DNA from: a phage
Direction: 5' to 3' (one strand)
Assembly (NCBI GenBank): GCA_033664045.1
Contig: GCA_033664045.1_3674.1
Length of the DNA stretch: 64,000 nt
Made by a program: the position numbers and the translations under genes. The notes beneath the pieces were generated by a model. The model saw only the letters and a program-made list of their open reading frames with translations, had not been told where the DNA came from and did no database searches. The first letter of the stretch is position 1, and each line of letters begins with the position of its first letter. Of this stretch, positions 1 through 64,000 are shown piece after piece.

Positions 1-35
1 ACCTTGTCTGGATTCGGACTGCATTCTAGCAGGCG

Positions 36-338
36 GTGGCAAGGATGCCACTTAAAAGAGTAATGAACATGTTATACCAGAAACACGAACTTTGTGCAGA
101 AAAAGAGTTAAATTTTGACAAAGTTATCCACAGATATTGTTATGGAAAAACCGGAAGACAACTAAGAAGATGCACTCCAGCATTCTTTCACCCCAGCAGG
201 CGGCTAAGTCCTGAAGAGGCGACAGCAGAAAGGGTTGCATACAACTGGGAAGTTGTGTACGATATTGACAGATCCGATGTGACATCTGTTTTGGAAAACT
301 TTGAAAACACTTACACACAAGTAGAGGACTTTTACTAA
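36..338 (+). CDS. hypothetical protein
   Basis: ORF co-directional with downstream operon; stop overlaps next start (TAATG). Confidence 0.4.
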   Translation: MARMPLKRVMNMLYQKHELCAEKELNFDKVIHRYCYGKTGRQLRRCTPAFFHPSRRLSPEEATAERVAYNWEVVYDIDRSDVTSVLENFENTYTQVEDFY

Positions 339-1522
339 TGTCAAGAAACGTATTTGAAAGTGGTCAAATCACTGTCCGTGAGTTGCCAGCTATCATTCAG
401 TTCGCCCAGCGTCATAACCGATCTGTCCTGATTTTAGGACCAATGGGCGTGGGTAAGAGCCAGGTGATGAAGCAGATTGCAGATAATATGTTCGGTGAGC
501 GAGATGACAACCTGGTTGACGTGCGACTGTCAGATAAAGATCCTGCTGACTTATCTGGGCTACCTATCCCTGTAGAAGCGGATGGAACTACACGTACAGT
601 GTTTGCAATTCCAGAATTTTGGCCTGCAGATCCGGACTGGAGCGGAATTATCTTTCTAGATGAGCTTACCCATGCAGATAATTACCTGCAGAAGGTTGCA
701 ATGCAAATTATGCTCGACCACAAGTGCGGCACTTATGCATTCCCTAAGGGCTCTGTTTTTGTAGCTGCAGGTAACCGTTCTACAGATGGTGCTGTTCTTT
801 CAGCGCTTGAAGCACCTCTGGCTAACCGCTTTATCATTGTAGAGGTTACAAGCAATGCAGAGGTGTTTATTGAGGACTATGCATTCCTCAACGGGGTGCA
901 CTCCTCTGTAATTGGGTATTTGAAAAGAGTTCCATCAGCTATCGATAATTATGAGGCTATGGCTGAGATTAATTGTCCATCTTTTGCCACACCGCGATCT
1001 TGGGTTGCTGCATCTGATATCTTGCACGATTTTGACAGCGGTATTATTTCTGACGCTATGGCCCGTGTTCTTCTGCAAGGTGCTATTGGTCACACTGCAG
1101 CGGTAGAGATCTGGACTTACCACACCAAAAAACGCAACTTACCGGAAATCGGTCGGATTATGGCAGGAGGTTGCAAAGAATACGTAGGTCCTAAACAGCC
1201 AGACATCTTGTGGATTCTTGGATCTGAAGGTTGTATCGCTATTCGTAATATGATGGAAAATGCAAGTATCTCCGACGAAGATCTTGTTAGCTGTGTGGCA
1301 AACTTCCTCGATTTCCTTTGGGAAAATTTCAAGGACGAGAACCGAGATTTTGTATTCTCAGTCTTTATGGCGATGATGAAACCTAATGCCTTAGGAAATG
1401 CCTTGCTTATCGGTAAAGGGCGTGACAAGATTGTTGCTCAGCTGATCAAAGCATACCCAAACCTGATGAAGATTGTAAAAGAGTTTGGTGAAGAGTTTAG
1501 CGCCATTTTGGCTAAAGCTTGA
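338..1522 (+). CDS. AAA+ ATPase (AAA_5 / MoxR-like)
   Basis: Walker A LILGPMGVGKSQ, Walker B IIFLDELTHA, downstream VFVAAGNRS sensor-like segment. Confidence 0.75.
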   Translation: MSRNVFESGQITVRELPAIIQFAQRHNRSVLILGPMGVGKSQVMKQIADNMFGERDDNLVDVRLSDKDPADLSGLPIPVEADGTTRTVFAIPEFWPADPDWSGIIFLDELTHADNYLQKVAMQIMLDHKCGTYAFPKGSVFVAAGNRSTDGAVLSALEAPLANRFIIVEVTSNAEVFIEDYAFLNGVHSSVIGYLKRVPSAIDNYEAMAEINCPSFATPRSWVAASDILHDFDSGIISDAMARVLLQGAIGHTAAVEIWTYHTKKRNLPEIGRIMAGGCKEYVGPKQPDILWILGSEGCIAIRNMMENASISDEDLVSCVANFLDFLWENFKDENRDFVFSVFMAMMKPNALGNALLIGKGRDKIVAQLIKAYPNLMKIVKEFGEEFSAILAKA

Positions 1523-1531
1523 GGAGGTTGT

Positions 1532-1912
1532 ATGGCTAAAGTAGGTAAGCGGGGAAACTACTTGGTAGTATTGACCGAGGAGCCGGAGAAGGAGTACGAA
1601 TGCAGCTCCACTTGCGTGATCGATATCCGAGAAAAAGATGTAGATGAAATCTGGTTTGAAATATTAGATGCTTGCGACAGCAGTGATTATTTCTTCATCT
1701 ATGTCAACGATAAAGCTGGGTTCTTCCATGACGACGGAGAGTTGCCGTATGAAATCTATGAACTTGTAGAGGCTTGCCATCGTGGAGATGCGGAGTTGTT
1801 TGGCTTACGGCTGAAAAGCGGTAAATTCTTCTATCAAGATGAGTGCATGAATCTTCATAACTTTGTAGAGGGAACTTGCAACGATGGAGAGATTTTGGCA
1901 CACTACGATTAA
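1532..1912 (+). CDS. hypothetical protein
   Basis: ORF with RBS GAGGAGG upstream of ATG; acidic, Cys-containing. Confidence 0.5.
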   Translation: MAKVGKRGNYLVVLTEEPEKEYECSSTCVIDIREKDVDEIWFEILDACDSSDYFFIYVNDKAGFFHDDGELPYEIYELVEACHRGDAELFGLRLKSGKFFYQDECMNLHNFVEGTCNDGEILAHYD

Positions 1913-1960
1913 TTTCTAAGACCACCCCGCTTCGGCGGGGATTTTCTATTTGGAGTTATT

Positions 1961-2461
1961 GTGAAAATTAAGATCTTTGCTATTATTTTGAGCGCATTTT
2001 TATCGCTGCCTGTTGTTGCAGCACCAAAACAAAAAGTATACCATACTTGCAAGCCATCAGATACTAAGGAAAACATTCTAGCATGCAATATCTACAGGGA
2101 AGCTAGAGGGGATGGCACGATGGGTATGCTGGCATCTGGGTTTGCCACATTAAACAGGAAATCTCACCCTAAATACCCAGACACTATAAGAAAGATTGTC
2201 TACCAGCCTAACCAGTTTTCGTGGACAAACCACGGCAAAACTTTTAAGGTGACAGAAAAAGATTCATGGGATCACGCTAAAAGTCTTGCAAAGATGCTTC
2301 TAAAGGTCTACAATAACAACCATGTTGCATACATGGCTATGGACATAACAGGTGGAGCAACACACTACCATACAACCAAAGTACGACCGAAATGGGCAAA
2401 AAAGATGCAGAGGACAGCTCAATTCGGGAGTCATATCTACTACAAGGAGCGCAATAAATGA
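1961..2461 (+). CDS. SleB/CwlJ-like cell wall hydrolase with N-terminal signal peptide
   Basis: GTG start after GGAG; hydrophobic leader MKIKIFAIILSAFLSLPVVAAP; motif IYREARGDG...ATLNR...IRKIVYQPNQFSW typical of SleB/CwlJ hydrolase domain. Confidence 0.7.
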   Translation: MKIKIFAIILSAFLSLPVVAAPKQKVYHTCKPSDTKENILACNIYREARGDGTMGMLASGFATLNRKSHPKYPDTIRKIVYQPNQFSWTNHGKTFKVTEKDSWDHAKSLAKMLLKVYNNNHVAYMAMDITGGATHYHTTKVRPKWAKKMQRTAQFGSHIYYKERNK

Positions 2462-4440
2462 TTGTAAACAGTAATGAAACTAAAGCAGTACTAACCGGAA
2501 ATATGGAGGTCACCAGGGGCTCAATTTCTCTGAACAAAGAGACTTTTGGGCTAATCATTAAAGGGATTTACGAAGATAAGGTGCTGGCAAGCTGCCGTGA
2601 ACCAATCTTCAATGCTGTGGACTCTCATGTTGAGTCTGGACGGAGTGATGTACCGATCATCATTCACTCTCCTACAGACCTTGAACCATACTTCTTTGTG
2701 CAGGACGTTGGATTGGGCATGTCAGAAGAGATGGTCCGCAACACGTTCATGAACCTTGGAGAGTCAACCAAACGCAACAGCAACGCCCTGGTAGGTAATA
2801 AAGGTGTTGGCTCAAAGGCTCCGTTCAGCATGGTGGACACTTTCGATGTTATCAGTGTGCACAATGGTGTTGAAAGCACATATCTATTGTTCTTGGATCA
2901 GGGTATCCCAAACGTTACCAAGATCCGAGAGCGGAAGACTGAAGAGCACAACGGGGTAAAAGTTCAGTTCCATGTTAAGAAAGAGCATGTCCTGAAATAT
3001 CGCACCGCTATTGCATCATGCCTACGCTATGCAAAATTCCCGTTCACCGTCACTGATCCGATGACGAGCAAGATGCTAGAGGGTGACAAGGTAGAGGCGC
3101 AATACTATTACGAAAAAGATGGTTGGAAGATGACCATCTTGAAGGGCTATACCAGCTCTGACGAGAGTCGTGTGGTAATGGGCCACCAACCTTACCGCTC
3201 TAAGTTCCTGGAGACATTGACCGATTACCCTGCAATCTGCGTGGAAATTCCTATTGGGGATTGCAATATTAACCCTGGGCGTGAATGGACCATAGAGGGC
3301 CATGACGACGGTGGATTCCAGGATCGCCTGGAGGCCTTTGTCAAAGAAGGTATACGTCTTCGCGGGGCAGAAGTTGTTGCAGAACTGGAGACGGCAAAAA
3401 CCTCCGCAGAAGCACGTGAGATGATGAAGAACAGTGGAGTGTTCGGGCACATCTTCGGTAAGAATTTTATGTGGGACCGATGGGAAGAGACAGGACTAGG
3501 AAGTTTGGGAGATTGTGAGATCTTCGCTGGAGGCTTAAATAAAGGCCGCATAGGTTACGCTTGTTACGGAAAGGTAGAATTCTTACGGGGAGTCTATTTA
3601 GTATTTAACGACGGAGACGGCAAATATAACCGAAATAAGTGTAACTACTTAAGCGAGATCACCGGACGCAACGTTTTCTATTGCCGTAACACGGATCTGG
3701 TGAAAGAGTTTAAAGAGGCGGCACACCATCCGTTCTTTGCAGATACGGTAAAATTGTTATCAGAGCTACCTCGCCGACCTGCGAAGAAAGGTGAAACAAA
3801 AACTCATTATGAGCCAGGTTATTGGGTTAAAAAACTTGAGAAGGATGGTTACTTCCGTCGTGAGCGTATTACTAAGGCAGAGTTCAAGAAGATTAAGCAC
3901 TGCATTCCTTATGAGGGTGATATCCAACGTGGAAGTTGTTGGCTGGGACAGCTGAGTAACATCTACCAGCAAAATTATGATCGTGTGCGTGCGGCACTCC
4001 AGATTCCTGAAGGGGAAGATCTGTACCTGGTATCAGAATCCCGTCTGCTTTGGACTGATCCTGATTGCCAGTATGTTACAGAGAAAAATGTGGAACATTT
4101 GTTGAAAGAGGACGCCTGGAAATTCTTACTGACTCGCGCAGCAAATGAAACTTCATATGACAGCCTGTATAGACAATTAGGGAAAATTATCCCCATGCAA
4201 GATTTTGGAAATTATCGGCCACATTTCCACAAGTGGGAAGGTAACACCGCGTGGAAGCACAGTGAGCTAAATCATCGTGCCAAAATCTTAATCGCCAACC
4301 GAGTCAAGTGCGGGAAGGCCTATATTGCAAGATTGGAAAAGAAATACCCACTTTTGAAGCATGTAGGCTTGAAATATTGGGACACTCCTGCTATGATTGA
4401 ATACCGTGAACTGATCGATACAAAGAATAACATCAAATAA
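2458..4440 (+). CDS. GHKL-type ATPase (Hsp90/HtpG-like N-terminal motifs)
   Basis: Bergerat-fold motifs in order: EPIFNAVDS (ExxxNxxD), QDVGLGMSEEM (DxGxGM), NLGESTKRNS, GNKGVGSKAPFS (GxxGxG). Confidence 0.6.
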   Translation: MIVNSNETKAVLTGNMEVTRGSISLNKETFGLIIKGIYEDKVLASCREPIFNAVDSHVESGRSDVPIIIHSPTDLEPYFFVQDVGLGMSEEMVRNTFMNLGESTKRNSNALVGNKGVGSKAPFSMVDTFDVISVHNGVESTYLLFLDQGIPNVTKIRERKTEEHNGVKVQFHVKKEHVLKYRTAIASCLRYAKFPFTVTDPMTSKMLEGDKVEAQYYYEKDGWKMTILKGYTSSDESRVVMGHQPYRSKFLETLTDYPAICVEIPIGDCNINPGREWTIEGHDDGGFQDRLEAFVKEGIRLRGAEVVAELETAKTSAEAREMMKNSGVFGHIFGKNFMWDRWEETGLGSLGDCEIFAGGLNKGRIGYACYGKVEFLRGVYLVFNDGDGKYNRNKCNYLSEITGRNVFYCRNTDLVKEFKEAAHHPFFADTVKLLSELPRRPAKKGETKTHYEPGYWVKKLEKDGYFRRERITKAEFKKIKHCIPYEGDIQRGSCWLGQLSNIYQQNYDRVRAALQIPEGEDLYLVSESRLLWTDPDCQYVTEKNVEHLLKEDAWKFLLTRAANETSYDSLYRQLGKIIPMQDFGNYRPHFHKWEGNTAWKHSELNHRAKILIANRVKCGKAYIARLEKKYPLLKHVGLKYWDTPAMIEYRELIDTKNNIK

Positions 4441-4450
4441 GGAGACCAAG

Positions 4451-5656
4451 ATGATTTTCATCTACGAACATTTCAAAACCCGTAAAGAAGCACGAGACCG
4501 CCGTGCAGAACTGGAGAAAAAGGGTTTCACATGTGCCATTGAGAAAGGCGACACAACCTGGACACTGGCAGTGGGTGCCCCAGAGTTGTTCGATCCTGAC
4601 CGTGACAGCGTCTGCTACACCCGTGAGGATTTTGAAACCCGCGAAGAGGCCCGTTTATTTCGATATGGTCTGGAAGATAACGGCAAGTACGCTATGATCT
4701 TAGATTTAGGCGAAGGTTCCGTTAAACGTTGGGGCGTGGTATATCCCCTGTGTGTTGTTCACGGTGTGGGGTTCACTGGGGTGGCAATCAAGTCAGAAGA
4801 ACCTTTAGTAGAAGTCAAAGATCCGGTGCTGGAGGTGGTGAGCAGTGTGTCTCAGCAACAGACTCGAAGCATCGAGCCTTTGGTAGTTATTTGTGGGGAA
4901 CTCCTCCAGATCACCTGCAACGAAGGTATTTTTGAAATTCGCCGCAGTGAAAGTGAGGAAGTTTACCAGAAAGTCTTCGACCATATCTCTGTTCAGGAAT
5001 ATGATGAGGCAATTGGTGAAATCCTTGTCTGGCTGGAACGCAAGAATGAGTTCACCACACTTGCAGACAACCTGATCATGAAAGATGGTAAGCTCTACTA
5101 CTACGGTGTAGAGATGCGATCCACCATTGCAAAGAAAATTGAGAAAGACTATGCAGACGGAACACTGGATGACCGCTATGTGAAATTCCTCGTTCGCCTG
5201 CTACGCAATCCTTCTGCAAAATCTGTAAACATGCTCTACGATTTTATGCAGGCCAACGATATCCAGATTGCAGAAGATGGTCGAATCGTTTGCTACAAAG
5301 GTGTTCAGTTTAACGGCAGCAAGTGGGTGGATTGGCACAGTGGTAAAGTTCCACAATACCAGGGTGCTTTTGTATCCATGCCTCGTAACTTTGTAGAGGA
5401 TGATCCGGAAGCTGCGTGCTCCTATGGCTTACACTGCGCCAGCAAAGAGTATGCAAAAAGCTACGGCACTGTAATGACTGTTATGGTTGACCCTGCAGAT
5501 GTGGTTAGTGTGCCATACCAACACAATAGCGCCAAGTGCCGTGCATGCCGCTATGAGATTGTGGTAGCTCCGGAAGCACGCAAGGACGGAGACCCGATTG
5601 AATACGTGGTTGACAGAGATGGTAACACTATCGACATTCTTTACGAGGAGGTGTAA
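4451..5656 (+). CDS. hypothetical protein
   Basis: 401-aa ORF with RBS AGGAGA; no motif recognised; stop overlaps next start. Confidence 0.55.
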   Translation: MIFIYEHFKTRKEARDRRAELEKKGFTCAIEKGDTTWTLAVGAPELFDPDRDSVCYTREDFETREEARLFRYGLEDNGKYAMILDLGEGSVKRWGVVYPLCVVHGVGFTGVAIKSEEPLVEVKDPVLEVVSSVSQQQTRSIEPLVVICGELLQITCNEGIFEIRRSESEEVYQKVFDHISVQEYDEAIGEILVWLERKNEFTTLADNLIMKDGKLYYYGVEMRSTIAKKIEKDYADGTLDDRYVKFLVRLLRNPSAKSVNMLYDFMQANDIQIAEDGRIVCYKGVQFNGSKWVDWHSGKVPQYQGAFVSMPRNFVEDDPEAACSYGLHCASKEYAKSYGTVMTVMVDPADVVSVPYQHNSAKCRACRYEIVVAPEARKDGDPIEYVVDRDGNTIDILYEEV

Positions 5657-7026
5657 TGGAAAAAGGGCAGTATGATGTAGGCACAGATGCTGCCCTCGTT
5701 GCAATCATGAGCGGTGAGAATGTCTTCGTTTCAGGACCCGCAGGTTGTGGGAAGACGTACCTCATCAACATGATCCAGTCAATGTATGGAGACTCTTGCA
5801 TAACGGTTGCCCCGACAGGGGTAGCCGCTTTAAACGTTAATGGAGCAACAGCACACCGAACCTTCGATCTTGCAGCAGGTGTGAGCATGGAGTCAGACTG
5901 GACCGCAATAAGGGCAAAAACAGCAAAGCCTTTGAAAAGCAAGGCATTTACCATCCTAATTATCGATGAAATCTCTATGATCCGTGCTGATAAGTTTATA
6001 GAGATGGATAGGAAACTTCGCTTCCTTCGAAAAAATGACAAACCTTTCGGAGGCATACAGGTCATATTGTTTGGCGACTTTTACCAGGCACCTCCTGTTG
6101 TCTCTTCTATGGAGAAGGAAGCCTACTTCAACTTCTACCATACGGACCTGTGTTGCTATACCGAATCTTGGAAAGAGCTTGACCTCCACAACATAGCCCT
6201 AGTAGATCAGTTCCGACAGGAGTCTATTCGATTTGCCACAATGCTCAACTGTGTTCGTGAGGGTCGTCGCATAAAAGAGGTTGTAGCAGAGCTTAATGCT
6301 CGCTGTTACAAAGGCGGTGTACCAACAGACGCTCTCACAATTTGCGCCACCAACAAACAAGCAGAGGAAGTGAACAGAAGGTTCTATGATGCCATCAACG
6401 CCCCAGAGAAGGTATACACTGGTGAAATGAAGGGTAAGTTTCCCTCCACCCTACCAGTTGAGCAGGAGATGAAGTTGAAAATTGGCATGAAAGTTATGAT
6501 AACCGCCAACGATGTTGACCCAACGCACAAAGTACCTTATTATGTTAACGGAACACGTGCCACAATTGTTAAATTTAAGAACAAGGCAGTGGTGGTAGAG
6601 CTTGAAGATGGAACACAGGTTGACATAGAGCAGATGTTGTGGGAGAATAACGAATATAAGCCATCTCAGAGATACAACATTGCAGAAAGGAAGATGGAGA
6701 AGTTTATAGAGAGGGTAGTGATCGGGTCATATAAGCAACTCCCTCTGAAATCTGGGTACGCCGTAACATCTCATAAAAGTCAAGGACTTACACTAGATTG
6801 TTACAACCTAGACCTTGGAAAGAACGGAGCTTTCTCTCCTGGGATGACGTATGTCGCTTTGAGTAGAGTTAAGACAATACAAGGAATAAACTTGTTGCGT
6901 CCACTAAGAGAGGTTGACATTATTGTTGACCCGCGAGTCGTAGAGTTTTACAATACAACATTCCCTGACTTAGACAAAATTGTCAGGAAAGATTTTGAAA
7001 CCAGAGCCGAAGAGGGGGACGTATGA
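5656..7026 (+). CDS. SF1 DNA helicase, Dda/RecD-like
   Basis: Walker A GPAGCGKTY, Walker B ILIIDEISM, C-terminal VTSHKSQGLTLD helicase motif. Confidence 0.8.
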   Translation: MEKGQYDVGTDAALVAIMSGENVFVSGPAGCGKTYLINMIQSMYGDSCITVAPTGVAALNVNGATAHRTFDLAAGVSMESDWTAIRAKTAKPLKSKAFTILIIDEISMIRADKFIEMDRKLRFLRKNDKPFGGIQVILFGDFYQAPPVVSSMEKEAYFNFYHTDLCCYTESWKELDLHNIALVDQFRQESIRFATMLNCVREGRRIKEVVAELNARCYKGGVPTDALTICATNKQAEEVNRRFYDAINAPEKVYTGEMKGKFPSTLPVEQEMKLKIGMKVMITANDVDPTHKVPYYVNGTRATIVKFKNKAVVVELEDGTQVDIEQMLWENNEYKPSQRYNIAERKMEKFIERVVIGSYKQLPLKSGYAVTSHKSQGLTLDCYNLDLGKNGAFSPGMTYVALSRVKTIQGINLLRPLREVDIIVDPRVVEFYNTTFPDLDKIVRKDFETRAEEGDV

Positions 7027-7364
7027 GTTTGTGGAGAAATATAGTTAACTACGTGTGCGGCAATCCAACTCCTGAAGAGAAGGATGTTGTGATTCACGAT
7101 TTTACTAAAAGATCTCGTGAAAAAGATCTACTGCTAACAAAGGTGACTGATAAAGATCCTGCAGTAGGGGACTGGGCAGGTTTTGCGTTTACATCGGACA
7201 AATACACCTTTAACAAAGGTGACTACCTTGTTGTAGATTTTAACGAAGACATCGAGGGTGCTGAACCTTACTATCAGACCCTTATTGTTGCAGGGTGTGT
7301 TGATCTCTCTGCAGGCATGCACAGTTTGATTCTTTTTGAGCTTGACTCTGAAGACCTTGAGTAG
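7023..7364 (+). CDS. hypothetical protein
   Basis: ORF overlapping upstream stop by 4 nt, co-directional. Confidence 0.5.
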   Translation: MSLWRNIVNYVCGNPTPEEKDVVIHDFTKRSREKDLLLTKVTDKDPAVGDWAGFAFTSDKYTFNKGDYLVVDFNEDIEGAEPYYQTLIVAGCVDLSAGMHSLILFELDSEDLE

Positions 7365-7424
7365 TAAGATGTGAGTATAAAGGGGAGGCACTCCTCCCCA
7401 CAAAAACTAAGGAAGCACTAAACG

Positions 7425-7727
7425 ATGAAACGTTATAAACCATACACTTTTGAAATCGATTTCGAACTTGACGATATGTTTACTGTAGAAGCTCAGGCAG
7501 TTGTCCAGTTGCCAGACCCGGAGTGCCGTGATTCTGATGTTGACTATTACGGATTTAGACAAATTACCGATGTGCATGTTTACCACAACGGTGAAGAGGT
7601 GGACTTCCACCAACTGCCAAACGATTTGCGACACTCAATTTACAAACGTGCAGCCCGTGAACTAGAGTCCTATCTGGATGCAGCGACGACAGCAGCTGCA
7701 TTTGCTGAAGAAGTGGGAGGTTTCTGA
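7425..7727 (+). CDS. hypothetical protein
   Basis: ORF preceded by GC hairpin ggggaggcactcctcccc and RBS AGGAAG. Confidence 0.5.
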   Translation: MKRYKPYTFEIDFELDDMFTVEAQAVVQLPDPECRDSDVDYYGFRQITDVHVYHNGEEVDFHQLPNDLRHSIYKRAARELESYLDAATTAAAFAEEVGGF

Positions 7728-8125
7728 TGATTACAGGTGTGAAGATTATCCAATACCACTTAACCAAATTGGAAGATGCTGAAAAAGAGCTTGCAGAAGT
7801 TCTGAATAGTGGATATACTTTACTATCATGCGCCTGCTCAGACACCTACGTTGTGTGGACACTTATCCGGAAGGAAGAGCCTGCGGGGATCTTGGTGCCA
7901 AACCCTAAGATCCTTAGTGAGGTGGATGACTACGCTCAGGACGGCCTGCCAGAAGGCTGGGAAGTATGGGAAGGTGGTGAAAACCCTGCACCAGGTAAGT
8001 GGGTAAAATACAAACTACGTAGCGGTGCGCAGTACGCTGACTACTCTGATGACCTAGACTGGAGTCATTCTTCACCAGGATCGTCTGCAAGTTCATATGA
8101 TATCGTTGCTTTTCAGGAAGAATAA
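7727..8125 (+). CDS. hypothetical protein
   Basis: ATGA overlap with upstream gene. Confidence 0.5.
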   Translation: MITGVKIIQYHLTKLEDAEKELAEVLNSGYTLLSCACSDTYVVWTLIRKEEPAGILVPNPKILSEVDDYAQDGLPEGWEVWEGGENPAPGKWVKYKLRSGAQYADYSDDLDWSHSSPGSSASSYDIVAFQEE

Positions 8126-8137
8126 GGAGATAGTGTT

Positions 8138-8620
8138 ATGTCAGATTTTATGTGGAAAGTAGGTTACGCAGCTCCTGAAATGTGTGAGGCTTGCTTTGTG
8201 AAAATAGGCCGCGAGGATATCGACAAAGTGATCCTTAAGTTTCGTGATGTAGCTGTGATCGGCAACCGAGTGCTTAAGCACTTAAAGAATCTGAAGCTCA
8301 CCAAAAAGAAGTTCTTCGGACTTTTCGAAGAGAAAGTTGATGCTTGGACCCATTGCATTCAGGAAGCTAAATCTCACTACAGTGCTATCGTTACCCCAGA
8401 ACGGGTAGCCAAGATGGAAGGACTCATCAACAGCACAGAGTTTGAGTGCCTAAAGGCTGCCCTTGATAGTTATCCGAAATGCCTCAAGCACTTGGACAAG
8501 TATGTGGAAAAGGATGGGGAAATGTATCTCACCCTGGACGCATATTATGAGATGCAAGAAATTTTAAATTTAGATTTGACATTGGTATCCACCGAGTATA
8601 CAATAGGTATCCGGGTTTAA
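8138..8620 (+). CDS. hypothetical protein
   Basis: RBS AAGGAGA upstream; followed by intrinsic terminator. Confidence 0.5.
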   Translation: MSDFMWKVGYAAPEMCEACFVKIGREDIDKVILKFRDVAVIGNRVLKHLKNLKLTKKKFFGLFEEKVDAWTHCIQEAKSHYSAIVTPERVAKMEGLINSTEFECLKAALDSYPKCLKHLDKYVEKDGEMYLTLDAYYEMQEILNLDLTLVSTEYTIGIRV

Positions 8621-8626
8621 CACTAG

Positions 8627-8654
8627 GCCCTGCCCGAAAGGGTGGGGCTTTTTG
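8627..8654 (+). terminator. rho-independent terminator
   Basis: hairpin gccctgcccgaaagggtggggc followed by TTTTTG. Confidence 0.6.
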
Positions 8655-8671
8655 CATTAGGAGACAGCAAA

Positions 8672-9433
8672 TTGAAATTTATCTACAAAGAACACTACCA
8701 CAAAGGTGTTGTGTGGAGTCTATTTGACGGGTCTGGTGGTGCAGTCATTGACTGGGCAAAAGCTGGATATCTGTGCCTGTGCTTTAATGCAGAAGGTGCT
8801 GATCACGGCAGCTATGCAGAGGTGATAACCGATCATCCCAACATTCACTACGTGGATTATTGGATTGACCCATGGTTCCCTCAGGAAACTTTTTGCATGT
8901 ACCCAGCTCCAGACTTTATTCTTGCATTTCCTCCGTGCACGCATTTAGCGGTATCAGGTGCCGCACATTTTAAGAAAAAGCTGGCTAAGGACCCCATGAT
9001 CCAAATTAATGCTGTAAAGGATGCTCGGGTTGCGGAAGAACTGGGAGAGATTTACGATTGCCCGTGGCATGTAGAGAATCCTGTTGGTGTTATGTCCACA
9101 CTGTGGCGCAAACCTGATTACCGTTTTCATCCTTCTGACTATGGCGGGTATTTACCGGAGGATGATGTAAACCCCTGGTTTCCTGAATTTATAGCTCCAC
9201 GTGATGCCTATCCAAAAATAACTTGCGGCTGGATAGGTAATGGATTTATAATCCCGGCCACAAAACCTGTCCCGCAAATAGTTGACGCGGTTAGCGGGTA
9301 TTCCATGCAACACGCCAAGCTGGGTGGAAAGAGTGCAAGAACGAAGATGATCCGAAGCCTTACACCACGTGGCTGGGCAAAAGCCGTATTCTTAGCAAAC
9401 GAGCCTGTAGTAAGGAGAAGGGCCAATGGTTGA
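8672..9433 (+). CDS. DNA (cytosine-5)-methyltransferase-like protein
   Basis: TTG start after AGGAG; C5-MTase-like motifs LFDGSGG (motif I), FPPCTHLAVSG (motif IV-like, PCT not PCQ), VENPVG (motif VI-like); short, no obvious TRD. Confidence 0.45.
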   Translation: MKFIYKEHYHKGVVWSLFDGSGGAVIDWAKAGYLCLCFNAEGADHGSYAEVITDHPNIHYVDYWIDPWFPQETFCMYPAPDFILAFPPCTHLAVSGAAHFKKKLAKDPMIQINAVKDARVAEELGEIYDCPWHVENPVGVMSTLWRKPDYRFHPSDYGGYLPEDDVNPWFPEFIAPRDAYPKITCGWIGNGFIIPATKPVPQIVDAVSGYSMQHAKLGGKSARTKMIRSLTPRGWAKAVFLANEPVVRRRANG

Positions 9434-10097
9434 CTGGAGCAAGTATTTCACCTACAGTGACGGCAAACTGTTCTGGGCGTACACTGCAAAAGCCGGAAGG
9501 GGCAGGGTTATACATTACGCAGGTGAGGAGGCCACAGGTACAGATAAAAATGGCTATAGAGTGATATATGTGTCAGGTGTTGGGAGTGTTCGTAGGCATA
9601 GAATAGTTTGGGAGATGCATTACGGGGAGATACCCGAAGGACTTGTTGTGCGGCACAAGAACGACATAGCAGGCGATGATAGGGTAGAGAACTTAGTCCT
9701 AGGTACACAGGGCGATAATGCACGAGACATGATCTACAGTGACAAACTGAGCATTAACAATACCTCAGGGTGTCGAGGTGTACGCTACCATAAAGGCATA
9801 AAAAGATGGATTGCATCTGTTGGAGACATATACTTAGGATGTTTTAAGACAAAAGAGGATGCAATTGCATGCAGAAAGTTATGGGAGAAGGGAAAATTCG
9901 TCCCGCAAGAGTTGGATGTTAGAAACACTAGCGGTGTAACAGGAGTGTTCTATGTGCCGAGCTCTGGAAGGTGGAGAGTAAGAGTGCAAAGCGGCAAAAA
10001 GAGAAAGAGCTATGGCACTTACAATACTTTAGAAGAAGCAAAAGCTGTAAGAGATAGAGTGATGAAAGAGATTGAGGAGTTTAAAGATGGGGAATAA
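9426..10097 (+). CDS. HNH homing endonuclease with AP2 DNA-binding repeats
   Basis: HNH core RRHRIVWEMHYGEIPEGLVVRHKNDIAGDDRVENL; two AP2-like repeats SGCRGVRYHKGIKRWIASV and SGVTGVFYVPSSGRWRVRV. Confidence 0.75.
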   Translation: MVDWSKYFTYSDGKLFWAYTAKAGRGRVIHYAGEEATGTDKNGYRVIYVSGVGSVRRHRIVWEMHYGEIPEGLVVRHKNDIAGDDRVENLVLGTQGDNARDMIYSDKLSINNTSGCRGVRYHKGIKRWIASVGDIYLGCFKTKEDAIACRKLWEKGKFVPQELDVRNTSGVTGVFYVPSSGRWRVRVQSGKKRKSYGTYNTLEEAKAVRDRVMKEIEEFKDGE

Positions 10098-12165
10098 GTT
10101 TATATCCTCTGCATATAGCCGCTATGGAGAACCCAACCCGGTTGCAACAAGATACAAAAGTGGGGGCAGTATGAAACGAGACTATCGTGATGAAAAAGAG
10201 GTTGAAACTGTAGAGACTGTTTTAGAAAATACTAAAATTGTCCCTGTTCCACAACAGAATATAGGGCTAATGGCTGCTCAATATTTTGGTGTGCGATCAG
10301 CATTATCCCAAGAAGATGGTGTGACAGTCACTGCAACATATTTTCCATATTATGACCGCTACGGAAATCTGTCTGGTTTCAAAAAACGTGATTGGTCTAA
10401 GCCGAAAGAGCAGAAAGGACACTGGTCTGTAGTAGGCATCGTAAAGGCTAACTCCCAGATGTTTGGTCAAAAGCTGTGTGCATCTTCCAACAACCGTAAG
10501 CAGATTAACGTTTGTGAGGGGGAAGGTGATGTTATTGCAGCATGGCAGGCTGCATATCAGATACAAGTAAAAGGGATTCTCACCAACGCTAAAGCCCCGG
10601 CAAAGGTGAAGCAGTGGGCTAAAGAGGTCCAAGACGGGATCGACGCAGTTATCAACGGTGGTGATCTGGCAGGAAAACCCTGCCTGCCTTTTGTTGGAAT
10701 TAACTGTGGATGTGCAAACGCAGTAGATACTTTTGCAAACAATGAGAAGTTTATCCGTAGCTATGGAACAGTTGTGCTGGCAATGGATAACGATGCAGCT
10801 AACGAGGTAGAGAAGCAAAAACACGTCATCAAAGGTGTTGAGGCCACGCACAATATCGCAGCATTTTTGATGGCTGATAACGTTTACCACGTAGAATACC
10901 CCGGTGAAGTAAACGACCCTGATGGTGTAAAAGATATCCGAGACATGCTGAAGGCTAAAAAGCTGGAAGATATTGTCAACATGTTCCGGCATCCTGTTAA
11001 ATATGTACCTGATGCTGTGTCGGATTTAGAAGACTTCTCTATCGAGTCTTTGCGGAAAAAGACTTCCAACGGGGTAGATATCAGTGCAGAGTTCCCAAAA
11101 CTGCAAAAAATGCTAAAAGGCTTGCACAAAGGGACACTCGTAATGCTTACAGGTCCATCAGGCGGCGGTAAAACAACCGTGGCTAAAAAACTGGAACACT
11201 GTATTGCAAGATACCTAATGGACCCGACATGCCCGAAGGCCGATGACTATGAAGAGGATGATCGTCTATGTATGATCCATCTTGAGGAGGATCCAGAGGA
11301 AGCAATTAACTCCTTGTATGCAAACCAGTTAGGGTTTGATGTTAAAGAGTTTGTTGAAGATCCTAGCCAGTTTTTAACTGATCAAGAACACGCAGAGATT
11401 CACCAATCATGGGCAAAAGCTGGAAAAATCAAAGTGTTCAAACATTTCGGGTCTATTCCGGTGGACGAGTTGATTACCAAGCTTAAGCAAATGGTTTGCC
11501 TGTACCATTGTCGTTATATTGTGCTGGATCACCTGTCCATGGTAATTTCAGGGCTTAATGTTAAGGATGAGCGAAAAGAACTGGACATGGCTATGACCCA
11601 ACTGGCTGCGTTTTGTAAGCAGTTTAACGTGTTTATCTTGGTGATCGCTCACCTCAAACGTACAGAGATTGTGCCTCCTAAAGACAAGGATGGTAACCCG
11701 TTACCTTTCTGGTATCCTGTGCGAAAAGAGAATTTGCGAGGATCGGCTGGGCTTGAACAGTTGAGTTGGGTAGTCATAGGTGTCGAGGCCGAAGAAATGG
11801 TGGATCGTTCTCGTGGGCGTGTCCGTTTAGTAGGTCTTAAAAACCGTCCAGCAAAAACATTGGGTATTGCAGACACTTTGGTTATGGACCCACATACAGG
11901 TAAGTTCCATGATGCCAGTAATTGGTACTGGGACAAAGAAATGCAAATGTTTACAGATGGAGAAGGTGGGGAGGTTGTTTGGAGACCTCAGGCTATGTTT
12001 GAGGATCAGGAGCATGCAGTTGTAGAAACACCTATGGGCAAGGTTGTGGCTGATAAGGTTGTAACTCCTACTGTTAAGCCTGTTGACACGCAGGAAGACC
12101 TCCAGTACGATGATCCGTCCTCTGACCATGTTCCTGGTTTTGAGGATGATGAAACACCTTTTTAA
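10087..12165 (+). CDS. primase-helicase (T7 gp4-like; Toprim + DnaB-family helicase)
   Basis: ATG at 10087 after GAGGAG (track start 10072 is TTG); Toprim EGEGD / AMDNDAANE; Walker A LTGPSGGGKTT; acidic C-terminus ending DDETPF. Confidence 0.85.
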   Translation: MGNKFISSAYSRYGEPNPVATRYKSGGSMKRDYRDEKEVETVETVLENTKIVPVPQQNIGLMAAQYFGVRSALSQEDGVTVTATYFPYYDRYGNLSGFKKRDWSKPKEQKGHWSVVGIVKANSQMFGQKLCASSNNRKQINVCEGEGDVIAAWQAAYQIQVKGILTNAKAPAKVKQWAKEVQDGIDAVINGGDLAGKPCLPFVGINCGCANAVDTFANNEKFIRSYGTVVLAMDNDAANEVEKQKHVIKGVEATHNIAAFLMADNVYHVEYPGEVNDPDGVKDIRDMLKAKKLEDIVNMFRHPVKYVPDAVSDLEDFSIESLRKKTSNGVDISAEFPKLQKMLKGLHKGTLVMLTGPSGGGKTTVAKKLEHCIARYLMDPTCPKADDYEEDDRLCMIHLEEDPEEAINSLYANQLGFDVKEFVEDPSQFLTDQEHAEIHQSWAKAGKIKVFKHFGSIPVDELITKLKQMVCLYHCRYIVLDHLSMVISGLNVKDERKELDMAMTQLAAFCKQFNVFILVIAHLKRTEIVPPKDKDGNPLPFWYPVRKENLRGSAGLEQLSWVVIGVEAEEMVDRSRGRVRLVGLKNRPAKTLGIADTLVMDPHTGKFHDASNWYWDKEMQMFTDGEGGEVVWRPQAMFEDQEHAVVETPMGKVVADKVVTPTVKPVDTQEDLQYDDPSSDHVPGFEDDETPF

Positions 12166-12223
12166 TGTTTAACAAAGAGTGGGAGGGGTAGTACAACCGC
12201 CTCCCCTTTAAGGAGAACACTTT

Positions 12224-15001
12224 ATGAGTATGTATAGCTTCGATTTTGAGGCCTCTGGGCTTTTGGAAGATCCAGACCTTTATTATCACTGCGGCCTGTT
12301 TAAAGCGTTGAATAAGAACCGTTTTATGCTGTTCCTTCCTCTGAATGACCGCACACACTACTCCGAGGAGGATATAGAGAAGGCTAAGAACTTTATTCTG
12401 GCAAAGAAAACTCTTTATAAGGATTTTGAAGTTCGCATAGCAGATTTTTCGGAGTTGGAAGGGTGGCTTACAGGAAATTCTGACTGGTCACCCACAGCTT
12501 TGAACTGCCACAACTGCTACAGCTACGACTTTATGCTGATGGAGAGATTGTCCGGTATTCATTTTGATATGTTCCGTGATCCTAAGTGTATGGGGACTAT
12601 CAACGACCACCAGGTTAATCTGTTTGATACATTGGCTATGAGCCGAATTTTGTGGCCTGACCGACCTTTGCCAAAAGGTTGTCCAGACGCTGTATTCAAC
12701 CCGGTTACTAAGAAAATGCAGCCTGTTGGTCCTCACGGCCTTATGGCATGGGGCTACGCTCTTGGTAACCAGAAAGTTCAAATTGATGACTGGCGCGATC
12801 TTCCGTTGTGGAAGTATGTGGATCGTGTATTCGAGGACGTTATCATCCAGGAGCTGCTCTGGAAAGAGCTGGTAGCGGAATCAAAAGGTGTATTCTACGG
12901 CAAATCTGACATGCAGAACTTTATGTACGATCCTGCCAAAGAGAAGCCGAAAGGATTCAAGAAGATCACCTGGAAGAACGCATTACGTCGAGGCATGCTG
13001 CAGCACTTCCTGATGGAGCTGCAGGCCCGTCAGGGCGTATACTTCGACATAGATGGAGCTATTGCTTTACGTGACCGTTGCGATGCGTGGATGAAAGAAA
13101 TCGCTGATCGTGTTGAACCACAACTGCCTTTAAAAGAGCTGTCAATGTCTCAGCGGCCCAAGTTCCCTGAAAAGCCGTTTAACCAAGACGGGACAATCTC
13201 CAATAATGGTTGGAAATGGTTAAAAGATAAGCTTGGCTATCCTGTAGACATGAGCGCTTTAGAGTTCAAAGCCCCGCCTAAGAGAGCATTTACCTCTACA
13301 GGAGATGTCAGCAAGATGGGGATAAAATGGTGTGAAGAGATGGGATGCAAAGACCCCGATAAGATGGCTGATTTCTTGAGAGGCTATATTAAGGGCACTT
13401 CCACACCACACCCTTTGCCTAAAGAGCTGATGGATCAGGCAATAAGTGATCTACAGCAGAAGCGAATGCCGGACTGCAAGATACCTATGAAAATCAGCAA
13501 CCAGGACGACATTAAGCGATACCTGATCAGTGCTGGCTGGCTTCCGACAATGTGGAGAACTAAGGATGTAACTAAAGACAGCAAGAAGAAAGCTTTACCT
13601 GATGCAGATGTTGATGCACGAGTATATGCATATATGGACGAGCTTTTGGAGTCAGAGTATTGTGACCTAATTATCAACTTCTGGAACAAAACTGATGCTA
13701 AGTTCCAGACAACCGTGCACAAGTTCCGAAGCTTTCCTAACTCCGAAAGGATTAAAAAGGAAGTATTCGGGAAAATACGTAGAAAAGCTAGGGCACTTAT
13801 TACTTCTCCGCAACTGAAAGATACGTTTGGACACCTATGCCCAAATCTTGAAAAATTGAACGGAGAGATGGCTAAAGATATCGTCTTGTGGTTATCATTG
13901 CGAAACCGCAGATCGGTCCTTGATCCAATCAAGGAGGATAAGGTTGATACTGGTCTTCTTAATCACCCACGCTTGAAGATTGACCATAAGCTTCCTGCTA
14001 AAAGTTCTGGATTAACAAACACTTCCCGACAGAAACACAGTATTTGTGCAAACATGCCTAAACCATCTCCTAAAGTGGTTATGGGTAAAGAGATGCGTAG
14101 TCTGTGGGGTGTTCCTCCAGGATACTTTGAGATCGGTATTGACGGGTCCAACTTAGAGCAGCTTATCGGGGCTTGGGGTGCCTTTGAGTTCGACAACGGC
14201 TTGTATTATGATGTTGTAAGTAACGGGGACGCACACCAAAACAATGCTGAGGCATATACAAAAGTAGCAGGCAGAGAGGTGTCTCGTAACGACGGTAAAC
14301 CTATCACGTATGGGGTTATGTACGGGGCACAAAAAGATAAAGTTGCAGACATGCTGGATATCTCTCCAGAGTTGGGGCAAAGGGTAATCGATGCGCTTTG
14401 GGATGCCAACCCAGGTCTTAAGGGGCGTAAAGAGGATCTGGAGAAATTCTGGGAAGCAACTGGTAAGAAGTTTATCTACTCTTTTGATGGTCATGCCATC
14501 TGGACCCGATCTAAACACTCTTTACTTAATGCATACCAACAAAATGGCGGTGCATCGTTGTGTGATTTAGTTGGGATACTCATGCACCACCAAATGGTGA
14601 GGCGTGGGTGGTACGATGAAGGTGTTCGTCGTATTATCTATTACCATGACGAATATCAGCTTCAAGTACCTGACACACCGAAGTATAAGACTGTGTACAC
14701 CTTCGACACAATTGAAGAATTGGAAGCATTTAAGGCAGAGCAGGAGGCCAAACTTCATGTGTTCGACGGTCATAAGTACAAAAAGGCACGCAAGGATGAA
14801 AACGGAAACGAAGTGGTTGACAGAGACGGAAACACGGTGTACGATCCTATCTTGAACGATGACGGAAAGCTTGAACTTATCTGGAGTCCTGTGGGCGAAA
14901 TGGTGGTACATTGCTTCTGGCAAGCTTCTAAAATGATGGGAGTCCCGTTCCAGATCACAGGTGAATACTTGTGTGGTCGTAATTGGGGTGATTGTCACTA
15001 A
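12224..15001 (+). CDS. DNA polymerase, family A, with 3'-5' exonuclease domain
   Basis: Exo I FDFEASG; motif A IDGSNLEQL; motif B RNDGKPITYGVMYGAQ; motif C YYHDEYQLQV. Confidence 0.9.
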   Translation: MSMYSFDFEASGLLEDPDLYYHCGLFKALNKNRFMLFLPLNDRTHYSEEDIEKAKNFILAKKTLYKDFEVRIADFSELEGWLTGNSDWSPTALNCHNCYSYDFMLMERLSGIHFDMFRDPKCMGTINDHQVNLFDTLAMSRILWPDRPLPKGCPDAVFNPVTKKMQPVGPHGLMAWGYALGNQKVQIDDWRDLPLWKYVDRVFEDVIIQELLWKELVAESKGVFYGKSDMQNFMYDPAKEKPKGFKKITWKNALRRGMLQHFLMELQARQGVYFDIDGAIALRDRCDAWMKEIADRVEPQLPLKELSMSQRPKFPEKPFNQDGTISNNGWKWLKDKLGYPVDMSALEFKAPPKRAFTSTGDVSKMGIKWCEEMGCKDPDKMADFLRGYIKGTSTPHPLPKELMDQAISDLQQKRMPDCKIPMKISNQDDIKRYLISAGWLPTMWRTKDVTKDSKKKALPDADVDARVYAYMDELLESEYCDLIINFWNKTDAKFQTTVHKFRSFPNSERIKKEVFGKIRRKARALITSPQLKDTFGHLCPNLEKLNGEMAKDIVLWLSLRNRRSVLDPIKEDKVDTGLLNHPRLKIDHKLPAKSSGLTNTSRQKHSICANMPKPSPKVVMGKEMRSLWGVPPGYFEIGIDGSNLEQLIGAWGAFEFDNGLYYDVVSNGDAHQNNAEAYTKVAGREVSRNDGKPITYGVMYGAQKDKVADMLDISPELGQRVIDALWDANPGLKGRKEDLEKFWEATGKKFIYSFDGHAIWTRSKHSLLNAYQQNGGASLCDLVGILMHHQMVRRGWYDEGVRRIIYYHDEYQLQVPDTPKYKTVYTFDTIEELEAFKAEQEAKLHVFDGHKYKKARKDENGNEVVDRDGNTVYDPILNDDGKLELIWSPVGEMVVHCFWQASKMMGVPFQITGEYLCGRNWGDCH

Positions 15002-15050
15002 TGTAAACTATCAACACATGGAAGTGTTGTTGAGCAAAGAGGAGACTTTT

Positions 15051-15335
15051 ATGGTAGTAGAGCCAACAAAAACATTTACATCCATGACCATTCCTGTTAT
15101 TATGCAGGTGGAGTGTGTTCAGGTATCTCAAGTGTGGCCTGGCACCAAAATCCCAACAGGGCCTGATTTCTTTCAGGTTGGGAAAGTGTACAATGTCTGG
15201 AAGGCACCAGATTGTTACCCTTTCATTAAAGATGACCGTGGGATGCTGTGGTATCTTGGAAATGACTTGACACTGCACCTTGGGAATGCTATTATTGCAG
15301 TATTCAGACTTAACAAGAAGGAGACCGATCAATGA
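15051..15335 (+). CDS. hypothetical protein
   Basis: ATG at 15051 with RBS GAGGAG (track start 14961 overlaps polymerase); KDDRGMLWYL motif shared with next two ORFs. Confidence 0.45.
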   Translation: MVVEPTKTFTSMTIPVIMQVECVQVSQVWPGTKIPTGPDFFQVGKVYNVWKAPDCYPFIKDDRGMLWYLGNDLTLHLGNAIIAVFRLNKKETDQ

Positions 15336-15559
15336 CGACTTTGGTTAAAGCTACCTTTGTAGAAGAAAAGATGACAGACCTGTCATTCTTTAAAGAAGGA
15401 AAGACCTACGAGGTTTATTACGATAAAAATCGTGCAAACAAGATGATTAAAGACGAGGAAGGGATTGCCTGGTTTATCTCCCATCTGGCAAACGGTGAGT
15501 ATCATATCTACGGAACCACCCTGCTTGCCAAGTTTGTAGCTGTTGAAGAGGGCCTATGA
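15332..15559 (+). CDS. hypothetical protein (small paralog)
   Basis: ATGA overlap; KDEEGIAWFI motif. Confidence 0.5.
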   Translation: MTTLVKATFVEEKMTDLSFFKEGKTYEVYYDKNRANKMIKDEEGIAWFISHLANGEYHIYGTTLLAKFVAVEEGL

Positions 15560-15750
15560 AAGTAAAGTATCTGGCTGAGGGTATGAGTAGGTATTTCACC
15601 CTTGGTGAAGAATATTGGCCCTTTACAAGCAACGGCGATGTCTACGTGAAAGATAATTCCGGCACGCCGTGGTTTCTGCACTTTAATGGGCTGGGATACT
15701 CCATTTACTGCGGTGCAGTGAACAACACAACACTTGCAGAGTTTGTATAG
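15556..15750 (+). CDS. hypothetical protein (small paralog)
   Basis: ATGA overlap; KDNSGTPWFL motif. Confidence 0.5.
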   Translation: MKVKYLAEGMSRYFTLGEEYWPFTSNGDVYVKDNSGTPWFLHFNGLGYSIYCGAVNNTTLAEFV

Positions 15751-15760
15751 GGGAGGCAGG

Positions 15761-16132
15761 ATGTTAGTAAAAGGTACTCACACAGTCAAACAGCGTATTG
15801 AAGTTGAGATTGATGATTGTGAGCTGAAGCATATTCTACGGTCATGTTCTAACGTTTTGCTCCTTAGCATTCTTCAGGAGCGAGCAGAGAACGAGTTCTT
15901 AAATGCACTGGCAGGCCGTCCTGGTGACTTCTGTGTGCGTAAGCGTGGTGACAACAAGTCATGGCTGTGGGAAATCGATGCCGACTGGGATTACCACAAA
16001 AATGAGGGTATAGATGAGCCTATTCGTGAATTGACAGACAAAGAGGTTCAGATGTACAATGAAGTTTGTCATTGGGCAACACGCCAACAAATTTACCTCG
16101 ACCCTGTGTGGCTGATTGAAAATAGTCATTGA
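15761..16132 (+). CDS. hypothetical protein
   Basis: ATG at 15761 after GGGGAGG RBS. Confidence 0.5.
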   Translation: MLVKGTHTVKQRIEVEIDDCELKHILRSCSNVLLLSILQERAENEFLNALAGRPGDFCVRKRGDNKSWLWEIDADWDYHKNEGIDEPIRELTDKEVQMYNEVCHWATRQQIYLDPVWLIENSH

Positions 16133-16208
16133 CAAGAAGTAAGATTAGATATAAGATGTTTCACACAAACAGAGCGTTGATTTTTAAATAACTAAGGAGA
16201 CTGCCAAG

Positions 16209-16463
16209 ATGAAAATTACTTTGAAGCCAGAATGCGTTGAAAATGACCGAGCTTTTAAAGATTGCACAGTCGGTGCAATTTATGAAGCAGAGTTTTGTGA
16301 GAACCCTCTGGTAAAAGCCCTTCTGGAAGAAGGGGCCCCTTTATCACAAGAAGAGATCGATGAGCTGGAAAACTCAGCACAGTGCCTTACCTTTAAAGAT
16401 GATGAAGGAGACTCTGTCTGGTGCACTGTTAATGAAGTAGTTTTTGTAAAACCTGAACATTAA
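16209..16463 (+). CDS. hypothetical protein (tandem paralog 1)
   Basis: RBS AAGGAGA; KPECVENDRAFKDCT...DDEGDSVWCT similar to next ORF. Confidence 0.55.
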   Translation: MKITLKPECVENDRAFKDCTVGAIYEAEFCENPLVKALLEEGAPLSQEEIDELENSAQCLTFKDDEGDSVWCTVNEVVFVKPEH

Positions 16464-16466
16464 TAC

Positions 16467-16495
16467 TTGACAACAGTGATAGGGCCTAATATAAT
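16467..16495 (+). promoter_or_regulatory. sigma70-like promoter, TTGACA-N17-TATAAT, -10 inside a palindrome
   Basis: cTTGACAacagtgatagggcctaaTATAATggccctatc; palindrome gatagggcc/ggccctatc flanks the -10. Confidence 0.6.
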
Positions 16496-16526
16496 GGCCC
16501 TATCAAAACGAAAGGGGACCACAGCA

Positions 16527-16799
16527 ATGACCAAACAATATCAACGAATTAAAGCCAAGGTTAAGCCAGACTATCTGGAGAAGGACTCTGCTTTTCGGGA
16601 CTGCACAGCTGACAAAGTTTACACAGGTGCCGTCCTGTTGAACGATGAACTTGAAGTAGATATTCTGGGTAAAGAGGCCACTATTAAGGACGACCAAGGC
16701 GATTATGTTTGCTGCACCACACGTGAGCTAGAAATCTTAGAATACTTCGGTGAAATCTTCACCTCTCTTGATGATTACTTAGACGACGAGGAAGCGTAA
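16527..16799 (+). CDS. hypothetical protein (tandem paralog 2)
   Basis: ATG at 16527; KPDYLEKDSAFRDCT...DDQGDYVCCT. Confidence 0.55.
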   Translation: MTKQYQRIKAKVKPDYLEKDSAFRDCTADKVYTGAVLLNDELEVDILGKEATIKDDQGDYVCCTTRELEILEYFGEIFTSLDDYLDDEEA

Positions 16800-17188
16800 T
16801 GAAAAATATTTGGGATATTGATATCTTTGAAGCCTCTAAGCTTGACGGTGCTGATGGAGTGATTATGGTGTCTGATGGCAAGGCAACACTAACTTCCGGA
16901 GATATCATCTATGCCTTGGACGAGCTGGCGCTTCTGAAGTCTACCGGTAACACTCTAGAGGAGCGTCTTCAAGGCTTCGCCTTCAAAGAAGGCACAAATA
17001 CCGCCATGATGTGCACCACACGGACAGTTCAGGTGGGTAACGGTGTCTATATGATTATTGCTGTGTGTCCTAAATTCAGCAACGTCAACAAAGATGATGC
17101 TGACGCGGTAAACGATGTGGTTGTTCTCTTCGTGGGTGACGCTATGGCAGATCTGATGAATGCAGGAGAAGCAGCAAATGAAGACTGA
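16799..17188 (+). CDS. hypothetical protein
   Basis: overlapping stop/start, co-directional. Confidence 0.5.
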   Translation: MKNIWDIDIFEASKLDGADGVIMVSDGKATLTSGDIIYALDELALLKSTGNTLEERLQGFAFKEGTNTAMMCTTRTVQVGNGVYMIIAVCPKFSNVNKDDADAVNDVVVLFVGDAMADLMNAGEAANED

Positions 17189-17480
17189 AAACATCACCCC
17201 AGCAGGGTTCTTAAAAGTATACCGTGAACTGCTATATACTACAGAGGACAGTGTTCTGGAGTATCCAGAATATCTTTTGCTGTATAAGTATCTACAGGAG
17301 GCTGGTGAAAATCTGCCAGTTAATGCAGAAGGCGGTCCGAACTGGGTATACAGCGCATGGAGAAAGGTTGACATTCTCCCAGATCCAGGTAAAGATATGG
17401 TAGTTTGGCAGCTTATCAACAACATCGGGATTCCAATCTTCGATGAGGCTGTTAAAATCTATTTTGAACTTGACGATTAA
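17178..17480 (+). CDS. hypothetical protein
   Basis: ATG at 17178 with AGGAG RBS (track start 17160). Confidence 0.5.
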   Translation: MKTENITPAGFLKVYRELLYTTEDSVLEYPEYLLLYKYLQEAGENLPVNAEGGPNWVYSAWRKVDILPDPGKDMVVWQLINNIGIPIFDEAVKIYFELDD

Positions 17481-17497
17481 TATCAGGAGACCTTAAG

Positions 17498-17743
17498 ATG
17501 ACTGAAGTAGTTGCTCGCGCAGGACAGAAAGTACGTTGTGTTGAAGTAGGTTTTGGTGGCAAAGGGTGTCAAAACTTGACTCAAGGTAAGGAATACGCTG
17601 TTATCTCTGGTGGTGGCGACGAAAGTATTGTGTTCGAGGGCCACATCCTGGATGCTGAAAACTTTGAAATCTTTGACGACGATGGGGATCCGATCACCTG
17701 CCTGCTGGACGGGAATTGGGGAACTTTCGAAGTGATTGGCTAA
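17498..17743 (+). CDS. hypothetical protein
   Basis: RBS CAGGAGA; small acidic protein. Confidence 0.5.
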   Translation: MTEVVARAGQKVRCVEVGFGGKGCQNLTQGKEYAVISGGGDESIVFEGHILDAENFEIFDDDGDPITCLLDGNWGTFEVIG

Positions 17744-17826
17744 CAAATACCTATTGTAATTTACAGAAGGGGATGCTAAAATAGTGTCTCCTTCTATGTT
17801 GTTCAAATAAAATCGGAGATTCCATA

Positions 17827-18192
17827 ATGGAACAAATGAACGATCAAGCGTCGGTTGCGATGAACGAGCAAGAACAACCTCAAGAATTTTTCTTAGGGTT
17901 AAGTAAAGATCAAGTGTCTCTTCTGCTAGTGCTTTCTTCTTTCATGGGAAGACTTCAGGAGCTCACACAACAGCCAGAGGCTGAACAATTATTCCAAGCT
18001 TTGCGTGAAGAAGAAAAATATCGTCGTTTGGACTATGCCTTAGGTTGGGTAGCTCAACAACGAGATATGCTAATGGCCCTCTCTGGGACTACAAGTTTTG
18101 CAATGGGCCTGTTGGCTCAAGTTCAGGACAAATTAATTCAAGCAGGGTTTGCACACACGGCAAACACTAACGAAGAACAAGGAGATAAATAA
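17827..18192 (+). CDS. hypothetical protein
   Basis: ORF with upstream AATCGGAGA RBS. Confidence 0.5.
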   Translation: MEQMNDQASVAMNEQEQPQEFFLGLSKDQVSLLLVLSSFMGRLQELTQQPEAEQLFQALREEEKYRRLDYALGWVAQQRDMLMALSGTTSFAMGLLAQVQDKLIQAGFAHTANTNEEQGDK

Positions 18193-19418
18193 TGAGCGTT
18201 ATTCAACAATTCGCTAACCCAATGAATCCGCGTGAAACTGTTTTACTGGCTCACGGCATGATTAAACGTGTTAGCATCAAGCCTATCAAAGGTGCTGATC
18301 CTACAACAGGTATTAAAACCACTGTGTGGCAAGGTAAGAAAATTGAATCCAGCCACACCATCTCTTTACTGATTTCTGAACTGGATTCCTCTGATAACCT
18401 GCTTCAAGGTGGTGAAGAAGTCTGGATCAGCATGGGTGATAAGCTGCTTAAACCAGGTCATCAAGACTCTGTCTCTGTTAAGATTGATGACAAGTGGGAA
18501 ACCGTAACGCCAGGATGGATCGTAAATATCCCTTTGAAGGCAAACGAGCATAACGGTAAGACCTATTACAAGGGCTCACTGGCTAAGATGGTTAAGCTGG
18601 GTGCAGGAGAGGCTCCAGCAGCGACTCAGCAGCAAAAACAGCAACAAGGTGCACAATCACAAGGCCAGAAGCAGAAACCTCAGCAGAATGCCAATCAGGA
18701 CGTTTTACGCATCTATGGTGATGTGACTCAGATTGTTGGCAACGTGGTTACTGTTAATGACCACAAGATTGGCGAAGGTGCTATGGTTGTAACTGATGAG
18801 CAGCTTAAAGACCTGGTGGTAGGTGGTCGTGTTGCAGCCATTGTTGACAAAGACACCGGAAACATTATCAGTGGTTTCAAGGCCTATCCCCCTAAGGCAG
18901 AGAACGGCACTCAAGGCTCTGGTGGCAAGCGTAAATCCTCTTACGACCCTATCGGTGTGGAAACGGGGCATAGCATCAATGCGTTGCAGATCATCCTGGA
19001 TCGCGGGTTTAAGGTAGACGACCCGCTGGGCGTGGCTAAAACACTGCACGTAGTCACCATTGAGCTTAAGAAAGAGTATGCTCAAGCCACCAACCGAACT
19101 GAAGATGAAGTAGGTGCCAGTGTCGGTAATGCGGTGTTGAACGCTTGTCGCCGTATTGACAAGAAAACGAAAGTTGATGATTTTGCAGCGGCAATTACTG
19201 CAGAAGCAAAAGATGTCTTGACTAATCTGGCTGAACCGTTGTACGATTGGATCAAGAACGGTGCTGGGTCAACCGACCATCAAGAACCTCAGGCTGCCAA
19301 ACAGGAAGCAGCTCCACAGCAAAACACTGTAGACGCTCCTCCTGTAAATGATGAGGAAGATGACCCAATGGATCAGAATCCAGCACAGTACGCCTTTGAT
19401 GATGACATCCCTTTTTAA
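18192..19418 (+). CDS. putative ssDNA-binding protein (SSB-like acidic C-terminal tail)
   Basis: Q-rich linker and C-terminal DDDIPF, identical to the E. coli SSB tail; N-terminal OB fold not verified. Confidence 0.5.
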   Translation: MSVIQQFANPMNPRETVLLAHGMIKRVSIKPIKGADPTTGIKTTVWQGKKIESSHTISLLISELDSSDNLLQGGEEVWISMGDKLLKPGHQDSVSVKIDDKWETVTPGWIVNIPLKANEHNGKTYYKGSLAKMVKLGAGEAPAATQQQKQQQGAQSQGQKQKPQQNANQDVLRIYGDVTQIVGNVVTVNDHKIGEGAMVVTDEQLKDLVVGGRVAAIVDKDTGNIISGFKAYPPKAENGTQGSGGKRKSSYDPIGVETGHSINALQIILDRGFKVDDPLGVAKTLHVVTIELKKEYAQATNRTEDEVGASVGNAVLNACRRIDKKTKVDDFAAAITAEAKDVLTNLAEPLYDWIKNGAGSTDHQEPQAAKQEAAPQQNTVDAPPVNDEEDDPMDQNPAQYAFDDDIPF

Positions 19419-19433
19419 CAATTAGTTAACATA

Positions 19434-19462
19434 GCCCTGCCCGAAAGGGTGGGGCATTTTTG
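19434..19462 (+). terminator. rho-independent terminator (same hairpin as at 8627)
   Basis: gccctgcccgaaagggtggggc + ATTTTTG. Confidence 0.6.
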
Positions 19463-19480
19463 TATAAGGAGATCTGAAAA

Positions 19481-19897
19481 ATGACATTAGAAGATATCAT
19501 TGTTAAACCTGAGAACTATGACCAATACAACCTGTCAACTCAATCTGTAGACCTCGGATGCGCCACAGTCAGTGCATGGCTGGTTAACGGAAAAGAGCTT
19601 GACGAGTGCCTGGAAGCACACATGTCGGTGAATAAATTTCTTGATGAAAATACCCACTGGCTAGAGGGTGCAGGAGTATATGCTTCATGGTTGGAGAGTA
19701 TGGGATTCGACTACCAATCTGAAGAGGGGTGGTGGAGCTATTTAGCTATCTGCCCAGAGACGCTGCAATGCTTCATGAAATATTCTGAAGATTTGGAGTA
19801 CCGGGCGGTGGTTGATAGTGCCATTGCCCGTTATAGCCGTAAACCTTTTTCCCACGACATTAAAACTGTGGAAGAATTTGTTGAAGTTTTCTGTTGA
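19481..19897 (+). CDS. hypothetical protein
   Basis: RBS AAGGAGA. Confidence 0.5.
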   Translation: MTLEDIIVKPENYDQYNLSTQSVDLGCATVSAWLVNGKELDECLEAHMSVNKFLDENTHWLEGAGVYASWLESMGFDYQSEEGWWSYLAICPETLQCFMKYSEDLEYRAVVDSAIARYSRKPFSHDIKTVEEFVEVFC

Positions 19898-19993
19898 CAC
19901 AGGTTGAAAGGTGTGCAATTATAACTTCATATAACGGGAGGACGCGATGAACGAAGAAAACTGGGATGTATAACTAACAGGAGGCCACTGCCC

Positions 19994-20191
19994 ATGATTT
20001 ATCGAATCCGTGTAAGAGAAGATGCACCAGGCTGTTACTTTGACTGGCGTGGGTGGTGGTTTCTCCACCCAATGGATGGACTCACAGATAGAATGCTGGA
20101 TGCTGCCCTTTATACAGATATCGACATAGAATATAATCTCTATCTGAAGGACGGTATAGATAACGGCCTGTTTGAAGCAATTCCTGTATAA
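19994..20191 (+). CDS. hypothetical protein
   Basis: RBS CAGGAGG; preceded by TTGACA promoter-like site near 19903. Confidence 0.4.
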   Translation: MIYRIRVREDAPGCYFDWRGWWFLHPMDGLTDRMLDAALYTDIDIEYNLYLKDGIDNGLFEAIPV

Positions 20192-20259
20192 GAGACTGTG
20201 ATAGCCATGTTTTATGATCTCCCTGTAGCACCACCCCCTGTTGAACCCGGAGAACTAAG

Positions 20260-20685
20260 ATGATCTATGAAATGCCAAAACTGATTCGCGACGATGCCCA
20301 AAACGCTCACACCATTATTATGGGCAAGCGCATGGATATTATTTGTCATAAAGATTTCTGGGAAGGGAGTTACTTCACAGAATATTTTGGTAAACTGGAT
20401 AATGGTCTGCTGATCCAGTTCTACACCGATGCGGAAAACAACATTCACTGGGAGTTCGAAACTGAAGATATCCATAAACTTTTCACCTTCCTAGGTATTA
20501 AGGTTGAGGCCAAGTTCGAAGAAGGTGAGTGCGACGATTGTGGATTCTACGAGGTAACAGATTTCTATCTCCCAAGTGGTGAGAACCTTTACTATGAAAG
20601 CCACTTCGGCAACTCAAATATGCCACAAGGTTGGGATGAGTTTTTTGAAATTGCGGAAGAGGAGCTGGCATACCGTGATTATTGA
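20260..20685 (+). CDS. hypothetical protein
   Basis: ORF with GGAG RBS. Confidence 0.5.
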   Translation: MIYEMPKLIRDDAQNAHTIIMGKRMDIICHKDFWEGSYFTEYFGKLDNGLLIQFYTDAENNIHWEFETEDIHKLFTFLGIKVEAKFEEGECDDCGFYEVTDFYLPSGENLYYESHFGNSNMPQGWDEFFEIAEEELAYRDY

Positions 20686-21133
20686 TACTGTAGAGGGAGA
20701 TCTAATCTCCATTTTCAAGAAAGGGTCAGGCCACATGATCCACGGTTGTAACTGCTTTCACACAATGGGTGCAGGTATAGCGAAAGATATTGCCCGTGAG
20801 TTCCCTCAAGCACTGGCAGCCGACAAAGAGACTGCCTATGGTAATCTAGACAAGCTGGGTATGTTTTCTTGTTGGGAGCATTTTGCCAAGAACAGGGTTG
20901 TATATGGGATCAACCTGTATACCCAGTTCTACCCAGGGCCCAATGCTGAATACTTCTCAATCATGAAAGGTTTTGAGCGAGTCAACGAGGTATTCAAAGG
21001 TGTGTCATTGCCGTTCTACATCCCTAAGATCGGGTGCGGCATAGGCGGTTTGAAGTGGGAGCACGTGGAAGATGTCATTAATCTTGCAACCACGGATATT
21101 GATGTGGTTGTAGTAGAGTACAAAAAGTGTTGA
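20675..21133 (+). CDS. macro-domain-like protein (putative ADP-ribose binding/processing)
   Basis: GTG at 20675 in frame with track ORF 20576; Gly-rich loops HGCNCFHTMGAGIAKDI and IPKIGCGIGGLKW resemble macro-domain diphosphate-binding loops. Confidence 0.45.
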   Translation: MIIDTVEGDLISIFKKGSGHMIHGCNCFHTMGAGIAKDIAREFPQALAADKETAYGNLDKLGMFSCWEHFAKNRVVYGINLYTQFYPGPNAEYFSIMKGFERVNEVFKGVSLPFYIPKIGCGIGGLKWEHVEDVINLATTDIDVVVVEYKKC

Positions 21134-21384
21134 CGACCATCTTCTGAGGTGATATATTCTCCACAACGACTAAGAGAGGAGAGCGCTGTGGAGACTAAAA
21201 TCTTAATTCTTGCTGTGGTAGATACAACCGAAGGAGCTATATTCGAATCTGCAGGAGGGTATTTCTATCTACCATACGGAAAAAGAACTTCCGAGCCAAG
21301 TAAAGATTCAATCCTCAAAGTGTTCCCGTGTGCTTTCTGGCTGGAGATTTTGGTATAAGATTGCATAGGATTTGAGAGAGAATT

Positions 21385-21579
21385 ATGAGAAACAAGAGAG
21401 AGCTTTACTCTGGAGAGTGGATAAACGATCAACAGGTTGGAGAGGTAACCTGCTTCCGGTGTTTTACTCGGTACAATCTTAAAACTGCACCAAAAAGTGT
21501 TCCAAAGACTGATGGTTATTACATAAAAGAACCTCATTGCCCAAAATGTAAATGCCGATTATACTGGAGTAACCTGTAA
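21385..21579 (+). CDS. hypothetical zinc-ribbon protein
   Basis: CFRCF ... CPKCKC cysteine pairs. Confidence 0.45.
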   Translation: MRNKRELYSGEWINDQQVGEVTCFRCFTRYNLKTAPKSVPKTDGYYIKEPHCPKCKCRLYWSNL

Positions 21580-21583
21580 AAGA

Positions 21584-21611
21584 TTGACATCTTAAAACTA
21601 CAGTGTATAAT
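21584..21611 (+). promoter_or_regulatory. sigma70-like promoter TTGACA-N16-TATAAT
   Basis: aTTGACAtcttaaaactacagtgTATAATat upstream of ORF 21643. Confidence 0.55.
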
Positions 21612-21642
21612 ATACGCACAGACTAACAGAGAGCGACGTATT

Positions 21643-21834
21643 ATGGTAATTTTTAACCGGGATGGCATCATAGTTAGACAGCACCCCTTCCTTGAATACT
21701 ATCAAATTGAGCAATGGTGCTACGGAGATTGCAGTCACTCCTATGGGCAAAGTTGGGGATATCGCACAGTTTTTGAATCAACAGACCTTGACAAAGTAAG
21801 ACAGAAAGTTTTAGAACTTATTAACAACAAGTGA
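21643..21834 (+). CDS. hypothetical protein
   Basis: ORF downstream of consensus promoter. Confidence 0.45.
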   Translation: MVIFNRDGIIVRQHPFLEYYQIEQWCYGDCSHSYGQSWGYRTVFESTDLDKVRQKVLELINNK

Positions 21835-21843
21835 GTATGACAT

Positions 21844-22176
21844 ATGGTAACATTAGAAAGACGTAAAGCTATCGCCGCAACACTGGCAGACATCTTTTGG
21901 GATTGCAACTTAAAAGATACCCGAAATTGTGGCGCATCTGTAGATGTATTATTCCCACGGCCCACCATTGTTGCAATGGGAAACCTGTTAAACGTAGTGT
22001 ACGGAGCATGGGACAAAGAAGGTGGATTCTATATCTGGCAACCTGACTACGGAGCCTGGAAAGAGGTAAGGGGTGCGGATGACTTTGGGCCTACAGTTGC
22101 TAAGATGGACGGCTGGGAAATTTATGTTGGAAACGACATGAAGCTGAAAGGCGAGATTGTTTACTGGCTACCTTAA
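21844..22176 (+). CDS. hypothetical protein
   Basis: co-directional ORF. Confidence 0.5.
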   Translation: MVTLERRKAIAATLADIFWDCNLKDTRNCGASVDVLFPRPTIVAMGNLLNVVYGAWDKEGGFYIWQPDYGAWKEVRGADDFGPTVAKMDGWEIYVGNDMKLKGEIVYWLP

Positions 22177-22185
22177 GGGTAAAGT

Positions 22186-22431
22186 ATGAACACAGAGTGG
22201 ACATCTGTAGACGGCGTTAAAAACATGCCTCTTGGAAAGTATATCGTAGCCATGGCTGATGAGGATGGCAATGTAGATTTCGGAGCTTGCGAGGTTATTC
22301 TTGCAGGATCTGGTAACTATGTAGACAAAACCGGGATAATTAACGGTCAGTTCTACTTTGATCACAACCCTGTTGTAGCGTATATGGCTATGCCAGAGTT
22401 TAAGTTCCCAAAGGAGGGTGCTGATGTTTAA
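22186..22431 (+). CDS. hypothetical protein
   Basis: RBS upstream; stop overlaps next ORF. Confidence 0.5.
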   Translation: MNTEWTSVDGVKNMPLGKYIVAMADEDGNVDFGACEVILAGSGNYVDKTGIINGQFYFDHNPVVAYMAMPEFKFPKEGADV

Positions 22432-22621
22432 GCTTAAATCCGCATGGAACATTGCTGTAGGTGACGAGATCCGTATCCCCGGTGGGAAGACCATTATGAA
22501 GATATCTCGTATTGAGTACGAAGGTGACCGTGTATTCCACATCTTCGCAGAAGATGGTCGAGAAATTTATATACAGGCAGGTTCTCACATTTATATCCGT
22601 AAGAAAGGGGACGACAAATGA
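22418..22621 (+). CDS. hypothetical protein
   Basis: RBS AAGGAGGG upstream. Confidence 0.5.
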   Translation: MLMFKLKSAWNIAVGDEIRIPGGKTIMKISRIEYEGDRVFHIFAEDGREIYIQAGSHIYIRKKGDDK

Positions 22622-22947
22622 CAGAGATCATCATTTCAACTGCAGGGTATGTGTTCCTGACAATCATTGCACTGACTATTTTGGTGACAGTGTATGGGTT
22701 TGTTATCCTTCCTATCCTTGAGACATTTAGTTTGTGTCGGTGTTGGAGAAAAGCTTACGGTCCACAACCATGGAAGGACTGGCCCCACCTGGTGCGCTTA
22801 GCGTTCTCTTATGCTTACGATCACTCCAGTAGTGCATGCATAACCGGATACCACGCCCACAACTGGAGCTGGGAAGGGTTGAGGAAATGGAATGTTACAA
22901 AGACCATACCTCTGCGCATGTACAAACCTAAAAACAAAGACAGCTGA
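22618..22947 (+). CDS. hypothetical membrane protein
   Basis: N-terminal hydrophobic helix IISTAGYVFLTIIALTILVTVYGFVILPIL. Confidence 0.5.
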   Translation: MTEIIISTAGYVFLTIIALTILVTVYGFVILPILETFSLCRCWRKAYGPQPWKDWPHLVRLAFSYAYDHSSSACITGYHAHNWSWEGLRKWNVTKTIPLRMYKPKNKDS

Positions 22948-22984
22948 TACTTGAAAATTCCTGGCATATCAAGTATAAGGGGGA

Positions 22985-23440
22985 TTTCTAAAATGGATTT
23001 CCTCCTTTTGATATTTCACCGGGCTGGATATTTTAAAATTCTTAGAAAATCAGAAAATGGATCGAAAACTAAAATGGATTTTTCAGAGTAGGCGCGACAA
23101 GCTGAATAACTCATCCTATCGTTTGCACCATATTCCAGGCCACAATTACAGATTTCCAGCACATGCTCCCACCCTTCTACTAGAACTTCCTCCACTTACC
23201 CTTTACCTTCTATGGTAACAATCTAACCACTATCTTGAAGTTGCGGTGCAGCTTTCCAGGTACTCGATCTACTTTTCATTTCAGGGCTTGGATTTTCTGA
23301 AAATTTTTCTCGATAAATTTCTCAGTACTCGATCTGTTTTTCGTTTTCTGAATCGGATTTTCTGGAAATCGTTCCGGATCTCGACCTGAAATTTTTGGGG
23401 ACGAAATCGATTTTTCGTTTTCAGAAATGGATTTTTAAAA
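22985..23440. repeat. non-coding tract with short direct repeats
   Basis: AAAATGGATTT x4, TACTCGATCT x2, GGATTTTCTG x2, TTTTTCGTTTTC x2. Confidence 0.5.
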
Positions 23441-23579
23441 TTTGTATATGGAAATATTTTAGGAGGTATTATTTTATATAGAATTGTCACGGTAGGTAAT
23501 TAGCATGCTAACTAAATTTATGAAATGCGAAAAGTTCTCATTTAGAATTTTGAATGATAATCATTCTCGTTTGCAGAAT

Positions 23580-23605
23580 AACGGGCACCCCCGGTGATTG
23601 TCTCC
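23580..23605. repeat. 26-bp repeat, left arm of perfect inverted repeat
   Basis: aacgggcacccccggtgattgtctcc; exact reverse complement at 32392-32417. Confidence 0.6.
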
Positions 23606-23712
23606 CGGCCCCTACTGCCCCGGCTTGTTATTATAGTAACACACAGGACAAAGAAAGCAAGAAGTTTTTTGCATAAATTTTTAGACGATAATGATAATCG
23701 TTCTCATTTTAT

Positions 23713-23741
23713 GCAGCGCCCATCCCCGGTGGTTGTCTCCC
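23713..23741. repeat. degenerate direct copy of the 23580 repeat
   Basis: gcagcgcccatccccggtggttgtctccc, preceded by gataatcgttctcatttt as the first copy is by gataatcattctcgttt. Confidence 0.4.
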
Positions 23742-23963
23742 TGTCACCGGTGCCTGCCGTCCTTTCGATATGTATATTGTGCCACCTGGCGGGGCCGCTG
23801 TCAACACTTTTCAAAAAATTTTTCTAACCTGATGCGCTAACCGCTGCAACCTGGCGGGGCCAGCCTGGCAGGACCTAACTGACCAGGTAGGAGAGAATGA
23901 AGGCTTGCAAACCTGGTGGGCCTATGCTATAGGATAGGTAACAATTGAAGAGGAGGTACAAAA

Positions 23964-24140
23964 ATGAAAGGTAATATAATCCCCCTGGAAAATGTAGCTA
24001 TTAATGACGCTGAGGCTATCGCCCTGGTTGAAAAGGCTATGGCGGGAGCGTTGGAACATAAAGAAGAGTACGAAAAAATGATGGTTAACCTGGCAGGGGC
24101 GGCGGCTGGAGAATTCTACCCAAAAAATAATTTTAACTGA
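23964..24140 (+). CDS. hypothetical small protein (58 aa)
   Basis: not in track (<60 aa); strong RBS AGGAGGT 7 nt before ATG; clean 59-codon frame. Confidence 0.5.
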   Translation: MKGNIIPLENVAINDAEAIALVEKAMAGALEHKEEYEKMMVNLAGAAAGEFYPKNNFN

Positions 24141-24224
24141 TGGTTGACAGCTCGTACAGTTATTGTTATTCTTATCCTCGCAAGGTGAACAACACCACAC
24201 CAATTAACAGAGAGGATAAAAATC

Positions 24225-24422
24225 ATGAACGCCTACGGAATCAAAGTACGTCGCAACACTCGCCAGGTGGTCACCGATCAAATGGTTTGCCGGGTGGATG
24301 TAACCATCAACAACGGGCAAGGCCTTTATAAATTCCGTCGCGGTCAGAGCTATACCCGGCAGCAGCTTAATCGTTGCGCCCTGACAAAAGGTCAGATAAA
24401 CCACTGGTTTAATAAAAAATAA
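24225..24422 (+). CDS. hypothetical protein
   Basis: RBS GAGAGGA; basic small protein. Confidence 0.5.
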   Translation: MNAYGIKVRRNTRQVVTDQMVCRVDVTINNGQGLYKFRRGQSYTRQQLNRCALTKGQINHWFNKK

Positions 24423-24486
24423 GTATTGACATATAGTCCGACACCAAATACACTAAAAGCACAAAAGACACTAAGAGGATAAAATC

Positions 24487-24885
24487 ATGAAAACCACTAC
24501 CTTTAATTTTGATAATGCGGACTTTTCTTTTTCTGATGTCAAGAACTGCCGCCGTGATCGTGGATTTTACAAGGCCTATAATCTGGTGGGCCTGGACGAT
24601 GACAATAATTTGCACGAAGTAGCTGAGATCCGGTATTATGCCGCCGCCAGCGGGAACACTCACTACTGCGTTTTTTGGATACACGACAACAAGAACAATA
24701 AGTACGGCTATACTGGAGGCAAGGCGAGCGGTCACGGTTATGATAAAGCCAACGCAGCACTTCAGAGCGCATTAAATGCTATGGGGATCACTGCCGACGG
24801 CTGGATCTACGAAGAAGAGTTTTTGTCGGCACTTGCTGACCGCCTGGGCTATAAAAAGCACATTGTAACATGCGCCCACGAATAA
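24487..24885 (+). CDS. hypothetical protein
   Basis: promoter TTGACA-N17-TACACT near 24426; RBS AAGAGGA. Confidence 0.55.
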   Translation: MKTTTFNFDNADFSFSDVKNCRRDRGFYKAYNLVGLDDDNNLHEVAEIRYYAAASGNTHYCVFWIHDNKNNKYGYTGGKASGHGYDKANAALQSALNAMGITADGWIYEEEFLSALADRLGYKKHIVTCAHE

Positions 24886-24967
24886 AAATTGTTGACACGC
24901 TGCAAAATTCAAGTAAACTGGGCACAAAAGGCGGGAATGTTTCCCGCCAACATAAAGGAAAAAGATC

Positions 24968-25372
24968 ATGAATAAGAACGTACGCCGCATCATGAACGAA
25001 CTGGCAAACGATGAAAAAATTATTGATATGCATTTGGTCAACATTTGCCGCCGTTGTGTAACATACAACAACCGCGCCGCAAAAGCGCGTGAGATGAACG
25101 CAAAAGGCACCTTAAAGCCATTCCAGGTGGTGGTAAAGGCCATTAAAGATGTAACTAATACGGCAAACCAGGTACAGGGGAACACCAACGAGAGTACCAA
25201 TATTGATCCGTCTTACGTAATGAAACGGATCCGGACTTGCAAGAATAAAGAGCAGGTGTATAACGTCATAGATTGGCTGGACTCCCTGGGCGATGTGGTT
25301 TACAATAGGTTTTCTGCAGCTATTGAGATTCAGTTAGACAGGTTGGACGGGAAAGTACTAAAAACTTACTGA
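24968..25372 (+). CDS. hypothetical protein
   Basis: promoter TTGACA-N16-TAAACT near 24893; leader hairpin ggcgggaatgtttcccgcc; RBS AAAGGAA. Confidence 0.55.
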   Translation: MNKNVRRIMNELANDEKIIDMHLVNICRRCVTYNNRAAKAREMNAKGTLKPFQVVVKAIKDVTNTANQVQGNTNESTNIDPSYVMKRIRTCKNKEQVYNVIDWLDSLGDVVYNRFSAAIEIQLDRLDGKVLKTY

Positions 25373-25373
25373 G

Positions 25374-25420
25374 TTTATTTTTAGATGGCCTTGACTTCAG
25401 GGCCATCAATAAAGTAAACT
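25374..25420 (+). repeat. 47-nt repeated hairpin element, copy 1
   Basis: tttatttttagatggccTTGACTtcagggccatcaataaagtaaact; stem tggcc/ggcca with TTGACT in loop. Confidence 0.5.
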
Positions 25421-25452
25421 AGTCTCAACTAAGCGAAAAAGGGGGCTTTAAG

Positions 25453-25572
25453 ATGAGCACTACACGCCAATACACAAAGGTAACTATTATCGTTTGCGTT
25501 GTCGGTTACATCCTGGCGCAAATGTTAATGAGTAGCGCCAACAGTTTTGCAAAATTTTTCTTAAATTTTTAA
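25453..25572 (+). CDS. hypothetical small hydrophobic protein (39 aa)
   Basis: not in track; RBS AAGGGGG before ATG; VTIIVCVVGYILAQMLM hydrophobic core. Confidence 0.4.
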   Translation: MSTTRQYTKVTIIVCVVGYILAQMLMSSANSFAKFFLNF

Positions 25573-25651
25573 TTGACAAGCTAACCCAAATCGGTATACT
25601 TAAACACGTAAACGGGAAAACTTCCCAGAACACACAAAAGGAGAAAACACC

Positions 25652-25993
25652 ATGACTACTATGACCGCCACAGAAAAAGCTATGCAGATCGCCGCGCTGA
25701 AAAAACAGATCGCAGACCTTGAGAACAAGATCGATAACTTTGAAATCGACGAGGACAAGTACGACGAAAACTATGACGAATGGTTAGACGAGATCTACGG
25801 CGAAATTATGATCGGAAACATTTCTTTTCTTCCGTCGCGTATCCTCAAGGAGCTGGATCCTATCGCTTACCGCTGCGGATTTAGCGACTACATCGACAGC
25901 TTGGATATTGAGGACGATGAAGAGTACCAAGAATTACAGACAGAGCTCGAAGAAGTGAAAGAAGAGCTTGCAGAACTGGAAGAAAACGAGTAA
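25652..25993 (+). CDS. hypothetical highly acidic protein
   Basis: promoter TTGACA-N16-TATACT; RBS AAGGAGA; roughly 30 percent D+E with coiled-coil-like C-terminus. Confidence 0.55.
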   Translation: MTTMTATEKAMQIAALKKQIADLENKIDNFEIDEDKYDENYDEWLDEIYGEIMIGNISFLPSRILKELDPIAYRCGFSDYIDSLDIEDDEEYQELQTELEEVKEELAELEENE

Positions 25994-25995
25994 AA

Positions 25996-26042
25996 TTTAT
26001 TTTTAGATGGCCTTGACTCCAGGGCCATCAATAAAGTAAACT
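25996..26042 (+). repeat. 47-nt repeated hairpin element, copy 2
   Basis: tttatttttagatggccTTGACTccagggccatcaataaagtaaact. Confidence 0.5.
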
Positions 26043-26083
26043 TTATACTGTTAACACTGAACTAATGCATAGGAGTTAAAACC

Positions 26084-26329
26084 ATGGCAGCACTAATCAC
26101 CAAATATTATGCCCCTACCAACACCAAAAGCGCCCGTATCATGGTAAAAGGCTTCGGACGTAAAAAGGTTTACACCTGGGATTATGCCTTAGACACAGAA
26201 GACAACTACACCAACGCGATGACCGATTTTATTAATGATCTGAACACGCGGATCTTGACAAATTATCAAATTACCGATATTGCCTATATAGGGGAAGGCG
26301 GGATCTGTTTTGTCGGTATCGTCAAATAG
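26084..26329 (+). CDS. hypothetical protein
   Basis: RBS AGGAG. Confidence 0.55.
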   Translation: MAALITKYYAPTNTKSARIMVKGFGRKKVYTWDYALDTEDNYTNAMTDFINDLNTRILTNYQITDIAYIGEGGICFVGIVK

Positions 26330-26406
26330 GCTGTTTTTTCGGTGGTCCTGGTAGCAGGGCCATCTATAAAGATAGTTTATCAACACAATGAAAGGAGAAA
26401 GTACAC

Positions 26407-26760
26407 ATGATCAGCGGGGCTAGTTTTATTATTGGCGCTATTGCTACGGCTTTAATTGTAAACAAGATCCAGGATAAAAAAGAAAGAGGAAGTACCGCCC
26501 TTGCAGAATATCCATTTTGGACATTCAACGATAACGAAGATTATATTATAAAGTATAAAAATAAAGAAGGCGACCAAGTAACACCGCGACCGATCCCGGC
26601 TTACAAAATGCAGGAAACACTATACCGCCTGGAGGCGGGGGGCGCAAAAATTGTGGACTTTTGGGGATACGACCACACAGATCAGGAAGTTATAAAGCGC
26701 CGTATCCGGGCTATTCAGGCCAATATTGAAGTTAGCAAGGGTGGAATATATGAAAATTAA
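26407..26760 (+). CDS. hypothetical protein
   Basis: RBS AAAGGAGA. Confidence 0.55.
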   Translation: MISGASFIIGAIATALIVNKIQDKKERGSTALAEYPFWTFNDNEDYIIKYKNKEGDQVTPRPIPAYKMQETLYRLEAGGAKIVDFWGYDHTDQEVIKRRIRAIQANIEVSKGGIYEN

Positions 26761-26947
26761 TTTCGAGAAAATTGTAAAGCGCCCTCATGATTCCGAAGAG
26801 CTGCCAGAACGCCGACAGCGTAACAATAAACTGAATAAGCCAAAAAGATTTGGGAAGATCTGGCGGAATCATTATGATCGTAAATTGCCCGGCCTACTTT
26901 TGGAACGTGAACGACAGGCAGAACGATACCGCCATAAAGACAAATAA
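26750..26947 (+). CDS. hypothetical basic protein
   Basis: ATG at 26750 after AAGGGTGGA; overlaps upstream stop. Confidence 0.5.
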   Translation: MKINFEKIVKRPHDSEELPERRQRNNKLNKPKRFGKIWRNHYDRKLPGLLLERERQAERYRHKDK

Positions 26948-26955
26948 CAACCAAC

Positions 26956-26984
26956 GCCCCGCCATTGTGCGGGGCTTTTTATTT
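26956..26984 (+). terminator. rho-independent terminator
   Basis: gccccgccattgtgcggggc + TTTTTATTT. Confidence 0.6.
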
Positions 26985-27166
26985 CTATCCTACGAATAGC
27001 GCCCCTGGTTGGCCCTGTAAGCGCCAAAAAGGCCCCCACCTATGCAATCGCCCCCCTTTAACCTGAAAACATCGCCCAGGGCCGTTTTATGGCGTTAAAA
27101 ATATCATTGACATCGTCAACAGGTTAGCTATACTAACCACATCAAAGAGAGAAAGGAGTAAACGCC

Positions 27167-27427
27167 ATGCGTAAATTAAAAAATTTTGATAAAGTTGATG
27201 TTATCCTGAATAATTTTTACTACTGCAACAATAAGGCTATTTGGTGGCGTGATAGTTCCACCGATAAAGTCAAGGCGCGCTTTCTTCAGGGGCACTGGCA
27301 AGGCCGCCCAGTGATTAAAATCATGGGGCAATTGGTAGCGTTTAAAAATTGCCGCCGTGTTGATGACGTTGAGGAGATTTTAAACATTTTGCGCCACAAT
27401 AATTTAAAAAATAGTGTTGACAAGTAA
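27167..27427 (+). CDS. hypothetical protein
   Basis: promoter TTGACA-N16-TATACT near 27104; RBS AAAGGAG. Confidence 0.55.
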   Translation: MRKLKNFDKVDVILNNFYYCNNKAIWWRDSSTDKVKARFLQGHWQGRPVIKIMGQLVAFKNCRRVDDVEEILNILRHNNLKNSVDK

Positions 27428-27444
27428 ATCTCAATAAGTATAAT
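27417..27444 (+). promoter_or_regulatory. sigma70-like promoter TTGACA-N16-TATAAT followed by leader hairpin
   Basis: gTTGACAagtaaatctcaataagTATAATtaaacacacaGGCGGGaaaacttCCCGCC. Confidence 0.55.
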
Positions 27445-27501
27445 TAAACACACAGGCGGGAAAACTTCCCGCCACTAACAAAGAAAACAGGAGAAAATAT
27501 C

Positions 27502-28125
27502 ATGACCACCGTTAACATTACCACAGGTTACAATTTATCTTTCGACGTGCTGACCGATGAACAAAAAGAAAAAGCTATTGAAATGGTCCGCGAAAGAGAA
27601 GAACACAGCGGGGATAACTTTTTTGCAGAAAGTGTAATTGAAGACTATAAAGAACATATCTTTCCAGAGTATGGCCTTGAAGATACCAAGGTACATTGGT
27701 CCGGATTTTGGTGCCAGGGCGACGGCGCATCAATCAGTGCGGAAAACGTGGATTTAGAAAAATTCTTGCGTAAAGTAAAGGCCCTTACCAAGTTCCGATC
27801 AATTCGTCACTTGTTCGGCACAATGCACGATGGCGAACTATCCGCAAGCGTTGAGCGTGATCCATATAGCCGCTATAGTCACGAAAACACTGTAAGCGGG
27901 TACATCGATACTACATGGCTAGACCTGACCGCCAAACAAGAAAATAAAGTGGAAGATCTGGAAGAGCTGATCACCGAGACGGTACGGGAGCTATCCCGCA
28001 AGGTTTACGTAGACCTGGAGCAAGCTTATCTTGAACAATTTACTACCGAAAACCTGATCGGCCTTATCGAGGCCAATGATTGGCGGTTTGATGTGGATGA
28101 ATATGGCGAGATGACTTTTTCATAA
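27502..28125 (+). CDS. hypothetical acidic protein
   Basis: RBS CAGGAGA; 207 aa. Confidence 0.55.
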   Translation: MTTVNITTGYNLSFDVLTDEQKEKAIEMVREREEHSGDNFFAESVIEDYKEHIFPEYGLEDTKVHWSGFWCQGDGASISAENVDLEKFLRKVKALTKFRSIRHLFGTMHDGELSASVERDPYSRYSHENTVSGYIDTTWLDLTAKQENKVEDLEELITETVRELSRKVYVDLEQAYLEQFTTENLIGLIEANDWRFDVDEYGEMTFS

Positions 28126-28214
28126 ATAAAGTGTTGCAATAACCTAAAAACCTGCTATATTAAAACTCAAGGGGCAAGACGTTTGCCCCCACACAAAACA
28201 AAGAGGAAAACATC

Positions 28215-28595
28215 ATGAAAAACACCACTAAAGCTATTGACACCGTTATGTTTAACCTGGTTACCTTTCGCGAGGATATGAAAGATCTTCCGCGTGAAAC
28301 AGTGTGCGACCATATCGAAAACTATCGCAAACTAATCAAAGAGTTGCCTTTAAAACGTGATCAGTATGCGGCTAACGCCATGCTTAATGCCATGATCAAA
28401 AAGATGATCCAGTGTGATTTAACTCTGGCCTATGACTATGCGGGTGGTCGTTTTGCAGTATACAATCAGCCCGTGCCTGGTATGAGCACCACCGAAGAAT
28501 TGCACGCGCTCAATCTAAAACAAGACGTGTGGGATAGTATGCCTCGCGTGGTGGTATGGGTAGAAAGCGGAAAGATTTACGGCGATAATTTTTAA
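28215..28595 (+). CDS. hypothetical protein
   Basis: promoter TTGCAA-N16-TATATT; leader hairpin ggggcaagacgtttgcccc; RBS AAAGAGGA. Confidence 0.55.
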   Translation: MKNTTKAIDTVMFNLVTFREDMKDLPRETVCDHIENYRKLIKELPLKRDQYAANAMLNAMIKKMIQCDLTLAYDYAGGRFAVYNQPVPGMSTTEELHALNLKQDVWDSMPRVVVWVESGKIYGDNF

Positions 28596-28659
28596 TCAGG
28601 TAACAGGCGGCATATTTGCCGCCTTATTGTTAATCAGAACTGTAAAAGAGGTACATAGA

Positions 28660-29031
28660 ATGGAATTTATTATTTTGGCTGTACTGGTTGCCTTGTTTAA
28701 CGCCTGGATCGCTGGCAAGATGGGAAGATCCGCCTTTTTATGGTTTATTATATCTATTTTCCTGGGGGTGGTTGCAACTATTGTATTGGTTATCCTTGCA
28801 ATTGTTGACAAGGGGAATAATAGAAAGGGTAAAGTATTTTCAGACCTGTACGACGCTCAAACGTTTGTCAACGCCTATTATAGTGATCTCCCAGTCTCCC
28901 TACGTTGCAGCCTTGCACAACAGGTTTTCGATGAAGCTAAAACCAGAGATCACGCCCATGAGATTTGTTTAACTGAGGCGGATCGCTTATTTGAGAGGAA
29001 TAGAAAATATGTGGGCCAGCCGTTTAAATAA
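28660..29031 (+). CDS. hypothetical membrane protein
   Basis: ATG at 28660 after AAAAGAGG; two hydrophobic helices. Confidence 0.5.
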   Translation: MEFIILAVLVALFNAWIAGKMGRSAFLWFIISIFLGVVATIVLVILAIVDKGNNRKGKVFSDLYDAQTFVNAYYSDLPVSLRCSLAQQVFDEAKTRDHAHEICLTEADRLFERNRKYVGQPFK

Positions 29032-29250
29032 TACCACGTTAATTAATCCGCTTAGTGAAGATTTGAGGCCAGCCGCCTGGCGGGATGGATTCAATAATGA
29101 AAGCTTTATTTTCAGGCCTGATCTTAAGGAATTTTATAACAATGGATCGGACAACGACAGAGATAATTTTTCTTGTAATGTGCGTGGTGATAATACTCCT
29201 GGGGGCCATTGCAAACCACGTAACTGCTAACAGGGGGAAGGGGGGAGACG

Positions 29251-29370
29251 ATGACAACCAAGGATAAGCCCCGCACCGATAAGGCGCGCCGTGCTATGGT
29301 ATGGCTTGAGATCATCGCCCTTGAAATATTGTTAGGTGTAGGGATGTATTTTATCGCTGTAAGTAACTGA
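29251..29370 (+). CDS. hypothetical small membrane-anchored protein (39 aa)
   Basis: not in track; G-rich RBS before ATG; basic N-terminus then hydrophobic helix; terminator follows. Confidence 0.35.
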   Translation: MTTKDKPRTDKARRAMVWLEIIALEILLGVGMYFIAVSN

Positions 29371-29374
29371 TAAC

Positions 29375-29415
29375 GGCCCCCGATCCCTGGGGGCCTAACT
29401 TTTTAAAATTTTTTT
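29375..29415 (+). terminator. rho-independent terminator
   Basis: ggcccccgatccctgggggcc followed by long T-tract. Confidence 0.55.
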
Positions 29416-29513
29416 CTCCTTGGGTGTTGCAATCCGATCCAGAATATGGATAATAACAATCAACGGGGAGACACTCCCCACCACACAGACAAAATTCCAA
29501 AAGGAGAAACAAA

Positions 29514-29714
29514 ATGAGCAACAATATCCGCGTTATTAACTTCAAAAAAGAAGAAAAAATTGCTGTGCTGGTTGATGGTCAAGAAATCTTCAAGGGCGAC
29601 TATGAAGATCATCAAACGGCGATTAGTATCACTCGCGTGATCGGTTACCATAATTTCTACCCCCAAGGCGCTGAGGCAGCAGTTAAACGAATCAAAGAGA
29701 TTGTAGGCCTGTAA
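29514..29714 (+). CDS. hypothetical protein
   Basis: promoter TTGCAA-N17-ATAATA; leader hairpin ggggagacactcccc; RBS AAAGGAGA. Confidence 0.5.
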   Translation: MSNNIRVINFKKEEKIAVLVDGQEIFKGDYEDHQTAISITRVIGYHNFYPQGAEAAVKRIKEIVGL

Positions 29715-29716
29715 AA

Positions 29717-29762
29717 TTTATTTTTAGATGGCCTTTACTTCAGGGCCATCAATAAAGTAAAT
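29717..29762 (+). repeat. 47-nt repeated hairpin element, copy 3
   Basis: tttatttttagatggcctttacttcagggccatcaataaagtaaat. Confidence 0.5.
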
Positions 29763-29805
29763 TTAAACCCTGTTAAAATAATCAGTGCAAAAAGGAGTAA
29801 TGATC

Positions 29806-30105
29806 ATGTTTATACCCGCCAATAATCTTTATTTCTTTGATGGTCAGATCGTAGACGGTGTGGAAGTGGAGATCACTGGGTGCCCTGGTGGTCAGGCTAT
29901 GACTTTTCGGAATAATGCCTTTGATGATTCTCATATCGTTATGAGAATGGAAGTTACAAAGCTGGACGACAAGAAAACGCTTATTGACTATTCCGTGAAA
30001 GATCATCCAGACTACCACATGATCTATGGTGATTTGTGTATTGTTGACCGTGACAAGGTGGGCGGCATTGTGATCGCTATTGTGAACGATGTTTTCTCTG
30101 AATAA
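29806..30105 (+). CDS. hypothetical protein
   Basis: ATG at 29806 with AAGGAG RBS (track start 29785). Confidence 0.5.
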   Translation: MFIPANNLYFFDGQIVDGVEVEITGCPGGQAMTFRNNAFDDSHIVMRMEVTKLDDKKTLIDYSVKDHPDYHMIYGDLCIVDRDKVGGIVIAIVNDVFSE

Positions 30106-30329
30106 TTCCGGCAAATGATGCAAAATAAGGCCCCTAGCAGGGCCTGCAGCGATATAATCACATAAAGGCTATGCGGTTGCATGGCCTTTATTATTTTAGC
30201 GTTACAGCGGCCCCCAAGGCGCTTAAAAAATTTTTAAAGAAGTACTTGCATCAAGCCCTACAATATGGATAATAGGACGTGTCAGGGGGGCGGCCCCAAT
30301 CATTAACCGGATAGATAGGAGTTAAAACC

Positions 30330-30614
30330 ATGGCTATTGTTACTGCTGGCGATGTAGTAGAAATGGAAGCAAAATACTTAAAAGCGGGTATGCATATCCT
30401 ACGGAATGATCAAGAGTTATTATTAACGATGGTCGACTATAATCCCGGCCAGGATTATCCAAGCATCGACTACTTTTTTGAGTATGTTGATGAAGAATTA
30501 AAAGAGGATGAGGCCTATTGCGGTGAGTTCTGCAATTTCTTTTGTCCTGATGAGGTTGTAAAGGTTATCTATCAACCTGGCGTAGCTTTCCCTCTGCACG
30601 CTATCAATAAATAA
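30330..30614 (+). CDS. hypothetical protein
   Basis: promoter TTGCAT-N17-ATAATA; RBS TAGGAG. Confidence 0.55.
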   Translation: MAIVTAGDVVEMEAKYLKAGMHILRNDQELLLTMVDYNPGQDYPSIDYFFEYVDEELKEDEAYCGEFCNFFCPDEVVKVIYQPGVAFPLHAINK

Positions 30615-30679
30615 ACCTGGCGGGGCCGAAAAGGCCCCTACAGCATAAAATCATAAAAAATAAAGAGAGGCAAATCATC

Positions 30680-30913
30680 ATGATGGAACAAATTAAACGC
30701 GCTGAGGCTATTAATGGCAATGTGATCTATTTTGTCAGCAAAAACGAAAAAGGCGTACCATATGCGGCGGTAATAGTACAGCCTGACGGAGATTATTGGT
30801 TTACTGTATACGGATCTTATTCTTTTGGGCGTCCAGTGCATGATAAAATTTTGAAAGTAGCGAACCCCACCGGGAAGAATATCACGGCAGAAAAATTTTT
30901 TGAAAAGTGTTGA
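30680..30913 (+). CDS. hypothetical protein
   Basis: RBS AAAGAGAGG. Confidence 0.5.
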   Translation: MMEQIKRAEAINGNVIYFVSKNEKGVPYAAVIVQPDGDYWFTVYGSYSFGRPVHDKILKVANPTGKNITAEKFFEKC

Positions 30914-30988
30914 CATGACCATATAAAACTGTAGTATATAAATCAAAGGGGGCAACAAGCCCCACCAACCACAAAGAGGATAAAAATC

Positions 30989-31168
30989 ATGGCTATTATT
31001 GCAAAAACTGAGATCGTAGGCTTAGATTCTATTCTCCTCGCATATGAGGAAGCTATAGAAATGTATGTGGTTTCCTATGGTGAGTATATCCGTGAATATA
31101 AATCTATTGATCTGGCTTTTGAATGTTATATTCGCCAGGTAAATAAAGCATATGATGATTATCGTTAA
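30989..31168 (+). CDS. hypothetical small protein (59 aa)
   Basis: not in track; promoter TTGACA near 30910, leader hairpin gggggcaacaagcccc, RBS AAAGAGGA. Confidence 0.45.
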   Translation: MAIIAKTEIVGLDSILLAYEEAIEMYVVSYGEYIREYKSIDLAFECYIRQVNKAYDDYR

Positions 31169-31264
31169 AATAGTTTGACAACAAACAACCATCTAACAAA
31201 GCATAATACATAAGGTGGTAGAATGATCTGATCCGCCACCTGGAACAAAGAAGAGGTAAACACC

Positions 31265-31369
31265 ATGAAACAGAAATTAATTGATGCAGTGATCTTGGTT
31301 ATTGCCCTAGGTATTGGCCTGATTGCAACCATGGCTAATGTGATCTTGTCTTCCAACGGTATCGGGTGA
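31265..31369 (+). CDS. hypothetical hydrophobic peptide (34 aa)
   Basis: not in track; RBS AAGAAGAGG; single predicted TM helix. Confidence 0.35.
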   Translation: MKQKLIDAVILVIALGIGLIATMANVILSSNGIG

Positions 31370-31378
31370 GGTTGACAA

Positions 31379-31594
31379 ATGATCACTAACAAAACAGGCA
31401 AAACGGAATTTTTACGCAACTTGCAGATCGGCAAGCCTGAGATCTGGTATTGCACTAAAACACCACGTGACGAAATGAAAGACTTCACCGCCACGCTGCA
31501 ACGGGTAAAGATATCTATCACGCAGAAAAAGGCCTTACTAGTGGTGGAAGGGGAGATCCCCCAAACCGTTGTTATAGTTGAGCGTACAGCATAG
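31379..31594 (+). CDS. hypothetical protein
   Basis: ORF close after the 34-aa peptide. Confidence 0.5.
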   Translation: MITNKTGKTEFLRNLQIGKPEIWYCTKTPRDEMKDFTATLQRVKISITQKKALLVVEGEIPQTVVIVERTA

Positions 31595-31683
31595 TTTAAT
31601 CTATACCGTACGCCCCATTAACTAACAAAGCATAAACAGGCGGCGGTAACCGCCTTAAACGCAGCAGAAAGAGGATAGACAAC

Positions 31684-31968
31684 ATGAAAAAGATGATCGC
31701 AGTGGTTGCCCTGGTTATTGGACTTAATGCGCCTGTAATGGCTAAAGAGCTGGCAAAAGAGGTAGATCTAACTGATATCCATGCCGTCAATCAAATCGGT
31801 GTTACTTATCGGTTATGCCTTGCCGCAAAAACTTTCCAGGATGGCACAACAGAGTACTACGGATTCGAAGGCATCCGGTGCGGTGAGCTTGCTCGCGACC
31901 TTAAAGAAGATCCAGACCTGGAGGATCTGCCGATAACCGTAAACGGGAAAACTTACGTGAACCGTTAA
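31684..31968 (+). CDS. hypothetical secreted protein
   Basis: signal-peptide-like MKKMIAVVALVIGLNAPVMA; RBS AAAGAGGA. Confidence 0.5.
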   Translation: MKKMIAVVALVIGLNAPVMAKELAKEVDLTDIHAVNQIGVTYRLCLAAKTFQDGTTEYYGFEGIRCGELARDLKEDPDLEDLPITVNGKTYVNR

Positions 31969-31970
31969 CC

Positions 31971-32105
31971 ATGAGAAAGATAATTATCACCATGGGGATC
32001 GTGGCGGGATCGCTGGCGCTCTTTCTCCTTATGGTTAGGTATGTGCTGATCAGTATTGTCCTGACAGTCAGTGATCTATTGGAAACGGTTGGCACCTTGT
32101 TTTAA
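31971..32105 (+). CDS. hypothetical hydrophobic peptide (44 aa)
   Basis: not in track; starts 2 nt after upstream stop; weak RBS. Confidence 0.3.
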   Translation: MRKIIITMGIVAGSLALFLLMVRYVLISIVLTVSDLLETVGTLF

Positions 32106-32118
32106 AGAGCGATAGAAA

Positions 32119-32310
32119 ATGAATATCGAACAAGTTAGAAAGGTATTAACGGTACTGCGTTATCATAATCATAGAAAGGTCATAGACGATCCTGATTATG
32201 TTGATTCAAGCCTGGAAGGGGATACACTGCAAGCCATAAGCAACATGCAAGAATTGCTCAAGCGCATGACAGAGAAAAACCGACCGGACTACATAGGCGA
32301 AAAAATATAA
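32119..32310 (+). CDS. hypothetical protein
   Basis: ORF followed by terminator-like hairpin and T-tract near 32322-32350. Confidence 0.5.
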   Translation: MNIEQVRKVLTVLRYHNHRKVIDDPDYVDSSLEGDTLQAISNMQELLKRMTEKNRPDYIGEKI

Positions 32311-32391
32311 TCCTTATAAACTACAAAACAGGGCTTGCAATGGTCCTGTTTTTTGTTATACTTGTTTCACGGGTGGCACCTGGCGACGGGG

Positions 32392-32417
32392 GGAGACAAT
32401 CACCGGGGGTGCCCGTT
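32392..32417. repeat. 26-bp repeat, right arm of perfect inverted repeat
   Basis: ggagacaatcaccgggggtgcccgtt is the exact reverse complement of 23580-23605. Confidence 0.6.
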
Positions 32418-32522
32418 ATATAAAAAACTATAAAAACCGTTGACATCTGCCGGGTGGTGGGGTAGCATTTACCTTGAAGGGGCAAAAGTGCCCACACAAC
32501 AACCAGAAGAGAGGAAAACACT

Positions 32523-32795
32523 GTGTCAAGCTGGATTAATCAAGAAGTAGAATCACGTTTTAATGCTATTTGGGATCTCATCGAAAAAGAGGACGGAACA
32601 TCAAGCCCCTACCTCAACAATTTGGAATTCCATTTTGTGGAAGCGATGAACGCAGAACATGATCACGAAGGTGGCGCGGATGATTTCGCTAAAGGTTATG
32701 GCTTTAACAATGCCAACGAAATGATCGAGTCGGTCGTACTCCAGGCTGAGGAAGATTATCAATTAAAAACGCTTGAATTCTGCCGCCATAAGTAA
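32523..32795 (+). CDS. hypothetical protein
   Basis: GTG start; promoter TTGACA-N17-TAGCAT near 32443; RBS GAGAGGA. Confidence 0.5.
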   Translation: MSSWINQEVESRFNAIWDLIEKEDGTSSPYLNNLEFHFVEAMNAEHDHEGGADDFAKGYGFNNANEMIESVVLQAEEDYQLKTLEFCRHK

Positions 32796-32856
32796 TAAGA
32801 TAATGACACGGGCCAAAAGGCCCACCAATCAGAACCGCACAAAGAGGAAAAACATC

Positions 32857-33120
32857 ATGAAACGTCTTGACCAGCTCAAATTAGTTCAATATATGGCTTA
32901 TCGTGTTCTTGAAGTCCAAAAAGGTAGCAAAAAAGAGGTTTGCGAGAAAGCATATAAGATCTTTACCCGTAAAAAAGATGATTGGATGTTACGCCAGACC
33001 AAAAAGGCTGACATCTTGGGGTACCTGGAAGAAGAGATCCGGCTTGAAGAACAAGAAGAGATCCGCCGCAGTGAGGCAGATTATCAGGCAGCTTGGGAAA
33101 ACTGGATGAGCAACAAATAA
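32857..33120 (+). CDS. hypothetical protein
   Basis: ATG at 32857 after AAAGAGGAAA; leader hairpin gggccaaaaggccc. Confidence 0.5.
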   Translation: MKRLDQLKLVQYMAYRVLEVQKGSKKEVCEKAYKIFTRKKDDWMLRQTKKADILGYLEEEIRLEEQEEIRRSEADYQAAWENWMSNK

Positions 33121-33265
33121 TACAACAAGTTACATGGTCAGGGGGCAATAAAGCCCCTTTATCGCATAAAAATTATGCTATCCTTGGTTGACAGGGATCG
33201 GCAGTTTTGCTATATTCTTTTTTGAAGGGAAGTTGTAAGAAAATTAACTAAGAGGTAAAAACACC

Positions 33266-33685
33266 ATGAACATTAAATCTAATAATCCGGCATATAGCTT
33301 TGATAACGCTTTTTGTCACGGTCCGGCGGCGAAAGGATTCGAAATCGATGGTAAACTAATTATTGTCAATGTTGACGGGGAAGAGGTTGCAGTATATCCG
33401 GTGGCAGACGTTAAAAGCCGTTTGCAATGCCGCATGGATGTTACCGCCTATCAGCTTGATCCGGTCCGCATAGTTGCCCTGGTCCTGGAAGAAGAAATTA
33501 AAGCCATGCACCATAGCAACAGGTTTATTGGTGACGCACAGGATAATATGAAGGTATGCCGCCATAAAGTTAATGAAGTGCTTAAAGAATATGGCTTTAA
33601 AGATCTGATGATCAAACGTGAGGAAAAATTCCGTTATCGTAACGACCTGGCAAATCGGATTTTTGAAATATACGAATCATTATAA
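33266..33685 (+). CDS. hypothetical protein
   Basis: promoter TTGACA-N17-TATATT near 33186; RBS TAAGAGG; last gene of plus-strand block. Confidence 0.55.
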   Translation: MNIKSNNPAYSFDNAFCHGPAAKGFEIDGKLIIVNVDGEEVAVYPVADVKSRLQCRMDVTAYQLDPVRIVALVLEEEIKAMHHSNRFIGDAQDNMKVCRHKVNEVLKEYGFKDLMIKREEKFRYRNDLANRIFEIYESL

Positions 33686-33703
33686 TTTATTAACTGAATT
33701 ATC

Positions 33704-33730
33704 AAGGGGCTTAAGGCCCCTTTCTTTTTG
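33704..33730 (+). terminator. rho-independent terminator closing the plus-strand block
   Basis: aaggggcttaaggcccc + TTTCTTTTTG. Confidence 0.6.
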
Positions 33731-34179
33731 TTTGCTCTTTTCCTACCACAAACGGCCCAGCCTGGCAAGTGGAATAATTGACTAGCCATCAATCCCGCAC
33801 ACTGTACAAATATACATATAAAATAGATATTGCATAACCTTTCATTGTGTGGTAGCAGGGCCATTTTTACACGTTTTTCCTTCCAAAATTGCACGTAATG
33901 CAGCTATTGCACAAAATTTAACCTGATGCACATCTTCAGTATACTGTCAACAATTAAAAACCCTTATAAGTCATACACTTACACAAACCAAAAAGCGTGT
34001 CCTACGTGAAAAATCGGGTGTAACTATAGCCGACAGATCTCAGAATCCACGTACGATCACCATTCTATAGCCTGCAAAGTATTTATTCCAACCACAGAAT
34101 AACGGAATAGTCAATACCTGTATAAAATAATTATTCGTATAAACTGCATAACATAAACCCGCCCAGGTGTCAACATTTT

Positions 34180-35040
34180 TCGTAAACAGTCCGAAATTGT
34201 CACGGTGAGTTATCATAAATAGAGAAATATTTAGTCGTCTAATGTTTACTGTACATTACTATACTGACTGGAATCATTAGATGACTAAGAGAAAGATAAG
34301 AAATAATTAACAATGTAAGTATTTTACCTGCAACAATAAGGCAACTATGCAAACGAATGTCATGGCGCGACGGAGTCGCGACATAATATAAAAGCAGTAA
34401 CCATCACCCCCGTGATAGTTTGTCTGCAAACTATTAATCAGATCATAGTTGCCTTGTATTTAGTTAATCATGACATAACAAGCAAGGCAACTATAGATCT
34501 TCTAATAGTTGCCCTGCTTTTATATTATGTCATCTATTGTAAATCAGTTAATTGTTTTCATGCAAACGAATGTCATGGCTTATCATTTTTGAGTAAATAG
34601 TTTGTTTGTAAACAATCTATACGTAAACAGTTAACTATGTAAACTATTAGATATGTAAACTATTGGTTATGTAGACTATCAGGAATGTAAACAGTAAAGC
34701 GAGTGAATAGTGAGAGCGTAAACAGTCAGGCATGTCAATTATGTTTAATGTGCCCAGTATGTCACTATTGTGTCTAAAGTGTCATAGTATGTCACAGTAT
34801 GTCAGACAAGTTTTTCTCCTCTTTGTCAAGTGCTGCATGAAAAATTTACAAACTGGTATGGTAGCATTTTTGCGGCCCTGTTTACATTCAGTAATGTATG
34901 TATAATCCTTGTTGTGTGGGCGTTTGGACGTCTAGACGGTTGGAAGTCTGCAGGTCAATATCTAATCTATTGGCTGCTAACTATATCCCACACAAATAGT
35001 AAGAAATATGATTGTTATATGCGTAAACAGTAACTCATGT
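34180..35040. repeat. iteron-rich non-coding region
   Basis: at least 8 copies of GTAAAC(A/T)(G/A)T; 5 copies of (A)GTATGTCA at about 10-11 bp spacing (34757-34805); inverted ATAGTTGCC/GGCAACTAT pairs; palindrome cgcgacggagtcgcg. Confidence 0.55.
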
Positions 35041-36222
35041 TATCAATCCCTGTATGTATCGCCAGTGGTGCGCATAATGGGTATTATGTTAAATTGCCCG
35101 TAATGATAACTATTCTCACAATGATAGGTATTCTCATTCACCCCCACAAGATAGGTTGCAAATGTTGTGCCACTGTGTGAACGGCCTCACCTATTAATTT
35201 GCCTCACTGCCTCGATATTTGAGAATTGTTATAAGAATGAGAAGTATTCCCATTCCGTCCGCCTGGCAGCACTCCAGTCGCTACGGCTCATAACAGGGCA
35301 GAACTGGGTCCATTCAGATATTTCTGGCTGGCTCTTCAGGTCTGTGTGGGAAAAGCCAACCTCTCCTGCGGCGGGGAGGGGGTCAATTAAAAAATTTACG
35401 TGGTATATGTAGCGCTGTTCAGGTAAGGCATGTATTATGGGATGAAATCCTCTTCAGGCAATGATATTTGTGGGTGTGATATTTGCTGGAAAGCCAGATA
35501 TGACGGGACTCCCGGCGGGGCAGGGGTGGTACAGACAGGGAAAATATGGAGGATGTGGTTGGGTGAATTGATCAGACAGGTAGAGTATGGAATATGTTAC
35601 AAGTATGTTAAATATGAAGGGTGAATATCTGTAGGATTTGTGTGTAAAATCAAAGACTTAAGTAGTGTTGTGGTATTTTCTATAAATAATTCAAGTTTAA
35701 TAGGTAATATTTGTCTCTATCCACTTTGTGTGGTAAACAAATTCAGATGAGATTGGTTTACAAGTGTATACATAATATACAAATTAAAGATACAAGAAAC
35801 CCCCCTCCCCCTTCGGCTACCATTCACCTTTTCCTCTGACTGGTACTTAAACACTTATTCAGACTCTTCAGGTTATCACCCATATATCATATGGCAGTGA
35901 CTGGTGTCCTCCGGCCCCTCTTTCGTCACCCGTCCGCTTCGCCATGCTAATGCCATAGCCAAATGTTCGGTTGTTCACCCTGTTCACTCAGGTGTATCTC
36001 CATACCCCTTCAAACCGAAGAGAACAGAAAACCCGAATTACTCGGTAAAAGAAAAGAGAAGAACTTAATTTTATCAAGATAGGCAAGAATGTCAAGGCAT
36101 GACTGCTCACTAAACAAGCAAACAGTCATGTGCGGTAGGTAAGTGATTGTGGTTGTAGGAAATTTAATTGAAAGATGTGTTATAGGTGCTTCCAGCACTT
36201 TAGCCTGGCAGCTAATTGTGTG

Positions 36223-36438
36223 TCAGTCCAGCGGTTCATCCTCTACTTCACTGAAATCAATGTTCATGGTCTCTTCCCAACCATCGATCTCAGCACAAGA
36301 GTGGAGTTCTTTAGGGTTTACTCCCAAAGCCTCAGCAACAGAGTCTATATTTAACACCTCTGGCAGGTATGATTCATCGAATTCAAGGTAAATCAGGCCA
36401 CGAGTGTTGTCAGCTCCACCAAATATTTCTATCTTCAT
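36223..36438 (-). CDS. hypothetical small acidic protein
   Basis: last ORF of minus-strand block; MKIEIF N-terminus shared with family. Confidence 0.5.
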   Translation of the reverse strand: MKIEIFGGADNTRGLIYLEFDESYLPEVLNIDSVAEALGVNPKELHSCAEIDGWEETMNIDFSEVEDEPLD

Positions 36439-36559
36439 GAAATCTCCTCTGGAAATGAGAGTGTGAACAGGGTTTCATACGTTCCAGTGCACAGGAATTA
36501 TGCACGTTTGCCTCTTCAGGCCATGCTTTAGCATGAGAAACCTGTGTGGGCTCGGTGCT

Positions 36560-36865
36560 TCATAGTCTACCACCTCTGAACTCCTCGTGCTCAGGCATAA
36601 TAGAGAACCAGATATCTACGATGTCTTCCCACGTTAAGTCATCAGCCTCAGGATCTACCTGGAGCGAAGATGGAGAATCTTCAGAATCGAAGTTTTCCTC
36701 TTTAACTGGCTCATCCAAGGGACATATAGTCACTCCTTTGGATGTCTCTTCAGATGCATGTGTGTTGATCATGTTCCACCAGTGAGTATTCCTGCAACAG
36801 CCGCTATGGACGTAATGATCATCAGGATCACCACTAAAACTTCGGACAATGTTTTCATTGTGCAC
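36560..36865 (-). CDS. hypothetical protein
   Basis: co-directional minus-strand ORF. Confidence 0.45.
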   Translation of the reverse strand: MHNENIVRSFSGDPDDHYVHSGCCRNTHWWNMINTHASEETSKGVTICPLDEPVKEENFDSEDSPSSLQVDPEADDLTWEDIVDIWFSIMPEHEEFRGGRL

Positions 36866-37069
36866 TCCATATTCTCCAGACTATGTGTGGATACTATCAC
36901 GAGAGTAGCAATGTGTCAACAGAAACGCCGCGAGGGTTTGGTTAAAATCCGAGCGTATGGTGATTTGGGTCAAAACGGACGTGCGTTCTCGCTACGCTCG
37001 AAATATGGAGTTGTTTGTAGAAAGCTCTTAAACGCTCTATAATGAGATTATCTGTCCAAGGTATGCAAT

Positions 37070-37108
37070 CGTGCACTAGATAAAGAAAAGGACGCCACAG
37101 AGCGTCCT
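37070..37108 (-). terminator. rho-independent terminator (minus strand)
   Basis: hairpin aggacgc...gcgtcct followed on minus strand by CUUUUCUUUAUC. Confidence 0.5.
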
Positions 37109-37132
37109 AGGTGTCTTAAATTTGATATTTTG

Positions 37133-37444
37133 CTATACCCATGAGGGCTTATCAAGGTTGGAGTAGCTGAAAGGTGTCAAAAGGTGATTGTCAAAATCTC
37201 TCAAACTATCCAGATCTTTTTCCTCGTCCTGACACCATCTGTGCCTACATTTATTGTTGTAGTGCATAGAATGCATAGCGTTCTGCAACTTAACAGGCAC
37301 AAGTGATTCGGGAGTAGATAGTATTGTTGGGTATGCCAGAACCACCTCAAACAGTGGAAACACATCGAAACTAAAGTCTACCTCTGCAGAGGTTGATGGC
37401 ATGTAGGAGTATTTAGCCGCCTTTGTAGACATAATCCACCTCAC
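37133..37444 (-). CDS. hypothetical protein
   Basis: co-directional ORF, ATGA-type junction with upstream gene. Confidence 0.5.
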   Translation of the reverse strand: MRWIMSTKAAKYSYMPSTSAEVDFSFDVFPLFEVVLAYPTILSTPESLVPVKLQNAMHSMHYNNKCRHRWCQDEEKDLDSLRDFDNHLLTPFSYSNLDKPSWV

Positions 37445-37767
37445 ACAGGTTTGATAATACCTTCACCGAATAGCTCTTCGTATCTAATCTTGTCAGGATC
37501 CCACTCCTGGATAATTTCGAAGACAATATCCAACCCTGGGATAATCACTTCTCCAGTGTCAAGTTTAGCAAGAACAAAACCAGAAGGCTGAATGGTTTCC
37601 CAGTTGCGACGATTGGAATAGAAGACCTCGAAAATATCACCGACCTTGATCTGTTGATCAAGATGTTCAAGATTCTCTTTCATGTAGACGCAGCGTATTT
37701 TTCGTGCAGGCCATAGACCACCTGCATCACGTTCATTTAATTCTTTTACAGTGATCGGTATACCCAT
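37441..37767 (-). CDS. hypothetical protein
   Basis: co-directional ORF. Confidence 0.5.
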   Translation of the reverse strand: MGIPITVKELNERDAGGLWPARKIRCVYMKENLEHLDQQIKVGDIFEVFYSNRRNWETIQPSGFVLAKLDTGEVIIPGLDIVFEIIQEWDPDKIRYEELFGEGIIKPV

Positions 37768-37821
37768 CTCAAATCTCCTTCATAGATAGTAAAAGAGGGG
37801 CCCAAGCCCCTCTCTTTGTCA

Positions 37822-38127
37822 TTATTCCACAGAGCGTTTGAACAGAATGTCTGCCTCGGACATGTGCTCAACCTCTTCTTCGATTTTAGCTCGACGTTTT
37901 TCAGCCTCATATCGAATATCGAACTCGGTAGCCACCAGAGATTTGATGAATTTAGGAGAATACAGATGATCCTGCTTCTCAACGAGAATGATATCCTTGA
38001 TGGCATCTTTCAGATCTTTAATCTGAAGTTGGAGTTCCACCAGTTCTTCGATTGTTTTGCGAAGGCGATCACGTTCTGCAGTGTCAGAAGGAAGAGAGGT
38101 GAACAGTTCAACTTTAGATTTAGCCAT
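37822..38127 (-). CDS. hypothetical coiled-coil protein
   Basis: heptad-like charged repeats; minus-strand terminator hairpin agaggggc...gcccctct downstream. Confidence 0.5.
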   Translation of the reverse strand: MAKSKVELFTSLPSDTAERDRLRKTIEELVELQLQIKDLKDAIKDIILVEKQDHLYSPKFIKSLVATEFDIRYEAEKRRAKIEEEVEHMSEADILFKRSVE

Positions 38128-38155
38128 AGTAAGAGTCTCCTTATGTTGTTTTAAA

Positions 38156-38407
38156 TTAACGTTCTACAAAAATACCGTTCAGTTCAATAACCAGGAATTT
38201 CTGATCTTCACTATCGTCTCGTGCCAGCACCTCACATACGTATCGGTCATCCCCATCATCATCGCAGTCAAATACAAGACTGAGAACTTTATCATGGTAA
38301 ACCTTCGCCACTACCGCCTCGTAAGTATTGCCGATTGTGAATCCAAGATAATCTCCGATGCATTTGACAACAACATGGTCTCCAGCATTTAAGTCAATCT
38401 TCGTCAT
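38156..38407 (-). CDS. hypothetical protein
   Basis: ATG at 38407 with AAGGAG RBS preferred over track TTG start at 38473. Confidence 0.45.
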   Translation of the reverse strand: MTKIDLNAGDHVVVKCIGDYLGFTIGNTYEAVVAKVYHDKVLSLVFDCDDDGDDRYVCEVLARDDSEDQKFLVIELNGIFVER

Positions 38408-38534
38408 TACTGCGCTCCTTGGGTAATAATACTGTATGTAAAACTTTAACCAGAGATGTGAATAACGCCCCAAAACACACCGATAGCGCTAAAACAGACA
38501 AGGCCATCATTAAAGCTTCAGTAAAATCAGTCAT
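38394..38534 (-). CDS. hypothetical small membrane protein (46 aa)
   Basis: not in track; RBS AAGAGGTGAGGA before ATG; hydrophobic core; overlaps next start. Confidence 0.4.
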   Translation of the reverse strand: MTDFTEALMMALSVLALSVCFGALFTSLVKVLHTVLLPKERSNDED

Positions 38535-38562
38535 TCCTCACCTCTTGTTAGTCACTATACTA

Positions 38563-38826
38563 TCATTTATCCTCGCCGTCAAGAACTTTTTTAAATCTTT
38601 CAGGTATATCACCCGTTCTTAGATAGTTCATGACCTCACAAGGTTCCCACTTGAATTTCTTACAGAGCAGGGCGGCTGAGATTGTTTCATTGCGAAAAGA
38701 AAGGATATTAATATCCCACTCTGAGAACCCCAACTTCCGAAGGGTAGCTACAGAAATCCTCACCGCAACCCAGCAGCAAAAACATGCAACAAAAGCCACT
38801 GCTACAACCCACATCAGGATGTTCAT
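38563..38826 (-). CDS. hypothetical membrane protein
   Basis: N-terminal TM helix MNILMWVVAVAFVACFCCWVAV. Confidence 0.5.
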   Translation of the reverse strand: MNILMWVVAVAFVACFCCWVAVRISVATLRKLGFSEWDINILSFRNETISAALLCKKFKWEPCEVMNYLRTGDIPERFKKVLDGEDK

Positions 38827-38915
38827 ATAAGCACCTTACTGAAATACAAGACATAGGGTTAAGGTTACTGACCAGCAAATAATTAACAGTGCCGTTGCAA
38901 CCTTGGCAAGATTTA

Positions 38916-39203
38916 TCATAGTGCCTCTAAGATTTCATATCCTTCGGGTCGGAATACAAGCCACTCCGTGGCTCCGTTTGGTCGATACGCTTTATACAGA
39001 ACAACCTGATCTCGGCACATGCACATAGCTACATAGTTTTCATCCACACCTGCAGCCTGCATTGCAGCTTCTTCTCCGGCAACTGCTTTGCTTACAACCT
39101 CTTTGGTAGGCAGGTGTGCGATCAGCTCGTCACCATCATTAATTCCAAAATGGCTGAGTTCTCCATTGGTATCTTTAATCTTAATCTTAACCAGATCTTT
39201 CAT
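38916..39203 (-). CDS. hypothetical protein
   Basis: co-directional ORF. Confidence 0.5.
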   Translation of the reverse strand: MKDLVKIKIKDTNGELSHFGINDGDELIAHLPTKEVVSKAVAGEEAAMQAAGVDENYVAMCMCRDQVVLYKAYRPNGATEWLVFRPEGYEILEAL

Positions 39204-39532
39204 TAGTCTTCCTCCAGGTTCAAAGGTCCTAAGATTTCATATGCCAGATTAGAAGTTACCAGAGGATCTTCTGCATCTTTAGTATTATACCACCCGTGAA
39301 TAACCAGAGTCCCACTCTGTTTCATATCTAACTGGAACTGTTCTGCAGTTTCCTCATCCATCTCTAAGATCTCCATAAGGTATTTGATGTTAGGGAGGTA
39401 TGCAGCTGTTACAGTCCCCTCTACCAGACCTTCAGGCCAACCTACATCTGGATGACAAGTAGGAACCAGGTTGGTCAGCTTAATGGTGTACGCTTTTTCT
39501 GCACGAGCCTTCAGTAACGGGTCAATCTTCAT
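39203..39532 (-). CDS. hypothetical protein
   Basis: abutting start/stop with neighbours. Confidence 0.5.
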   Translation of the reverse strand: MKIDPLLKARAEKAYTIKLTNLVPTCHPDVGWPEGLVEGTVTAAYLPNIKYLMEILEMDEETAEQFQLDMKQSGTLVIHGWYNTKDAEDPLVTSNLAYEILGPLNLEED

Positions 39533-39882
39533 TATTCGTCCTCCTCTTCGGTGCCTGCTTCCAGTAATAAGTTAAGAATATCTTCTGCACAAGGCTCATA
39601 GAACTCTTGGCCTTCATTATCGATGATTTTGTAGTCATCTCCACGAATAATCAGTGGATCACTCTCAAAATTATCGAGACCTTTAACAACGACAACACGA
39701 TCGATTGCCATCATTGTAAGAACTTTATCGACATTTTCCTCTGCTACACCATACTGCAGCAGAATGTCTTTGGTAGGAGGAACAGCATCCACAACAACAC
39801 CGTTACCAAAACCTTCCGGAAGTTTAGCTAAAATATCTTCCGGAACCGCATTCACATCAAAACCGGTAATTTCTACTTTCAT
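39532..39882 (-). CDS. hypothetical small acidic protein (family C)
   Basis: MKVEITG N-terminus, acidic C-terminus EEEDE. Confidence 0.5.
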   Translation of the reverse strand: MKVEITGFDVNAVPEDILAKLPEGFGNGVVVDAVPPTKDILLQYGVAEENVDKVLTMMAIDRVVVVKGLDNFESDPLIIRGDDYKIIDNEGQEFYEPCAEDILNLLLEAGTEEEDE

Positions 39883-40143
39883 TTACAGCACCTCTTCGTC
39901 AACTACTTCATAAAAATGGCTTGGGATTGCAATAGCGTTCTCACCTTCACCTACAAACACAGTTCCGTCAAGAATCAACATCATAAGAATTTCTGGAATA
40001 TCCTCTTCCGGAACGTTGCCAAAACCTTTAATCAGCTTGTAGGTTGGAAGATTTACCTCTAAGATGTCACCATCTTTAGAGCGGAAATCAACACCATCCT
40101 GAATCTCTGCCATTTCAAGGTTTTTCAGTTTAATCTTCATCAA
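39883..40143 (-). CDS. hypothetical small acidic protein (family C)
   Basis: MKIKLK N-terminus; C-terminal FYEVVDEEVL. Confidence 0.5.
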   Translation of the reverse strand: MMKIKLKNLEMAEIQDGVDFRSKDGDILEVNLPTYKLIKGFGNVPEEDIPEILMMLILDGTVFVGEGENAIAIPSHFYEVVDEEVL

Positions 40144-40219
40144 TCAGTCTCCCGTCTTGTTAAGATGAAGGTATTATTTCACACAGGGTTGGCGTTGTCA
40201 ACACCTGTGTGCAAGAAAA

Positions 40220-40615
40220 TTACTGAAACAGTGCGGATAAATTACCTTCTGGTGGGAACTTATCTGCCAAAAACGGTGTTAGCACAGTAGCCTTCTGAAG
40301 ATCTGGGGTCCACTCGTTGTTCAGAACATCCCAGTAGTACGCAATGTTGCTGTGTGGGTGCCGCATTACGAACTTTTTCCCTTCGTAGTCATCTGAAACC
40401 TCTACAGAAGAAATAACAACAGAATCTTCAAGGGTTTCTTCATAGAAAGATCCACCTTCAAATTTCCAACGAGATGCAAGAGCCCCTGCCTTGAACGCTG
40501 CAGATAACGGACTGTCGGCAAGAACATACATTTCTTGCACTCTGTCGCTGCGATCTTTGCTTCTTACGTTGTATACAGTATCTGAGCTATACTCAACACG
40601 GTATAGGCTTACCAT
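40220..40615 (-). CDS. hypothetical protein (family B paralog)
   Basis: FVMRHPHSNIAYYWDVLNNEWTP matches 42425 ORF FVIVHPDSRVKHYWNARTKTWTP. Confidence 0.55.
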   Translation of the reverse strand: MVSLYRVEYSSDTVYNVRSKDRSDRVQEMYVLADSPLSAAFKAGALASRWKFEGGSFYEETLEDSVVISSVEVSDDYEGKKFVMRHPHSNIAYYWDVLNNEWTPDLQKATVLTPFLADKFPPEGNLSALFQ

Positions 40616-40974
40616 TACCGCACCTCCTCAATAACTTCCACATCTGAACCTACCACAAATGCAAAAGGACAGGTTTCATGAAAGATATCCGGATCGCCGC
40701 CAAGCTTGCTAACAATTTCTCCACCACTAATAAACACAAGCTCACCGATATTCATCAGATTGCTGAAATAGTACCCATAATGATTAAAGAATGCAGCAGG
40801 GTCAGGTAGACTAGTGGCCTCAAGCACTACATCGGTTGAGGTTACTTTCTTATCATAACCTCTCGCCTTTTGAGATGCAAGATCTGCAGAATCCTCAGGA
40901 GACCGGAGATGCACAGGAATTGTTTCACCAATAAAGCGTACTTTCATATTATCACCCAACAACCATAGCTTCAA
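40615..40974 (-). CDS. hypothetical small acidic protein (family C)
   Basis: C-terminal VEVIEEVR; internal MKVRFIG may be true start. Confidence 0.45.
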   Translation of the reverse strand: MKLWLLGDNMKVRFIGETIPVHLRSPEDSADLASQKARGYDKKVTSTDVVLEATSLPDPAAFFNHYGYYFSNLMNIGELVFISGGEIVSKLGGDPDIFHETCPFAFVVGSDVEVIEEVR

Positions 40975-41215
40975 AAGGAGTCATGAACGAATAAACGGCA
41001 TCATCATCTGCTTCAGGGAATGCTCCCAAAGACTTCATGTCTGAGCCCTTGACAAATACAAGGTTTTGATCAAAAGCTTCTTGGGGGTCAATCCGATACA
41101 TATTTCGTAGAATATCGCTTACCTCCTCATCAAGAGGTGAGTATGCTGTGCACGTTTTTCCGATCAAGCTTTGAGAATCAGGGTAGCCACCTGAAGTTTT
41201 AAAATAAACAATCAT
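40952..41215 (-). CDS. hypothetical protein
   Basis: co-directional ORF. Confidence 0.45.
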   Translation of the reverse strand: MIVYFKTSGGYPDSQSLIGKTCTAYSPLDEEVSDILRNMYRIDPQEAFDQNLVFVKGSDMKSLGAFPEADDDAVYSFMTPFEAMVVG

Positions 41216-41309
41216 ATAGTATCACCTCTGGTAAGAGATTGGGATTCCTTTCCCATAAATAATTACAAATCTTCCTTAGCGAGGAAGTAGTATGCTAATC
41301 CAAGCAGGA

Positions 41310-41579
41310 TTATTCCTCTACAATCTCATACACATCAGGAGTTACAATCAACTCTTCTCCGTTACCCGGTGCAACAAACACCACCATTCCTTCAGGTGTG
41401 TGCTTTTTAGCCATCTCGATAACATCTTCTCGCAGAGCTGGCTCCATCAGATCAAAACCTTCACCCAGGGCATCACGAACCACCTTCATATAGTCAACTG
41501 GTTGTGCTTCGACAATCATGCCTTCAACCAGTCCACAGTTTTTGTCTGCCAGCTCAGTTTTGAATAATTTAATTTTCAT
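41310..41579 (-). CDS. hypothetical small acidic protein (family C)
   Basis: MKIKLFK N-terminus; C-terminal VYEIVEE. Confidence 0.5.
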   Translation of the reverse strand: MKIKLFKTELADKNCGLVEGMIVEAQPVDYMKVVRDALGEGFDLMEPALREDVIEMAKKHTPEGMVVFVAPGNGEELIVTPDVYEIVEE

Positions 41580-41716
41580 TTAGAGGTCTCCTCAATTATT
41601 TGATATTAATAGCCGTAACCTAACACATTAACTACAACTGCGATTGCAAACATAATTTCAAAGCATGCAATCTCTACATTTGGGACTAATTTCTTAATCA
41701 CGCCCATTGTAGCACC

Positions 41717-42034
41717 TCATTCTCCAAAGTCAATCTTTACTTTGCCTTTCCTCTTACCTTTCTTTCCACCACATTTAGCCAGCTGACGTGCTGCAACATC
41801 TACCATACGGTCAGTTGCCTCGTAAGCATCACCTCCTTTAGCCTTGGCAATAACTTCTTTTCCAGAATTGTCAAAAATGAACGCCATAACTTCCTGGCGA
41901 TCATTTTCAACTTTTACACTCACACGTGCATGATTTACAGAAGGATGTAGACGCTCCAGTTTTGACATTTTTTGGGAAATGAAAGACACCATGCCTTCGG
42001 TGATTTCTACGTTGCCAGTGATCTCAATTTGCAT
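41717..42034 (-). CDS. hpf: ribosome hibernation promoting factor (HPF/RaiA family)
   Basis: collinear with E. coli HPF: MQIEITGNVEIT...KLERL...VSVKVE...GKEVIAKAKGGDAYEATDRMVDVAARQLAK vs MQLNITGNNVEIT...KLEQY...VVLKVE...GGEIHASAEGQDMYAAIDGLIDKLARQLTK. Confidence 0.8.
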   Translation of the reverse strand: MQIEITGNVEITEGMVSFISQKMSKLERLHPSVNHARVSVKVENDRQEVMAFIFDNSGKEVIAKAKGGDAYEATDRMVDVAARQLAKCGGKKGKRKGKVKIDFGE

Positions 42035-42116
42035 AACGTGTTCCTTTTAAAGAAGAGGGAACCAAACCCTCTTTGAAAACAATGATACTAAATCTGAAGC
42101 GTTGTGTCAACAGTTT

Positions 42117-42407
42117 TTACAGCTTGTTGTCGATAGTATCCAAAATATCTACAGCAAGATCTGCCATTTTTCGAACATACTCTGCAAACTCAACAGGGTC
42201 CTTGATTAAAGAATTCACAGGGTCGTACCCTAGAGCGTTCAAAATGGCTGCAGCATCTACAACCTTCTCATCATTTGCAAAGATCTCTCCGTCAAACTTA
42301 TAGGTCCCTTTTGAGTCAATCTTGGCAGGGCATGGTTGGTCCATGCTTATTACACCATCTTTTTTAAACGATTCGGTGTTATCAGTATCCAAAACTAAAT
42401 CCATCAT
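42117..42407 (-). CDS. hypothetical protein
   Basis: co-directional ORF; minus-strand terminator hairpin near 42043-42065 downstream. Confidence 0.5.
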   Translation of the reverse strand: MMDLVLDTDNTESFKKDGVISMDQPCPAKIDSKGTYKFDGEIFANDEKVVDAAAILNALGYDPVNSLIKDPVEFAEYVRKMADLAVDILDTIDNKL

Positions 42408-42424
42408 GTAAGTACCCCACTGTT

Positions 42425-42823
42425 TCAGCTTATTTTTTCTTCAACAACCCCGTAGCTCGGGGCAGAGTCAAGAGCTTTCTGGTTTAAAAGTGGTGTAGCA
42501 GAATCTGCAAACGGTGTCCAGGTTTTTGTTCTGGCATTCCAGTAATGCTTCACTCTGGAATCAGGATGCACTATAACAAAAACTTTTTCACTTGTCAACA
42601 CATTAATTTCTTCCACACCCCTGCTGATAATTTCTCCGTCATATCCCCCGGTCTGGTATCCTTCGTACCAGGTTCTTGCATAGGCATAGCCAGCCTGCCA
42701 GCATGCAGCCTCCTCCGAGGTGGAGACTACGTAGAAGTCTTTCTCAAATTCTGGGATACGCCCTTGCTTTACGCTCCAAGCTCCGCGAATTTTCATTGTA
42801 ACTTTGAACAGTTTATTTTTCAC
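42425..42823 (-). CDS. hypothetical protein (family B paralog)
   Basis: paralog of 40220 ORF. Confidence 0.55.
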   Translation of the reverse strand: MKNKLFKVTMKIRGAWSVKQGRIPEFEKDFYVVSTSEEAACWQAGYAYARTWYEGYQTGGYDGEIISRGVEEINVLTSEKVFVIVHPDSRVKHYWNARTKTWTPFADSATPLLNQKALDSAPSYGVVEEKIS

Positions 42824-42835
42824 AACGGTTACCCA

Positions 42836-43090
42836 TCACAGCTCTACAATATCTGCATCTGACCCTGCCCCAAAGGCATAATATGACTCTTCCCCGAAAT
42901 AATATTCCGGTGCACCAGCCGCGATCAGGTCTGATCCCAAGATGAACACCACATTGTGGCCTACATAGCTGTGATTTTGCCGCACAGGATCATCCCACGG
43001 CAACCCTTCGAAGTATACAGCAGGTACGATCTTTCCCTTCAGGAATGATTGCCCCAAGTAGACGTTAGAGTCAAGAATTTTAACCTTCAT
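42836..43090 (-). CDS. hypothetical small protein (family A paralog)
   Basis: MKVKILDSNVYLGQ...GSDLIAAGA shared with 43080 and 46712. Confidence 0.55.
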   Translation of the reverse strand: MKVKILDSNVYLGQSFLKGKIVPAVYFEGLPWDDPVRQNHSYVGHNVVFILGSDLIAAGAPEYYFGEESYYAFGAGSDADIVEL

Positions 43091-43304
43091 GATCGTCCTC
43101 CACTACCTCTACATCCTCGCCTAGGGCAAAGTTGTAATTCCACTGACTGTCAAAGCATTCCTGAGATGCGCCAGCGGCAATAAGATCTGACCCTTTTATT
43201 TTTAAAAGGTCAGGGTAATCTTCATTAGGAACAGCGGTAAACACTTTTCCAACCAAAGGCTCTTGACCAATATAGAAGTTTGAATCTAAAACTTTAACTT
43301 TCAT
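43080..43304 (-). CDS. hypothetical small protein (family A paralog)
   Basis: MKVKVLDSNFYIGQ...GSDLIAAGA...VEVVEDD. Confidence 0.55.
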   Translation of the reverse strand: MKVKVLDSNFYIGQEPLVGKVFTAVPNEDYPDLLKIKGSDLIAAGASQECFDSQWNYNFALGEDVEVVEDDHEG

Positions 43305-43588
43305 CAGCGGTCTCCATCGGGCGGCTGTGGAACGTAAACACTGTTACGAATCTCGTCAGCAGTGTAGTAACAAGTTTTCCCCTCTCTGTCTCTGGCAGCA
43401 ATGTATTCAGCTATACCAATAAGTGCCATAGACTTGGTGGCGTATCTTTTAAGCTCGTTAGCTCCCCAGCAAAATCTCTGCCAAAACGGTATGAAACCGA
43501 ATAGGTACACCTTCTGTTTCACTATCCAATAAGTTCCTTTACAGATCACTTTAAACTCTGCAGCACTGTTACTGACACCATTGCTCAT
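43304..43588 (-). CDS. hypothetical protein
   Basis: co-directional ORF. Confidence 0.5.
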   Translation of the reverse strand: MSNGVSNSAAEFKVICKGTYWIVKQKVYLFGFIPFWQRFCWGANELKRYATKSMALIGIAEYIAARDREGKTCYYTADEIRNSVYVPQPPDGDR

Positions 43589-43600
43589 TATCTTCTCCTT

Positions 43601-43885
43601 TTATTTTTCTAGGTTTGGCAGATATTGCACATTGGCAGGAGGAACACCGGATAGCTCCCAAACAACCATAGTGCTATACCCTGGCACACTTCTAACATTT
43701 AAAAGAGTAGGAGCACCAACACATTTAAACTTCCTTTTCCCAAATCCGTTCTCCATCATAACCCAGTATCCGGTATCCTGATCACCTGGAATTTGTGTTC
43801 CATCATCGTCCACCCAGCGGACGGTCCATTTCGATACAGCAACTGATCGGTATTTAAACTTTTTAAACCACTCAAACAGTTTCAT
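43601..43885 (-). CDS. hypothetical protein
   Basis: co-directional ORF. Confidence 0.5.
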   Translation of the reverse strand: MKLFEWFKKFKYRSVAVSKWTVRWVDDDGTQIPGDQDTGYWVMMENGFGKRKFKCVGAPTLLNVRSVPGYSTMVVWELSGVPPANVQYLPNLEK

Positions 43886-43980
43886 AATTCAGCCTCGCAT
43901 AGCCATAATAACTATAAACAGACAAATAATGAATCCGAATGCCACGCCACCCATAAACGTTAATATTGATGCGACCATAA

Positions 43981-44166
43981 TCAATCATCCTCGTTTGGCA
44001 GCTCTTCCATTTTGACATACCGAAAAGTGTTGCCGTAATAGTTGATCCATGACATCAGCTCGCTTTCTTGCTCTTCCTCTGGAATTGACTCTCGGATACT
44101 GACAAGTTTTAAGAAAATCCAATCACAATCCACACCCATCCTACCAGACAGGCAATAGTGCTTCAT
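43981..44166 (-). CDS. hypothetical protein
   Basis: small ORF. Confidence 0.4.
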   Translation of the reverse strand: MKHYCLSGRMGVDCDWIFLKLVSIRESIPEEEQESELMSWINYYGNTFRYVKMEELPNEDD

Positions 44167-44184
44167 AGAACCCTCCCGCCTGGT

Positions 44185-44379
44185 TTAGAATATTGCTTCT
44201 TCCATTACGCCTGAGAGCAATAAAGAGGTAATATGACTAACATTCATCTCAGACTCTACTTCCTCTCCTTTGAAAGGTTCGCGGCAGAATAGGACTGTTT
44301 CAGGACTTTTACTTCGAACAATATAATACAAATCATTCAAAGTGTTGTAGTAATAAGTGTTAAAACGTAAGTTTTTCAT
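44185..44379 (-). CDS. hypothetical protein
   Basis: small ORF; stop overlaps upstream gene. Confidence 0.4.
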   Translation of the reverse strand: MKNLRFNTYYYNTLNDLYYIVRSKSPETVLFCREPFKGEEVESEMNVSHITSLLLSGVMEEAIF

Positions 44380-44663
44380 TTTCTAGTCCCCTTCTTAGAT
44401 TTTTGTGCAGAAACGCTTTCTGCAATACGAGACAGGCGTTCTTCTGAAGCTTTACCTACCCCAGGTTTCTTGAGCGGGTTATCTTTATGACCGCAATCCA
44501 ATTGGATGCTAGATACCTCCCCAACCTTGTAAGTCAATTCTAACAAAAGGTTGTCGTCCTTGTCAAATGTTTTTACGATAAATTTTTTATCGTCCTCCTG
44601 AACTTCGTACCTAGTACCTGCAGTATACAGCATGGTGCCATCAGCATAGGATATCCAGATCAT
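44376..44663 (-). CDS. hypothetical protein
   Basis: overlapping junctions both sides. Confidence 0.5.
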   Translation of the reverse strand: MIWISYADGTMLYTAGTRYEVQEDDKKFIVKTFDKDDNLLLELTYKVGEVSSIQLDCGHKDNPLKKPGVGKASEERLSRIAESVSAQKSKKGTRK

Positions 44664-45025
44664 TGAGCCTCCTTCTGCTGCAACAGCATTAACTCTTTGT
44701 TAGAGATCTTTACTGCTGTTTTTATTGTTCCATCTTTGCGGAACCACGACCAGAACTCTACAGTGTCCCCATTATCAAGCAAAGCATACCCGTGGTAGAA
44801 GTCTTTGTCCTTAGACAGTTTCTCATCTATGTCTGCATCGACACATTCGTGATCCATAGCATTTTGCCTGAATGCATCGGTTATGCCAATGCACGCCTTG
44901 CTCTCAAGACTGGTATATCCAGTATCTTTTAATTCGGTTTCCCAAACCCAGTATCCTACAAAAGCTACGACGGTTACCAGCCCCATAGCAGCTACCCACA
45001 TTAATATCGACTTAATATTTGGCAT
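44660..45025 (-). CDS. hypothetical membrane-anchored protein
   Basis: N-terminal TM helix ILMWVAAMGLVTVVAFVGYWVW. Confidence 0.5.
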   Translation of the reverse strand: MPNIKSILMWVAAMGLVTVVAFVGYWVWETELKDTGYTSLESKACIGITDAFRQNAMDHECVDADIDEKLSKDKDFYHGYALLDNGDTVEFWSWFRKDGTIKTAVKISNKELMLLQQKEAQ

Positions 45026-45085
45026 TCTCTCTACCTCTTTCTTAGTTTAATTAATCATGGCACATCCTTTGTGCCTTGTTGTACA

Positions 45086-45547
45086 CTACTTAAACAACAG
45101 TTCAAGATAGTGCAAAATTAACAGAAGTTGAATTACGCCTAGCACAACGGCGAGTATGTTAATCTTAGAATCAAAAAACTTCTTAACTTTTACCCTAAAA
45201 GGCTCTTTAATGTCCTTTACGATCCTATTTATAGATGATTTCATATCCCTGATTACCATCCTAAACATTAGAGACGGATCCTCCTTCTCTGTAACAGAAT
45301 CGAAAACATACTCTCTTCGGTCATAAGGCCCTCCAGATCTGCGTATTAACCTCTCCACAGAGACCTCGTACGACACACCTGTAACGTAATCATCTATGAC
45401 AAGTAGTGACGGGTCTTTATCATCCAAGGGTATTAAAGTTATCTTTCCAGATTTTGTTAAAATTTCTCCTTTTTCAAGCAAGGTGTACCAATGCTCTCTA
45501 CCAAGATTGTTGAGGCACGTTTTTACATATTTAACAAACATCGTCAC
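45086..45547 (-). CDS. hypothetical protein
   Basis: C-terminal hydrophobic helix. Confidence 0.5.
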   Translation of the reverse strand: MTMFVKYVKTCLNNLGREHWYTLLEKGEILTKSGKITLIPLDDKDPSLLVIDDYVTGVSYEVSVERLIRRSGGPYDRREYVFDSVTEKEDPSLMFRMVIRDMKSSINRIVKDIKEPFRVKVKKFFDSKINILAVVLGVIQLLLILHYLELLFK

Positions 45548-45747
45548 CCCTCATCGCACGTCTGATATAACCATTCTATGAAATCTTGATACCACTCTCC
45601 CTCTGAGCGCTCCGTAGGCCAATAATCTTCCCCCTCTCTTGCATTAAAATCTGAGTATTCAACTTTCCACTCCTTTACCAGCTCGTGGAGAAGGTTTTCG
45701 GCCTGTTCTAAGGATTTATTTTTTGTCATTACTGTCCCCTTTTTCAA
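45544..45747 (-). CDS. hypothetical protein
   Basis: ATGA-type overlap. Confidence 0.45.
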   Translation of the reverse strand: MKKGTVMTKNKSLEQAENLLHELVKEWKVEYSDFNAREGEDYWPTERSEGEWYQDFIEWLYQTCDEG

Positions 45748-45949
45748 GATAATTATACATCAGTGCCGCGCCACCCAAAATGGCTACTAGCAGTAATACT
45801 CCAGAGAGCATTTCAATAAACATGGCTTGAAACATTAGAAGGCCCCCTCTAATTTTACGCACCATTTTAAATACACACTCTTTTCCCATGAAGATGCTGA
45901 ACTAAGGTCTGTATGGAATGCAATCTCCCTAAGAATAGTGTAAACAGTT

Positions 45950-46186
45950 TCAGGCACTGTTACCATCCTTATCTGCCTCCTTCATTTTCCTGACGGTTTT
46001 ACAGTGATCTACCAAGCACATAACAACAATGAAGAGAACGACAGGCCAAAAAGGTGCGGCAGTGATTATAGTTATAAAGTCGTCAAACTTAATTTTTCTA
46101 CAAGATATGATGCAAAGAGTTGCTAAAACAACCATTGTCAGAAAGGTCAATGCGCAATACCAAACCAACACAGTATCTATGGCCAT
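45950..46186 (-). CDS. hypothetical membrane protein
   Basis: two hydrophobic helices. Confidence 0.45.
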   Translation of the reverse strand: MAIDTVLVWYCALTFLTMVVLATLCIISCRKIKFDDFITIITAAPFWPVVLFIVVMCLVDHCKTVRKMKEADKDGNSA

Positions 46187-46187
46187 A

Positions 46188-46715
46188 TCACATCTCCTGG
46201 TTCAAACTGTTAAGAAAGGATACTCTGTCTTCGCTATTTTTCTCTGTGATATACCCTCCAAACATGGAAAGAATCACATGCTTCAAGTAATCTTTTTCTG
46301 GGTCGCTTAGATGATTGCGTGGCTTTATTTCCACATCATGGTAGTCATACAATCCACAATCATGATACCCCCAGTATCGACACACCTCAATACTGATCGG
46401 GAGTTTTTTGTCACACGAAACTTTCCAACGGGTTACGTTGTTACCAGGGGATAAATCCTCGCCCACCTTCACGAATGACAAATCGTAATTCATAAACTTT
46501 TCGTACAGTTTAAGTACAAAACCCTCGACCTGTGGAGAAACACCAGCCACTAGCTGGGCGTATCTATATTTACTTTCAATAATTTTTCGGCGCTTTGCTG
46601 TAAGGTTTATTGCAGCAATTTGACTCTCTGAGTATCTCCAAGGCTTGTATATAAATGCTTTCGGGTCTTTATCGCCATAAAAATCTTTCCAATCAACTAG
46701 CAGCATACCTGTCAC
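46188..46715 (-). CDS. hypothetical protein
   Basis: co-directional ORF. Confidence 0.5.
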   Translation of the reverse strand: MTGMLLVDWKDFYGDKDPKAFIYKPWRYSESQIAAINLTAKRRKIIESKYRYAQLVAGVSPQVEGFVLKLYEKFMNYDLSFVKVGEDLSPGNNVTRWKVSCDKKLPISIEVCRYWGYHDCGLYDYHDVEIKPRNHLSDPEKDYLKHVILSMFGGYITEKNSEDRVSFLNSLNQEM

Positions 46716-46945
46716 TCCTCCACAACTTCAAGGCCTTTTCCGCCTCGTTCTGGTAGATTACTTAAAGACAGGTAATACGTATAGTCAGGAGAGATCCTGC
46801 CAGACTCTGCACCTGCAGATAGTAAATCTTTTCCCTTAACCATGACAACATTATCGTTTGCAGATAGTCGTTTTGCTTCCACAATTTTACCAACGCAGTC
46901 AACCAAGGAAGGGTACCCTAAATCTGTAAGAAATTTAACTTTCAT
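46712..46945 (-). CDS. hypothetical small protein (family A paralog)
   Basis: MKVKFLTDLGY...GKDLLSAGA...LEVVEE. Confidence 0.55.
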   Translation of the reverse strand: MKVKFLTDLGYPSLVDCVGKIVEAKRLSANDNVVMVKGKDLLSAGAESGRISPDYTYYLSLSNLPERGGKGLEVVEE

Positions 46946-46984
46946 GCTACCTCCTACTTCTACCGTCCCTGGTAAGATAAATTA

Positions 46985-47383
46985 TTACTGAACAGAGCGC
47001 GGAGCTGGGAAGGATAACTCTTCTAAAGAGAAGATTTCATTCCCCACAATCCATGTTGCAGGATCATCTGGGTTTACTGGATAGATAATCATCACCTCGT
47101 CAGTGTTACATACCCGCTTTTTACCTGTGGAGTCATCAGCAACCAGCATGCGCGGTTCTTCAGAAATGCACAGGTAGCCTCCTCGGCCCACTGTTCCTTC
47201 CACAGGATCTTGTCCTTTGATCACGATGATTATCTTCTCTCCTGAGGCGATATTACCTTGCACACTCACCGTTTGACCAACCTTGGATGTGCCAATCTTA
47301 GTGACTTCGAACATTACATCCCGAATTACTGTTGCATAATCGCCAGACACTTTCTTACCTTCTTTAGTGATCTCAATCTTCAT
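46985..47383 (-). CDS. hypothetical protein
   Basis: MKIEITK N-terminus. Confidence 0.5.
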   Translation of the reverse strand: MKIEITKEGKKVSGDYATVIRDVMFEVTKIGTSKVGQTVSVQGNIASGEKIIIVIKGQDPVEGTVGRGGYLCISEEPRMLVADDSTGKKRVCNTDEVMIIYPVNPDDPATWIVGNEIFSLEELSFPAPRSVQ

Positions 47384-47646
47384 ACACTGGGCTCCTTAAA
47401 TGAATCTATGTAATCAATTAAATCCCAAGCATCCCTATGACCTGTCAGAGGGTATACTTCTCCAAGAGGGATCATAGCAATAAGTCTATCAAAAACCCAA
47501 TCTGGACGCAACATTTTATGGTGATATTCCCACTCACCTTCTACAGATTTTTTCTGAGTAATCAGGATCTCTGTGTAGTGTTTCGCCTGTCTTGAGTAAA
47601 TTGAAAATGACTTGTACATAAATGACCCCCTTGTTGAGAACAACAA
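47380..47646 (-). CDS. hypothetical protein
   Basis: overlapping junction. Confidence 0.45.
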   Translation of the reverse strand: MLFSTRGSFMYKSFSIYSRQAKHYTEILITQKKSVEGEWEYHHKMLRPDWVFDRLIAMIPLGEVYPLTGHRDAWDLIDYIDSFKEPSV

Positions 47647-47653
47647 TACACAA

Positions 47654-47968
47654 CTACCAAGTTACTGTCAAGTAGGCAACAGTGTTATTTTTCTCTGGAG
47701 AGATGCCAACAACATCTACCTGCAGACCTCCTGCCCTCAAATCCCCAACAATATGCGGGAAGTAATCTGAGAGATGCGAGGGTAGATTTATCGAAAATCC
47801 GCATCCCAGAAAGCCTGCTAACGCTTTATTTTGTATCTCCCCTACAATCGCATCATAAATGGAGTTAAGCTCGTCAGGGAGCGTTACAGGACGTTTTAGC
47901 GCTAACTGGTGTAATTTGTCCTTAGCACTCATTTTCATTTCAGGTCTACCTCTGGGGGTGCCAACCAC
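47654..47968 (-). CDS. hypothetical protein
   Basis: co-directional ORF. Confidence 0.45.
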   Translation of the reverse strand: MVGTPRGRPEMKMSAKDKLHQLALKRPVTLPDELNSIYDAIVGEIQNKALAGFLGCGFSINLPSHLSDYFPHIVGDLRAGGLQVDVVGISPEKNNTVAYLTVTW

Positions 47969-48468
47969 ATAAACGGCGGCAAGTCTAAACGGTTTTTCTT
48001 ATCCCACACAAAATATGCATATGCTTGCCCGTCAGTTCTGCCATTTGATTGAAATGATGGACGCTTAGATATTGTGATCACAGTGGTAGGTGCATTATCA
48101 AGCCACCATTCAAATCTGGCTTTGCTTTCCAGAAAATTAAGACGCAAAAGCATAATAACTACGTCAGCATCTTTCAACGCCTTGTCTACGAACTCACGAG
48201 CCAGACTGTACGGTGGGTTGGTGATAATACAGTCAACATGGTTGTATTCTGTATTCAGATAGTCAACACCTTCTTGGATTTCTCCCCATGCAGATCCTAA
48301 CGGCATACGGGAGTAGAACACACCTGAGGCACTATTCCTGCAAGGCTCTAAGTAGGTCCAGTCCTCTGGGAACGGAATAAGGTCATACAGCCCTTCTGCA
48401 CACCACTCCGGTGTCACATACTCATCGTATGCGTTACGTTGTTCATCAGGTTTTCTAGCACAAGTCAT
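47935..48468 (-). CDS. DNA N6-adenine methyltransferase (small phage Dam-like)
   Basis: catalytic motif IITNPPYSLA (NPPY) in a 177-aa protein. Confidence 0.65.
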   Translation of the reverse strand: MTCARKPDEQRNAYDEYVTPEWCAEGLYDLIPFPEDWTYLEPCRNSASGVFYSRMPLGSAWGEIQEGVDYLNTEYNHVDCIITNPPYSLAREFVDKALKDADVVIMLLRLNFLESKARFEWWLDNAPTTVITISKRPSFQSNGRTDGQAYAYFVWDKKNRLDLPPFMWLAPPEVDLK

Positions 48469-48519
48469 GCAAATCTCCAGATCATAAAAGCCCTCCGAAG
48501 AGGGCTTTAGAATTAATGT

Positions 48520-49569
48520 TTAAGCTTCTTCGACAATTCCTGCACCCAGGATTTTTTCATTGAGCTCTTTTGCTGTTTTAATGATATTGTCCATCAGACG
48601 CTTGCGGGTCTTATCTTTCACCTTAATCTCTTCACCGCCGTTCAGAGTAGTCTTCAATTGAGACAGAATATCCTGAAGTTCGACGACAGAGAATCGCTGC
48701 AGATCTTCTGAAGTAATTTCACCCAAGGCGATCCGGACGGTCTCGCCACTTTCCATCTGCAGATTCAGGAACACAGTGTGAACATCGCCTTTCGTACCAT
48801 TTGCTTTTGCAGACTCAACAGCATGAACCAGCTCGTCCAGAGATGTGCATTGGTGAATCTCTGGCAGGCCTGCTTCGCCTAGCACACCTTCTTCATCACT
48901 TTTTGCCAAAAGCTTTTTCGGTTTCTGTCCATTCTGAATGCGCTGAATGTTTTCATCGTCCAGAATGATAGCACCAGTTCTAGATGCCAGCTCTTCTCCA
49001 TCTAACCACACTTCACCGCCAGCTGTAATGGATGCGATCTCATCTTCTGTTAGCACCCCACCGTAGTATTTTTCAATCAGGCGTTCAAAACGTTTCTTCC
49101 AGTAGTTGATCTGAGTATTCATGTTCACACCGTTACCATAGGTGCCACCTTGATAGTAGTGGAACATAAACTCTGTGTCCGGAGCCACAGTGCGTTCTTT
49201 GCAACCCAGCCATAGGATTGTTCCAGCAGAGCAGCACATACCTTCAGCATGTGCAACAACGCTTGCCTGAGACTCGCGGAATGCCTGCAGATAAGCCATT
49301 GCAATGTGCACGCAACCACCAGGACTATTGATGATCACCCGAATGCTTTCTTCAGGCTGAGCCATACGGATCGTCTGCAGACGAGACATATGATCTTGTA
49401 AGTCTTCCAGATCGTCGATATAAAGAACGTGGTCAACAACAGGTGTTGGGTAGCTGTATGTCTCCATAATACCACCCGGCATACCAAACATTTTATTACT
49501 CATAGGTTCAAAACCGTTCTGTTTTTCTTTCATACCGTGTACCATGGTGCTGCGAGGTGTTAAATTCAT
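48520..49569 (-). CDS. ClpP-family (S14) serine peptidase-like protein with C-terminal extension
   Basis: INSPGGCVHIAMAYLQAF...AEGMCCSAGTILWLG...FMFHYYQGG collinear with ClpP NSPGG / GxAASMG / HQP segments; about 150 extra C-terminal residues. Confidence 0.7.
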   Translation of the reverse strand: MNLTPRSTMVHGMKEKQNGFEPMSNKMFGMPGGIMETYSYPTPVVDHVLYIDDLEDLQDHMSRLQTIRMAQPEESIRVIINSPGGCVHIAMAYLQAFRESQASVVAHAEGMCCSAGTILWLGCKERTVAPDTEFMFHYYQGGTYGNGVNMNTQINYWKKRFERLIEKYYGGVLTEDEIASITAGGEVWLDGEELASRTGAIILDDENIQRIQNGQKPKKLLAKSDEEGVLGEAGLPEIHQCTSLDELVHAVESAKANGTKGDVHTVFLNLQMESGETVRIALGEITSEDLQRFSVVELQDILSQLKTTLNGGEEIKVKDKTRKRLMDNIIKTAKELNEKILGAGIVEEA

Positions 49570-49628
49570 GAGAAATCCTTAATATTGGAAGTTGAAAGCT
49601 ATTTATTAAACCTGATTCACATTTACCT

Positions 49629-49940
49629 TTATTTAGCAATCACTATAGAATACTTACGATTGTCAGAAGCATCACAGCTCAAGGATTGCCAGTCTACCAC
49701 ATACCACGTATCATTGTCAACAATTACTTTATCGCCTGTTCTGTAGCAGGTGCTGCTTTCAATAATCCGAGACTCGATAAAGAATCTGTGTCGGCGCTCA
49801 CGTAGCAACGCTAAGTTGATTATATTACCACCACTGTCCTTGATCCACACATTCTTGGATCCTTTATTTGCCAAAATTGTCTCTCCGTTATAGACAAACA
49901 GGCAGTATATTTTATTCAGTCTCTCTTGTATTGTAGCCAT
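49629..49940 (-). CDS. hypothetical protein
   Basis: ORF downstream of minus-strand promoter. Confidence 0.5.
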   Translation of the reverse strand: MATIQERLNKIYCLFVYNGETILANKGSKNVWIKDSGGNIINLALLRERRHRFFIESRIIESSTCYRTGDKVIVDNDTWYVVDWQSLSCDASDNRKYSIVIAK

Positions 49941-49970
49941 ACTATCTCCTTCTACTTGTCTTGTCCGATA

Positions 49971-49999
49971 ATAATATCTAAAGCTTACCTGTTTGTCAA
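49971..49999 (-). promoter_or_regulatory. sigma70-like promoter (minus strand) TTGACA-N17-TATTAT
   Basis: minus-strand reading: TTGACAaacaggtaagctttagaTATTAT. Confidence 0.5.
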
Positions 50000-50043
50000 C
50001 AACTGTTTTAGATATTTAAGGGTGGAATAACCACCCTTCTGTA

Positions 50044-50832
50044 TTACTCGGAAACAGGGGTCCAAATATGATTTGCACGATCCTCGATAAGATTGAGTGC
50101 AATCTGACGACCCAACCCGGAACGAACGACATCATCTGGACTATCAAAGCTGATCATTCCAACCTCAGGATCTGGATGGCGAGTAAAGAAATCCGTCACC
50201 CATGCAAGGCCAGATTTACCAGGGATGTCACGTTGGCTATTATCGCCCATAATTACAAGGGTGGCCTGATCAGAGATCCTTGTGATAATTGACAACATTT
50301 CTTCAGGGTTAGTTTGCTGTGCCTCGTCAATCAGGACAAAGCATCGCTCATCGAAACTACGACCACGAATGCTTTCAACTTCACAAATCTCGATACGGCT
50401 GTTCTGACCGTCTCCCAGCATTGCGGCAAAAGCACCTTTGCCAACACGACGACAAATAGTGTCCATCATACTACGAAGGTAAGGCCAAAGCTTCTGCATT
50501 GACGTTCCCGGTTTGTATCCGCTTGATTTTCCGGTCTGTACATAAGGACGTGCAACAATGATCTTATCAATCTCGTTCTTACGCAGAAGATCACCTGCAT
50601 ATGCAGATGCCATGAACGTCTTACCAGACCCAAACACACCGTTTACAATAATAATCTTACGTGACCCTAGATAATCAAGATACTTTTGCTGCTTCTTATT
50701 CATTGGTCGGAGAGCTGGAGCGGTGTGCTCTCGTTCGTCAGCAAATTTCTCAGCAGCCTTGCGCAAGCGATCAGATTTGCGAGCCTCTCTAGCTTCATCA
50801 CGCATGCGTTTTGTTTCTTTAGCTCGACCCAT
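50044..50832 (-). CDS. phoH: PhoH-like ATPase
   Basis: Walker A GVFGSGKTF, Walker B FVLIDEAQ, PhoH signature IMGDNSQRD. Confidence 0.85.
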   Translation of the reverse strand: MGRAKETKRMRDEAREARKSDRLRKAAEKFADEREHTAPALRPMNKKQQKYLDYLGSRKIIIVNGVFGSGKTFMASAYAGDLLRKNEIDKIIVARPYVQTGKSSGYKPGTSMQKLWPYLRSMMDTICRRVGKGAFAAMLGDGQNSRIEICEVESIRGRSFDERCFVLIDEAQQTNPEEMLSIITRISDQATLVIMGDNSQRDIPGKSGLAWVTDFFTRHPDPEVGMISFDSPDDVVRSGLGRQIALNLIEDRANHIWTPVSE

Positions 50833-50870
50833 GTTGGGACTCCTTTCAGATTGAGATGTGCCAAGTACTT

Positions 50871-51221
50871 TTACTGCAACAGTTTTTCAATAGCCGCTTC
50901 CATGCTGCTTGCAACAGCCTGAACTCGGATATTCATCTCTTCTTGGTGGATCAGCTCCTTAAGCTCTTTAATGGTAAATTCTTTAGAGAAACCTTCCACC
51001 ATAATCTTGTGTAAGGCTTCTTGCGTATCTACTTGCAAGAACTTTTCCAGTTTGTCGGCAGAGGCTTCTAAATCAGCCCGAATACGAGGGTCATCTGTGC
51101 GATTCAGCATTAGACGTAAGCCATCAAGATTAGTAGAAATAGCGTCTGCATGTTGAGTAACTAACCGTGGCAAAATGAGATCTACAAACTTATTAGCCAA
51201 ATCGATACGTTCTTGTGTCAC
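50871..51221 (-). CDS. hypothetical protein
   Basis: GTG start overlapping upstream stop (GTGA). Confidence 0.5.
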   Translation of the reverse strand: MTQERIDLANKFVDLILPRLVTQHADAISTNLDGLRLMLNRTDDPRIRADLEASADKLEKFLQVDTQEALHKIMVEGFSKEFTIKELKELIHQEEMNIRVQAVASSMEAAIEKLLQ

Positions 51222-51331
51222 TGCTGCACCCCCTCTTCATCCTCATGATGTTTCTTTTCACGCTTGTGTTTTTTCTTAAGCTCAAGCGCAATCTCTTTTT
51301 TGTACGCCTTCTTCAAGGCTTTTTTAGCCAT
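51218..51331 (-). CDS. hypothetical small lysine-rich protein (37 aa)
   Basis: not in track; RBS GGAGGTG; minus-strand promoter TTGACA-N18-TATAAT near 51363-51392. Confidence 0.4.
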   Translation of the reverse strand: MAKKALKKAYKKEIALELKKKHKREKKHHEDEEGVQQ

Positions 51332-51395
51332 TTGGCACCTCCTCTGCTTTCATTTTACGATAATTATACCTATCTAAACAAAGCTTTGTCAACAA

Positions 51396-51869
51396 CTAGT
51401 CTACCTGGACCCAACCGCCTGCTACTTTTTTAAACATTCTTTGGTTATCGCTACCTCGGAACGGTTTCTTGGTTGGTAAGTCTTTTACATACTTACCGTC
51501 AATGATGATATCAGCCAGTTTAAGAACATCACTAGAGATATGGTCAAATGTGAACCCAGTATATACAAGAATAGTTTTCTTGTCACCAAATTTTTCCTTA
51601 ATTTTCTCCATCAGACTAATAATATCTGGCTCATTATAGTATGCTAAGGGTTCTCCACCCAGCAGAGAGATACCGCACACAGACGGGTTATCTAAATCTG
51701 ACAAGATTTTTTGCAAGTCTTCTTCAGTAAACTCTCTCCCCTTATCTTTTGACCAAAATGCCTGATTAAAGCAACCAGGGCAAGCGTGTGGGCACCCAGA
51801 TACCCATAAGGCAGTTCTAATACCTGGCCCTTCGGTGTAAGATATTTCTGTGTATCCGGCAATGTTCAT
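51396..51869 (-). CDS. nrdG: anaerobic ribonucleotide reductase activating protein
   Basis: radical-SAM CX3CX2C motif GCPHACPGCFN; adjacent to nrdD. Confidence 0.85.
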   Translation of the reverse strand: MNIAGYTEISYTEGPGIRTALWVSGCPHACPGCFNQAFWSKDKGREFTEEDLQKILSDLDNPSVCGISLLGGEPLAYYNEPDIISLMEKIKEKFGDKKTILVYTGFTFDHISSDVLKLADIIIDGKYVKDLPTKKPFRGSDNQRMFKKVAGGWVQVD

Positions 51870-51982
51870 AGATACTCCGCATCACATTTAGGGCAATGCC
51901 AAATAAAATCGTCCAGTGCCTTGCACCAACGAAGATTACAATGACAACCGCACTTGCAGATTTTATAGATACCCGATGACAT
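51866..51982 (-). CDS. hypothetical Cys-rich zinc-ribbon micro-protein (38 aa)
   Basis: not in track; RBS AGGAGGT; CKCGCHC...WHCPKC; stop overlaps nrdG start (ATGA). Confidence 0.45.
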   Translation of the reverse strand: MSSGIYKICKCGCHCNLRWCKALDDFIWHCPKCDAEYL

Positions 51983-52034
51983 ACTGCACCTCCTTAGTTA
52001 ATAGCATATTTAAGATATGCATATCTTTCTACGA

Positions 52035-52967
52035 TCATTTACCACAAATCTTCTTGTATACCTCTTCTACCGTGTCAAACACTTCAGGCCTGTAGTAGAA
52101 AAACTCAGTGCTACCGTCAAATTTTACAGGAAAGTTTATTTTATACTTGCTGAAGGCCTTATGCACAGATTTTTCTAAATCTACCATGTTTTGAGTTGAT
52201 CCGCTCCATGTTTTTACTACGTGAAGAGTGTGGACACCTGCGCCAGATTTACGAGCACTGTTAAGCACCTCATTTTTCCTCCTGTGCATTTTAACGCATA
52301 CACCGATTTTCATAAGTGTTGGCACTTCTAAGTCATCAACCATAATGTAGAGTTTACCGTACTCATGAGATAAGAATCCATTTTGTGCGCATTTACAGCA
52401 GCCACGACCACTTTTTAGGTTATTAGGTTTAGCAGACCACTTATACCCACAAATTTTGCACCTACATTGCACTTTTGTGTTATCATTGGCAATTTCCTCT
52501 AATATTTCTATATCTGGGTTGGCTTTGTGGATAATTGCAGCATGCTCCTTATGGGTTAACGCTTGACTTTGCCCACGTCTTAAGTCATAGCACTCTGGGC
52601 AGCCGTTTCTTTGGTATAAGTGGTTTTCAGGGTATTGTTCAAACACACCGTGTTCAGGGCAAACAATTTTTACAGGCGTTCTCATGTTCACATATTTGAC
52701 TAATGAGTAATCGTACTTGTCCCCATGAACAGCCATAGCCTCTTTTATGAACTCTTCAGTGTTCTTTTTCGCTGACCCACCACACCTTGGACAACCATGC
52801 TTCTTGAAAGCATGTGCCACAGGGGTTTGCCAGAACTCACCGTGCTCAGGACAAATTATGCACACAGGTGTCTTGTTGTTTTTATACTCCACTTTGAAGT
52901 AATCATATTTGTCACCATGTATAGTCTGAGCTTTTTCTATAAACTCTTCGGTTGTTAGTCTCCTCAT
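52035..52967 (-). CDS. putative homing endonuclease (T5orf172 / GIY-YIG-like C-terminal domain)
   Basis: three repeated modules HGDKYDY...V.I.CPEHG.F.Q.P..H...GCP.C, then KLYIMVDD...LMKIGVC...RRKNEV. Confidence 0.55.
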   Translation of the reverse strand: MRRLTTEEFIEKAQTIHGDKYDYFKVEYKNNKTPVCIICPEHGEFWQTPVAHAFKKHGCPRCGGSAKKNTEEFIKEAMAVHGDKYDYSLVKYVNMRTPVKIVCPEHGVFEQYPENHLYQRNGCPECYDLRRGQSQALTHKEHAAIIHKANPDIEILEEIANDNTKVQCRCKICGYKWSAKPNNLKSGRGCCKCAQNGFLSHEYGKLYIMVDDLEVPTLMKIGVCVKMHRRKNEVLNSARKSGAGVHTLHVVKTWSGSTQNMVDLEKSVHKAFSKYKINFPVKFDGSTEFFYYRPEVFDTVEEVYKKICGK

Positions 52968-53076
52968 TACCAGACCAGACCCTTCCGCTATTCACTTTAT
53001 ATTGCATACTATAGAAAAGAGGAATAGAAGTCAATAAAAACAAAAATGAGAGCATCCTTGCTCTCAATCTCTTTCC

Positions 53077-54366
53077 TTATTTACTCAACGGACAACAGTC
53101 TACATTCCCAACATGTTTAACACGTTCGATAACCTCTGCTTGTTTACCTGTGTTATACGGTCTACTGTTCGGGCTGGAGAGATAGCCAGACACTCTTCGG
53201 ATCACTGAGATATATTGTTCATCGTGGCATCCACACGCAGGGCAGCAGAACCCTTTAGCTGTTGCACTGAACTCACCAGAGAAACCACACTTAAGACATT
53301 TATCCACAGGTTGGTTAATACCAAAATACATAATGTGTTTATACCCGAAATCGACAAGGGCTTCCAAAGCATCCAAGTTGTTTTTCAGGTTAGGTGTTTC
53401 TATGTATCCAATGTTGCCGCCAGAAGAGATCATAGCAAAACCTTCCTCATACTTCCACTTATCAAAAGGCGAGCTGTTGATCCATACTGGCTGATGGAAA
53501 CTGTTGGTGAGGTATTCATGCTCGTGCTTCAACACTTCTGGGTATTCACGATCCAGACAGGTTGCAGCTTTATAGCATAAACTCTCAGAAGGTGTGCCGT
53601 ACAAGCTAAATGCTAGTCCACTTTCCTTCTTATATCGATCACAAGCATCTTTCATATGCTGAAGGATTCCAAGAGCTAAAGCCTTGTCACCCTCTCTGCC
53701 CAAAATTTGGCAGGTTTCATACACACCAATATACCCAATACTGATGGAAGCGTACCCGTCATAGAAGAGTTTATCGATACTCTCTTCAGGATCCAGGCGA
53801 GCAAGAGCTCCTTCACACCACATGATAGGGTTCTGCCCAGCCTTGGTGCCTTTCAAACGATTAACTCTTACAAGGTGAGCCTCATATGCCAAATCCAAGT
53901 ATTCGTCAAGAACGGCAAAGAAATCAACACCTTCCGTCTTAGCTTTTGCCGCAATCATTGGCAGGTTAAGACTAACAACCCCCAAGTTGAATCTGCCGAG
54001 GTATTTCTCCTCACCTGTTTCCAAGTCATTGTATTTGCTAAGAAAACTCCGGCAACCCATGCTCGTTACTTTGCCATCTGTAGAGCCTGTCACTTTACGA
54101 TTTAGTGGAACAGAAACAAAGTCAGGATAAATCCGCTCTGCAGAGCATTCCAGAGCTAATCGTTTCAAATCATAGTTAGGATCTCCAGGGTTCATGTTGA
54201 CACCTTCTTCTAGGAAGAACAGCACTTTAGGGAACACAGGTGTGATACGTTCTTCACCAAGACCCATTTTGTGGACTTTCAAGTAGTTTTTGGTAATCAT
54301 TCTACCAAATACTGAGGTGTCCAGACCTAAACTTAATGTGATGAATGGAGTCTGCTGTCTCCTCCC
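53077..54366 (-). CDS. nrdD: anaerobic ribonucleoside-triphosphate reductase, 3' exon (glycyl-radical half)
   Basis: QQTPFITLSLGLDTS...GDPNYDL collinear with E. coli NrdD QVPFSSINYGT...GDPNYDL; Zn ribbon CLKCG...CPACGC; glycyl-radical motif RRVSGY. Confidence 0.85.
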   Translation of the reverse strand, partial: GRRQQTPFITLSLGLDTSVFGRMITKNYLKVHKMGLGEERITPVFPKVLFFLEEGVNMNPGDPNYDLKRLALECSAERIYPDFVSVPLNRKVTGSTDGKVTSMGCRSFLSKYNDLETGEEKYLGRFNLGVVSLNLPMIAAKAKTEGVDFFAVLDEYLDLAYEAHLVRVNRLKGTKAGQNPIMWCEGALARLDPEESIDKLFYDGYASISIGYIGVYETCQILGREGDKALALGILQHMKDACDRYKKESGLAFSLYGTPSESLCYKAATCLDREYPEVLKHEHEYLTNSFHQPVWINSSPFDKWKYEEGFAMISSGGNIGYIETPNLKNNLDALEALVDFGYKHIMYFGINQPVDKCLKCGFSGEFSATAKGFCCPACGCHDEQYISVIRRVSGYLSSPNSRPYNTGKQAEVIERVKHVGNVDCCPLSK

Positions 54367-55161
54367 CTGTGTTTCCACAGGGCCAGACTATCTCTTACTC
54401 TACTTCAATAAGATAATAACCCTTTATTGTGAGATGCTTACCTTCGGCATTTCCTTCGATAGCCCTATGAACGTTACCTACGTTCAAATTTAAGGCTTTT
54501 GCACAGGCATAGAGTGAAGGATATTCACCCACCAAGGTTTTCCCTTTGTATGCCTGCACTTTCCTATAGCACTTGCCTGGGCAAAGCCCTGTTCGGAAAG
54601 CATGTCTCTTATTATCTTCCGGCAAAACCCACTCTAGGTTAGACGGATGATCATTCAATGTATTGCCGTCTTTATGATTCACTTCCCAGTTTTCAGGGTC
54701 TTCTGGGACATCTGGCAAACAATACAAGGCAACAATCCTTGAGGTTTGGATTCGAATCTTTTTACCTTTGTGGTTGAAAGAGTACATATAACGGCGTTTA
54801 ACATGCTTGTTACCTTTTCCATAACCTCCCCACAATATTGGGTGTAGCATTCCACGTTTTCCGTATACGTTTCCAACCTCATCAATCACATAGTTTGATT
54901 CTTCACCATTAAGAATGATCTTTTTCATAGAGCCTCTCCATTTCGAAGTTAGTATTTCAACTAACCCCTACACTACTTGGTTCAGAAATGTTTGTCAAGC
55001 ATCTCTGCCTTTCGTTAGTCGTTACAACCGTTCCAACTCCTGTAAGAACTAGTCACGGGATTGGCATAGCTTTCGCCTTAGCGTTCCCCGTTAGCCGGAT
55101 TTACCGACCCCTCTTATGAGGTTAGGAGAGTTTTACAACGGCCAGTTTGTTAACCGTTGAC
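54367..55161 (-). mobile_element. putative group I self-splicing intron interrupting nrdD
   Basis: splits a collinear NrdD reading frame; 5' exon ends in U, proposed intron ends in G; P7-like GACUA ... UAGUC segments; carries HNH ORF. Confidence 0.6.
54395..54928 (-). CDS. HNH homing endonuclease (intron-encoded)
   Basis: HNH core EVNHKDGNTLNDHPSNLEWVLPEDNKRHA. Confidence 0.8.
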   Translation of the reverse strand: MKKIILNGEESNYVIDEVGNVYGKRGMLHPILWGGYGKGNKHVKRRYMYSFNHKGKKIRIQTSRIVALYCLPDVPEDPENWEVNHKDGNTLNDHPSNLEWVLPEDNKRHAFRTGLCPGKCYRKVQAYKGKTLVGEYPSLYACAKALNLNVGNVHRAIEGNAEGKHLTIKGYYLIEVE

Positions 55162-56013
55162 AGAAGTTAACGTATTGATTTGATAAAGCAACGTCTGCAT
55201 GCTGTCAAACACGTCTTTATCTGTCATTTGCATTGCAACAGTCTCAGCATCTGGCAACCAATGTTCCTGGCAAAACTTAAGGTTCTTCTCATAGGTTGCT
55301 TCAGCATATTGTGCCAGATAATGATCAATATGGCTCATAGTCTGACCACCATATTGAGCACTAGCTACCGCACTAGAGATTTGGCTAAGGATTGTTGTTG
55401 CAACCCCTATTGACTTCGGCTTACTGACATGGGCGTTGCCAATGTTGAATCCGTTTTCCAACATATCTGGATAATTTACCAAACAACAGTTTGTTAACGG
55501 ACTGATCAAGTAGTCAAGATCATGCACATGGATGAAGCCTCTATTGTGCTCTTCTGAGACACGGTCTGGCAGGATTTGTGTTGATGCAAGGTGTTTGCTA
55601 AGGATGCCTGCAAGCAGGTCACGATGAGTGTGTACATGATTGGTAGGCTTATTTGCGTTTTCTTTTGTAAATTCATCACAAGTGCGATCCAAGAAGCCAC
55701 TAATATCTGCAAGCAGTTTTCCACCTGCCTCTCTGTTATTATCTCTTGTCTGCCTATACTGGATGTATTCTCTGGCTGCACATTTTAAACCCATATCCAT
55801 AAAAGCGTCTTCAACAAGGGTATGGATATTTTTTACAGAGATCGTGCACTGGTCGGTTGGTAGATTGTTAGCAACAACTTCATTAACCGCGCAGGCGATC
55901 CGGTAAGCTTCTTCTTCAGTATGCCCAGACTCAAGTAAGGCGGACTCTGCCGCCTTGATCACCTTAATTCCGTTATAGACCTCTTCTCTACCGTCCCGTT
56001 TTACAACTTTCAC
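55162..56013 (-). CDS. nrdD: anaerobic ribonucleoside-triphosphate reductase, 5' exon (ATP-cone half)
   Basis: ATP-cone MKVVKRDGREEVYNGIKVIKAAESA; HVHDLDY; ends ...YQINTLTS; track ORF 55150-56013 reads into intron. Confidence 0.8.
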
Positions 56014-56288
56014 TTTTTCTCTCCAAAACCATTCTTAACAAAAGAGATGAAATCGTCGGCACCGCCTATATGGACACTTTCAAGATTGCTTTCTAAGAAT
56101 ATCTGCGGCAACGTTCTGGGTACGATTGGACTGCACTTCTCAATAAGCTCTTCTTTTGTGTAACCCTCGCCAAGTGTCTTATATACAAAAGGCAGACCTT
56201 TACTGACTGCAAATTCTTTTGCTCTTACACAATGTGGGCAGTTATCTTTACCGTAAATGATAAAGAAAAAAGATTTTTCACAGCTCAT
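56010..56288 (-). CDS. glutaredoxin/NrdH-like redoxin
   Basis: CPHC active-site motif near N-terminus, about 90 aa, adjacent to nrdB. Confidence 0.7.
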   Translation of the reverse strand: MSCEKSFFFIIYGKDNCPHCVRAKEFAVSKGLPFVYKTLGEGYTKEELIEKCSPIVPRTLPQIFLESNLESVHIGGADDFISFVKNGFGEKK

Positions 56289-56291
56289 ATA

Positions 56292-57440
56292 TTAAAACTC
56301 CCAAATTTCTTCTTCAGCGTCGTTAACAGTTGTGTTGACGCGGTAGTCGGTGTTCGACATTTCCTGGTTCGCCGTCTGTTGCAATGAAGGTTTCATCCAC
56401 ACCTGCATAAACGGTAGAGGGTCCTTTGTTGGCGGCACAAAGTCTTTGTCGATGCCGTAGTAATCATAAATAGGTGAGCAGTTATAGTCAACCCATTCTT
56501 TAAGCAACGGTGAGTTAAGACCTATAATCGCTCTTCCTTCGCTGAAAATATAGTCACTCCAACCGTACTCTTTGGTTCGTACTTCATCAAGAATCTCTTT
56601 TAACTCCCCTTTTATCTCAAGGAAGCTTTTCTCCCATGCTGGATCATTAAGCAGGATATCAATGATGGCAAAATCACCTTTCGAGTGTAGCATTTCGTCA
56701 AGCATGATTTTTTGAACAAGCTGCGCCACCTGAACAAAAATACCCTGTTCAGCTACTGCGAAAGTGCATGCAAAACTTGCAATAAACTCAATACTCTCTA
56801 GGGCTAAAAGTGCAAAAAGCGCTCTAAGAATGCATTTCCGCACAATATCTTCTTCAACACTAGAAGGATCCAGTCGGTATTTTGCACCAATAACCTCAAG
56901 CTCTTGCATGTATTTGACAATAACGCCAGATCTGCTCAGAACGTTTTGGTTTTCCTGAATCTCTTCTATAATCTCACGGGCATTGGGGAGGCATTGTCTA
57001 ACAATCTCTGAGTAAGTTAGTGCGTGAAGAACTTCAATCTCTGACTGTTTCATCAATAGAGTGAAAAGCTCACTATTAGTGATGAATGGTGAAAAGAGGC
57101 AGATGATCGATCTTGCCGCAACGCTATCAGCCTCCCATTGCCACATCAAGGTCTGCACCATCACATCATAAGTTGACTTGGAGCATGTTACAAAATCTGA
57201 AATAGATTGCGACAAATCTACTTCATCCTCTGCCCAGTCTTGTTCTTTTTGTTTTTTGTACAGTTCGAACAGTTGTGGATATTTTTTGTTGATAGAGTCG
57301 TACATACCCATTTGCTGTCCCAGAAACAGCGGATAGTCACCAGTTTTATGAGCGGTGTTCTCAGCATTAAATACAGCCATTATTCTACCTCTAAAATGGG
57401 GCCGAAGCCCCTTTAAAATTATAGTGCACAGCTTTCGCAA
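56292..57440 (-). CDS. nrdB: ribonucleotide reductase class I small subunit
   Basis: 382-aa ORF directly downstream of and overlapping nrdA; size and position typical of R2. Confidence 0.8.
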   Translation of the reverse strand: MRKLCTIILKGLRPHFRGRIMAVFNAENTAHKTGDYPLFLGQQMGMYDSINKKYPQLFELYKKQKEQDWAEDEVDLSQSISDFVTCSKSTYDVMVQTLMWQWEADSVAARSIICLFSPFITNSELFTLLMKQSEIEVLHALTYSEIVRQCLPNAREIIEEIQENQNVLSRSGVIVKYMQELEVIGAKYRLDPSSVEEDIVRKCILRALFALLALESIEFIASFACTFAVAEQGIFVQVAQLVQKIMLDEMLHSKGDFAIIDILLNDPAWEKSFLEIKGELKEILDEVRTKEYGWSDYIFSEGRAIIGLNSPLLKEWVDYNCSPIYDYYGIDKDFVPPTKDPLPFMQVWMKPSLQQTANQEMSNTDYRVNTTVNDAEEEIWEF

Positions 57441-59734
57441 TACGGATCTTCAACTGAGCTATCTGCAATCAAAGGATAGTTCTTTCTGGTTTCATCTTCA
57501 GCCTGTTTCTTGGCATGAAGTTCCTCTGCCAAGGAGTCACCAGCACCAACCCTAGAGTTTAAATAATACCATGTCTTCATCCCGAATTTAGTGGCACGGA
57601 TAAGGTACCCTAGCTGCTCCTTCATTGAAATTTTACCATCTTTCAACTTGGTGTAGTCTATGTATAAATCCGCGCTGATTGCCTGACCTGTAAATTTTTG
57701 AATCACAGCATACATATCGATCATGTCGTTAGTATCAACGTCCCAAGCCGAGGTGTAATACTCTTTCAACTCATCATAGTCAGGAACGATAAACAGCACC
57801 TGCCCTTGTGGCGATTTTTTAAAGATAATGTGCTCACGGACAGGATAAACCCCATTAGTGGTGTTTGTTGCCAGCGAAGAGCTTTCATTAGGCATATATG
57901 CTTCAAGAACGCTATTACGTAGCCCACCATTTTCAATGATTTCTTTACGTAACCCTTCCCAATCCTGTTTAAGAGAAGGATCTTTCACCACGCTATCGAC
58001 CTCTTTGTTATAGGTGTCGACTGGTAACCAACCTTCTGGATACTTTGTTTTATGCATCCATTCGCAGACACCACGCTCTTTTGCCAACCGTAAACTTGCC
58101 TTATGCAAGCTGTAGCTGTGAAGTTCTGCAAGATCGTGAACAAGCTGCTTACTTTCAGGAGATCCGTAAGTAACCTTGTGGCTGGCAATAAAATGTGCAA
58201 CATTGGTAAGGCCAACCCCGATGGATCTGCGCTTTTTAACAGTGCTCTCCATATTTTCATACGGATATGTCATGATTTCCATAACATTGTCAATCATAAG
58301 CACCGTGTAGTATGCAACATCCTCATACTCCTCTGGGGTAACCCTTCCAGCTACAAGAGATGACAGGAAGCACAATGCAACCTCACCATCATCAACATCG
58401 TACTTGAAGATATTACGCATATCTGAATAGCCTTTTGTCGGGAGGGCTATTTCTGCACACAGGTTACTTGAATAGATCACATCTTTAAAAGGTGTATGTC
58501 TATTCATCTCATCTGTCCAGTATACGTACAGCCTTCCCACTTCGGTACGCTGCGTGATCAGCTCAACAGCAAGATCCCTAGCTCGGATCCATGTTTTAGG
58601 AATACTGTCATCTTTAGCGATACGATCAACCTCTGCATCAAACTCCTCCATAGACATGGTGAAGATACCTTCATGCAGTTGAGGCGCGTGCTTATAAGAA
58701 ACAAGCATCCAATCTAAATTCTTAGCCACACGGTTGATAAACGACCTATTAATACCTATAGAGTAGTCCATGGTGTTGATTCTTTTTGAAGCAACAGTCA
58801 TAGGGTTTCTCAAACGGATTAGCTCATCAATCTGTGGGTCTAGTGCAAGGAATGATACTGTTGCAGAACCGCCACGTGATTGTTGTCTGTTCTCCTTAAC
58901 CCCAGCATCGATACCTCGATAATATGGAATCTTACCCATGTGTTTAATAGTGTTACCACGAACACCATCGCCTGCAGATCTTGATGATAAATAGTAGCCG
59001 ATACCTGCTTGGTTAACCGTCATTGTGTACGCAACTTCACGTGCCACACCAATAGATTTTGCTGTATCATCCGCTTTTATTACACAGCAAGATGCATACC
59101 CTGTCTTACCTGTGCGCAGCCCGTTTAAGTACGGTGTCGGAGCATTGATCTTTAAGTCTGACAGATAAGTGTATAATTTTACAACATCGTTGATACGACG
59201 TTCTTTCGGCATATTCTTCATGACAGCCATTGCTATCCCCATAAACATCATCTGGGGAGATTCAAACAGGGTGTCTTTAAGAGTATCCTTGATCCCGTAT
59301 TTGTCGCGAAACTGTTTAAGTACTGCATAGCCGTAACCGAGATCTTTACTGTGGTCAATAACAGCGTCTAAAGTATTTAGCTCGGTAAAGCTATAACCCA
59401 TCTCCTCCCAATACCCTTTCTCAACCATGGTATTGTAAAACGATGGTAAGGAAGGGATCTTTGTAAACCCTCCAAAAGCCTCTTTATAAATCTGACCAAT
59501 AAGAACACGACCAGCCATACGGGAATGTGCTTCGTCTTTACGGCTAACACAGGAGTCTATGATAGCTTGGTTAACTTCTTTGGTTGTACATCCATCATAC
59601 AGTCGTTTGTATGCATCCAGTGCAATGTGTGACCAATTGCCGTTACCGTCGTCACCGAAAATAGCTGCCTTATTTAAACGTTCTGGATCGAATGCCACTT
59701 CACATCCGTTGCTTTTAATTACCTTGGTGATCAA
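57419..59734 (-). CDS. nrdA: ribonucleotide reductase class I large subunit
   Basis: N-terminal ATP-cone; active-site NLCAEIALPT; C-terminal cysteine pair YCESCAL. Confidence 0.95.
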   Translation of the reverse strand: MITKVIKSNGCEVAFDPERLNKAAIFGDDGNGNWSHIALDAYKRLYDGCTTKEVNQAIIDSCVSRKDEAHSRMAGRVLIGQIYKEAFGGFTKIPSLPSFYNTMVEKGYWEEMGYSFTELNTLDAVIDHSKDLGYGYAVLKQFRDKYGIKDTLKDTLFESPQMMFMGIAMAVMKNMPKERRINDVVKLYTYLSDLKINAPTPYLNGLRTGKTGYASCCVIKADDTAKSIGVAREVAYTMTVNQAGIGYYLSSRSAGDGVRGNTIKHMGKIPYYRGIDAGVKENRQQSRGGSATVSFLALDPQIDELIRLRNPMTVASKRINTMDYSIGINRSFINRVAKNLDWMLVSYKHAPQLHEGIFTMSMEEFDAEVDRIAKDDSIPKTWIRARDLAVELITQRTEVGRLYVYWTDEMNRHTPFKDVIYSSNLCAEIALPTKGYSDMRNIFKYDVDDGEVALCFLSSLVAGRVTPEEYEDVAYYTVLMIDNVMEIMTYPYENMESTVKKRRSIGVGLTNVAHFIASHKVTYGSPESKQLVHDLAELHSYSLHKASLRLAKERGVCEWMHKTKYPEGWLPVDTYNKEVDSVVKDPSLKQDWEGLRKEIIENGGLRNSVLEAYMPNESSSLATNTTNGVYPVREHIIFKKSPQGQVLFIVPDYDELKEYYTSAWDVDTNDMIDMYAVIQKFTGQAISADLYIDYTKLKDGKISMKEQLGYLIRATKFGMKTWYYLNSRVGAGDSLAEELHAKKQAEDETRKNYPLIADSSVEDPYCESCAL

Positions 59735-60039
59735 TTTGCTTCCTCCACTTCATTAACGTATTTATCAAGGCAGGTATCAGTATCTTGCTGGACAAAGGTA
59801 TCCTCTTCTACAGAGATATTTATAATTTTACCTGTATACTCGTCATAATAAACATCATCATACATTTTAATATCGTTTGTCAGGCCGTTGAACCAAAGCC
59901 AACCAACATATTCTGCCCGACTTGCAAAACCAAGATCCTTCCACTTGGAGTTATGACTCATCTTCACCACCTTAGCTTTCAATACCGAATAATTTTTCCA
60001 GGCGATGTAGATCTTCAAAATTGAAAGGTTCATCAACAA
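59731..60039 (-). CDS. hypothetical protein
   Basis: ATGA overlap with nrdA. Confidence 0.5.
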   Translation of the reverse strand: MLMNLSILKIYIAWKNYSVLKAKVVKMSHNSKWKDLGFASRAEYVGWLWFNGLTNDIKMYDDVYYDEYTGKIINISVEEDTFVQQDTDTCLDKYVNEVEEAN

Positions 60040-60472
60040 TATGAATATCTTCAGCCTTTTCAGATTGTTTTGTATACTTTCTTACATTAACACGATCCTC
60101 TACAGGGATATCATACGGGAGATCTTGAACAAGCATTGCCTCACCGGGTGCTTTATCTACATCTAAAATATCTACACCGTTATACATTTGCGGGTATCTA
60201 AAGTCTGCACGCATGACACCAGCAAATACATCTGCCTTTCGATAATGTGTTGGCTTATTTTTGCATCGAACGTTTTTTCCACGAAGAACATCAATACTTT
60301 TTAAATCAAACCCTACGGCAAAGAGTGCAGCTCGGAGACCGTTTCGTGTGCGAACGTTAAACCCGGGAACGGTAGATAGGAAATCCAAAGTAACTGAAAT
60401 AAATGTCTTTTTAGGAATCATAACATTACTCATATCTGTCTCCATTTCTGGCTCACTAACAAAGTGAGCCAT
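59972..60472 (-). CDS. hypothetical protein (weak dUTPase/dCTP-deaminase-like resemblance)
   Basis: 166-aa ORF in nucleotide-metabolism block; TRNGLRAALFAVGFDL only loosely resembles dUTPase motifs. Confidence 0.35.
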   Translation of the reverse strand: MAHFVSEPEMETDMSNVMIPKKTFISVTLDFLSTVPGFNVRTRNGLRAALFAVGFDLKSIDVLRGKNVRCKNKPTHYRKADVFAGVMRADFRYPQMYNGVDILDVDKAPGEAMLVQDLPYDIPVEDRVNVRKYTKQSEKAEDIHIVDEPFNFEDLHRLEKLFGIES

Positions 60473-60531
60473 TATTATAGATTATCTAATACTATTAGTC
60501 AACACAAAAGTTACCTATCGCTGTGATAGGA

Positions 60532-61515
60532 TTAACCTTTCACGAAGTGGTTATTAAGCAGTTGTCTGTGCTGAACCCACCCACAAAAGTTGGCAGACCA
60601 GAATTTACCATCACGGTCTTGATGGGTTACACCTTCCTGCCAAGTGCTAATGTCTTGTGTGATTTCACATGAAGACAGGTAGTAGTTTAAACGTTCCATT
60701 GCGTTATCATGATCCATAGGTGTTGCCTGGTGTTCGTAAGGGCTTGCATGAATACGATCCCCACCAATCAACTTTTTAGCCACACTGTCTGCCTTTTCAA
60801 ACGTACTGTCAATATTTCGATAAGATACTTGTGCACAGCAACTAGCACTAATAGACAGAGCTTCTTTAGTATCAAGAATGCAGAGCTTTCCTTCTGTGTC
60901 ACGTACAGCGTAGTTAAACTCTCCGTCCAAATAAACGTGCTCTACATATGGAGTGTGCCATTGACCTGGTTTAAGGATTTCAGGAGTGCTATTCACAAGA
61001 GCTTCCCACATACAATTAGCCAACATCTGAATCGTAGGATCCGCATCGTGCCAGCAACGGAGATGGAAAAAATTATTCCACTCTGTGCTTGTTACAACTG
61101 TTTTCATGCGCTGAAACGGCTCCACTAAGCGGTTGCATACTTGTTTATGGTAACCAGCAAGGGCGAACTTCTCTGCATGCCAAGCGGCGTTTTTTGCAGC
61201 TTCTTTCCAAAACTCTTCAGGGGTTAGCTCCATGTCAGTGTACTCTACACGGATCTTTTGATCGTGTTCCCCACCATCTTCCATCCCTCGCTTATTTACA
61301 CCGAAGCGAACTGGCATTGCCGGATTCTCCACAATCTGTTGCAGCATCTTGCCGACAGGCACTGCACGGGAAGACATGGCGTTTCGGCTGAACACTCGGT
61401 GCGTCATAAGCTCTGAGTGAATAATTCGAGGATACTCTAGTTCAAAAGTGGTGATACGCTTACCTTTCTCGGAAATGCTGTCAGCAATAATCTTTGCAGT
61501 GCACAGTTTTAGCAT
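60532..61515 (-). CDS. thyX: flavin-dependent thymidylate synthase
   Basis: ThyX-like signature MTHRVFSRNAMSSRAVP and N-terminal FELEYPRIIHSELMTH. Confidence 0.75.
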   Translation of the reverse strand: MLKLCTAKIIADSISEKGKRITTFELEYPRIIHSELMTHRVFSRNAMSSRAVPVGKMLQQIVENPAMPVRFGVNKRGMEDGGEHDQKIRVEYTDMELTPEEFWKEAAKNAAWHAEKFALAGYHKQVCNRLVEPFQRMKTVVTSTEWNNFFHLRCWHDADPTIQMLANCMWEALVNSTPEILKPGQWHTPYVEHVYLDGEFNYAVRDTEGKLCILDTKEALSISASCCAQVSYRNIDSTFEKADSVAKKLIGGDRIHASPYEHQATPMDHDNAMERLNYYLSSCEITQDISTWQEGVTHQDRDGKFWSANFCGWVQHRQLLNNHFVKG

Positions 61516-61715
61516 TATTTAGCTCTCCTTGTTTTAATTTTGGAAATTTCGTCTGGGTTTATGTTGGCCTTAAATGCAAGGTATCTGTTAAACATGTCAG
61601 AGCACATATCTTGGGTGATCCTGGAGGCATACACTAGCTTACCTCCCAGATCATACACCTCTAGCCAGTCACCGTATCTGACTACAGGATCGCCACCTTT
61701 AGAACATCTGCCCAT
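61515..61715 (-). CDS. hypothetical protein
   Basis: small ORF, overlapping junction. Confidence 0.45.
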   Translation of the reverse strand: MGRCSKGGDPVVRYGDWLEVYDLGGKLVYASRITQDMCSDMFNRYLAFKANINPDEISKIKTRRAK

Positions 61716-61716
61716 T

Positions 61717-62310
61717 TCAAATACCTTCTAAAAACTTTCCTATTTTATACCAGCTATCAGCGGTATAGTCAACACTGACCTTTAACTCCTCAAATTGCTC
61801 ATAAGGCGTATCTTTTAGAATTTTAATAACTTCAGGTCGTGAAGCGAATTGGTTCAGGTATTCATGCCTGTCGTCAATTATAACATCTACAGCCACATTT
61901 CCTTTAAAATGTGTGGCGTAGAATCCGTGGCCCTGGGTGTGATCGTCCAGATCCATAAACTCACTTGTCCAACGCTTTAAGAACCTTGATTTAGATGCAA
62001 GGTGACCTTTCTTGCATACCGAGATAAATGCAAGCTTGTGACCGCGAGCCACCAAATCTTTCATAACCTCAATAGCCCCCTCTTCAGGCTTAAGAAAGTC
62101 GTAGAGGAACGGATCACTCCAGAAATCAAAAGGTCCTATGATGTTTTCTTTGGGGCGATCAGGCCAATACTTTGACAGATCGTAATACATCAGCCCATTA
62201 GAAGGTTTAACGACTGTCTTACTGGCTGGACCATACAAACGCTCCAACCACTCCCACCATGCTGTTCCTGAATCTACCAGTGTCAAATCTACATCAATTC
62301 CGATTAACAT
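61717..62310 (-). CDS. HAD-superfamily nucleotidase-like protein
   Basis: HAD motif I GIDVDLTLVDS (DxDxT). Confidence 0.55.
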   Translation of the reverse strand: MLIGIDVDLTLVDSGTAWWEWLERLYGPASKTVVKPSNGLMYYDLSKYWPDRPKENIIGPFDFWSDPFLYDFLKPEEGAIEVMKDLVARGHKLAFISVCKKGHLASKSRFLKRWTSEFMDLDDHTQGHGFYATHFKGNVAVDVIIDDRHEYLNQFASRPEVIKILKDTPYEQFEELKVSVDYTADSWYKIGKFLEGI

Positions 62311-62921
62311 TCTTCTTGGGCCTCTTTAGCATCAATATACTTGCACACAATCTCCGATGCACATTCCCAAGGTGCACCTTCAGGATTTACAACATCGAAC
62401 TCAATCCCTTTTATTCCGTTCTTTTCCAGACTTAGATAGGTTCTGGAATCATTTCCCCAGTCATATCCGACACGGTGAATACGGAACAACAACAGATCTC
62501 CACCTGTGCTGTATGCGTACTCACTAAGGCATGCCAGCTCCTCTTTGAATCCACCATCGGAGTAAACAACAACCCCTTTACCTTTAGGGAAATCTTTCTT
62601 CAAGGATGTGACTGCGGCCTTACCGAAAGCATCTTCACCAAAGATAGGTTTAATCAGATTTTCACTACAATGGATCATCCACTCTCGCGGAGAAACATGC
62701 TTGCCGTCTATCATTAAGAAAGGGCAAGGCTCTTCTTTGTAGTGGCGGTCATAAAGTGCATTCCAAAGTTGAGGAGTTACACCAGCTGCCTTAATTGCCA
62801 CACTGAAGAGCATCTCCTTAACCTCACGGTGGTGTGATTTAGGAATAGCTTCCAACAAGAGATCTGCAATGTGGTCCTTACCACTGCTTGGTGGGGCGTT
62901 AAGAACAATAATATCCATCAA
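62304..62921 (-). CDS. deoxynucleoside monophosphate kinase-like P-loop kinase
   Basis: P-loop VLNAPPSSGKDHIADLL resembles T4 gp1 LSGVKRSGKDTTADF. Confidence 0.6.
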   Translation of the reverse strand: MMDIIVLNAPPSSGKDHIADLLLEAIPKSHHREVKEMLFSVAIKAAGVTPQLWNALYDRHYKEEPCPFLMIDGKHVSPREWMIHCSENLIKPIFGEDAFGKAAVTSLKKDFPKGKGVVVYSDGGFKEELACLSEYAYSTGGDLLLFRIHRVGYDWGNDSRTYLSLEKNGIKGIEFDVVNPEGAPWECASEIVCKYIDAKEAQEEC

Positions 62922-63121
62922 AAACCTCCGTGGTATTCTTCAACTGCATCAATAATACTTTTACACTTATCTACCAGCTCGTTAGCCACTACAGCATCGT
63001 CTTCCCAAACAGCCTCTTCAATCTGATCAAGCAATGATCGCATCTTATCCATCATTTCTGGGATAAAGTTTTCTGAAAAGCTGTCTGGAACTGTTAACTT
63101 TAGTGTCATTGCGGTCTCCAA
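62918..63121 (-). CDS. hypothetical protein
   Basis: small acidic ORF. Confidence 0.45.
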   Translation of the reverse strand: METAMTLKLTVPDSFSENFIPEMMDKMRSLLDQIEEAVWEDDAVVANELVDKCKSIIDAVEEYHGGF

Positions 63122-63136
63122 TCATACTATTCGTTA

Positions 63137-63595
63137 TTAGAAGTTTGTTTTTACACGTCCCTTTTCATCTACCTCATTGTTAGCTAAAAGCGTTACAAAG
63201 TCTGTGAAACGGACATGAAGAACTCTTTTCTTGTCAAGGTATCCTAAAGCCACCCCTGAAAAATTTAGCATCAAGGGGGCTAAAGAAGCTCTAGCACTGA
63301 AATGCTGTTGTTCTACTCTTCCTACACCCTTAGTGTAGGATGGGTTAAGATTGTAAGTTCTGAATCCCAGTTTTGTTGGAGCTTTAGAATTAAAAACAAC
63401 TTTATAGCGTTTCTTACTCAACTTATGCTCCAGGATAAGAATTCCCTTATCACCCTTGATAAGTTGAAAATCTGTAAAGTGCTCTTTTAAGACGAAAGGT
63501 AGTGCCAGTCCCATAGCCTGGCCTCTTTGTACCGCTGTCTCACCAAAAGCTTTTGCATCAGTAAGTTCTTTGGTCAAGTCTATGCTTTTGATCAT
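63137..63595 (-). CDS. hypothetical protein
   Basis: co-directional ORF. Confidence 0.5.
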   Translation of the reverse strand: MIKSIDLTKELTDAKAFGETAVQRGQAMGLALPFVLKEHFTDFQLIKGDKGILILEHKLSKKRYKVVFNSKAPTKLGFRTYNLNPSYTKGVGRVEQQHFSARASLAPLMLNFSGVALGYLDKKRVLHVRFTDFVTLLANNEVDEKGRVKTNF

Positions 63596-63986
63596 ATCGG
63601 GTCTCCAAAATGTATTGTAGTTCTTTCTTGCCTATACTCTTCATTCCAGCAGTCTTACCTGCTTCTTCTTGAAAAGAAGAATAGCATTCAGCAAACACTC
63701 TGTCAACACCGTCAACTAAAGATTTTATGAAATATGTAGATTCTTCAGATTTTGGATCACTATCACCCAATACTTTTCCAGCGTTATACCCAACACGTCT
63801 TACACAGAAGTCGTAGTCATCCGGTGTGCTAAAAGAAAATAACTTATTCTCTCCAATCTCTACAGGATCCCTATTGCACGCCTTTTTCTCCCAAATTTGG
63901 AAAACACATGGCACGTCATAAGGTTTGCCATTAAGTAAAAACGAGTTCTTAGGGCACCTTTCGCTATAGACAAGGTGCATAGACAT
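63558..63986 (-). CDS. hypothetical protein
   Basis: co-directional ORF near window edge. Confidence 0.45.
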   Translation of the reverse strand: MSMHLVYSERCPKNSFLLNGKPYDVPCVFQIWEKKACNRDPVEIGENKLFSFSTPDDYDFCVRRVGYNAGKVLGDSDPKSEESTYFIKSLVDGVDRVFAECYSSFQEEAGKTAGMKSIGKKELQYILETRYDQKHRLDQRTY

Positions 63987-64000
63987 GTCCAGTTTGTTTG

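What the first reader, a model, noticed from the sequence alone, without database searches (positions are those of the whole stretch)
48520..49569. ClpP-like protease with a long C-terminal extension, outside any structural module
The N-terminal roughly 200 aa are collinear with ClpP, but about 150 extra C-terminal residues follow, and the gene sits among early/metabolic genes with no capsid genes in this window. It may be a prohead protease with a fused scaffold-like domain placed atypically, or a regulatory protease targeting host proteins.
Basis: partly seen in the sequence, partly recalled or inferred. Interest (0 to 1): 0.5.

Follow-up and report, generated by a model that had tools for sequence, protein, structure and literature searches.

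The report
Non-virion ClpP-like phage protease paired with PhoH
This is a real but already annotated gene of rV5-like E. coli phages: a ClpP-shaped serine protease with a private C-terminal domain that is not the capsid-maturation protease, cannot dock the host unfoldases in the usual way, and sits in many unrelated phages directly beside the enigmatic PhoH ATPase gene.

Summary
ORF 48520-49569(-) encodes 349 aa: a disordered N-terminus (1-43), a ClpP fold (44-212), a variable linker (213-265) and a conserved 84-aa C-terminal module. The window is a Vequintavirus (rV5-like) phage, and the gene is rV5 gene 122, annotated "ClpP protease subunit" in more than 100 genomes.

It is not the prohead protease. 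Close relatives carry portal, an XkdF-type protease, scaffold, decoration and capsid genes about 30 kb away at the nearest. Published virion proteomes list that protease but not this protein.

It is also not a canonical ClpP:
- Ser114 and His137 are invariant, but the triad Asp is Glu here and Gln in most close relatives.
- The hydrophobic ClpX/ClpA docking pocket is replaced by family-invariant polar residues.

The C-terminal module has no relatives outside this fusion (7 cluster representatives among 1.84 billion proteins) and no convincing fold match.

The new finding is gene linkage. A PhoH-like ATPase lies on the same strand next to ClpP-like genes in at least 15 divergent clusters, including Vequintavirinae, ICP1, Barbavirus, Otagovirus and a Curvibacter phage.

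Most likely it is a cytoplasmic, early or middle peptidase working in a PhoH-linked module. Its substrates are unknown.

The parts
48520..49569 (-). ClpP-like peptidase gene (349 codons plus stop); orthologue of rV5 gene 122
49441..49569 (-). Residues 1-43: N-terminal region predicted disordered. It holds the conserved FG-x-PG and YSYP motifs (F28, G29, Y40, P41 invariant or near-invariant). It may be a propeptide or a counterpart of the ClpP axial loop.
   Evidence: pLDDT is below 50. Conservation is shown.
48934..49440 (-). Residues 44-212: ClpP-fold catalytic core, including the handle helix 147-169
   Evidence: pLDDT is about 90. Foldseek matches ClpP structures. A family HMM aligns to E. 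coli ClpP.
49228..49230 (-). Codon of Ser114, the catalytic nucleophile in the motif CCSAGT (ClpP S97 equivalent)
   Evidence: Invariant in alignments A1 and A3. The position is mapped.
49159..49161 (-). Codon of His137 in the motif FMFHYYQGG (ClpP H122 equivalent)
   Evidence: Invariant. The position is mapped.
49012..49014 (-). Codon of Glu186 in the motif GGEVWL, at the position of ClpP's catalytic Asp171
   Evidence: The HMMER alignment to P. aeruginosa ClpP pairs 'ERDFWL' with 'GGEVWL'. The column is D, E or Q across the wider phage group.
49183..49341 (-). Stretch holding R77, I79, E99, H107, E109, T127 and A129. These replace E. coli ClpP Y60, Y62, F82, I90, M92, F112 and L114, the hydrophobic pocket that binds ClpX/ClpA IGF loops and ADEPs.
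   Evidence: Searches give gap-free alignment segments anchored on INSPGG, GxxxS and the catalytic His. R77, E99, H107 and E109 are invariant in the family.
48775..48933 (-). Residues 213-265: flexible, lineage-variable linker. Vequintavirus carries a specific insertion forming a low-confidence helix at 244-257.
48523..48774 (-). Residues 266-349: conserved C-terminal module with a beta-hairpin (267-281) and helices (287-290, 295-309, 322-342). It is acidic (pI 5.0).
   Evidence: It has no relatives outside this fusion. No significant fold match was found.
49971..49999 (-). Sigma-70-type promoter-like site TTGACA-17-TATTAT (11 of 12 matches), upstream of the 103-aa ORF and the ClpP-like gene
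   Evidence: This is a consensus match only.
49629..49940 (-). 103-aa ORF of unknown function between PhoH and the ClpP-like gene; conserved within Vequintavirus-like loci
   Evidence: no Pfam match. tblastn finds 37-73% identity in L010-L013 and L024.
50044..50832 (-). PhoH-like P-loop ATPase (262 aa, basic, pI 9.2), the conserved upstream partner gene
   Evidence: Pfam PhoH at E=6e-47. PDB 3b85 at E=2e-27. Linkage is shown.
47935..48468 (-). Small DNA methyltransferase-like gene (177 aa) immediately downstream. It is syntenic in all Vequintavirinae loci, and a Dam-type methyltransferase occupies the same position in Barbavirus.

Best explanation
The gene encodes a non-structural serine peptidase of the ClpP fold that is a core gene of Vequintavirinae (rV5 gene 122). 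It is made in the infected cell from the replication and nucleotide-metabolism transcription unit. It is not the capsid-maturation protease.

Its active site is Ser114-His137 with Glu186 at the place of ClpP's Asp; most close relatives have Gln there. It has lost the hydrophobic clefts that true ClpP uses to dock ClpX or ClpA, so the database label 'ATP-dependent Clp protease subunit' is unsupported. Residues 266-349 form a family-specific acidic alpha/beta module on a flexible linker. This module most likely provides partner or substrate recognition.

The gene belongs to a conserved, co-oriented gene pair with a PhoH-like ATPase, so the two probably act in one pathway. The likeliest role is intracellular proteolysis of host or phage proteins during takeover or replication.

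Shown here: the fold, the catalytic Ser and His, the altered triad and pocket, the genomic position, the uniqueness of the C-terminal module, and the PhoH linkage. Inferred: expression timing, oligomeric state, cytoplasmic substrates, and functional coupling to PhoH.
For: Fold and family:
- establish the ClpP fold and family match.
- Catalytic residues are covered.

Pocket:
- Y60, Y62, F82, I90, M92, F112 and L114 of E. coli ClpP become R, I, E, H, E, T and A.
- The E. coli sequence used was verified against PDB 3mt6.

Not in the head module:
- Searches show the window has no head genes and relatives have a complete head module elsewhere.
- rV5 places genes 82-163 in one transcription unit with sigma-70-like promoters, whereas late genes 27-66 carry a different motif.
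- A promoter-like site lies at 49999-49971.

Not detected in virions:
- The rV5, W70 and CB7 proteomes do not list it.

C-terminal module:
- A profile search of 1.84 billion proteins returned only 7 representatives. The five whose sequences were inspected are ClpP-fused, plus two short fragments.

PhoH linkage:
- PhoH lies upstream on the same strand in Vequintavirinae, ICP1, Barbavirus, Curvibacter P26059A, Otagovirus VCM (overlapping ORFs), Vibrio 5P1b and IMG/VR contigs.
- Starting from PhoH, 33 of 79 viral PhoH loci have a ClpP-like gene within 6 kb on the same strand. This is 24 of 27 in the PhoH clade of this window.
- 64 loci carry both genes, always co-oriented, spanning 23 ClpP-like clusters at 50% identity and 15 at 40%.

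Other phages:
- Related stand-alone ClpP-like genes sit among replication or nucleotide-metabolism genes in a T4-like Vibrio phage, an N4-like Alteromonas phage, Pakpunavirus and Sugarlandvirus.
- Iyer et al. 2021 (PMC7824862) independently proposed that patchily distributed phage ClpPs target the host.
Against: - No experiment shows activity, timing, oligomeric state or substrates.
- The protease domain scores higher against 'ClpP-related head maturation protease' (NF045542, 61 bits) than against cellular ClpP models (34-40 bits). A morphogenetic ancestry, or a residual morphogenetic role, is therefore possible.
- Maturation proteases are often absent from mature virions, so the negative proteomes are weak evidence. 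The held rV5 mass-spectrometry file may also be truncated.
- The Gln at the triad position in most relatives raises the question of how active those enzymes are.
- PhoH linkage is absent in several lineages (JG004, VAC35, D491s, AD45-P1, 1.026.O) and in 0 of 36 loci of another PhoH clade. It could reflect co-regulation or co-transfer rather than joint function.
- The promoter is only a consensus match.
Confidence: 0.6

Rival explanations
1. Displaced or second head-maturation protease. A ClpP-related prohead protease with a C-terminal capsid-targeting or scaffold-like domain is encoded away from the head module and enters procapsids to cleave scaffold or internal proteins.
For: The best NCBIfam match is NF045542 'head maturation protease, ClpP-related' at E=1e-16. 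Several 'head maturation protease' PHROGs match at E=1e-14 to 5e-23, and phrog_1684 matches out to residue 260. The C-terminal helix-loop-helix loosely recalls coat-binding ends of scaffolding proteins; this is my inference from the model.
Against: Scores are below the family cut-off (61 against 120 bits). The head module already has an XkdF-type protease and a scaffold, and that protease is the one seen in virions. The gene sits in a replication and nucleotide-metabolism unit on the opposite strand from late genes. The C-terminal module has no similarity to the scaffold or the head protease. T4-like and N4-like phages that have their own maturation systems also carry stand-alone homologues.
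Confidence: 0.1
2. Canonical ClpP, as annotated: a proteolytic subunit that forms tetradecamers and is driven by host ClpX or ClpA, supplementing or replacing host ClpP during infection.
For: The Pfam CLP_protease match is above the gathering score. The fold is ClpP-like, including the handle helix and the GG-x-x-G strand. Phage G encodes a ClpP and ClpX pair.
Against: Seven pocket residues needed for IGF-loop docking are polar or charged and are invariant as such. The Asp170/Arg171-type segment before the triad acid is Gly-Gly. The scores are far below the ClpP equivalog cut-offs, for example 33.8 against 308.6 bits for TIGR00493. No ClpX- or ClpA-like gene is in the window; the 394-aa ATPase at 338-1522 looks MoxR-like and shares only the Walker A region with Clp ATPases.
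Confidence: 0.08
3. Modulator of host ClpP. The protein co-assembles with, or caps, host ClpP rings and so inhibits or re-targets host proteolysis, rather than acting as an independent enzyme.
For: The ClpP fold and handle region are retained. The conserved N-terminal FG-x-PG motif lies in a disordered tail, which could in principle mimic IGF-type loops. This is speculation only.
Against: Identity to ClpP is only about 20%. The invariant catalytic Ser and His argue for an active enzyme. Hosts of the family range from Vibrio to Curvibacter, with highly divergent sequences.
Confidence: 0.05

Closest known systems
Bacterial ClpP (MEROPS S14, Pfam PF00574; e.g. E. coli ClpP, PDB 1tyf/3mt6)
   Same: Same fold over about 165 residues (Foldseek E about 4e-10, target TM about 0.7). 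The INSPGG motif, the nucleophile Ser in a GxxxS-x-G context, the catalytic His, the Gly-rich strand after it and the handle helix are all present.
   Different: About 20% identity. The triad Asp is Glu or Gln. The preceding Asp/Arg segment is Gly-Gly. The hydrophobic unfoldase/ADEP pocket is replaced by R/E/H/E/T. It has an extra 43-aa N-terminus and a roughly 140-aa C-terminal extension. It is phage-encoded and linked to PhoH rather than to clpX.
ClpP-related phage head-maturation proteases (NCBIfam NF045542 and NF045540; PHROGs 1684, 94, 2976, 133)
   Same: These are the closest sequence models for the protease domain (E=1e-16 to 5e-23). They often carry C-terminal extensions.
   Different: The score is below the cut-off. 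The gene is not between portal and capsid genes. The genome has a separate XkdF-type head protease and scaffold. The protein is not in virion proteomes. None of about 60 head-type IMG/VR loci has PhoH nearby.
Stand-alone ClpP-like genes of other lytic phages (ICP1 ORF211, Otagovirus VCM_00144, Barbavirus gp074, Curvibacter P26059A ORF116, Vibrio 5P1b; PHROG 1827; jumbo-phage ClpP noted by Iyer et al. 2021)
   Same: Same protease domain at 25-35% identity. They are non-structural and have PhoH immediately upstream on the same strand. Several carry their own C-terminal tails (ICP1 326 aa, 5P1b 303 aa, P26059A 268 aa).
   Different: Most keep Asp at the triad position. Their tails are not detectably homologous to the Vequintavirinae module (hhalign probability below 1%). 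None has been characterised functionally in the papers I could search.

Membership tests
ClpP (MEROPS S14 / Pfam PF00574) | ClpP/crotonase-type fold of the protease core | tested here: met
   AlphaFold core pLDDT is about 90. All top Foldseek PDB hits are ClpP.
ClpP (MEROPS S14 / Pfam PF00574) | Score above the curated family thresholds | tested here: inconclusive
   The Pfam gathering score is met (48.1 against 20.2 bits). The NCBIfam/TIGRFAM ClpP equivalogs are far from met (33.8 against 308.6; 38.6 against 249).
ClpP (MEROPS S14 / Pfam PF00574) | Ser-His-Asp catalytic triad | tested here: not met
   Ser114 and His137 are invariant. The Asp position is Glu186 here and Gln in most Vequintavirinae relatives; it is Asp or Glu in more distant phage homologues.
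ClpP (MEROPS S14 / Pfam PF00574) | Hydrophobic surface pockets that dock the IGF/LGF loops of ClpX, ClpA or ClpC | tested here: not met
   Y60, Y62, F82, I90, M92, F112 and L114 map to R77, I79, E99, H107, E109, T127 and A129. The polar replacements are invariant in the family.
ClpP (MEROPS S14 / Pfam PF00574) | Double-heptamer (tetradecamer) chamber and ATP-dependent protein degradation with an AAA+ partner | not testable with these tools
   No multimer prediction or biochemistry is available. The Asp/Arg oligomerisation-sensor segment is replaced by Gly-Gly.
ClpP-related phage head-maturation protease (NF045542) | Score above the curated cut-off | tested here: not met
   61.2 bits against a cut-off of 120.
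ClpP-related phage head-maturation protease (NF045542) | Gene located in the head module, next to portal, scaffold and major capsid genes | tested here: not met
   The window has no head genes. In MaxBurger the head module is at 0.7-7.7 kb and this gene at about 106 kb of 136 kb.
ClpP-related phage head-maturation protease (NF045542) | It is the phage's only candidate maturation protease | tested here: not met
   A Peptidase_S78_2 (XkdF) protease lies between the portal and scaffold genes. It is found in W70 and CB7 virions.
SppA / lambda gpC type (MEROPS S49) | Ser-Lys dyad and a Peptidase_S49 profile match | tested here: not met
   No S49 match at E up to 1. There is no invariant Lys in the family alignment.
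PHROG 5410 (Vequintavirinae 'ATP-dependent protease') | Full-length profile match including the C-terminal extension | tested here: met
   E=2.3e-154, residues 24-345 against profile positions 4-322 of 323.
SAP / HeH / Rho_N helix-extended-loop-helix domains (for the C-terminal module) | Significant profile or fold match; basic DNA-binding surface | tested here: not met

The most novel reading that the evidence does not exclude
The PhoH-like ATPase and the ClpP-like peptidase may form a previously unrecognised two-component, phage-encoded degradation machine. In it a PhoH ring, not an AAA+ unfoldase, would engage the peptidase. Contact could be through the invariant polar patch that replaces the IGF pocket and/or the acidic C-terminal module meeting PhoH's basic N-terminal tail. 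Nucleotide hydrolysis, or RNA or RNP remodelling, would thereby be coupled to proteolysis. That would give phage PhoH, a widespread marker gene of unknown function, its first defined partner and activity.
Probability: 0.15. Interest if true: 0.8.

Novelty: new variant of a known kind. Interest (0 to 1): 0.45.

Why it matters
The gene itself is ordinary in one sense: it is present and annotated in every rV5-like phage.

Three results change how it should be read:
1. The label 'ATP-dependent Clp protease subunit' is propagated through hundreds of phage records. It is probably wrong in mechanism, because the docking pocket is gone and the triad is altered.
2. It is not a morphogenetic protease. 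Large lytic phages of several families therefore carry a dedicated intracellular peptidase of unknown target.
3. Its tight, co-oriented linkage to one clade of phage PhoH genes gives a concrete handle on PhoH. That gene is used for years as a marine-virus marker, yet its role in infection remains unexplained.

rV5-like phages of the BASEL collection infect E. coli K-12 and are genetically tractable, so the hypothesis is directly testable.

Tried and rejected
- **Sequence relatives of the C-terminal module.** A profile search of 1.84 billion representatives found only the same fusion family. Weak Pfam hits (MpsC E=0.003-0.005, DUF7744, HeH, SAP) are below cut-offs and occur in 1-2 of 13 members, so I rejected them.
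- **Similarity of the C-terminal module to other tails or head proteins.** Comparisons to the head scaffold, the XkdF protease and the ICP1 tail gave hhalign probabilities below 1%.
- **Defence or anti-defence models.** PADLOC gave no hit for the protease.
- **Literature.** I found no paper characterising a Vequintavirinae, ICP1 or other stand-alone phage ClpP-like protein, and none on a PhoH-ClpP link. The Rheinheimera phage transcriptome paper does not mention the protease.
- **Locus retrieval.** Single-protein IMG/VR scans with the Barba, Curvibacter and ICP1 proteins returned almost only the same phages. Alignments A3 and A4 were too divergent for the locus finder.
- **E. coli ClpP alignment.** The MAFFT alignment mis-placed the ClpP C-terminus. 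I therefore took the Asp171 mapping from the HMMER alignment and the column.
- **rV5 mass-spectrometry supplement.** It has no entry of 38,541 Da, but the held file may be cut, so I treat this as weak evidence.
Full report
**What is there**

ORF 48520-49569 on the minus strand encodes 349 aa from an ATG preceded by AAGGA. Pfam CLP_protease matches residues 59-168 (E=1.6e-12, above the gathering score). PHROG 5410 'ATP-dependent protease' matches the full length (E=2e-154).

The 2-kb region is 95-98% identical to more than 100 Vequintavirus (rV5-like) genomes, where the gene is called a ClpP or ATP-dependent protease subunit. It is rV5 gene 122, also 349 aa. The exact protein is in NCBI on a 137-kb contig.

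**Anatomy**

An alignment of 16 family members (A1) and an AlphaFold model (mean pLDDT 75) give four parts:

| Residues | Feature |
|---|---|
| 1-43 | Disordered N-terminus with conserved FG-x-PG and YSYP motifs |
| 44-212 | ClpP core, pLDDT about 90 |
| 213-265 | Disordered, lineage-variable linker with a Vequintavirus-specific insertion |
| 266-349 | Conserved module: beta-hairpin plus helices; F293, E297, R322 invariant; pI 5.0 |

Foldseek places the core with bona fide ClpPs (E about 4e-10, TM about 0.7).

**Is it a canonical ClpP?**

Ser114 and His137 are invariant. At the position of ClpP Asp171, the HMMER alignment pairs ClpP 'ERDFWL' with 'GGEVWL'. This makes the residue Glu186 here. 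In the wider alignment the column is as follows:
- Gln in PVP-SE1-like and most other Vequintavirinae.
- Asp in ICP1, Sugarlandvirus, a T4-like Vibrio phage and an N4-like Alteromonas phage.
- Glu in JG004 and CR8.

The Asp/Arg segment preceding it in ClpP is an invariant Gly-Gly.

I verified my E. coli ClpP sequence against PDB 3mt6. I then mapped the residues that form the ClpX/ClpA/ADEP docking pocket, taking their identity from my knowledge of the ClpP-ADEP and ClpXP structures. Y60, Y62, F82, I90, M92, F112 and L114 correspond to R77, I79, E99, H107, E109, T127 and A129. The alignment segments are gap-free and anchored on INSPGG, the nucleophile motif and the catalytic His. R77, E99, H107 and E109 are invariant in the family.

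NCBIfam ClpP equivalogs score 22-40 bits against cut-offs of 228-361. No Clp-type unfoldase is in the window. The 394-aa ATPase at 338-1522 shares only the Walker A region with ClpB and ClpC, and looks MoxR-like to me.

I conclude that it has the ClpP fold and very probably peptidase activity. The defining partner-docking feature of ClpP was tested and not met, and the triad is non-canonical.

**Is it the prohead protease?**

The window holds only early, replication and nucleotide-metabolism genes. These are rIIA, rIIB, Dda, primase-helicase, DNA polymerase, NrdAB, NrdDG, PhoH, thymidylate synthase and methyltransferases.

In MaxBurger (95% identical at this locus) the head module lies at 0.7-7.7 kb. 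This gene lies at about 106 kb of 136 kb. The head module contains:
- terminase,
- portal,
- a 139-aa protease,
- a 325-aa scaffold-annotated protein,
- a decoration protein,
- the major capsid protein.

The head-module protease matches Pfam Peptidase_S78_2 (XkdF) at E=9e-18 and PHROG 1530.

Published virion proteomes list that head-module protease for Septuagintavirus W70 (phrog_1530) and Certrevirus CB7 (annotated 'prohead core protein protease'), and no ClpP-like protein. The rV5 virion list does not include gene 122. The rV5 authors place genes 82-163 in one transcription unit with sigma-70-like promoters, distinct from late genes 27-66. An 11-of-12 sigma-70 consensus site lies at 49999-49971, upstream of the 103-aa ORF and this gene.

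The C-terminal module has no similarity to the head scaffold or head protease. Against this, the protease domain scores best against ClpP-related head-maturation models (NF045542 at 61 bits with a cut-off of 120; head-maturation PHROGs at E down to 5e-23). It may therefore descend from such a protease. I put the displaced-prohead-protease reading at about 0.1.

**The C-terminal extension**

By eye the last two helices resemble a SAP/HeH motif, and similar motifs end the tails of the ICP1, 5P1b and Barba homologues. However, the Pfam support is sub-threshold (HeH 0.086 and SAP 0.15, each in 1 of 13 members; nothing for the tails alone), and the module is acidic. I therefore do not assign it to that family. 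It is a family-private domain, presumably for partner or substrate recognition; this is an inference.

**The neighbourhood result**

PhoH lies two genes upstream here. The same order recurs in several phage groups:

| Phage group | Gene order |
|---|---|
| Seunavirus, Certrevirus and all other Vequintavirinae-like loci except one | PhoH, 1-3 small genes, ClpP-like, methyltransferase |
| ICP1 | PhoH, two ORFs, a 326-aa ClpP-like protein with its own tail |
| Barbavirus | PhoH, ClpP-like, Dam |
| Curvibacter phage P26059A | PhoH and ClpP-like 10 bp apart |
| Otagovirus VCM | PhoH and ClpP-like ORFs overlap |
| Vibrio phage 5P1b | PhoH, a 62-aa ORF, a 303-aa ClpP-like protein |
| IMG/VR contigs | PhoH upstream of ClpP-like |

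In every locus holding both genes they are co-oriented.

Starting from PhoH instead, 79 IMG/VR PhoH loci split into three groups by identity to the query PhoH set:

| PhoH identity | Loci with a ClpP-like gene | Arrangement |
|---|---|---|
| 56% or more | 24 of 27 | Directly downstream; includes nine 31-107 kb contigs that are not Vequintavirinae |
| 35-42% | 0 of 36 | None |
| 28-30% | 9 of 16 | About 2 kb upstream, same strand |

The linked ClpP-like proteins fall into 23 clusters at 50% identity and 15 at 40%. None of about 60 head-type ClpP-like loci has PhoH within 8 kb. Linkage is absent in Pakpunavirus JG004, Sugarlandvirus, a T4-like Vibrio phage and two N4-like phages. In those phages the gene nevertheless sits among replication, nucleotide-metabolism or lysis genes rather than in a head module.

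There are caveats. The loci were collected by similarity, some contigs were fetched twice, and inheritance of a cassette can inflate counts. Still, the pair persists while flanking genes differ and while both proteins have diverged to 20-35% identity.

I found no paper noting this pair. Iyer et al. 2021 suggest that patchy phage ClpPs may target the host and call phage PhoH enigmatic.

**Mechanism proposed**

The protein is an intracellular peptidase with a Ser114-His137-Glu186 active site. It is expressed with replication and nucleotide-metabolism genes, is independent of ClpX/ClpA docking, and uses its C-terminal module for recognition. It acts in one pathway with PhoH.

The fold, residues, genomic position and linkage are shown. 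The timing, oligomeric state, substrates and any physical PhoH contact are inferred.

The most novel reading not excluded is a PhoH-driven two-component degradation machine, which I put at about 0.15. PhoH is basic (pI 9.2, with a very basic N-terminal tail) and the peptidase is acidic (pI 5.0). The only solved relative of PhoH is 3b85. From memory, it has been discussed as forming a hexameric ring. This is compatible with the reading but is not evidence for it.

**Verdict**

This is a real, already annotated gene. It is a variant of the ClpP kind rather than a member of canonical ClpP or of the prohead-protease family. Interest is moderate, and rests mainly on the mis-labelled mechanism and the PhoH linkage.

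Noticed in passing
window 48520-50832 (-); loci L003, L005, L006, L010-L028, L089-L099, L102-L126, L157, L164-L175: A PhoH-like ATPase gene and a ClpP-like peptidase gene form a co-oriented pair in many unrelated phages. From the PhoH side, 33 of 79 viral PhoH loci have the pair, 24 of 27 in this window's PhoH clade. The linked ClpP-like proteins fall into 15-23 sequence clusters. The searchable literature does not describe this pair.
   Followed up: yes
window 53077-56013 (-): The anaerobic ribonucleotide reductase gene nrdD is split. ORF 55150-56013 holds the ATP-cone plus NRDD profile positions 1-154, and ORF 53077-54378 holds positions 155-562. An HNH endonuclease ORF (54395-54928) lies between them. 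This looks like an intron carrying a homing endonuclease; nrdD is intact (2124 nt) in phage LL12.
   Followed up: partly
window 52035-52967 (-): A 310-aa ORF with DUF723/CapR zinc-finger repeats and a T5orf172 domain lies between nrdG and nrdD. It looks like a free-standing homing endonuclease. LL12 has three tiny ORFs at this position instead.
   Followed up: partly
window 338-1522 (+): A 394-aa AAA+-type ATPase (phrog_1297) lies just upstream of rIIA and rIIB. Its only PDB similarity is about 50 residues around the Walker A motif of ClpB and ClpC. By sequence it looks MoxR-like rather than an unfoldase.
   Followed up: partly
window 51363-51392 (-) and 49971-49999 (-): There is a perfect 12-of-12 sigma-70 consensus site (TTGACA-18-TATAAT) upstream of the 116-aa ORF and PhoH. 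An 11-of-12 site lies upstream of the 103-aa ORF and the ClpP-like gene. The region holds 15 promoter-like sites against 8.6 expected.
   Followed up: partly
GenBank records MG065644-MG065690 (hits H7-H10, H15-H17, H21-H25): Nineteen records labelled 'Campylobacter phage', all unannotated, are about 95% identical to this E. coli rV5-like region. This suggests mislabelled or contaminating Vequintavirus genomes.
   Followed up: no
L018 and L019 8960-9499; L005 2038-2670: A homologue of ICP1 ORF209, the gene between PhoH and the ClpP-like gene in ICP1, is inserted between the ClpP-like gene and the methyltransferase in two Klebsiella-phage-like loci (30% identity, E=2e-11). PVP-SE1 and CR8 carry a 'DprA-like' gene of the same length as ORF209 right after PhoH. 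Further genes may therefore travel with this module.
   Followed up: no
window about 36000: GC skew changes sign at about 36 kb, coinciding with the switch from plus-strand to minus-strand genes. These appear to be divergent or convergent transcription units, as described for rV5.
   Followed up: no

What the first reader, a model, noticed from the sequence alone, without database searches (positions are those of the whole stretch)
51866..51982. Unannotated Cys-rich micro-ORF translationally coupled to nrdG
A 38-aa ORF with a strong RBS (AGGAGGT), four Cys pairs (CKCGCHC...WHCPKC) and a stop overlapping the nrdG start codon (ATGA). It is below the ORF-track length cutoff. It may be a small zinc-ribbon accessory of the anaerobic RNR system.
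Basis: seen in the sequence. Interest (0 to 1): 0.45.

Follow-up and report, generated by a model that had tools for sequence, protein, structure and literature searches.

The report
Small zinc-ribbon gene upstream of nrdG
A real, strongly conserved 38-codon phage gene for a cysteine-rich zinc-ribbon mini-protein sits just ahead of the anaerobic reductase activator gene nrdG, but it is already catalogued in related phages and the evidence points away from a dedicated role in ribonucleotide reduction.

Summary
The ORF exists as described, on the minus strand (51866-51982). It has an AGGAGGT ribosome-binding site 5 nt upstream and an ATGA stop/start overlap with nrdG. It has seven Cys, not four pairs.

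It is a genuine gene. Thirteen distinct DNA variants keep the frame and all seven Cys, with pN/pS of about 0.05-0.1. In a divergent lineage its core is 88% identical, while NrdG is 55% and PhoH 49%. The window is a Vequintavirus (rV5-like E. coli phage).

The gene is not new. It is annotated in many relatives, is phrog_20137 (E=4.6e-30) and is listed as an uncharacterised viral protein.

A moderate-confidence AlphaFold model of the 54-aa variant superposes on classic zinc ribbons.

The RNR-accessory reading is weak:
- About 2,100 other nrdG-carrying phage records lack the gene, including sister genera where nrdD overlaps nrdG directly.
- 33 Vequintavirus records keep it intact but uncoupled from a mosaic nrdG.
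- Podovirus ACG-C91, which has no nrdD or nrdG, carries it as an exact ORF-for-ORF replacement upstream of DNA ligase.

Most likely it is an autonomous, portable small metal-binding protein whose target is not known. Interest is low to moderate.

The parts
51866..51982 (-). 38-aa Cys7 micro-ORF (phrog_20137), MSSGIYKICKCGCHCNLRWCKALDDFIWHCPKCDAEYL
   Evidence: ORF list and sequence. PHROG match E=4.6e-30 over 1-38/38. Purifying selection and 7 invariant Cys.
51988..51994 (-). Shine-Dalgarno AGGAGGT, 5 nt upstream of the micro-ORF ATG
   Evidence: Sequence. An AGGAGG, AGGAG or GAGGA element is present at the same place in all 13 variants.
51866..51869 (-). ATGA stop/start overlap between the micro-ORF and nrdG
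   Evidence: Sequence. ATGA is kept in 10 of 13 variant contexts and is ATAA (uncoupled) in the nomine-type variants.
51875..51878 (-). GGAG inside micro-ORF codons A35-E36, 5 nt before the nrdG ATG; the probable nrdG Shine-Dalgarno
   Evidence: Sequence. GGAG invariant in 12 of the 13 distinct variants (AGAG in L007-L010). Annotated as the nrdG ribosome-binding site in phage Murica.
51396..51869 (-). nrdG, class III RNR activating radical-SAM enzyme (157 aa), the downstream coupled cistron
   Evidence: TIGR02491 at 149.8 bits over 1-152/154; PF13353 E=9e-43.
52035..52967 (-). 310-aa free-standing homing-endonuclease-like ORF (DUF723 / treble-clef fingers / T5orf172) inserted between nrdD and the micro-ORF; context, variably present
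   Evidence: Pfam and PHROG hits. Absent in JES2013 and Murica. A different 386-aa version is present in O157 typing phage 14.
53047..53066 (-). terminator-like hairpin plus T-run just after the nrdD stop; context
   Evidence: Consensus scan only: 8-bp stem, tail TTTTTGTTTT.
53077..54378 (-). nrdD 3' exon/ORF (glycyl-radical and C-terminal Zn-ribbon part); context
   Evidence: PF13597 positions 155-562/562 and PF01228.

Best explanation
The ORF is an autonomous gene for a very small (36-54 aa) metal-binding protein with a zinc-ribbon fold.

Proposed metal site (inferred): two knuckles, C9/C11 (CxxC in the longer variants) and C30-P-x-C33, most likely hold one Zn(Cys)4 site across a beta-hairpin. 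Three further invariant Cys (C13, C15, C20) lie on the first strand. They could form a second metal site, possibly shared with another molecule.

Gene layout (shown): it is the promoter-proximal cistron of a two-gene unit in most Vequintaviruses. Its last codons carry the nrdG Shine-Dalgarno, and its stop overlaps the nrdG start. Ribosomes finishing it are therefore delivered to nrdG, taking over the role that the 3' end of nrdD plays in sister genera.

Proposed function (inferred): the protein is not RNR-specific. It probably acts by binding a conserved partner, most likely a host (E. coli) component or a generic nucleic-acid or protein surface, during the DNA-metabolism phase of infection.

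Shown: coding status, conservation, coupling geometry, narrow distribution, portability. Inferred: metal binding, fold details, host-directed target.
For: - Coding and strongly constrained: pN/pS about 0.05-0.1 and 7 of 7 Cys invariant.
- Its core is 88% identical in lineage L007/L015, where the neighbours have diverged to 55% (NrdG), 49-56% (PhoH) and 33% (ORF116). Synonymous sites are near saturation (pS 0.68-0.79), so this is constraint, not recent transfer.
- Portability: in ACG-C91 it exactly replaces, from ATG to ATGA, an unrelated 38-aa CxxC-x18-CxxC ORF that K1E carries between the DUF3310 gene and DNA ligase. The flanks are near-identical between ACG-C91 and K1E. ACG-C91 has no nrdD or nrdG.
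- It is retained intact, with 0 non-synonymous against 2-5 synonymous differences, in the uncoupled nomine-type arrangement found in 33 records.
- Zinc-ribbon fold: AF2 core pLDDT 70-79. The top Foldseek PDB hits are the Nudix N-terminal ribbon 3cng (36% identity, rmsd 1.3 A), Rpb9 and ZifS 8yoz.
- No RNA structure explains the conservation (z = +1.1).
Against: - No experiment or expression data were found.
- Adjacency to nrdG is kept even in the divergent L007/L015 lineage, including the ATGA overlap. This leaves room for a functional link.
- ACG-C91 is a single transfer event, and its E. coli host still has its own NrdDG, so it does not strictly exclude an RNR-related target.
- The fold evidence is moderate.
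- The 'host target' step is pure inference from the conservation pattern.
Confidence: 0.5

Rival explanations
1. Dedicated accessory of the class III RNR. The Cys-rich protein binds NrdG (or NrdD) and helps deliver electrons or metal to the radical-SAM [4Fe-4S] activase, as a mini-rubredoxin-like partner. Translational coupling would fix the stoichiometry.
For: - It always lies between nrdD and nrdG on the same strand in about 120 Vequintavirus records and in the divergent L007/L015 lineage.
- ATGA coupling is present in 10 of 13 variant contexts.
- The CxxCG ... W-x-CPxC knuckles resemble rubredoxin-type knuckles (my recollection of that family; not tested beyond Pfam).
Against: - It is absent from about 2,100 phage records with NrdG homologues, and from Certrevirus CB7 and Phapecoctavirus, where nrdD and nrdG overlap directly.
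- It is present in nrdDG-free ACG-C91, coupled to DNA ligase.
- It stays 88-95% identical next to three NrdG types that are only 52-56% identical to each other, with no sign of co-evolution.
- It is uncoupled in 33 records.
- It gives no Pfam or NCBIfam hit (rubredoxin and RNR families included), and NrdG and NrdD are full length.
Confidence: 0.2
2. Mainly a translational-coupling leader. The ORF exists to bring ribosomes to the nrdG start after nrdD and nrdG were separated by a terminator or endonuclease insertion, and the peptide itself has little function.
For: - The nrdG SD (GGAG) lies inside the ORF's last codons, with an ATGA overlap.
- In sister genera nrdD itself is 4-nt-overlapped with nrdG.
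- In K1E and ACG-C91, unrelated micro-ORFs occupy the same 'leader' position before the ligase gene.
- In the nomine type, a different 78-aa ORF is ATGA-coupled to nrdG.
Against: - Amino-acid-level purifying selection covers the whole core, with 7 invariant Cys.
- The ORF is maintained intact, without non-synonymous change, where it is no longer coupled to anything: TAA stop followed by about 150 nt of spacer.
- No stable mRNA structure sequesters the nrdG start (z = +1.1).
Confidence: 0.12
3. Relic fragment: a leftover of a duplicated NrdD C-terminal Zn ribbon, or of a zinc finger from one of the homing endonucleases that invade this intergenic site.
For: - Some GenBank records label it 'putative anaerobic ribonucleoside-triphosphate reductase'.
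- The neighbouring 310-aa ORF has several CxxC treble-clef fingers.
- The site is a hotspot for endonuclease genes.
Against: - hhalign of the family profile against the NrdD C-terminus gives probability 2.9%, and against the 310-aa endonuclease 1.7%, matching only the CPxC knuckle.
- The ORF is present and identical in relatives that lack the endonuclease.
- It has its own SD and is under strong purifying selection.
Confidence: 0.03
4. Non-coding element: a terminator, attenuator or other RNA structure that happens to contain an ORF.
For: - A terminator-like hairpin is called at 51929-51913 (minus).
- The Murica record annotates a 'terminator' inside the ORF and does not annotate the ORF itself.
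Against: - The hairpin has 7 pairs, three of them G-T, and a poor T-run.
- The whole region folds no better than shuffled sequence (z = +1.11; 177 of 200 shuffles fold at least as well).
- The substitution pattern is codon-periodic and synonymous.
Confidence: 0.02

Closest known systems
phrog_20137 and its annotated GenBank members (e.g. JES2013 gp108 YP_008530353.1 'ribonucleotide reductase'; navn_84 QHR74984.1; CM1_00109 QEG04578.1; BFVD/UniProt A0A9E7SGM6 'Uncharacterized protein')
   Same: Same gene. Full-length profile match at E=4.6e-30. It is 92-100% identical in protein, in the same position and with the same coupling.
   Different: Nothing substantive differs. The names 'ribonucleotide reductase' and 'putative anaerobic ribonucleoside-triphosphate reductase' come from adjacency and have no domain support.
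Classic zinc ribbons (Rpb9/TFIIS-type ribbon, Nudix N-terminal ribbon PDB 3cng, eL43) and stand-alone small zinc-finger proteins (T. thermophilus ZifS 8yoz; Haloferax small CPxCG-related zinc finger protein 8q5b)
   Same: Two Cys knuckles flank a beta-hairpin. The model core superposes at 0.9-1.3 A over 33-34 residues. IWHCPKC is identical to an eL43 knuckle.
   Different: - No significant sequence or Foldseek E-value: the best are 0.28 by sequence and 0.34 by fold.
- Three extra invariant Cys on strand 1 give Cys7 rather than Cys4.
- The window's first knuckle is CxC.
- Metal content has not been tested.
38-aa CxxC-x18-CxxC ORF of Vectrevirus K1E (AQY55013.1), located between the DUF3310 'nucleotide kinase' gene and DNA ligase
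   Same: Same size and same knuckle spacing as the CxxC variants of this family. It is also ATGA-coupled to the downstream gene and carries that gene's SD in its last codons. It occupies exactly the slot that this family fills in ACG-C91.
   Different: No detectable homology: hhalign matches only one knuckle, probability 34%. It has four Cys only. It gives sub-threshold hits to generic Zn-ribbon Pfam families, whereas this family hits none.
C-terminal Zn(Cys)4 ribbon of NrdD (class III RNR)
   Same: A Cys-knuckle metal site encoded in the same operon, with a CPxC knuckle present in both.
   Different: Not homologous by profile comparison (probability 2.9%). NrdD in the window keeps its own complete ribbon and glycyl-radical motif.

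Membership tests
phrog_20137 (Vequintavirus 38-aa protein family) | Full-length match to the family profile | tested here: met
   E=4.6e-30, 104 bits, residues 1-38 against profile positions 1-38/38. The ACG-C91 copy also matches, at E=4.9e-23.
Zinc ribbon (structural class) | Two Cys knuckles (CxxC / CPxC type) in the sequence, conserved across members | tested here: met
   C30-P-x-C33 is invariant. The first knuckle is CxxC in the 41- and 54-aa variants and CxC in the window. All Cys are invariant in 13 DNA variants and 11 protein clusters.
Zinc ribbon (structural class) | Knuckles flanking a beta-hairpin; fold superposable on solved zinc ribbons | tested here: inconclusive
   The AF2 model of the 54-aa variant has core pLDDT 70-79 and strands 30-36 and 41-45. 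The 38-aa model reached only pLDDT 54. The top Foldseek PDB hits are all zinc ribbons at rmsd 0.9-1.3 A, but with E = 0.3-1.
Zinc ribbon (structural class) | Binds Zn (or Fe) through four Cys | not testable with these tools
   Needs metal analysis of purified protein.
Class III ribonucleotide reductase system (NrdD/NrdG) component | Sequence homology to an RNR or activase domain | tested here: not met
   No Pfam or NCBIfam hit at E<=1 or E<=10. hhalign against the NrdD C-terminus gives probability 2.9%.
Class III ribonucleotide reductase system (NrdD/NrdG) component | Co-occurrence with nrdD/nrdG across genomes (present where they are, absent where they are not) | tested here: not met
   - 2,237 phage records have an NrdG homologue, but only about 120 have the micro-ORF.
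- CB7 and Phapecoctavirus have nrdD/nrdG without it.
- ACG-C91 has it without nrdD/nrdG.
Class III ribonucleotide reductase system (NrdD/NrdG) component | Physical or functional interaction with NrdG or NrdD | not testable with these tools
   No multimer prediction or experimental data are available. No literature was found.
Rubredoxin | Match to the rubredoxin family model (CxxCG ... CPxCG knuckles about 29 residues apart, aromatic core) | tested here: not met
   No Pfam hit of any kind. The knuckle spacing here is 18 residues (sequence). The resemblance is limited to the knuckle motifs, and the rubredoxin motif itself is recalled from memory.
Lar-like restriction alleviation / other named phage small Zn-ribbon families; known defence proteins | Match to the PHROG, Pfam or PADLOC model | tested here: not met
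   The only PHROG hit is phrog_20137. There are no Pfam hits and no PADLOC hits.

The most novel reading that the evidence does not exclude
The Cys7 mini-protein is a phage-encoded redox or metal cofactor protein: a minimal rubredoxin-like or cluster-sharing partner. It would use its three extra Cys to hand electrons or an Fe/Zn centre to the radical-SAM activase NrdG, or to the host's equivalent. It would be carried on a self-contained 'leader-gene' cassette (own SD, ORF, next gene's SD, ATGA) that can be moved between unrelated phages. That would make it one of the smallest dedicated partners known for a glycyl-radical activating enzyme.
Probability: 0.1. Interest if true: 0.6.

Novelty: already known. 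Interest (0 to 1): 0.25.

Why it matters
As it stands, the result is mainly an annotation clean-up. The ORF is real and should be called. The labels that have propagated for it in databases ('ribonucleotide reductase', 'anaerobic ribonucleoside-triphosphate reductase') have no support and should read 'small zinc-ribbon protein, function unknown'.

Three features would justify a cheap knockout and pull-down experiment in an rV5-like phage:
- It is the most conserved protein in its neighbourhood.
- It has three invariant Cys beyond the four that a zinc ribbon needs.
- It was exchanged exactly, ORF for ORF, between a 137-kb myovirus and a 44-kb podovirus.

The locus is also a clear example of how phages use tiny upstream cistrons as portable translational-coupling modules.

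Tried and rejected
I re-ran it with 4 in-frame upstream codons and got only 10 clusters, all the same family.
- The HMMER scan of 1.84 billion representatives gave 3 true clusters and 2 spurious repeat proteins, P0001 and P0004.
- IMG/VR gave 3 loci and metagenomes 5 loci. GTDB genomes gave 1 spurious locus. There was no new context.
- 5,426 E. coli genomes gave no match. The single 'plasmid' hit is a phage genome.
- Pfam, NCBIfam and PADLOC gave nothing for this ORF.
- A PDB sequence-profile search found nothing significant; the best was 8q5b at E=0.28.
- The first AF2 model (38 aa) had pLDDT 54 and was unusable.
- The BFVD fold search returned only the family itself and assorted uncharacterised phage zinc ribbons.
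- Homology to the K1E micro-ORF, the NrdD C-terminal ribbon and the neighbouring endonuclease was rejected.
- An RNA element or terminator was rejected.
- A resemblance of the Cys pattern to bacterial metallothionein SmtA came from memory only and has no Pfam support. I did not pursue it.
- Literature searches found no expression or functional data.
- A linker-fusion trick to model a complex with NrdG was not attempted.

Full report
**1. What is there.**
The window is a Vequintavirus (rV5-like E. coli myovirus). The 1.8-kb region around the finding is 98% identical to phages such as navn, I29 and CM1. The ORF lies on the minus strand at 51982->51866. It encodes MSSGIYKICKCGCHCNLRWCKALDDFIWHCPKCDAEYL, 38 aa.
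- AGGAGGT (51994-51988) lies 5 nt before the ATG.
- The TGA stop overlaps the ATG of nrdG (ATGA, 51869-51866).
- nrdG (51396-51869) is a full-length activase: TIGR02491 at 149.8 bits over 1-152/154.
- The protein has seven Cys (9, 11, 13, 15, 20, 30, 33), not four pairs.
- Inside codons A35-E36 there is a GGAG, 5 nt before the nrdG ATG. Phage Murica annotates it as the nrdG ribosome-binding site.

**2. Is it more than chance?**
ORF length alone means nothing: 108 ORFs of at least 25 aa occur in 8 kb. Conservation settles the question. I read 20 loci holding 13 distinct DNA versions of the core.
- All keep the frame, an SD and all seven Cys.
- Differences are overwhelmingly synonymous. Window vs L007 has 10 synonymous and 3 non-synonymous changes (pS 0.68, pN 0.045). 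Window vs L015 has 11 and 3. Window vs ACG-C91 has 9 and 5.
- In the divergent lineage L007/L015 (contigs of 133-136 kb), NrdG is 55-56% identical to the window's, PhoH 49-56% and ORF116 33%. The micro-ORF core is 88% identical. It is the most constrained protein in the neighbourhood.
- The RNA of the region folds no better than shuffles (z = +1.11). A 'terminator-like' hairpin inside the ORF is weak. The constraint is therefore on the protein.

**3. It is already catalogued.**
- The ORF is an annotated CDS in many relatives: navn_84, JES2013 gp108, CM1_00109, nomine_167 and others.
- It matches phrog_20137 over its whole length, E=4.6e-30.
- It appears in BFVD as the entry A0A9E7SGM6, 'Uncharacterized protein'.
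- The names 'ribonucleotide reductase' and 'putative anaerobic ribonucleoside-triphosphate reductase' have no domain basis. Pfam and NCBIfam give no hit. The family profile does not match the NrdD C-terminal ribbon (probability 2.9%).

**4. Distribution.**
The family is tiny.
- The scan of 1.84 billion cluster representatives found 3 true clusters.
- The 5.8-billion-sequence database gave 10 clusters.
- IMG/VR gave 3 loci, metagenomes 5, and GTDB genomes no true hit.
- 5,426 E. coli genomes gave no match.
- tblastn against 50,697 phage records finds it in about 120 Vequintavirus records plus one outlier.
- By contrast, 2,237 phage records have an NrdG homologue.
- In Certrevirus CB7 (same subfamily) and in Phapecoctavirus, nrdD overlaps nrdG by 4 nt with nothing in between.

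**5. Three arrangements.**
- (a) *Window type.* Micro-ORF ATGA-coupled to nrdG. 86 phage records carry the window-type NrdG that goes with this arrangement; I read the junction itself in about a dozen loci, plus L007/L015, whose micro-ORF has a K/E-rich N-terminal extension and is 54 aa long.
- (b) *Nomine type.* 33 records. The micro-ORF ends in TAA. About 150 nt of spacer follow, then a 78-aa ORF (phrog_3249). That ORF is itself ATGA-coupled to a mosaic nrdG whose overall identity to the window's is 52%, although its C-terminal residues are identical to the window's. Among these uncoupled copies there are 0 non-synonymous against 2-5 synonymous differences.
- (c) *Podovirus vB_EcoP_ACG-C91* (Vectrevirus, 43.7 kb). 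A 36-aa copy, 77% identical, lies between the DUF3310 'nucleotide kinase' gene and an ATP-dependent DNA ligase, and is ATGA-coupled to the ligase. ACG-C91 has no nrdD or nrdG, either by annotation or by tblastn.

Alignment with K1E adds detail to arrangement (c). The flanks are near-identical up to the start codon and again from the ATGA. Between them, K1E has an unrelated 38-aa CxxC-x18-CxxC ORF, and phage vB_EcoP_B has a 57-aa ORF without Cys. This is an exact ORF-for-ORF swap at microhomologies (TATG.. / TATGAAYAT). hhalign finds no homology between the K1E ORF and this family.

Rare damaged copies also exist: a deletion fusion (P0005) and a C-terminal frameshift in phage Alma (P0007).

**6. 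Fold.**
- The 38-aa model was poor, pLDDT 54.
- The 54-aa variant gave core pLDDT 70-79 with a beta-hairpin (30-36 / 41-45) between the two knuckles.
- Its best PDB matches are all zinc ribbons: the Nudix N-terminal ribbon 3cng (36% identity, 1.3 A), Rpb9, ZifS 8yoz, eL43 and Elf1. They superpose at about 1 A over 33-34 residues, but E-values are 0.3-1, as expected for so short a domain.
- The PDB sequence-profile search gave only a sub-significant hit to a Haloferax small CPxCG zinc-finger protein (E=0.28). It also showed an identical IWHCPKC knuckle in eL43.

I conclude that this is a zinc-ribbon-like mini-protein with three additional invariant Cys on the first strand. Metal identity and stoichiometry are untested.

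**7. Interpretation.**
The claim of an RNR accessory rests on adjacency within a collinear genus. Three things weigh against it:
- the distribution (section 4);
- the uncoupled but still constrained copies (5b);
- the transfer into an RNR-free phage, where it precedes DNA ligase (5c).

Nothing is missing from NrdG or NrdD that the peptide would need to supply. The peptide stays 88-95% identical beside three NrdG types that are only 52-56% identical to the window's. That pattern fits a partner that does not vary between these phages, for example a host component. This last step is inference.

The cistron clearly also has an architectural role. It carries the next gene's SD and overlaps its start. 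In sister genera nrdD does the same for nrdG. In the nomine type the 78-aa ORF does it, and in K1E the unrelated micro-ORF does it for the ligase gene. I give about 0.5 to 'autonomous, portable small metal-binding protein, not RNR-specific'. I give about 0.2 to a true NrdG/NrdD accessory and about 0.1 to a mere coupling leader. The relic and RNA readings are marginal.

**8. Verdict.**
This is a real gene that is already known as an uncharacterised family. The zinc-ribbon reading is supported at moderate confidence, and the RNR-accessory reading is not supported. Interest is low to moderate (0.25). What remains open is the function of an unusually constrained Cys7 mini-protein, and a knockout plus pull-down would settle that cheaply.

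Noticed in passing
window 54365-54652 (-), with ORFs 55150-56013, 54395-54928 and 53077-54378 (-): nrdD is split into two ORFs by a 177-aa HNH/NUMOD endonuclease gene. A sub-threshold group I intron match (RF00028, 27.7 bits against a gathering score of 50, E=5e-4) overlaps the 3' part of the insert. In L007 nrdD is split twice.
   Followed up: partly
window 52035-52967 (-): A 310-aa free-standing endonuclease-like ORF (DUF723 / treble-clef fingers / T5orf172; phrog_681) lies between nrdD and the micro-ORF. It is absent in JES2013 and Murica. O157 typing phage 14 has a 386-aa relative (48% identity) in its place. This intergenic site is a hotspot for homing-endonuclease genes.
   Followed up: partly
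L011 2769-3475 (phage nomine) and 32 other phage records: Mosaic nrdG. Its overall identity to the window's is 52%, although its C-terminal residues are identical. It arrived together with a 78-aa ORF (phrog_3249, mislabelled 'putative minor capsid protein') that is ATGA-coupled to it. P0005 is a deletion fusion of micro-ORF residues 1-20 with the C-terminus of this 78-aa ORF.
   Followed up: partly
L022 699-815 (phage K1E); L023 699-872 (phage vB_EcoP_B): The slot between the DUF3310 gene and DNA ligase in Vectreviruses holds interchangeable small ORFs. These are a 38-aa CxxC-x18-CxxC ribbon, a 57-aa ORF without Cys (phrog_15259), or the Vequintavirus Cys7 ORF. The K1E, vB_EcoP_B and ACG-C91 ORFs all overlap the ligase start by 4 nt.
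   Followed up: partly
window 51363-51392 (-): A perfect sigma-70 consensus (TTGACA, 18 nt, TATAAT; 12 of 12) lies immediately after the nrdG stop. It presumably drives the next genes: the 37-aa K/E-rich ORF at 51218-51331 (phrog_7670) and ORF116, which overlap by 4 nt.
   Followed up: no
GenBank MG065644-MG065690 ('Campylobacter phage' records); PLSDB CP057073.1: Eighteen records labelled as Campylobacter jejuni phages are 97-98% identical to E. coli Vequintaviruses over this region. A 137.5-kb E. coli 'plasmid' is also a Vequintavirus genome. These are probably mislabelled or contaminated entries.
   Followed up: no
L001 1597-2070 (navn_85) and equivalents in nomo, magaca, nimi: nrdG itself is annotated as 'putative minor capsid protein' in several GenBank records, an error that has propagated between records.
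   Followed up: no

What the first reader, a model, noticed from the sequence alone, without database searches (positions are those of the whole stretch)
53077..56013. nrdD is split by a probable group I intron carrying an HNH endonuclease
The N-terminal (ATP-cone, HVHDLDY) and C-terminal (Zn ribbon, glycyl-radical RVSGY) halves of NrdD lie in two same-strand ORFs about 0.8 kb apart, and an HNH endonuclease ORF (54395-54928) sits in the gap. Joining ...AAU ACG UUA ACU UCU (5' exon ending in U) to GGG AGG AGA CAG CAG (after a G at the proposed intron end) gives ...NTLTS-GRRQQTPF, matching E. coli ...NTMHS-RAGAQVPF in length and position. Segments resembling P7 strands (gugACUAGuuc near 55045 and agaUAGUCugg near 54385 in the minus-strand RNA) are present. 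Exact splice sites are inferred, not proven.
Basis: partly seen in the sequence, partly recalled or inferred. Interest (0 to 1): 0.6.

Follow-up and report, generated by a model that had tools for sequence, protein, structure and literature searches.

The report
Mobile group I intron in nrdD

Summary

Intron-less alleles in sister phages (APCEc02, EPFV3) read ...NTLTSVNG|QTPF. That fixes exon 1 as ending at U55153 (GGU, just before a UAA stop) and exon 2 as starting at C54354. The intron is 55152..54355 (798 nt), not 55161..54367. The true P7 5' strand is GACUA at 55020-55016, not the GACUAG near 55050.

The ribozyme core is supported by covariation in 13 family members: 97% of cells pair against 28-40% in slid controls, and 0 of 500 shuffles reach the observed score. 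It has the IA2 layout (P7.1 and P7.2 linked by GUA). The HNH ORF fills the P8 loop. Its Shine-Dalgarno sequence is the P3 3' strand, and its start and stop codons lie in or next to P8. The protein is an I-HmuI-type enzyme (profile E 5e-11; Foldseek E 6e-10).

Within Vequintavirus the site is empty, holds an ORF-less intron, or holds this ORF-bearing intron. The intron is 99% conserved against 90-98% for the exons, and each intron type has its own exon flanks. This is the signature of homing. Aeromonas phage Aes508 has an annotated intron at the identical site.

Splicing itself was not tested. Verdict: a new member of a known kind, of low interest.

The parts
55153..56013 (-). nrdD exon 1 (287 codons, GTG start; ATP-cone plus the N-terminal part of the NrdD fold). 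Ends ...UCU GUC AAC GGU.
   Evidence: ORF list; Pfam ATP-cone and NRDD 1-154; tblastn with uninterrupted APCEc02 NrdD residues 1-287 ends at 55153.
54355..55152 (-). Group I (IA2-like) intron, 798 nt. It begins with UAA, which is an in-frame stop for unspliced mRNA, and ends ...GACAG (terminal G = 54355).
   Evidence: Boundaries from intron-less alleles; Rfam RF00028 27.7 bits, E 9e-5; core covariation; MFE fold of the ORF-deleted intron.
55136..55159 (-). P1 hairpin. The last 7 exon nt, CAACGGU (55159-55153), pair with the internal guide sequence GCCGUUG (55142-55136). U55153.G55142 is the splice-site wobble. The loop is UAACAAACUG.
   Evidence: 7/7 pairs. Compensatory variants: CM1 and Aes508 AAACGGU/GCCGUUU, L119 UAACGGU/GCCGUUG, L092 CGGAGGU/GCCUCCU, L029 AAUGGGU/GCCCACU.
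55143..55145 (-). P10 partner CUG in the P1 loop. It pairs with the first three exon-2 nucleotides, CAG (54354-54352).
   Evidence: Read directly from the sequence. Only 2 of 3 pairs form in CM1 and Aes508, whose exon 2 starts CAA, so support is weak.
55125..55130 (-). P3 5' strand, CUCUCC.
   Evidence: Pairs with GGAGAG at 54939-54934. All 5 tested pairs show compensatory changes across 13 family members.
55094..55121 (-). Two extra hairpins between the P3 5' strand and J3/4: CCUC-AUAA-GAGG (55121-55110) and GUCGG-UAAAU-CCGGC (55108-55094).
   Evidence: Both are recovered by MFE folds. They covary between the window, CM1 and Aes508, and the same layout appears in many IMG/VR family members.
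55055..55091 (-). P4-P5-P4': ACGGG(G) ... GC-GGC GAAA GCU-GC ... CCCGU.
   Evidence: Core motif shared with 109 IMG/VR stretches. P4 pairs in 98.5% of cells, with one covarying pair.
55021..55054 (-). P6 (GAC/GUU) with the hairpin GUUCUUAC-AGGA-GUUGGAAC, followed by J6/7 (GUAAC).
   Evidence: 2 of 3 P6 pairs covary (GAC/GUU, GCC/GGU, GGG/CCU, GUC/GAU, GCU/AGU).
55016..55020 (-). P7 5' strand, GACUA.
   Evidence: Invariant in all 13 members and pairs with UAGUC at 54390-54386. Rfam alignments of the ORF-less relatives place it at the model's P7.
54947..55007 (-). P7.1 (CAGAGAUG...CAUUUCUG, 55007-54983) and P7.2 (GGUUAGU...ACUAACU, 54966-54947), joined by a linker that contains GUA.
   Evidence: MFE fold. 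The IA2 criterion 'P7.1 and P7.2 linked by G-U-A' is taken from PMC3428280.
54934..54939 (-). P3 3' strand, GGAGAG, which is also the Shine-Dalgarno sequence of the HNH ORF.
   Evidence: Sequence; P3 covariation. It lies 5 nt upstream of the AUG at 54928.
54395..54928 (-). HNH homing-endonuclease ORF (177 aa) in the P8 loop. P8 is GCUCUA (54933-54928) paired with UAGAGU (54402-54397); the first base of the AUG is the last base of the 5' strand. The last sense codons (GUA GAG) plus the U of the stop codon form the 3' strand.
   Evidence: Pfam HNH_3 and PHROG 59; I-HmuI 1U3E at profile E 5e-11 and Foldseek E 6e-10; all 6 P8 pairs covary.
54386..54394 (-). J8/7 and the P7 3' strand (GAGAUAGUC).
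   Evidence: The AAGAKAUAGUC motif is invariant in the family.
54355..54382 (-). P9 hairpin CCCUGUG-GAAA-CACAGGG (54382-54365) and a 10-nt tail, GAGGAGACAG, ending in the terminal G.
   Evidence: Rfam alignment; MFE fold; compensatory C-G to U-A change in CM1.
53077..54354 (-). nrdD exon 2 (425 codons plus stop). It starts CAG ACU CCA UUC (QTPF) and contains the glycyl-radical domain and the Zn ribbon.
   Evidence: tblastn: residues 288-707 begin at 54354; Pfam NRDD 155-562 and Gly_radical. The spliced product is 712 aa.

Best explanation
The 798 nt at 55152..54355 (minus strand) are a mobile group I intron of the phage IA2 type inside nrdD.

Splicing (inferred). In the pre-mRNA the last 7 exon-1 nucleotides (CAACGGU) pair with the internal guide sequence (GCCGUUG) to form P1, with a U.G wobble at the splice site. 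A free guanosine bound at P7 attacks after U55153. The terminal G54355 then enters the G site, exon 2 is aligned by a short P10 (CAG/CUG), and the exons are ligated. The result is an uninterrupted 712-aa NrdD reading ...NTLTSVNG-QTPF. Unspliced mRNA terminates at the UAA that opens the intron.

Mobility (inferred). The P8 loop carries a 177-aa I-HmuI-type HNH endonuclease. By analogy with I-HmuI, I-BasI and I-TwoI, it most likely nicks one strand of intron-less nrdD alleles near GGG|CAA during mixed infection. Repair then copies the intron and some flanking exon sequence into the recipient, which is homing. The ORF's Shine-Dalgarno sequence is the P3 3' strand and its AUG lies in P8, so ribozyme folding and endonuclease translation should be mutually exclusive.

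Shown here: the boundaries, the RNA architecture, the protein family, and the polymorphism pattern.
For: (1) Intron-less alleles in the same genus (APCEc02, EPFV3) read GTC AAC GGG|CAA ACT CCA. tblastn of APCEc02 NrdD puts residues 1-287 up to 55153 and residues 288-707 from 54354, so excision is exact and in frame.
(2) P1 pairs 7/7 with a U.G wobble and has compensatory variants in CM1, Aes508, L119, L029 and L092. A terminal G and a 3-bp P10 are present.
(3) The P3/P4/P6/P7/P8 core, including the P3-P7 pseudoknot, pairs in 97.4% of cells against 28-40% when partners are slid. The covariation score is 0.668 against 0.06-0.14. None of 500 shuffles reaches it, and 14 of 24 pairs show double changes.
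(4) Unconstrained MFE folds of the ORF-less CM1 intron (z = -3.35) and of the window intron with its ORF removed both recover the same helices.
(5) Rfam RF00028 gives a full-length match at E 9e-5. A family member with the same layout, L017, passes the curated threshold at 53.1 bits.
(6) Aeromonas phage Aes508 has a RefSeq-annotated joined nrdD whose intron sits at the identical site, NG|QTPF. A divergent metagenomic phage (L119) has the same intron type plus a 65%-identical HNH ORF at the same site.
(7) The HNH protein matches Pfam HNH_3. It aligns end to end with I-HmuI 1U3E at profile E 5e-11. The AF2 model has pLDDT 87, and I-HmuI is its only significant Foldseek hit. The catalytic-motif residues N84, H85, N97, N106 and H109 are invariant.
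(8) Of about 121 Vequintavirus records, 28 carry this intron at 97.5-99.9% identity, 14 carry an ORF-less form, and the rest are empty. The intron is 99.0-99.4% identical where the exons are 90-98% identical, and each intron type has its own synonymous exon flanks.
Against: There is no experimental or RNA-seq evidence of splicing for this phage or its genus in the literature I could search. The Rfam score is below the gathering threshold (27.7 against 50). P10 has only 3 bp, and only 2 in CM1 and Aes508. In the related Certrevirus CB7, one HNH-bearing insertion did not splice by RT-PCR (PMC7344957), so looking like an intron does not guarantee splicing. Nicking rather than double-strand cleavage, the cleavage position, and the translational-coupling idea are all inferences from family membership and geometry. 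The covariation alignment was assembled from strands taken by fixed offsets that I chose after inspecting the sequences. The slid-partner control addresses this only partly.
Confidence: 0.9

Rival explanations
1. The insertion does not splice. nrdD is a permanently fractured gene whose two halves are translated separately and assemble after translation, as reported for Aeromonas phage Aeh1 NrdA split by mobE.
For: Most GenBank records annotate two separate nrdD CDSs. A non-splicing HNH-bearing insertion exists in the related phage CB7, and the Aeh1 precedent is cited there. Exon 1 ends with a stop codon immediately after the junction.
Against: The insertion has a complete, covariation-supported group I core with P1, P10 and a terminal G, which a free-standing endonuclease cassette would have no reason to keep. 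The ORF-less 257-nt form in 14 phages retains the ribozyme but has no endonuclease. The first in-frame start of the C-terminal ORF is a GTG inside the P9 hairpin with no Shine-Dalgarno sequence, and the ATG that CM1 annotates would drop the conserved QTPFITLSLG segment. The boundaries coincide exactly with the intron-less allele.
Confidence: 0.06
2. It is a decayed group I intron that no longer splices efficiently, leaving nrdD a pseudogene in this phage. Anaerobic ribonucleotide reduction would be dispensable or supplied by the host.
For: The Rfam score is sub-threshold. Phage nrdD is an accessory gene that some relatives lack, for example several Certrevirus members.
Against: Both exons keep intact reading frames with full Pfam coverage. 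The intron is 97.5-99.9% conserved across 28 genomes with every core helix intact. The HNH catalytic motif is intact. The low Rfam score is a family-wide effect of the extra hairpins between P3 and J3/4.
Confidence: 0.03
3. The intervening sequence is removed at the protein level, as an intein would be.
For: Inteins are common in ribonucleotide reductase genes (PMC3653736).
Against: The insertion opens with an in-frame UAA and is not one continuous frame with the exons. There are no intein domains; Pfam finds only HNH_3.
Confidence: 0.005

Closest known systems
Aeromonas phage Aes508 nrdD intron (RefSeq NC_019543, nrdD annotated as a joined CDS)
   Same: The insertion site is identical (…NG|QTPF; exon 1 ends AACGGU and exon 2 starts CA[AG]ACUCC). 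The ribozyme layout is the same: P1 with GCCGUUU, P3, two hairpins before J3/4, P4-P9, and J8/7 AAGAUAUAGUC.
   Different: The Aes508 intron is 382 nt with no endonuclease ORF and has a roughly 110-nt expansion of the P1 loop. The host phage is a T4-like Straboviridae member, not a Vequintavirus. Helix sequences differ throughout, which is what supplies the covariation.
Phage T4 nrdD (sunY) intron with I-TevII
   Same: It is a group IA2 intron in the same gene of a virulent coliphage, it carries a homing endonuclease, and it begins with an in-frame stop (UAA).
   Different: It is inserted 9 codons upstream (…AYE|VNTLFSSNGQTPF). Its endonuclease is GIY-YIG and, from my own recollection, lies near the 3' end of the intron rather than in P8. 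It has no hairpins between P3 and J3/4.
SPO1/SP82 DNA-polymerase introns with I-HmuI and I-HmuII (also I-BasI, I-TwoI, I-PfoP3I)
   Same: These are phage group I introns that encode a roughly 175-aa I-HmuI-type HNH enzyme. The window's protein aligns over nearly the full length of I-HmuI (8-161 against 8-159 of 174) and shares the fold. The characterised members are nickases (PMC3428280).
   Different: The host gene (DNA polymerase or nrdE) and the target site differ. Identity to I-HmuI is about 22%. The activity, strand preference and cleavage position of the window's enzyme are untested.
Vequintavirus 'intron 2' (td-like IA2 intron at …SMG|CRSF in navn, JEP1, EPFV3, 241Ecol014PP)
   Same: It lies in the same gene and the same genus, is a mobile IA2 intron with or without an HNH-type ORF, and has a similar 3' end (GAAGAUAUAGUCUGAUCUGCAUGGGAACAUGCAG).
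   Different: It sits at a different site, 100 codons downstream, which is unoccupied in the window (54055|54054). It has the standard td-like P3-J3/4 junction without extra hairpins, and its ORF-less form scores 70.5 bits with Rfam.

Membership tests
Group I intron (Rfam RF00028) | P1 formed by the 5' exon end and an internal guide sequence, with a U.G wobble at the 5' splice site | tested here: met
   CAACGGU/GCCGUUG pairs 7/7, with U55153.G55142. Compensatory variants occur in five other members.
Group I intron (Rfam RF00028) | The intron ends in G, and excision at the predicted sites restores the reading frame | tested here: met
   G54355 precedes exon 2. The junction is identical to the intron-less alleles APCEc02 and EPFV3.
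Group I intron (Rfam RF00028) | Conserved core P3-P4-P6-P7-P8 with the P3/P7 pseudoknot and the J8/7 consensus | tested here: met
   97.4% of cells pair, 14 of 24 pairs show compensatory changes, and 0 of 500 shuffles reach the score; slid controls pair 28-40%. J8/7 is AAGAGAUAGUC.
Group I intron (Rfam RF00028) | Score at or above the curated covariance-model threshold (50 bits) | tested here: not met
   The window scores 27.7 bits (E 9e-5), and the ORF-less CM1 form scores 29.3 bits. Same-layout family members score from 28 to 53 bits, and only L017 passes. The model forces P3 onto a local hairpin. I therefore file the element as a group I intron on the helix-level tests, not on the Rfam score.
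Group I intron (Rfam RF00028) | Guanosine-dependent self-splicing | not testable with these tools
   This needs in vitro transcription with GTP labelling, or RT-PCR across the junction.
Subgroup IA2 | Extra helices P7.1 and P7.2 between P7 and P3', linked by G-U-A (criterion as stated in PMC3428280) | tested here: met
   P7.1 lies at 55007-54983 and P7.2 at 54966-54947, with GUA in the linker. CM1 has CCUUUUGG-UGUA-GGGAUU....
Mobile (homing) intron | Presence/absence polymorphism at one site among close relatives, with an intron-encoded endonuclease | tested here: met
   28 HEG-bearing, 14 ORF-less and roughly 79 empty alleles among about 121 records. The intron is 99% identical where exons are 90-98% identical, and exon flanks are specific to each intron type.
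Mobile (homing) intron | The endonuclease cleaves the intron-less allele and promotes gene conversion | not testable with these tools
   This needs purified protein on the GTCAACGGGCAAACTCC target, and mixed-infection crosses.
I-HmuI-type HNH homing endonuclease | An HNH (beta-beta-alpha-metal) motif with the conserved His and Asn residues | tested here: met
   Pfam HNH_3 at 29.3 bits against a cutoff of 24.8. NHKDGN...NLEW...N..H is invariant in 8 homologs and aligns with DHKDGN...NLRW...N of I-HmuI.
I-HmuI-type HNH homing endonuclease | Full-length architecture: N-terminal beta-sheet DNA-binding domain, HNH domain, and C-terminal helical DNA-binding domain | tested here: met
   The profile alignment covers 8-161 of 177 residues against 8-159 of 174, E 5e-11. 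The AF2 model (pLDDT 87) has N-terminal strands, an HNH region and C-terminal helices. 1u3e is the only significant Foldseek hit (E 6e-10), with TM about 0.5, as expected for an elongated multi-domain protein.
I-HmuI-type HNH homing endonuclease | Single-strand nicking activity | not testable with these tools
   Inferred only from the characterised relatives (PMC3428280).

The most novel reading that the evidence does not exclude
The window's intron belongs to a large phage-borne IA2 sub-architecture with two defining traits. First, two covarying hairpins are inserted between the P3 5' strand and J3/4, a position I did not find described. Second, the standard Rfam model mostly misses this family: only 1 of 6 tested members passed. 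In the ORF-bearing form, the endonuclease's ribosome-binding site and start codon are built into P3 and P8, so that ribozyme folding and endonuclease translation act as a mutually exclusive switch.
Probability: 0.3. Interest if true: 0.4.

Novelty: new member of a known kind. Interest (0 to 1): 0.22.

Why it matters
For genome annotation, nrdD in about 40 Vequintavirus records, several of them therapeutic or biocontrol coliphages, is deposited as two or three separate CDSs plus a 'hypothetical' or HNH protein. The exact join is complement(join(53077..54354,55153..56013)) in window coordinates, and it yields a 712-aa NrdD. For biology, the genus offers a tidy natural series: empty site, ORF-less intron and HEG-bearing intron at one position, plus a second independent intron site 100 codons downstream. 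This series could be used to study homing, co-conversion and intron gain or loss in a non-T4 phage. Nothing here changes current understanding of group I introns.

Tried and rejected
(1) The default Rfam gathering scan of the whole window found nothing. I did not take this as evidence against an intron, because a focused scan and family-wide tests showed that the model under-scores this layout.

Both were rejected on P1 geometry and on the intron-less alleles.

(3) MAFFT alignment of whole introns (A1) misaligned CM1 and Aes508 around P3b. I replaced it with a composite alignment of strands taken at fixed offsets (A2).

(4) A single-sequence AlphaFold model of the HNH protein was unusable (pLDDT 33). 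I repeated the prediction with an 8-sequence alignment.

(5) A literature search for 'P3.1/P3.2' returned only irrelevant papers, so I could not establish whether the extra hairpins have an accepted name.

(6) My first regex for tabulating P1 matched the wrong sites. I redid it anchored on the conserved P1 loop.

(7) I did not attempt a full-length covariance model, because the tool's stated calibration times would exceed its limit for a model of about 260 positions.

(8) The sigma-70 promoter scan found no promoter-like site inside the intron upstream of the HNH ORF, and the total count did not exceed the shuffles.
Full report
**What is in the sequence.** On the minus strand the window carries the gene run nrdA - nrdB - glutaredoxin - nrdD - (endonuclease-like ORF) - nrdG. 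The region 53077-56013 holds three ORFs:
- 56013..55150 is 287 aa and matches Pfam ATP-cone plus NRDD profile positions 1-154.
- 54928..54395 is 177 aa and matches Pfam HNH_3.
- 54378..53077 matches NRDD profile positions 155-562 plus Gly_radical.

The two NrdD pieces therefore abut exactly in profile coordinates. Megablast identifies the window as a Vequintavirus (rV5/FFH2/FV3-like coliphage), and 121 records match this region at 90-99% identity.

**Splice sites.** The genus is polymorphic here, and that settles the junction.
- APCEc02 (KR698074) has an uninterrupted 2124-nt nrdD.
- EPFV3-03/2025 also lacks this insertion.
- Both read ...ACG TTA ACY TCT GTC AAC GGG|CAA ACT CCA TTC, which translates to NTLTSVNG|QTPF.
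- tblastn with APCEc02 NrdD aligns residues 1-287 up to window 55153 and residues 288-707 from 54354.

The intron is therefore 55152..54355, 798 nt. It begins with UAA, an in-frame stop for unspliced mRNA, and ends ...GACAG. The spliced NrdD is 712 aa.

The peptide they give, NTLTS-GRRQQTPF, is not the product.

**Ribozyme anatomy.** I compared the window with two relatives:
- the 257-nt ORF-less intron of Shigella phage CM1, at the same site;
- the 382-nt intron of Aeromonas phage Aes508. It is also at the identical NG|QTPF site and is annotated in RefSeq as a joined CDS.

This gives a complete group I layout:
- **P1:** exon CAACGGU (55159-55153) pairs with the guide sequence GCCGUUG (55142-55136), with a U.G wobble at the splice site. 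CM1 and Aes508 have AAACGGU/GCCGUUU, L119 has UAACGGU/GCCGUUG, and other family members have unrelated but complementary pairs.
- **P10:** exon-2 CAG pairs with CUG at 55145-55143.
- **P3:** CUCUCC (55130-55125) pairs with GGAGAG (54939-54934).
- **P4-P5:** 55091-55055.
- **P6:** GAC/GUU plus a hairpin, 55054-55021.
- **P7:** GACUA (55020-55016) pairs with UAGUC (54390-54386).
- **P7.1 and P7.2:** 55007-54983 and 54966-54947, joined by a linker containing GUA. This is the IA2 hallmark as stated in PMC3428280.
- **P8:** GCUCUA (54933-54928) pairs with UAGAGU (54402-54397).
- **P9:** 54382-54365, followed by a 10-nt tail ending in the terminal G54355.

**Statistical support.** A core-motif scan of IMG/VR (GCTAAC-N0-1-GGGGAAC...CAATCC) returned 109 stretches. 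Many share the window's layout. I took helix strands from 13 sequences by fixed offsets from invariant anchors: the window, CM1, Aes508 and 10 ORF-less metagenomic members. The P3/P4/P6/P7/P8 structure, including the P3-P7 pseudoknot, gave these results:
- 97.4% of cells pair, against 28-40% when partners are slid by 1-3 columns.
- The covariation score is 0.668 against 0.06-0.14 for the slid controls.
- None of 500 shuffles reaches the observed values.
- All 5 P3 pairs, all 6 P8 pairs, 2 of 3 P6 pairs and 1 of 5 P4 pairs show double changes. P7 is invariant.

Unconstrained MFE folds recover the same helices, both for the CM1 intron (z = -3.35) and for the window intron with its ORF interior removed.

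**Why Rfam missed it.** RF00028 scores the window at 27.7 bits (E 9e-5), below the 50-bit threshold. This family has two covarying hairpins (55121-55110 and 55108-55094) between the P3 5' strand and J3/4. The Rfam alignment forces P3 onto the second hairpin. Of six ORF-less same-layout introns scanned:
- only L017 passes, at 53.1 bits;
- four score 27-38 bits;
- one gives no hit.

The td-like 'intron 2' of a relative scores 70.5 bits. The low score is therefore a blind spot of the model, not evidence against a group I intron. I found no description of hairpins at that position, but I cannot exclude that one exists.

**The endonuclease.** The ORF occupies the P8 loop.
- Its Shine-Dalgarno sequence GGAGAG is the P3 3' strand.
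- The first base of its AUG closes the P8 5' strand.
- Its last sense codons (GUA GAG) plus the U of the stop codon form the P8 3' strand.

The protein matches Pfam HNH_3 and PHROG 59. It aligns end to end with I-HmuI (PDB 1U3E): phmmer E 2.7e-4, and a profile of 8 homologs gives E 5e-11 over 8-161 against 8-159 of 174. An alignment-based AlphaFold model (pLDDT 87.3) has I-HmuI as its only significant Foldseek hit (E 5.8e-10, probability 1.00). The NH...N...N..H motif is invariant. Characterised I-HmuI-type enzymes are nickases (PMC3428280), so nicking is my inference here.

The lineage is narrow, with 9 homologs at E <= 1e-5. One of them, 65% identical, sits at the same NG|QTPF site inside the same intron type in a divergent metagenomic phage (L119).

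**Evidence for mobility.** Of about 121 related records, 28 carry this ORF-bearing intron at 97.5-99.9% identity. Another 14 carry the ORF-less lineage, whose first 139 nt are 86-87% identical and whose remainder is diverged. The rest are empty. Against ECML-10 and JEP1 the intron is 99.4% and 99.0% identical, while the exon segments are 90-98% identical.

Each state has its own synonymous exon flank:
- **Empty site:** GTCAACGGG|CAAACTCC
- **ORF-bearing intron:** TTAACTTCTGTCAACGGT|CAGACTCCATTC
- **ORF-less intron:** CTAACCTCGGTAAACGGT|CAAACCCCTTTT

This is what co-conversion during homing would leave behind. The two intron lineages differ throughout P7.1-P8 and in P3, so the ORF-less form is not a simple deletion of this one.

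**Relation to T4.** The T4 nrdD (sunY) intron with I-TevII lies 9 codons upstream (…AYE|VNTLFSSNGQTPF) and encodes a GIY-YIG enzyme. It is a different insertion.

**Literature.**
- The rV5 genome paper discusses introns only in the terminase gene.
- A survey of split ribonucleotide reductase genes in phages does not list rV5.
- The Certrevirus CB7 paper shows RT-PCR splicing of HNH-bearing introns in terL, DNA polymerase, nrdA and nrdB, and one insertion that does not splice.
- I found no paper on a Vequintavirus nrdD intron.
- GenBank annotators label the ORF a homing endonuclease (one record notes 'Phage intron') but leave nrdD as separate CDSs.

**Verdict.** This is a new, well-supported member of a known kind: a phage IA2 group I intron with an I-HmuI-type HNH homing endonuclease in a ribonucleotide reductase gene. 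Splicing and endonuclease activity remain untested. Interest is low.

Noticed in passing
window 52035-52967 (minus strand): A 310-aa free-standing endonuclease-like ORF lies between nrdD and nrdG. It matches two DUF723 repeats, a CapR/treble-clef zinc finger and a C-terminal T5orf172 domain, and PHROG 681 'endonuclease' at E 7e-66. T4 has the HNH gene mobC in the same nrdD-nrdG gap. APCEc02 has no ORF of that size annotated there.
   Followed up: partly
window 54055|54054 (minus strand; codons ...SMG|CRSF): This is the empty target site of a second, td-like IA2 intron. That intron is present in navn, JEP1, EPFV3 and 241Ecol014PP with a roughly 169-aa ORF, and in an IMG/VR vequintavirus (L028) without an ORF (Rfam 70.5 bits). 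The genus therefore shows at least five different combinations across the two intron sites.
   Followed up: partly
L119 positions 950-1990 (metagenomic phage, ERR477280): There is a third nrdD insertion site, at ...FIHVH|DLDY, carrying a different 206-aa HNH ORF. Downstream of the ORF are group-I-like elements (AUCGACUAU ... GAUAUAGUC). nrdD in that phage is in three pieces.
   Followed up: no
window 55094-55121; IMG/VR loci L010-L118: Two covarying hairpins lie between the P3 5' strand and J3/4. They are shared by many phage introns found with the P4-P5 core pattern, and members with this layout mostly fall below Rfam's RF00028 threshold. I could not find this position named in the literature I searched.
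   Followed up: partly
window 53047-53066 (minus strand): A terminator-like hairpin (TGAGAGCA-AGGA-TGCTCTCA followed by TTTTTGTTTT) lies about 10 nt after the nrdD stop codon and ahead of the endonuclease-like ORF.
   Followed up: no
window 53077-53250 (3' end of nrdD): The NrdD C-terminus differs from APCEc02...GFCCPACGCHDEQYIS...VKHVGNVDCCPLSK against ...GFVCPECGNHEEGTIS...VKHYGSCSC. The distal part of exon 2 is the least conserved segment among relatives, at 89-95% identity. This may be recombination next to the neighbouring endonuclease gene.
   Followed up: no
GenBank MG065655, MG065644, MG065690 (hits): Records named 'Campylobacter phage C2/A147/A135' are 96% identical to E. coli vequintaviruses across nrdD and carry the same introns. 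The host label looks doubtful.
   Followed up: no
L008 positions 2128-2240 (Aes508 intron): The P1 loop of the Aes508 intron is expanded by about 110 nt and holds no long ORF. It may be the remnant of a lost insertion.
   Followed up: no
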